Origin: Macrostomum lignano
Lineage: Eukaryota
Length of the DNA: 33,275 nucleotides
Assembly: GCA_002269645.1 (NCBI GenBank)
Contig: NIVC01001806.1
Coordinates: 1 to 33,275, forward strand
Direction: 5' to 3'
The position numbers and the translations under genes are program-made. Below the pieces are notes generated by a model. It was not told the DNA's origin. It was given only the letters and a program-made list of their open reading frames with translations, and searched no databases. Below, in pieces: positions 1 through 33,275 of this stretch. The stretch's first letter is position 1. Each line of letters starts with the position of its first letter.

Positions 1-348
1 CGTGCTGGCTACGATCGAGTCGTGGGGGTGGAAATTCTTCCGCATCCGCCTTATTCCTGGACTTAAGTCCATGCGACTTTTCCACTTCCTAGCATAAAGG
101 AGTCGATGCGGGGCAAGCGTTTCAGCGCAGAGGAAGACGTGAATCGGGCCTACAAGGCTGGCATTGCCGCCAGCGAACAATGGCATGACTGCAGCATTGA
201 CGTGCTGGTGCGGTGTTGGGAGAAGTGCATTGAAGCTGAGGGCTCACACTTTGAGTGAATAGATGTTAAGGAAGACATTTGTAACTTTTCATGTTTCTAC
301 TTTTTATCGTTCTCAAGTTATTACAATCAGAAATTTTCTGACAACCCG
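1..348 (+). mobile_element. 3' end of a decayed mariner-type (Tc1/mariner) DNA transposon, truncated by the window start
   Basis: With frameshifts, 1-258 reads ...EILPHPPYS(x)DLSPCDF...KESMRGKRFSAEEDV...WEKCIEAEGSHFE* (stop 256-258). This matches the mariner YSPDLAPSD motif and typical C-terminus. It is followed by a mariner-like end ...TTTTCTGACAACCCG|TA (TA at 349-350). The left TIR is outside the window. Confidence 0.85.
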
Positions 349-1532
349 TACTCGACTACCATGCATGCAGCTGAAGTCACCAGAAGGTGCCACAGGTTGT
401 TTGGGATCGGCCAGCAGGCCATTTTTAGTGCTGCGCCATGCTTAGTCTGGCATTAATCGCCGATCCAAGTCTAAAAACAACAGGACGCCCTCTGGTAGAC
501 ATGCAAGAAGTATGGGACAATGATGAGGTCTCGGGAAGCTGGCTGATCAAGGAGAGTATTTATATGTAAGTTTGGTAGCATGCAGAATTGAGCTCTGCAG
601 TTACGGATTTGTCGATGTGCTTGGCGCGGTTGGCGTACACACAGATGACGTTGTGGCGCCTGTCCTCCAGAGCAAATTAAGAGGTATGACTGATGCGCTC
701 AGAGAAAGTTGATCGATCGAGAGGAGCAATCGGGAGGAAGCAATCCCCCCTGCGCGCACGTCACCTTGAATTGAGCAGAGGAGGTGAGGCTGTAAAACTT
801 TTTACCTAATAGTACAGACTGGCCTCTCGAGCGGCCTTTGGGCAGCCTGCGGCGATGCTCTTAGACTGAAAAATAGCGATTGCATGGCTTAAAGTATATA
901 TAAATACAGATGCTTAAGGTATTACTATACAATGCTCGTACATGTAGCAATTATTTGCAGTACTCATGCCGGACAGAGTTGCCAAAAATATACAAGATCT
1001 CAGCTATTTAAATAAAAACCTATTAGTACCCACTATTCTGTTACAAAAGGGGCAAATTTGTCGATGTGGCTGCTCTGATGTCGATGTCGATGTCGATGTG
1101 GACAGACAGTAATCTTCGTGGCGGAGTTGCTTTTTGGTAAACCGTCAAGCTTTTAAAACAAAGGTTAAAACATTTGACCCATCTTATGTCTGCAAGTAAG
1201 TTCCAAAAGGCACAATATAGGTTTATTAAAGTTGCTAATGAAATAAAAATTGTCAAAGTTGTAGATATAATTTTATAATGAATTCTCAGCACGTGTTGAT
1301 TTTCGTTTTTAATTTAATATTTCTTTGACATTTAATTTTTTTTTGGTCGGTCGTCTTTTCGACTTATACTGTTAGAGTTTAGTTATATCAAAAATAGATA
1401 TAATCTAAAAAAATCAACCGTAGACTCTGTAAAATAATTACGATTACCCTTACCACAACTAGCTTAATTTAATTTGATAGACAGGTGACGGTATTAACTT
1501 TTGATTTTTTCTATTGATCTTACTAGAACTAG

Positions 1533-12649
<11,117 letters not shown>

Positions 12650-15324
12650 ATCTGGGCACAGACCACACAGGGACTCTGAGGGAACTTGCTCTCTGTGCTC
12701 AAATGAGCATAATGGCTTCATTTGTATCTTTCCGAAGGCCCGAAATCTGAGGGGAGCTGAGACTGAGACGCATGTAGACTGCAGCAGTAATACTAGTCCT
12801 GCAGTATTACCCGTAATGCAATATTACTGTCATGTAATGTTACTGGTAATGCAACATTACTGGTCATGTAATACGAGTACTACTAGTAATACAATATTAC
12901 TGGTCTTGTAATATTACTGGTAATGTAATATTACTGAACAGTAGAAACAACAACAGGGGCACTCGGGAATTGTCTTGATGTATCATTTTAATCCTTATTT
13001 AATTGTCTATTAACCAATATTTACCCTATAATGCAGGATGCAACTCTTGTGCATTTGCACTGCCAGAATAATAGAATTGTACATGAGTGCTGCATTTTGT
13101 GAACAATTGCATCGCTGATTTGCTTTCATTTTTCATAAGAAAACCTCATAAAAACCGTGCTTAGGCGCTTCTTCTATTCCAATAATCGCGTTTTGTGCGC
13201 TCCGTAGTTAGCCGACTTTTCGTTGATTGAGCTTCTATTTATTTGACAGCATGCGGTTCATTCACGTCAGGATTTTTTGCTGTTGTTTTTAACTCCCCAT
13301 GGTGTCGTCCTTTCGCTGTTTTTTTTAAATTAAACAAATAAACAGCTCATTGTGTGCCGAGTCCGACTGACTATAATGTCAACAGCGGCTAGCAAACTTT
13401 TCAACAAAAGGTACCTTCAGGCCATAGATCTTATATTCTCTCTGTATATATGATCTTTGCTTCAGGCCCTGAATTCTCAATTAAAAAATTATCTACAGGG
13501 GGCGCTCGACGACGCAACTGTCTAAAGCAAAAACCTCGATTCACTCCACACACCACTAAGTATGAATAAGTACTGTACATGTATATGGAAAGAAGCTTAT
13601 TGCGTACAAGATATTCCCACTCTATTCTTGCCTTTTAATGCCACAGACTACATCAAAATTAGCGGGCAGTTAAGTATCAAGGACCACTAGAAGAAGACAA
13701 CCAAGAGACCTGAGCCTATAGTATGAAGTTAGCCAAGCAACTTCTAATGCTTGGTTTTCTGACACTCGAAGTATTTTGTCAATTGTTTTGGATTCAATCA
13801 CTCCGTCCATTCAATTAAAGTAGTTTAGAATATACTGACAATACTTAGGACTGCCAACCCAAAGGAAAAGGGGCGCCATCATCGCCAGCCACAAGAAGTT
13901 ATTAGACTATTCTTTAGAATTCTCGCCTAAATTCCTAAAATTTCTTTTGATTGCCCTTAGTCCTCATCTAGACTCAAATGCCCGCTGACTTCGTTAGTTG
14001 TATTTTTTCATTTTTACTTATTTTAGCTTACTATACTACATTCTGAGGAAATTAATAGCCTAAACTCACGCATCTAAAGGAAGACTTTGTTTGAATTGAT
14101 TGTAAAATTTCGCGTAAATTTGGTATGAAAAATTTGAGTAAAGTTCAGCAATGTTCTATTGATCTTCAGATTGAGACTTGACAGTCTATCTACTTTACCA
14201 AAAATATATTTTTTTGATATATATATGTATATTCTTGTAAGGTTAAGATTTTTTTTTAAAACTAACAGGATTTTTAACATAAAACAAGTAGCTAAAAATG
14301 CAGTAGTTATTAGTTTGCTATAGTGCAGGTCGGCTTGCATGGTCCCAGGTCAATTCGGTGACAAGACATGTCGGTGACAACAACTTCGGTGACAACTTGG
14401 GACGTTTCGGTGACACCAGTGGTCAATTCGGTGACAAGCTTTTTAGACTTGATTTGACTATTTTTCGTTGTTAAATATTAAAATATTGCTGTTAATAAAC
14501 TCTTATTAAAGTAATAAAGGTTCGTATGCTATCAATTATCATTTTGTTTGAGTGCGTTTCGAGGCATAACACTTAATGTTTAACAGCGCGCACTTAATTT
14601 TATCCATACTTTTAATTTTTCAACTCAAGTCAACGAGAATTGATGTTTCGATTTTTTATACTACATCTACATTTACATGTATTGTAGATGTACATGTACG
14701 TCTTAAAAGCCATTGAACGAGTTCAGAAAACAACTGTATATCTATAGGACTATAGCGTAGCTTATGACTGTACATGTTTTTATGTGCTAATTCAGGGACT
14801 ATAACTTATAAGGCAAGGGGCGCCAATAGGGGCGGACGTACCCGTGGATAGAGCTTGATAGAACTTATTGAGCCCCCAAAACCTAAGTTTGCACCCTTTA
14901 AAAACTAGATTTTTCGCCTCCTACACGCATTTTTGCACCCCTAGCTTAAAAATTGGCGCCCCTCATACTCATGAATAATTGGGCCCAAAACTAAGACCGA
15001 CGCCCCCCGCCCCCTCCCCCCTTTGATGTATAGTCAAAGGCTATAGTTTCTTATTGGTGTCTGATTTTCGTAAACAAATTTATTGTGGTTGTTACTAAAT
15101 CAAGTTATTTCAAAGCAATTAGTTACAGTACGTACAGTGTAAGTATATGAAATTAATCGATAGTATAATGAGCTGAATGATACATCTAGTTCAGTTATTT
15201 AGCAGTGTATTTTAGCAAGGATAGAGAAACAGTACACATATTTGCACCAAAAAGGCGTCAACACAAGTCGACACAACATGTACAGTACAATATAATGAGT
15301 ATACGAATGAGAATGAGAGTAATT

Positions 15325-15441
15325 CAGCTGGCGCAACCAGCTGGGGGGAGGGCGGTTGCCCCTCCTTCGGGGGACCGGAAAAAATCAAAGGGGACCAAGC
15401 GAATGATTCGCCCCCTCAACAAATTTCTGGTTGCGCTACTG
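15325..15441. mobile_element. 117-bp MITE-like hairpin inside the MULE
   Basis: CAGCTGGCGCAACCAG ... CTGGTTGCGCTACTG imperfect inverted ends. Confidence 0.45.
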
Positions 15442-15565
15442 CGAGAGTACATGGTATACGCGAGTAGTATAGTTCCCTAAATATCCGGCCTTGATTCTAG
15501 TACATGCACAGTCTAGTGTATATGTCTAGTACATATGTAGTCTTTGGTGCAACACAGTCGTCATG

Positions 15566-16306
15566 TCACTTCGGATTAAAGAGACGACCACAGGATTTAA
15601 GCAGCCGCCGAGTGCTTCGAGTACCTTGTTCATGTTCCGCCCAGTAGCGAAACAAACGAGACTGAACTGTGCGGTAGCCTTGCCGCTGCTCTCGACGCAG
15701 TACCCCTCTGGACAGCAGGTGAGCCTGGAGTGGCACCAGGATAGCTTCCTCGTGGAGCAGTTGCAGCAACAGATAGAACTGGAGGTTGCGACTCCCAGCT
15801 TTACGGTTTAGGCGATAGTGCCAGCCCTCCAGGTCGTTGTTGGTCCTGATGGGCTGACCAAACACGCAAATGTCATCCGCTTTCCAGTTGCTGCCTTCGC
15901 CCAACCATGTACTGCCAATGTACTCGCATAGTTCCTGCAGTCTTTCGTCTGCCTGAGCAGCTTGCGAAGCTCGGAGGCTTTCAAACACCTCGTTAATCTC
16001 GTCACGTGGCAGGTACGGCAGTGCCATCAACTTCTGGACGAACCGTTCTGTGCCATCATCATCACGATAGGACTGCTGCAGACCCAGGTTCTGAACTTTT
16101 CGCCAGACTGCCTGTGTCCAGTGGAAATTGCAGCCCTGCACTTCAGCCTGCGGAAAGATGCGTCGAACCGCCTTCCAGGCTGGCTGCTCATAGTCGAGAA
16201 CGAATCTCGCGGGTGAGAAATCGGGAGCGAATCTTCGAACTTCCCTTAAAATGGCTTTGTAGTCCCGGGTTCGTCTCCCAGACATGATAATGAAGGCCAA
16301 TGGTAC
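15566..16306 (-). CDS. Transposase exon 3 (VPLAF...; second D, CxxH, catalytic E)
   Basis: aacag|GTA CCA TTG ... stop at 15566. Confidence 0.92.
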   Translation of the reverse strand, partial: VPLAFIIMSGRRTRDYKAILREVRRFAPDFSPARFVLDYEQPAWKAVRRIFPQAEVQGCNFHWTQAVWRKVQNLGLQQSYRDDDGTERFVQKLMALPYLPRDEINEVFESLRASQAAQADERLQELCEYIGSTWLGEGSNWKADDICVFGQPIRTNNDLEGWHYRLNRKAGSRNLQFYLLLQLLHEEAILVPLQAHLLSRGVLRREQRQGYRTVQSRLFRYWAEHEQGTRSTRRLLKSCGRLFNPK

Positions 16307-18088
16307 CTGTTTTTGGTTTAAATAAAACGGCTTTTAGAAAAAAAATTAAATATATAGGATGCATAAACTATGATTTGCGTATTCCGCTACTAAGAGTAAC
16401 ACCATTTGATTTAGAGTTTCTTTGCTATGCCTCCATGCTTTATACTTGGTGGGCTTTATACTTTATGCTTTATACTTTATAAGCGTTTCAGTAGGAACTT
16501 AATTATTACCTGTTTTATTTGTCCTTCCGCCCTCAGAAAACCGTGAAGTGAATAGAGCTGCACAAAAGGCCTTCTTACGATTGAGAAGGTTCCGTCCATG
16601 TAGATGTCGGAAGTTTTTTTCAACAAAGCAATCTGTTGCTCAGTCGCAAAGACAAGGTGACGACGGTCCCCAACTCGAACATCGCTTCTGTAAAAGCCAT
16701 CGGGAATCGCTTCGTGCTGCAGCTCAAAGTTTAATGTCTTTGGCTCCTCTGGCCGTTGCCTTTCTCGAAAACGATTAGCTGTTCTAGCAAGATTCGCTGG
16801 ATTTGGCAAGTTTTTAGCCTCTGACGAACGATAACTGTGTAGAAGTCGCTTCTCAGATAGAGCCGCAGCAGATTTGAAGACATCCGCAGCTGCTGATGTC
16901 TTCACGTCTCGAATAATTTTTCGTACTGCACAAGCATCAGCTGTTGGTGCATGGCAGTGGTTCCTTTTTCCTGGTCGGAAGTCTTCACCGGCTCTGCGAT
17001 TTAGGGTCGCACAGCATGGCGTATGTCGATTGCGCTGAGTGCATCTGTAGTATTCGTGATCACCACGCCTACGGTGAAAACCATAGCTGTATCCTTTTGA
17101 GGAAACAACAAGGACTGAACCTCTATTGCTTCCGTTTTGAAGTACCTCAAATGTCTCTGGACGATTGTGATCAGCGACTGGTTGAGGGTCTGGGTCTTCA
17201 ATCGATGAATCAGCAGTAGCAGCAACTTGGATCTCAACATCGCTCTCTACCTCATCACTTTCGCTACCACCGGCAGCAGCAACTTCGATTTCGGCATCGC
17301 TCTCTACCTCATCACCACCGGCAGCAGCAACTTCGATTTCGGCATCGCTCTCTACCTCATCACCACCGGCAGCAGCAACATCGATTTCGGCATCGCTCTC
17401 TACCTCATCACCACCGGCAGCAGCAACTTCGATTTCGGCATCGCTCTCTACCTCATCACCACCGGCAGCAGCAACATCGATTTCGGCATCGCTCTCTACC
17501 TCATCACCACCGGCAGCAGCAACATCGATTTCGGCATCGCTCTCTACCTCATCACCACCGGCAGCAGCAACTTCAACCTCAGCATCGCTCTCTACATGTA
17601 CCTCCTGAGTAGTGCAGATCATGCAGCACCAAGAAAAAGAACTCTTCTTCATCAACTTCTTATACTGTGCAGCAGAAATGAACGATGCTCCTAAAATAAA
17701 AAGCAAAAACAATTTCAGCCATTTATCATCTCTCCACATACCCTCTCTCCTCTCTACCTCCTCTCCCCACCTTCTCTTCCCTACTCTCTTTTCCTCTTCA
17801 CTCTCTCCACTACCTTCTTCCCCTCTACCCTCTCTCCCCACCTTCTCTCCCCTACCCTCTTTTCCTCTTCACTCTCTCCTCTACCTTCTCCCCCCTCTAC
17901 CCTCTTTCTCCTCTTCCATTTTAAGAGTGAATGCACACTAAGTTGATGGAATGCAGAATATAGGGCATAAACTTACCAGTCAAACACAGTCGATGGAACC
18001 AATGTTTGCACTTGTCACAATTTAATGCAGGCTCCTCGTCAGTTACTGCTCTGACACACGCTGGACAGACGTCTTCTTCGACTTCCAT
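15566..18088 (-). CDS. PHD finger-acidic repeat-FLYWCH-MULE DDE transposase; complement(join(15566-16306,16510-17690,17977-18088)), 677 aa
   Basis: ATG at 18088; GT-AG introns 17976-17691 (phase 1) and 16509-16307 (phase 0); no stops. PHD: CPAC..CDKC..WFHRLC|..WCCMIC. FLYWCH-like: GYSY..YYRC..C..HCH. MULE: YMDGTF, VLDYE, CNFHWTQA, TNNDLEGWH. Confidence 0.9.
16510..17690 (-). CDS. Transposase exon 2 (end of PHD, acidic repeats, FLYWCH, first catalytic D)
   Basis: tttag|GA GCA ... CAG|gtaat. Confidence 0.9.
17221..17597 (-). repeat. 48-bp coding minisatellite x about 8 (VESDAEI[D/E]VAAAGGDE) within the transposase
   Basis: In-frame tandem units in exon 2. Confidence 0.95.
17720..17915. repeat. 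CT-rich low-complexity tract in transposase intron 1
   Basis: Almost pure C/T on the + strand. Confidence 0.85.
17977..18088 (-). CDS. Transposase exon 1 (MEVEEDVCPACVRAVTDEEPALNCDKCKHWFHRLCLT-G), N-terminal part of PHD finger
   Basis: Ends G|gtaagt; phase fits exon 2; not in the ORF track. Confidence 0.85.
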
Positions 18089-18832
18089 CAGACAATTGAG
18101 CTGGTATTCTTTATCTAGCTAGTTGCTTTTTAGATGCAGAGAAGATATTAAGTCGATATTCTTGAGTGTTAAAGAGTAAATATATTATAGTGCGCCGACT
18201 GGTAGCTATGGGTCTTGCGTTCAATTGCTTCTGTACAAGTATGGATATAGGACGCATGCGCAATATACATGTAATGTGATGGCGTTTTAACCAATAGAAT
18301 ATCACAATATCACAGAATTTCGATTGCGTAGAAAGTAAGCAATTCTGATTGACCACATCCGTTTAGATTACCTAGCATAACTTAATGCTGGTTCTGTGAT
18401 TCGTGGATTTAGCGGTTAGCAACCAGTCATTGTGATGTAATGAGTGCCAACAAGAGCGCAGCAATTTTCTTATATAGTATAATTATCACATTCACTTAAC
18501 TGTGTTGCTGAATGAACAAATAAGTGTTATTCATTTACTAAATGTAGAAGACCAAGTTTTGTATGACTTTACATTTGTACACATGTGTTTATGTTAACAT
18601 GGTCACGATCGCCACGACCATAAGTTCACAGTACAGCTTTGTCAATAAGCGCCAGAATTAATTAAATGATAAATTTCAAGCCAACTCATCCATAATCTAT
18701 ACTCTGTGAGGCGCACATACAGTAGCGGATCTAAAATTTCATTTGGGGGCCGAAGGGGGGCCGGGGCGTCGGTCCAAGTTTTGGGCCCCAATAATTCATG
18801 AGTGGCGCCAATTTTTGGCGTGGCATCAATGA

Positions 18833-19104
18833 GGGGCGCCAATGAGGGGTGGCGTGGCGTCAATGAGGGGCGCCAATGAGGGGTGGCGTGGCGTCAATGA
18901 GGGGCGCCAATGAGGGGTGGCGTGGCGTCAATGAGGGGCGCCAATGAGGGGTGGCGTGGCGTCAATGAGGGGCGCCAATGAGGGGTGGCGTGGCGTCAAT
19001 GAGGGGCGCCAATGAGGGGTGGCGTGGCGTCAATGAGGGGCGCCAATGAGGGGTGGCGTGGCGTCAATGAGGGGCGCCAATGAGGGGTGGCGTGGCGTCA
19101 ATGA
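18833..19104. repeat. 34-bp GC-rich minisatellite (GGGGCGCCAATGAGGGGTGGCGTGGCGTCAATGA) x8 at the inner edge of the right MULE TIR
   Basis: 272 bp = 8 x 34. Confidence 0.95.
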
Positions 19105-20127
19105 GGGGCGCCAATTTTTAAGCTAGGGGTGCAAAAATGCGTGTAGGAGGCGAAAAATCTAGTTTAAAGGGTGCAAACTTAGGTTTTGGGGGCTCAATAA
19201 GTTCTATCAAGCTCTATCCACGGGTACGTCCGCCCCTATTGGCGCCCCTTGCCTTATAGTCCCTGAATTAGCACATAAAAACATGTACAGTCATAAGCTA
19301 CGCTATAGTCCTATAGATATACAGTTGTTTTCTGAACTCGTTCAATGGCTTTTAAGACGTACATGTACATCTACAATACATGTAAATGTAGATGTAGTAT
19401 AAAAAATCGAAACATCAATTCTCGTTGACTTGAGTTGAAAAATTAAAAGTATGGATAAAATTAAGTGCGCGCTGTTAAACATTAAGTGTTATGCCTCGAA
19501 ACGCACTCAAACAAAATGATAATTGATAGCATACGAACCTTTATTACTTTAATAAGAGTTTAGTAACAGCATATTTTAATATTTAACAACGAAAAATAGT
19601 CAAATCAAGTCTAAAAAGCTTGTCACCGAATTGACCACTGGTGTCACCGAAACGTCCCAAGTTGTCACCGAAGTTGTTGTCACCGACATGTCTTGTCACC
19701 GAATTGACCTGGGACCGCTTGCATCAGCATTGCATATACTTTCAACTCAACTCAAGTTAGGCCTATAACTTATATGTCCAGCCATAGCATAAGGGGATGA
19801 TACTGATAGGCATAGCCTAGGCCTAAACCCATAGGCATAGGCCATAGTCAGGATGATGTATCATCTGAGCAGAAAAAAAACATTTTTTGCTGTTTGGTAG
19901 ACATCCTAGGCCTACTCTGTGTTAGAAATTTAAGTCAGAAAGCTTTTTGATCAAAAATGCAAGTTCTGTACAATAATTGCTAGAGTTCCGGCACTGGAGC
20001 CCATTTTCTAATGGCTAGGCCTGGATCTGGCAATGCCATTATAGGGCCTAATGTAACAAGAACATTTTTTGCTATACATTGTGATTAAAATATAGCATAG
20101 GCCTAGCATTAGCTATCCTTAGGCTTA

Positions 20128-20338
20128 GCATATCAAGTGCAATAATCCTTGGCTTATCAAGTGCAATAATTTTTAGCTTATCAAGTGCAGTAATCCTTTG
20201 TTTATCAAGTGCAGTAATGCTTGGCTTATCAAGTGCAATAATCCTTGGCCTGCTTATCAAGTGCAATAATCATTGGCTTATCAAGTGCAATAATCCTTCA
20301 TTTATCAAGTGCAGTAATCCTTAGCTTATCAAGTGCAA
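20128..20338. repeat. Degenerate 24-bp minisatellite (TTATCAAGTGCAATAATCCTTGGC) x about 8
   Basis: Tandem units. Confidence 0.9.
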
Positions 20339-21973
20339 AAATCCAGGTGTTTTTAATTAGTCTTTTAATAAAATCTTTCAATAAAAAATGGCTACTTTTG
20401 TTACACTAGGCCCTAGGCCCTACTAAGATTTGAACCCAGGTTGCTCCATTAACAGTCCAGTCCATTCACCTCTAGGCTAGCTCTCATCAAATTTATAAAT
20501 GAATTTGTAGCACTTATAATTCAATACTCACACCATGTCAGGTAGAGTAAAAGTCACACAAAGCAGACAGAAAAAATTCTGATTGAATAGTGCAAGTTCA
20601 AACAAAATTGGTTGAGCTATTTTTGCTAAAATCAATTACATACCTCCTTGGATAGATAGGTACCTACTTATCAACAAACCATTTTTAGAATATGGATATT
20701 GTGTAGTTTGAAAAAATTACCAAAAACAAGAAAATGCCAATGAAAATTTAGTAAGTCTGTTTGAAATTTTAACAAGTAATACTTTGTAACTCTATCCTTA
20801 GTAGTAATGGCCAATCTAATGGAGAGGTAAAAGAGGCCATGACCCCCTCTTAACCATGGTAAAAAAGTAGGCTATACTTTTTTTGGCCTATAGGCCCCCT
20901 AACTATGCTAGGTATGTTTTTTACTATTGGGTTATAGTGCTTAGGATAGCTTGCCTTCCCCTTGAATTTTTTTTACATCTGCCTCTGTTTAGTAATAATA
21001 TTGGCCTGCAATTGATTTCTATAACTGACAATCACTCAACTCTACTGCTTTGCAGCAATCTTTTCCCATTTTTCAATGTAGAACCTCTTTAACTCATCTA
21101 GATTTCTAGGTCTGCAAGTGTGAACAGCTTTCTTTAGATCAAATGAGAGACTTTTAATAATGCTTAGATCTGAGCTTTGACTTGACCTATCAGATTTAGC
21201 TTTTTATTCTTAAATCATTCCTGGGTGGAATGCTTTGGGTCATTATCTTGCTGCATCAACCAATCATAATCAAGCTTTAGCTTTCTCATACTAAGCTAGT
21301 GTAGCAGAGCACTCAGTGCAGTTCAACAAATAAAAGAAAATAAATTGTAACTTAATTTAACTTTTAAATTTAGTATTAATTATTCCTAGTTATTAATTTC
21401 ATTGTAGTACTTGACAAATAATAATATAACTTATATATTAAAGTTACTAGGGCACAGTCTTGGCAGCAGTTGAGTTACTAAGTCTAGTATGCTAAATATA
21501 ATCTAATGTTTAATTTGGTTTGGGTTGGCTCTATAGCCTATAGGGGAAATAGTTTTGTTTGGTATCATTGGTACATGGCAACGAGGCACAATGAGTGCAA
21601 GGAGGGAGAGGAAAAGGCTATACCAAAAAGCACAAAACTCCCACACTCAAAACCATGCCAAAACTGACCCACTAAAATCTCCAAACCTACTGCAAAAAAG
21701 TGGTAACCAAAATAATAGACAGAATTTTTCCTAGAACAAATAAAAAGGCTTCTCCTTAGCCCCATATTAATTACAAGAAATCTATTTAAGCACAATAAAA
21801 AACAGAAGAAACTAAAAATTATAGCATAATGACATTGTCACATTACATTAGCATTAATAGCCAGTATTTCCTGATACATTACTAAGTTTATATGTCTATG
21901 ATTTTGGACAATATTTCCAATTCTACTTGCAATGCAGCCATCCCAAAGCAAGCATGATGTGCTATTTCTATGC

Positions 21974-22583
21974 TAGTGTTCTGTCATAAGGGGGTCCATA
22001 TGTTGTAGCCGTAGCCATAAGCAAAGCTATGGCTTATTCTAATTCTCTCTATTCTGTAGCTGTAGGGACCTCAATATTACCGATATTCCCATAGTTCCCA
22101 TAGCTGTAGCCAAAGTTTTAACAAAAAGTTTAGGAAACAAAATATTTTGAATCAAGAAGATAACCTGGTGCTTAAACAATTGCAAATAAAAATAGAAAAT
22201 AAAACAAACACCTGATTGTCTTTGTTAGATTAAATTTCTTCCTTTTTAAAGGGTAACAATACTTAACCACTACTGAAATTACTAATGCTGAACTTATTCA
22301 CATTGATAAAAGTTAGAGTTTGCTAGTGTTTTATTGTACTTTATTAAGTATAATCTATAAGTTTCTAGGTCTATAATAGAGTTTACTGAAGTATCTTTGT
22401 TTTACTCTACCTGGTTCTAATATTTTTTTAAATAAATAACTACAGCTATGGGAATCTATGGAATGTGACAACAACTATCTGTAAAGCGAGCTATCTAATG
22501 TAGGCATATCTGTAGTTGCCATAGGCACCTATTTTACCATATTTGCCATAAGATCCCATAGCCATAGCTATGGCAGAACACTA
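21974..22583. mobile_element. Old hAT-like MITE, 610 bp
   Basis: TIR TAGTGTTCTG[T/C]CATA (14/15 match); flanking 8-mers TTCTATGC and TACTATGC (7/8 match, eroded TSD); subterminal CCATAGC-type repeats. Confidence 0.65.
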
Positions 22584-23281
22584 TACTATGCTTTATAGTT
22601 AATATTATATTATTTTGCTTAAATGCCTCATTTGGCTTGCATCAAACATATTGAGCTGCAAAATGTGCCTAAAACAACTCAATGTTTGTCTCATCTGTCC
22701 ACAAGACATTTTGCTAATAGCTGTCTGGCTGCTGTAGAGCAAATTTTTGATGAGCTTGGTGACGCTTATTGGATAGAAAAGGCTTCTTGCAAGCAACTCA
22801 TATCTACAATATTTGTGACTGCATCATGCATTGTTTTAAATGATTGCAATCAGCATGTGTTTGCTACAAACATAAGGGTTTGCTAACTTCTGTGATGGCA
22901 GTTTTTTTGTTACTGGGCGATTGTGTCCAAAAAATGCAATATTTTTTTGCATGAAATTTACAAAACTATATTTAATAAGTGTTTATTTGAATAAAATCTG
23001 AGAATAGTTCATTCATGCTAAAAGAAATTAAAGTGTTTTTTTTTAAAATTCACAGCTTTTCTTGCAAGTGTATGCATGTAAGACTGGTAGAATTTCTATT
23101 GCAGATAGGAGCAGTTAAGCTTTTTTTAGTCAAAAGCTTCAATCCAAGTAACATTTTCCACTTGAAGTGTGACCGTCATTCATATGCTCAAGTATCTTAT
23201 GTGCAGCCAATCTCTGCCTTAAATTAATAACTTGAAATGAAAAGTAAAAATTGGAAATTGCAAAATGCACATTTGCTTTTT

Positions 23282-24929
23282 CATTGTGCAATCATAATTA
23301 TTGACTGTTGCTCCCCCATCCCAGTACCCATAGCCAGCCATGAGCTACATTGTGCAATCATAATTATTGACTGTTGCTCCCCCATCCCAGTACCCACAGC
23401 CAGCCATGAGCTACATTGTGCAATCATAATTATTGACTGTTGCTCCCCCATCCCAGTACCCACAGCCAGCCATGAGCTACATTGTGCAATCATAATTATT
23501 GACTGTTGCTCCCCCATCCCAGTACCCACAGCCAGCCATGAGCTACATTGTGCAATCATAATTATTGACTGTTGCTCCCCCATCCCAGTACCCACAGCCA
23601 GCCATGAGCTACATTGTGCAATCATAATTATTGACTGTTGCTCCCCCATCCCAGTACCCACAGCCAGCCATGAGCTACATTGTGCAATCATAATTATTGA
23701 CTGTTGCTCCCCCATCCCAGTACCCACAGCCAGCCATGAGCTACATTGTGCAATCATAATTATTGACTGTTGCTCCCCCATCCCAGTACCCACAGCCAGC
23801 CATGAGCTACATTGTGCAATCATAATTATTGACTGTTGCTCCCCCATCCCAGTACCCACAGCCAGCCATGAGCTACATTGTGCAATCATAATTATTGACT
23901 GTTGCTCCCCCATCCCAGTACCCACAGCCAGCCATGAGCTACATTGTGCAATCATAATTATTGACTGTTGCTCCCCCATCCCAGTACCCACAGCCAGCCA
24001 TGAGCTACATTGTGCAATCATAATTATTGACTGTTGCTCCCCCATCCCAGTACCCACAGCCAGCCATGAGCTACATTGTGCAATCATAATTATTGACTGT
24101 TGCTCCCCCATCCCAGTACCCACAGCCAGCCATGAGCTACATTGTGCAATCATAATTATTGACTGTTGCTCCCCCATCCCAGTACCCACAGCCAGCCATG
24201 AGCTACATTGTGCAATCATAATTATTGACTGTTGCTCCCCCATCCCAGTACCCACAGCCAGCCATGAGCTACATTGTGCAATCATAATTATTGACTGTTG
24301 CTCCCCATCCCAGTACCCACAGCCAGCCATGAGCTACATTGTGCAATCATAATTATTGACTGTTGCTCCCCCATCCCAGTACCCACAGCCAGCCATGAGC
24401 TACATTGTGCAATCATAATTATTGACTGTTGCTCCCCATCCCAGTACCCACAGCCAGCCATGAGCTACATTGTGCAATCATAATTATTGACTGTTGCTCC
24501 CCCATCCCAGTACCCACAGCCAGCCATGAGCTACATTGTGCAATCATAATTATTGACTGTTGCTCCCCCATCCCAGTACCCACAGCCAGCCATGAGCTAC
24601 ATTGTGCAATCATAATTATTGACTGTTGCTCCCCCATCCCAGTACCCACAGCCAGCCATGAGCTACATTGTGCAATCATAATTATTGACTGTTGCTCCCC
24701 CATCCCAGTACCCACAGCCAGCCATGAGCTACATTGCGCAATCATAATTATTGACTGTTGCTCCCCCATCCCAGTACCCACAGCCAGCCATGAGCTACAT
24801 TGTGCAATCATAATTATTGACTGTTGCTCCCCCATCCCAGTACCCACAGCCAGCCATGAGCTACATTGTGCAATCATAATTATTGACTGTTGCTCCCCCA
24901 TCCCAGTACCCACAGCCAGCCATGAGCTA
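23282..24929 (+). repeat. 66-bp minisatellite x25; the last unit supplies the SMAP start codon
   Basis: Unit CATTGTGCAATCATAATTATTGACTGTTGCTCCCCCATCCCAGTACCCACAGCCAGCCATGAGCTA; 23x66 + 2x65 = 1648 bp. Confidence 0.97.
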
Positions 24930-25294
24930 CCTGCACCAGCAGCAGAAGCGGAACGGCAGGTCGGCTGCCTCAGGCGGCAAGGCGGACAAGGATAGAGAGC
25001 TGCTGCAGGAGGCCTTAGCCTCGCTGCTCAAAGAGGAGGACAACAAGTACTGCGCCGACTGCGAGGCCAAGAGTCCGCGCTGGGCCAGCTGGAACATCGG
25101 CGTGTTCATCTGCATCCGGTGCGCCGGCATCCACCGAAAGTTGGGCGTGCACATCTCCAAGGTGAAGTCCGTTAATTTGGACTCGTGGACTCTGGACCAG
25201 GTGGCCGGGGTGGCCGCTATGGGCAACACGCTGGCCAGGGCCGCCTACGAGGCCAATCTGCCTAGCAGCTTTCGCAGGCCGAACAGCGACGCTG
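24922..25294 (+). CDS. SMAP1: SMAP exon 1 (ArfGAP domain)
   Basis: ATG AGC TAC CTG...; donor G|gtggg. Confidence 0.92.
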
Positions 25295-27924
25295 GTGGGT
25301 TTTTTTGCTCTTTATGGCGGCTTTGAGGCTATTTACTTTACCTATAATTCGTACCGGGGCTTTGGGCGCTGCCGCAAACCGCAGATACCAGATCAGGCAT
25401 CTGTCTTTACTGCTCTCTCACGAAAAAAAGCTGTGAAAAAGTAGAGCGTCTACTCATCTTTTAGTAGTTTGTCTGCGCATGGTCATTTGAATTTATTGTG
25501 GCAGCTAAAATTTTCTTTCCTTCCTCGGGGTTTGCGGCCTGAGGAGCATGTGGGGGGGGGTTAAGAATGAACACCAAGCATTTAACTCGATGTACACAAG
25601 TGAACGCAAGACGGACGAAACTCAGCCTAGGGGCAGGCCCAATCTATCTCAGCCAATGAGAGAGCAGTAAGGAGAGAGGTCAAAATTAGACGGACGAAAC
25701 CTAGGAGGCAAGTCCAATCTAGCTCAGCCAATGAGAGCGCAGTAAGTAGAGAGGTAAATATTAGACGGACGAAACCTAGGAGACAGGTCCAATCTAGCTC
25801 AGCCAATGAGAGAGCAGTAAGGAGAGGTCAAAGTCAGACACAAGCTTGCCAGTTTATCGACCTGGTTGGGGTGCTGAGACGCCACCCCTTTTCTCCTGCT
25901 CGCTATGCAGACGCACTGGATTTGGGGTTTTAAAAGTTTTATTGCAATTTTAAGTCCGAAATGAATTTCTTTCTAAATAATCTCGAGTCTGGAGTCGGTC
26001 AAACATGATGAAGATACAGTTTAAAGGTTTTGCTTGCGGAAAGCCGGAGGCGATTGTTGCAAGTGCAAAAACTCCTAACATTTGTGCACAATAAATTAAG
26101 TTGACCGGCATAAGAAATCGAAGTATTTTTCATTTTAAAAGTCATTTCCCCCTCCCCCACCCCTGACCCGTCCAGGCATGGAGCAGTTCATCAGGGCCAA
26201 GTACGAGGACCGGCGCTACCTCATCGCCAACTTTAAGCCGCCCCGGCCGGACCCGTCCTCGGTGTACAGCCTCGTCAAGTCATCCGCCGCCACAGTCGCG
26301 CAGCAGCAGCGGCCCGCTGCCTCCATCGGGGCGATTCCGCGACCGCCTGCCGCTGCCTCGGCTCCGGCAAGCTCAGCGACTGCGCCCGCAACCGCTGCGA
26401 GCAAGGCAGCTGAAGCGGCTCCGCAGCCGACGCCACCGCCAGCAGCGCGGCCGGCGCAAGACTTGCTGCTGATTGGCGACGATGACCTGCTTGGCGGCGG
26501 CTCATCAACGGCCGCGTCAAGGAACGGGTCGGGACTGGCTACTTCGCCGGACTCCGAGTTCGGCAACTTCACCGCTGCCGTGGGCAACGGGGCACTGCAG
26601 CAGCAGCAGGCGGCGGCCACCCAGCCGCGAGTCAATCCGGATTTGATCTTTGATGATGGCGGAAGCTGGCCAACCTCGTCAGTGGCGGATTCTTCATCAT
26701 CAGCTGCCGCCGCAGCACCGCCAAAAATGTCGGCCAAAGACTCCATAATGGCCCTGTACGCTGCCCAGCCGCCGGGGATGCAGCAGGTGTTCGCACCAAG
26801 CGGCATGCACTACTCGGCGAGTAGCCCGATGCTGGCAACCGGGCAGCAGGCGCACATGTACCAACAGCAACAGCAGCACCAGTTCTACCAGCAGCAGGTG
26901 ATGCAGACTGGCTTGTACAGCCAAACTGCTGGCACCCTGCTGTATTCCACTGGGCAGCAGCAGCAGCAGCCTCAGTTTAATCAGGCTAGTGACAACTTTC
27001 AACTGCCGCAGCAACAGCAGCCGTTCCAGCAGCAACAGCAGCCATTCCAGCAGCAACAGCAGCCGTTCCAGCAGCAACAGCAGCCATTCCAGCAGCAACA
27101 GCAGCCGTTCCAGCAGCAACAGCAGCCATTCCAGCAGCAACAGCAGCCGTTCCAGCAGCAACAGCAGCCGTTCCAGCAGCAACAGCAGCCGTTCCAGCAG
27201 CAACAGCAGCAACAGCAGCCGTTCCAGCAGCAACAGCAGCCGTTCCAGCAGCAACAGCAGCAACAGCAGCCGTTCCAGCAGCAACAGCAGCAGCTGTTCT
27301 ACGGGCCAACCCCAACAAGTCAGGCCGCTTATCTGCAGCAGGTACATGTGATAAAGGCCAGGGATGAAGGAGCAGCGGGATACTGAGGCCAGGGATGAAG
27401 GAGCAGGGGATACTGAGGCCAGGGATAAAGGAGCAGCGGAATACTGAGGCCAGGGATGAAGGAGCAGGGGATACTGAGGCCAGGGATGAATGAGCAGCGG
27501 GATACTGAGGCCAGGGATGAAGGAGCAGTGGGAAGCTGAGGCCATGGATGAAGGAGCAGTGGGAAGCTGAGACCAGGGATGAAGGAGCAGTGGGAAGCTG
27601 AGACCAGGGATGAAGGAGCAGTGGGAAGCTGAGACCAGGGATGAAGGACCAGTGGGAAGCTGAGACCAGGGATGAAGGAGCAGCGGGAAGCTGAGACCAG
27701 GGATGAAGGAGCAGCGGGAAGCTGAGACCAGGGATGAAGGAGCAGCGGGAAGCTGAGACCAGGGATGAAGGAGCAGCGGGAAGCTGAGGCCATGGATGCA
27801 GATGAGAGGGGGGGCAGAAGAAGCCGATGCCAATGAAGAAAGATGTCTGAGCAACCAGCCGCTGTCCCCCGCAGATTCAGAGCCAGATGGCGGGCCTGGG
27901 AATCGCTGGCAAGCAGCAGCAGCC

Positions 27925-27955
<31 letters not shown>

Positions 27956-27997
27956 TCGTCAAGCGGCGGCGGCTTCCCAACGGACATCTGGAACTAA
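24922..27997 (+). CDS. SMAP1: SMAP-type ArfGAP (stromal membrane-associated protein; SMAP1/SMAP2 co-ortholog); join(24922-25294,26176-27341,27875-27997), 553 aa
   Basis: ArfGAP zinc finger CADC...[35 protein letters not shown]; [10 protein letters not shown]; DLL-type motifs; KDSIMALY; C-terminus QSQMAGLGI...TDIWN*. GT-AG introns in phases 1 and 0; AATAAA at 28048. Confidence 0.9.
25609..25838. repeat. About 75-bp tandem repeat x3 with CCAAT motifs, SMAP intron 1
   Basis: AGACGGACGAAA...CCAATCT..CTCAGCCAATGAGAG repeated three times. Confidence 0.85.
26176..27341 (+). CDS. SMAP1: SMAP exon 2 (end of GAP domain, low-complexity and Q-rich region)
   Basis: ctgacccgtccag|GC ATG ... CAG|gtaca. 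Confidence 0.9.
27008..27294 (+). repeat. Coding 18-bp repeat giving (QQQQPF)n / poly-Q in SMAP
   Basis: CAGCAACAGCAGCC[G/A]TTC units in frame. Confidence 0.95.
27356..27798. repeat. 30-31-bp minisatellite (GGCCAGGGATGAAGGAGCAGCGGGATACTGA family) x about 14, SMAP intron 2
   Basis: Tandem units; the variant changes along the array (ATACTGAGGC to AAGCTGAGAC). Confidence 0.95.
27875..27997 (+). CDS. SMAP1: SMAP exon 3 (IQSQMAGLG...FPTDIWN*)
   Basis: tcccccgcag|ATT ... TAA. Confidence 0.8.
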
Positions 27998-28953
27998 CTG
28001 GTCAATGCAGGTGTTGTGCTGTGTCTGGTGACAACAGAGAGTCCCATAATAAAAATACTGCTCGTGTTTAACCAGAGATTTGATTTGTACTATCTTTCTC
28101 CCAGTCACAGATGCCGCACCTTCTGTTTTCAATTTGCCATGTTGATCCGCCAGCATCAGACTGCCAATCAGAAGCGGCAAGTTGCGCGTGCCCGCTCTGA
28201 ATTCTTATCCGGGCGGGGCTGTTTCTGTGCCGGCCTACTAATGGCTGTTCCAGATTGATTTTCCAGTCTTTTGTTTTGCCTATCAAATTGAAATATCGTA
28301 TCTAACATAGACGGCCTCTGCTGCTACAAATTAGCTGCTATCTTTGTTTTCATTTTTGTTATTCTATTTTCCCCAAGCGAGTTGAAATTCAAGTCAGTTA
28401 TTGTTTTACTCTGTATGCCTTAATTAATCAATTGGTACATTTCCAGATTTTTTTTAGTTTCCTGTGATTAACTGAAACAATGCATAAATAATTAAAGAAT
28501 AGTACATGGGTGTTTAGCCTTATTTGTGTGCATGTAATTGCGTATTAAATTTATCCTTTTAAGAGAAGCACCAGTACTGCAGACTTCAGTTTCACCTCCT
28601 CATGGAAATAAATCTGTTTTTTGATTGAAATTTCTTAGATTTCCGTATGTCAAATGTTGCTTACCTGTTGTTGCTTTCAAGAAAACTTCGCGGTTTTTTG
28701 CCAGATCTGCAGCGCAGGGCTGCTTGCGCGATTGGTGAACAAGGAAATGGGAAAACGACAACAATGGAAGCTTTGATTGGCGAAGTAAAATTAGAAGAAC
28801 GTTTTATTTCGAAAACAGAACTAAATAATAAATTATGCTCGAATCATTCGCAAATACGAGTACATATTACGCAATCTACAGTGCATTGAGAAATGCTACA
28901 ACCGTACACAGTGTTTTGGGCGCTTTTTTAGTCTCTCGTTGCTTCTGCAATGC

Positions 28954-29424
28954 TCAACGGCGGCGGTAGGCCTTGCCATGACCGTAAGAGTCGTAGCCTG
29001 AACCATAGCCCGATCCGTAGCCGGAACCGTAGCCTGATCCGTAGCCTGAACCTTGGCCCGATCCGTAGCCGGAACCGTAGCCTGAACCTTGGCCCGATCC
29101 GTAGCCTGAACCCTGGCCCGATCCGTAGCCTGAACCTTGGCCCGATCCGTAGCCTGAACCCTGGCCCGATCCATAGCCGGAACCATAGCCTGATCCGTAG
29201 CCTGAACCTTGGCCCGATCCGTAGCTGCCATGACCGTCTTGTTCGTCGTAGTGCCCGGCCCCGTAGCCTGAACCTTGGCCCGATCCGTAGCTGCCATAAC
29301 CGTCTTGTTCGTCGTAGTGCCCGGCCCCGTAGCCGTCATAGTAGGTGTCGTAGATATCGACTCTGTCATAGCCGTCACCGTAGGCCACGGCAATCAGGGC
29401 GGCGAGGACAAGCAGGCACTTCAT
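28954..29424 (-). CDS. Secreted Gly/Tyr/Ser-rich repetitive protein, 156 aa (candidate eggshell or other extracellular structural protein)
   Basis: Signal-peptide-like [16 protein letters not shown]; repeats GYGSGQGS and [11 protein letters not shown]; basic tail HGKAYRRR*; TATA box upstream; AATAAA on the - strand near 28803-28808. Confidence 0.85.
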
Positions 29425-29529
29425 ACTGGCGCTGGTTAATTTGGTTTGCAGGGGAAGTCAAAAAATGCTTTCTAATTAACGTATAATTAGTTAGCATGCA
29501 GGACTGGCTTGCTGGCTGGGGCGCCGGTC

Positions 29530-29537
29530 TATTTATA
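29530..29537 (-). promoter_or_regulatory. TATA box (TATAAATA) of the Gly/Tyr-rich gene
   Basis: GGCTATAAATAGACC on the - strand about 105 bp upstream of the ATG, in GC-rich context. Confidence 0.6.
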
Positions 29538-30337
29538 GCCATTAACCGGTTCAAGTTCAGCTTGCAACGCCACCCAATTCGGGGTAGAAATGTTCAGGCA
29601 AGACTTCGCGCGAACCAATCGGTATCGAGATAGGGTTAAGGGTACGAAATAAGCCTCTCACCAGCATACCCGAAAGTCTACTCCTCCATGTCATGTGACC
29701 ACGCCGGCCTGCCCGCCCAGACCCCTAATTATCACGTGACAGCTGTTTTGATATTTTTATTGTATGTTTTTTGTGAACACTAATTTTATCTCTGCACGAG
29801 TGAAGAAATACTTGTGAATGAACTGCTGCGAATGAACTATTGAATTTTTGTGTCTTATTCGTATAGCGCAACATCTTAGTACTCTAGCATAATATAGTAG
29901 ATGCAGAACTTCGGGTCATCTTGGGGTCAACTTGAGCCTTTGATGTTGATCGGAGGGCCGTAAGCTTGTCGTCAGGCCTCAGACTCAGCAGCTAAAAGAA
30001 GACAGCGAGAGACAAGCAGCGAAAAATTGAAAGGTAGAAATCAGCTAACCGGAGATTAGACTAATCCGCCGCCATCAGCGCATGCGACTGGCTCACCAAA
30101 CCGGCACTCTCGAAATCTGGTTTCTGGCAGCCAAACAACCAGCGCCTTTAATCTGTCAATCTTGAAGTCTTAGCAGATAGATAGGATGCTGCTGGGACCT
30201 GATCGACGCATGTTGACCAGCCGGGATGCAGGGACAAGAGCTCGAGAGGACTTTTTCAGGAGCGAGACTATTGTGTCGGGGAATGTACATTACATCAATT
30301 CCCATTGTATACATGTACACGCAAGCTTCTGGACGTA

Positions 30338-30977
30338 TACTCAGCAACAGTCAAAAGTTCCACCCTCCAAATTGCGAAAACTTCACACTCACAATTCAAC
30401 CCTCAAGTTACGCAACTAAGCCGCCGAGAGGAAGGGAAAGTTGATTGACTATTAATACTCGTAGTAAAATCATAAATTTTTATGCAAGTTTCAGTTAGAA
30501 TCGCGATGCGTGTGGGATTCCCTCGCACGCAGAAGTGCGACGACTCTGCGGGGCATCCCAATGATGAGGCGGCGCAGAAATTCCTGGGGAAGCCGCTCCG
30601 AAGCGTTAATTTCAATGGCTCTCTTTTCAATGGCAGAGCTCTCCGCAACATTCTATGGTGGATTCTCTTTTCGAATGCTACGTTTTAGGAAGTCCCAGAC
30701 ATGCTCGATGGGATTCATGTCTGGGGACCGGGAAGGCCAGCGCAGAGTGCGCAGCTGTAGCTGTTCCTTCAGTTGACTAACAGCATCGGCTTGGTGTGGC
30801 GGGGCGTTGTTCCTGGGCTTGGGTCTGCATAAACTCCAGGCCTGGACCATTAAGCAGACCCACCCAAGCCACCCCCAAGCGGCAATAAGCTTTGCGCGTG
30901 CCGTAGGTTGCGTCACTCGAAATAAGTGAAAAAATCATCTCGCTTAGTGGGGTGGAACTTTTGACTGTTGCTGAGTA
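30338..30977 (-). mobile_element. Internally deleted non-autonomous Tc1-like element, 640 bp
   Basis: 28-bp perfect TIR TACTCAGCAACAGTCAAAAGTTCCACCC, flanked by TA on both sides. Retains only the transposase C-terminus: NNAPPH...WPSRSPDMNPIEHVWD...LPQEFLRRLIIGMPRRVVALLRAR (one stop). Confidence 0.92.
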
Positions 30978-31229
30978 TAAATGCATGAAATAATGTCTTC
31001 CAACTTGATATCACTGGACAGGGGTGTGGAATCATGCAGCGTGCAGTTGGAGAAGAATCAGAATGTAACTGTTTACCCAGATCATCCCTCAGGGTCACGT
31101 ACTCGAACCGGAAAGTTGATTAAACCCGAGCAGGAAAAAAAGGTGGTTAAAATTACAGGGACCAGCTGGTCCTGTTTTTTTTTATTAGAGGCAGGGGGTT
31201 GTGTGCACCCTGGCGCACTTTAAAGCGAC

Positions 31230-31538
31230 ATAGGCACACAACCGGCGAGAGGCATTACTGCCCATTCCGCCGACTCCCCTGAGCAGGCACACAAGCGCGC
31301 GGATACGTACGCAGGCACACACTCACACAGGAGTGTACAGCGGCCCTAACTTTATATTATCGTTAGGCATGTACACTTCACTGCGCCTTGGGGGGTTGGC
31401 TCTCAAGGCCGTTAATTGCACGAGCAGAGCCAAGCCGAGATTCCAATTCAGCCCCAAATTAATGTGACTGCACTTGGAATCGAGCCTGGGTCGCTGGCAC
31501 ACCAGAGCAGCTGCGCTACCGCTGGGCTACAGCCCCCC
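31230..31538 (-). mobile_element. tRNA-derived SINE-like element (3' boundary approximate)
   Basis: The - strand starts GGGGGGCTGTAGCCCAGCGGTAG (A box) ... GGCTCGATTCC (B box). Confidence 0.6.
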
Positions 31539-32276
31539 TTAGCTGGTCCTGTTAGTGAAACACGTCGATTCTGATTGGCTGAGCCGGTTTGCTAGAACGC
31601 ACACCAAACTAATTCTGATTGGCTGAGCTCGTTGCCACCCTTGATCCGGAAAGCCACAAGACCGGGACACAGTCAAAAAGTGACAGGTGCAGCCACAAAT
31701 AATCGAATTTCGATGCAAAATGATTTATGAGTTTCAGTTTCAAGTCCAAAAAAATCAACACGAAAATGTATGAAAAGGAGAGTAAAATTATAGGATAATT
31801 TTCCAGAAGGATTGGGATTAAAGCTTAGAGCGAATATACTTTTTAGGGTAAAGGTCACTGCTGTCAAAATATTGTCACACTGGGAAAAATCCAAAAAAAT
31901 CTTGAGTGAAAAATGAGAGAAAGCGCCAGTCACGTGATGTCACGAGGAGCTTTGGTGAGACAGCTAGATATGCAGAAATTCATTTTTATTTTAAATAAGA
32001 TTTTTAACATCTGCGCGGATGGTTGCATGGGATGTGGATTAGCGTACCGAATCGAACGCAGAGCTAATCAAGTAGCAAGTTATTACGTTGGAAAGTTTTA
32101 AATACGCTCGCATGACCTTGCTAATTTTGCGATTGCTTTGATAGTACGAACTATAAGTATCAAACTGACGAGATCATAATTTTAGCAGGGGTTGGGAAAA
32201 CCCATGCCCGCCAAGCCGCTCTACGAGTATCCGAACCTCGGACTAGTCTTTTTAAACTCCAAAAAAGCAATCCGAC

Positions 32277-32729
32277 CCTCCTCTCCTCCCTCTCCTCTCC
32301 CTCTCCTCTCCCTTTCCCCTCTCCTCTCCCTTTTCCCCTCTCCTCTCCCTTTCCCCTCTCCTCTCCTTTTCCCTCTCCTCCCCTTTTCCCTCTCTACCTC
32401 TTTCCCCTCTCCTCTCGCCTTTTACCCTCTCCTCTCCCTTTTACCCTCTCCTCTCCCTTTTCCCCTCTCCTCTCCCTTTCCCTCTCCTCTCCCTTTTCCC
32501 CTCTCCTCTCCCTTTTCCCCTCTCCTCTCCCTTTTCCCTCTCCTCTCCCTTTTCCCCTCTCCTCTCCCTTTCCCCTCTCCTCTCCCTTTCCCCTCTCCTC
32601 TCCCTTTTCCCTCTCCTCTCCCTTTCCCCTCTCCTCTCCCTTTCCCCTCTCCTCTCCCTTTCCCCTCCCCTCTCCCTGTCCCCTCTCCTCTCCCTTTCCC
32701 CTCCTCTTCTTTTCTCTTCTCACTTCCTT
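32277..32729. repeat. CT-rich degenerate tandem repeat (CCCTCTCCTCTCCCTTT-like)
   Basis: Almost pure pyrimidine on the + strand. Confidence 0.93.
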
Positions 32730-32964
32730 AATCTTATTGTAGTTTGAAGACGGCGTAAACTATTTATGAATAGGAAATAAACAGACAGAGTCAAATGGAT
32801 CTGAATACTTTTTAAAGTTTATATGAAAAAACTGCTTTATATTTAGCAAACCATCACTAGCGTCCGAATGGATCTAGCATATAAATCTGCAATAAACGAT
32901 CCTACAACAAAACAGTTCTTCACACGTAGCAATACGCCGATTTGTACCAAGTACAACATGTACT

Positions 32965-33275
32965 TTAACGGCGGGCGGCCTTCTTGGCTTTGCTGGCCTT
33001 GCTGCTGCTGGGCCTTGCCACTGCTGCCATAGCCCCGGCCATGCTGGCTGCCGTAGCCGCCAGCTCCGTAGCCGCCAGCGCCGTAGCCGCCAGCGCCGTA
33101 GCCGCCAGCACCGTAGCCGCCAGCACCGTAGCCGCCAGCACCGTAGCCGCCAGCACCGTAGCCGCTAGCACCGTAGCCGCCAGCACCGTAGCAGCTCCGT
33201 AGCCACCGTAGCCGCCAGCACCGTAGCCGCCAGCACCGTAGCCGCCAGCTCCGTAGCCGCCAGCTGCCGTAGCCA
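32965..33275 (-). CDS. 3' part of a second Gly/Tyr-rich protein ((GYGAG)n, basic tail), with apparent frameshifts; runs off the window end
   Basis: The - strand has GGC TAC GGT GCT GGC repeats, then GYGSQHGRGYGSSGKA. Removing one C gives SSSKASKAKKAARR*. Further 1-4 nt shifts near 33192 and 33265. Could be a pseudogene or assembly errors. Confidence 0.6.
   Translation of the reverse strand, partial: ATAAGGYGAGGYGAGGYGAGGYGGYGAATVLAATVLAATVLAATVLAATVLAATVLAATALAATALAATELAATAASMAGAMAAVARPSSSKASKAKKAARR

Follow-up and report, generated by a model that had tools for sequence, protein, structure and literature searches.

A young 66-bp minisatellite spanning the putative splice acceptor, leader and start codon of one SMAP gene copy in Macrostomum lignano

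The SMAP gene and the array at its start codon

The window, that is, the whole stretch of 33,275 nucleotides that was analysed, corresponds to the contig NIVC01001806.1 of the Macrostomum lignano assembly Mlig_3_7. The gene located at the array described below, BOX15_Mlig025950g2, encodes a SMAP-type ArfGAP. Its three exons, separated by introns of 881 and 533 nt and joined at canonical GT/AG sites, yield a protein of 553 amino acids. An ArfGap domain with a C4 zinc finger was identified at the N-terminus (Pfam PF01412, 4.2e-40, residues 30-140). The nearest matches were three M. lignano UniProt entries and two GenBank proteins, and the top named relatives were the animal proteins SMAP1/SMAP2. 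With these the protein shares the N-terminal ArfGap domain, the CX2CX16CX2C finger and approximately 60-70% identity over the domain, whereas its long, Q-rich and repeat-encoded C-terminal half is specific to the lineage. No SMAP entry was found in the supplements of PMC8629364 and PMC5816591. The features of the locus are the following, where SL denotes the spliced leader.

22977..23281, + strand: left flank, unique and AT-rich (outron or promoter region), about 92-93% identical to the sister locus
23282..24930, + strand: 66-bp minisatellite of 25 units (TRF and unit parsing), each unit representing positions -57 to +9 of the SMAP start region
24877..24879, + strand: in-frame TAA of the last unit, shutting the frame 42 nt 5' of the real ATG
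24881..24887, + strand: TATTGAC, the last unit's branch-point motif and a perfect match to YNYURAY, with the branch A at 24886, 20 nt 5' of the G in the AG
24888..24906, + strand: pyrimidine tract (14/17 pyrimidines) and AG of the last unit, candidate 3' splice acceptor 1
24907..24921, + strand: leader of 15 nt, TACCCACAGCCAGCC, separating acceptor 1 from the ATG, in-frame YPQPA, holding the second AG (acceptor 2, with the exon start then at 24916)
24922..25294, + strand: coding part of SMAP exon 1, running from its ATG (24922) up to the GT donor, with the zinc finger CADC...CIRC; 373/373 identical to the sister copy
24931..24939, + strand: CTGCACCAG, a possible internal alternative acceptor; the GenBank CDS of the sister copy begins directly after it, with the SL AUG in frame (MQQKRNG...)
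26176..27341, + strand: SMAP exon 2, including a coding 21-bp repeat (QQQQPFQ)n
27875..27997, + strand: SMAP exon 3 to the stop TAA, its end coinciding with the GenBank CDS end

No coding ORF was found in the left flank (22977..23281). Directly after it, positions 23282-24930 of the window form a single tandem array with a period of 66, 25.0 copies, 99% matches and a score of 3270 in TRF. Unit-by-unit parsing revealed a head-to-tail arrangement in which 20 of the 25 units are identical and the mutual divergence of the units is only about 0.25%. Variants were observed in unit 1 (CACAG to CATAG), in units 16 and 18 (C5 to C4, giving a length of 65 bp) and in unit 23 (one T to C substitution). 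That 25 near-identical tandem copies arose by chance can be ruled out.

TATTGAC, TGTTGCTCCCC(C)ATCCCAG and CCAGCCATGAGCTAC are present in all 25 units, as is a second AG. The elements of each unit follow one another as in-frame TAA, then TATTGAC, a tract of 17 nt of which 14 are pyrimidines, the CAG, TACCCACAG with the second AG, CCAGCC and finally ATG AGC TAC, and unit-unit junctions read GAGCTAC/ATTGTGCAATCATAA. TATTGAC is a perfect YNYURAY, with the branch A placed 20 nt ahead of the AG. In units 2-25, the TAA ends the upstream open reading frame (uORF) opened by the ATG of the preceding unit. The ATGs of units 1-24 thus encode MSYIVQS-stop 23 times and MSYIAQS-stop once, corresponding to 23 occurrences of ATGAGCTACATTGTGCAATCATAA and one GCG variant. 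Only the ATG of the 25th unit, at 24922, enters the ArfGAP frame (MSYLHQQQ...); TACCCACAGCCAGCCATGAGCTAC is followed by CTGCAC in the last unit and in the single-copy locus, and by ATTGTG in the upstream units. The preliminary description of this DNA had proposed precisely such a 25-copy array of acceptor and start units with 24 short uORFs, and TRF and unit parsing agree on it. It had also taken each unit as 66 bp long with the same second AG, which holds for most of them; units 16 and 18 are 65 bp long, and in unit 1 the second AG lies within CATAG.

Several other readings of the array were discarded. Long ORFs running across it on both strands (371 and 349 amino acids) are artefacts, the period being divisible by 3. 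An Rfam search of the array returned no match, and the RNA fold of three units compared with shuffles gave z = 0.06, indicating no special structure, so the possibility of a structured RNA was dropped. A likeness between the unit and the SL (AATTATTG and ATTTATTG, respectively) is too short to carry meaning.

The array resembles the minisatellite/VNTR type known from the vicinity of start codons in its head-to-tail, near-identical units of tens of bp, in its position at a gene start, in its difference in copy number (25 versus 1) and in an origin by slippage or unequal exchange. Minisatellites occur in promoters or 5' leaders, such as the 28-bp repeat in the TYMS 5'UTR and the CSTB dodecamer. 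Here, however, the unit comprises a complete acceptor, leader and start codon, so that every copy makes an AUG and a potential 3' splice site, and the variation in copy number is seen between subgenome copies and not between individuals. The unusual feature is that the repeated unit spans the whole acceptor/leader/AUG cassette; the structure is otherwise of the known type.

The array lies in a repeat-rich background. The 33-kb window holds 28 separate tandem-repeat loci, which occupy 21% of it, and the 66-bp array is the largest and cleanest among them. Other arrays of the window sit in introns, and even in the SMAP coding sequence. Tandem repeats make up 15% of the M. lignano genome (PMC5730564), and repeats are reported to widen the spacing of trans-spliced genes, for which neutral accumulation has been hypothesised (PMC8629364).

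The sister locus and the age of the expansion

A sister locus (L002) was identified on NIVC01000022.1 with the gene BOX15_Mlig030995g2 (protein PAA93722.1), and 23 kb around PAA93722.1 were compared with the window. The two loci are collinear, including the O-GlcNAcase upstream, a 31-bp intronic array, the 21-bp coding array and a Gly/Tyr-rich neighbour, and their DNA is 88-96.6% identical. At the 5' end of SMAP, the sister locus carries exactly one 66-bp segment between the same flanks, and TRF detected no 66-bp array in its 23 kb. The left flank and unit 1 of the window align to positions 9622-9991 of the sister locus, and unit 25 and exon 1 to positions 9926-10823; since the flanks with units 1 and 25 fall onto a single segment, the window contains 24 extra units. 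The comparison by region gave the following values.

57 nt before the ATG, window versus sister locus: 57/57 identical
Exon 1, window versus sister locus: 373/373 identical
300 nt upstream of the unit, window versus sister locus: 91.8%
Intron 1, window versus sister locus: 87.8%

While exon 1 is the same in both, the copies can be told apart in exon 2, for example by PAASIGA versus PAAAASIGA. At the divergence of the flank, zero changes in the 57-nt leader have a chance of about 0.01-0.02. As judged from these alignments, conservation falls on the single cassette, at a level like that of coding sequence, and the array is without conservation. Because the units are 99% alike, whereas divergence between the loci amounts to about 8% for the upstream flank and 12% for intron 1, the expansion appears much younger than the split of the copies. 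On this comparison, the array is a young expansion specific to one gene copy. The amplification of the gene's own acceptor, leader and start cassette, as anticipated in the preliminary description, is borne out by the sister locus, and the single-copy ancestral unit sought there was found at this paralogous locus.

The DV1 line of M. lignano contains three subgenomes, S, L1 and L2 (PMC10733133), and the window and the sister locus are best read as subgenome copies. Their copy numbers of 25 and 1 within collinear flanks accordingly represent a comparison of subgenome copies, not of individuals. A distant paralogue (L001, 43% identity) has no array; its leader is ordinary, and a consensus CTGCAG acceptor lies some 70 nt ahead of its ATG.

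Alternatively, the copy number, or the array itself, may be a mistake of the assembly, which is PacBio-based, in a short contig of 33 kb. The 65-bp units represent a homopolymer C deletion, typical of uncorrected long-read errors, and Mlig_3_7 is stated to hold wrongly expanded or collapsed variants (PMC10733133). Assemblers, however, rarely invent 24 clean extra units, the substitution variants (units 1 and 23) speak for genuinely separate copies, and long reads easily span an array of 1.6 kb. We therefore regard an artefact of assembly as very unlikely.

Acceptor evidence, spliced leader and 5' ends of the gene models

Candidate acceptors were defined by a YNYTRAY motif 15-40 nt upstream, the absence of AG between the branch A and the acceptor, at least 80% pyrimidines over 15 nt, and CAG. 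These properties were found in all 25 units and in only 1 of the 1372 other CAG sites on both strands of the window. Four gene models are relevant to the position of the 5' end. The three ML2-based UniProt models P0001, P0234 and P0002 start with YPQPAMSYL, that is, with the TAC directly after CCCAG; P0001 is of the sister type (0 mismatches to P0233, and identical to the protein of the sister locus), and P0234 and P0002 are of the window type. The GenBank model of the window contig, PAA63891.1, which is labelled 'partial', starts with PQPAMSYL at 24910 within the 25th unit, 3 nt past the AG and not directly at it. All four models are thus 5'-partial and begin 0-3 nt after CCCAG, at 5' ends which were taken from deposited models and may mirror conventions of assembly or trimming. 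In the protein collections, a search centred on exon 1 and look-ups with ORFs of the window and with P0001 brought up no Logan or RNA-derived contig for SMAP; query length seems to limit this search, which also missed the M. lignano proteins. The in-frame TAA located 28 nt upstream of the acceptor is included in none of the four, which suggests that the modelled transcripts end sharply at the acceptor. Taken together, these observations support CCCAG/TAC as the 5' boundary of the mature mRNA, and the putative acceptor of the preliminary description gains credibility from both the site count and the model starts.

M. lignano is a flatworm with SL trans-splicing, as the preliminary description had presumed possible: its published SL, CGGTCTCTTACTGCGAAGACTCAATTTATTGCATG, ends in ATG (PMC8629364) and is also treated in PMC5173321. 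The SL is given to 30-39% of the genes, with conserved genes in excess (PMC8629364; PMC5730564). Flatworm SLs carry a terminal AUG from which translation can be initiated (Cheng et al. 2006, cited in PMC12582326), and wide sharing of trans- and cis-acceptors is reported for flatworms (PMC12582326). The acceptor motif for trans-splicing in M. lignano is [T/C]TNCAG (PMC8629364). The site in the array reads TCCCAG, sharing the CAG and the pyrimidines with this motif and carrying a C at position 2; the published motif itself occurs at only 9551 of 21754 sites (PMC8629364).

The SL is 35 nt long, and its AUG would be in frame at all three candidate sites: 24907, the second AG (24916) and 24940. The last of these is where the GenBank CDS of the sister copy starts, right after CACCAG. 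Joined at 24907, the SL AUG opens an N-terminal extension in the SMAP frame. The in-frame AUG of the SL had been overlooked in the preliminary description. Judging from sequence and gene models, SMAP most likely receives the SL by trans-splicing at CCCAG/TAC, and a trans-spliced mRNA whose SL had been trimmed would explain the 5'-partial state of all models.

A transcription start would place the 5' end at AG/TAC equally well. Under this alternative, each unit would be a core promoter, with the AT-rich CATAATTAT about 28 nt upstream of the initiator-like CCAGTA and a TSS at about unit position 42-44, so that the array would consist of 25 tandem promoters. The spacing between the TATA-like and Inr-like elements is right, and from -57 on the leader shows 100% conservation. 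As matches, however, the TATA and Inr elements fall far behind the branch point, pyrimidine tract and CAG. The three ML2-based models share an exact start codon, a pattern that a trimmed SL junction typically leaves and a ragged TSS does not. Furthermore, each model is 5'-partial and has the SL AUG in frame, and the 'g2' gene names suggest that transcription was seen upstream. A homologue search with the O-GlcNAcase exons, directed at whether the upstream gene is 'g1' of this transcriptional unit, yielded short proteins alone, none under an M. lignano name. A promoter array is quite unlikely on this balance.

The acceptor may instead be cis-spliced to an untranslated first exon located further upstream, with the array inside a 5' intron. 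The sharing of trans- and cis-acceptors in flatworms would allow this, and a consensus donor, the only GTAAG of the left flank, is present at 23079. This donor is not conserved, however, reading GCAAG in the sister locus, and an exon further upstream is missing from all four gene models, which stop at the acceptor. An upstream exon of this kind seems improbable. No GT[AG]AG donor was found within the unit. Splicing inside the array would have to proceed from ATT/GTGCAA to the next CCCAG, with introns of 39 nt and in-frame exons of 27 nt adding an N-terminal (YPQPAMSYI)n to SMAP. Although 27 nt keeps the frame and the acceptor is good, GTGCA does not fit the species donor GT[G/A]AG, the introns of SMAP are far longer (881 and 533 nt) and the repeat (YPQPAMSYI)n appears in no gene model, which leaves this arrangement with next to no likelihood.

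Acceptor choice, upstream open reading frames and significance

The explanation that we favour, with a probability of about 60%, is that the array is a young, near-neutral minisatellite in the outron and that the productive mRNA would be formed from the last acceptor. In one of the subgenome copies of SMAP, the 66 bp between -57 and +9 may have been amplified by replication slippage or unequal exchange, and this segment happens to hold what appears to be a full 3' acceptor (branch point, pyrimidine tract and CAG), the 15-nt leader and the ATG. SL trans-splicing at CCCAG/TAC would then discard all upstream sequence, including the first 24 units, as outron. The productive mRNA would consist of the 35-nt SL ending in AUG, followed by TACCCACAGCCAGCC and the AUG of SMAP, with the SL AUG in frame. 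If the last acceptor is used, the leader would measure 50 nt (SL plus 15 nt) and carry no uORF, and the array would be invisible in the mRNA, which matches the deposited model of the locus. The preliminary description had regarded exclusive use of the last acceptor as the mark of a neutral array, and the annotation agrees with such use as far as it goes.

Trans-splicing to upstream units, if it takes place, would generate by-product isoforms with 1-24 short uORFs. Joined to an upstream unit, the SL AUG opens a first uORF of 13 codons; joined to unit 1, it gives MYP-stop instead, because of the CATAG variant. Each further retained unit adds one MSYIVQS-stop with a 41-nt spacer. From what is known of reinitiation, isoforms with serial short uORFs are expected to be poorly translated. 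A second trans-splicing event, or decay, might conceivably correct such upstream usage.

Nothing was found in the sequence that would force the use of the last acceptor. Identity among the 25 acceptors extends over no fewer than 43 nt on the upstream side and 24 nt on the downstream side. For the last few of them, the distance to the exon-1 donor varies little (388 nt for unit 25 and 454 nt for unit 24). Some use of upstream acceptors is plausible, and the annotation is compatible with minor uORF-bearing isoforms from them. Short-read transcript assemblers collapse or drop isoforms bearing repeats. Co-transcriptional 'first come' kinetics would favour the upstream units, which counts against a preference for the last acceptor.

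The preliminary description had gone further, proposing that the choice among 25 acceptors, whether by cis-splicing or SL trans-splicing, sets 0-24 uORFs of seven codons ahead of SMAP and thereby tunes its translation or NMD in a functional, copy-number-dependent manner. In its favour, the 25 acceptors are equally canonical, units 24 and 25 are indistinguishable until +24, and each upstream unit provides one uORF in good context (GCC ATG A), with the SL AUG opening the 13-codon first uORF. A hexaploid-like genome (PMC10733133) would also tolerate the damping of one copy. The sister copy, however, lacks the series, which is thus neither a conserved nor a required feature. The mRNA model deposited for the locus begins in the last unit, without a uORF. 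With 99% identity the array is also very young, and arrays of this sort are ubiquitous in the genome. We consider functional tuning unlikely, and the same holds for the related possibility that kinetic choice among the 25 acceptors of this SMAP homeologue yields mRNAs with 0-24 uORFs and damps the output of this copy. If true, the latter would represent a route by which repeats silence a homeologue or adjust its dosage following polyploidisation, and a natural assay of the choice made by the trans-spliceosome among identical sites.

A series of 7-codon uORFs with 41-nt spacers before the main ORF would recall multi-uORF control of the GCN4/ATF4 type if upstream units were retained. The uORFs of the array differ in being non-conserved, missing from the deposited model, and identical copies instead of specialised elements. 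Their absence from the sister copy means that the uORFs are not conserved, and, since the series is also very young and tandem repeats are common in the genome, an evolved copy-number control device is unlikely. The claim of copy-number-dependent control was therefore not upheld. Most likely, the array would be neutral or mildly deleterious and not a regulatory device.

A closer parallel to the favoured explanation, that of a near-neutral minisatellite in the outron, is the idea of SL outrons and 5'UTR sanitisation (Hastings 2005; Danks & Thompson 2015), in the form in which it is cited in PMC8629364. The locus resembles it in having a 3' splice site near the ATG without an upstream donor, and in that the removed upstream sequence would be free to gather repeats and AUGs. 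If upstream sequence is removed by SL trans-splicing, the array would be tolerated as the idea of constraint release predicts. The array differs in that the junk to be removed holds 24 perfect copies of the acceptor, and its removal hinges on the copy chosen.

For annotation, the locus calls for caution, as neither GenBank model of SMAP is complete at the 5' end and the protein stretch encoded by repeats is modelled wrongly. In itself, the array is probably ordinary biology: another young minisatellite, in a genome of which tandem repeats make up 15-20%. It also constitutes a natural experiment, in which 25 identical serial 3' splice sites precede a conserved gene and a single-site sister copy in the same nucleus serves as an internal control, in a species with public SL-aware RNA-seq and working transgenesis. 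The locus could reveal whether SL trans-splicing chooses the first, the last or any acceptor, and whether trans-splicing protects genes from upstream AUGs made by repeats.

Candidate splice sites at SMAP and the upstream O-GlcNAcase gene

The unique flank upstream of the 66-bp array contains a sole consensus 5′ splice donor, GTAAG (window 23074-23084), and its counterpart in the collinear, single-unit sister locus on NIVC01000022.1 (L002) reads GCAAG (L002 9717-9727). Within the SMAP ORF, a further site was located:
window 24931-24940; L002 9992-10001: CTGCACCAG site
The GenBank CDS of the sister copy begins directly 3′ of CTGCACCAG, six codons inside the ORF. The AUG of the spliced leader would also be in frame if joined after this sequence, reading MQQKRNG..., and the site may represent an internal alternative trans-splice acceptor or merely a ragged model end.

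Just upstream of an O-GlcNAcase coding stretch, a 16-bp array (window 7689-8106; 26 copies, 96% matches) ends approximately 30 nt 5′ of the candidate acceptor tcatcttcag, and it may constitute another repeat near a splice site. Additionally, an Rfam tRNA match of 30.4 bits, just over threshold, was found on the minus strand at 8896-8965, where ARAGORN called no tRNA; this match is probably a tRNA-derived relic or a SINE within an O-GlcNAcase intron.

A Mutator-like insertion in the window copy

The following ORFs were identified in the window:
window 15566-18088, minus strand, inside the interval 14144-19717: ORFs encoding MULE transposase (PF10551), FLYWCH and PHD domains
These ORFs include a 48-bp coding repeat (17266-17595). 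The 5.6-kb stretch holding the MULE transposase ORFs is absent from the sister locus, and the feature is therefore a Mutator-like element that inserted solely into the window copy.

Tandem repeats within and beside SMAP

Three further repeat-containing features are present in both loci:
window 27008-27291; L002 12010-12293: coding 21-bp minisatellite (QQQQPFQ) in SMAP exon 2
window 27355-27798; L002 12360-12831: 31-bp array occupying most of SMAP intron 2
window 28954-29424, minus strand; L002 13990-14325: small Gly/Tyr-rich ORF, mostly 24-bp repeats

The QQQQPFQ repeat comprises 13.7 copies in the window and 12.7 in the sister copy. The deposited protein, PAA63891.1, has 509 aa versus 553 aa for a plain conceptual splice of SMAP, and the 44 aa fewer fall within this repeat, units of which were probably skipped or collapsed in the deposited model. 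The number of 24-bp repeats in the Gly/Tyr-rich ORF is likewise unequal between the loci, and its GenBank model contains 112 aa versus 156 aa for the plain ORF. This ORF had no Pfam match, and its hydrophobic N-terminus is possibly a signal peptide. The intron 2 array, with 14.4 copies in the window, also occurs at the sister locus, where it has 15.3 copies, and therefore predates the 66-bp array.
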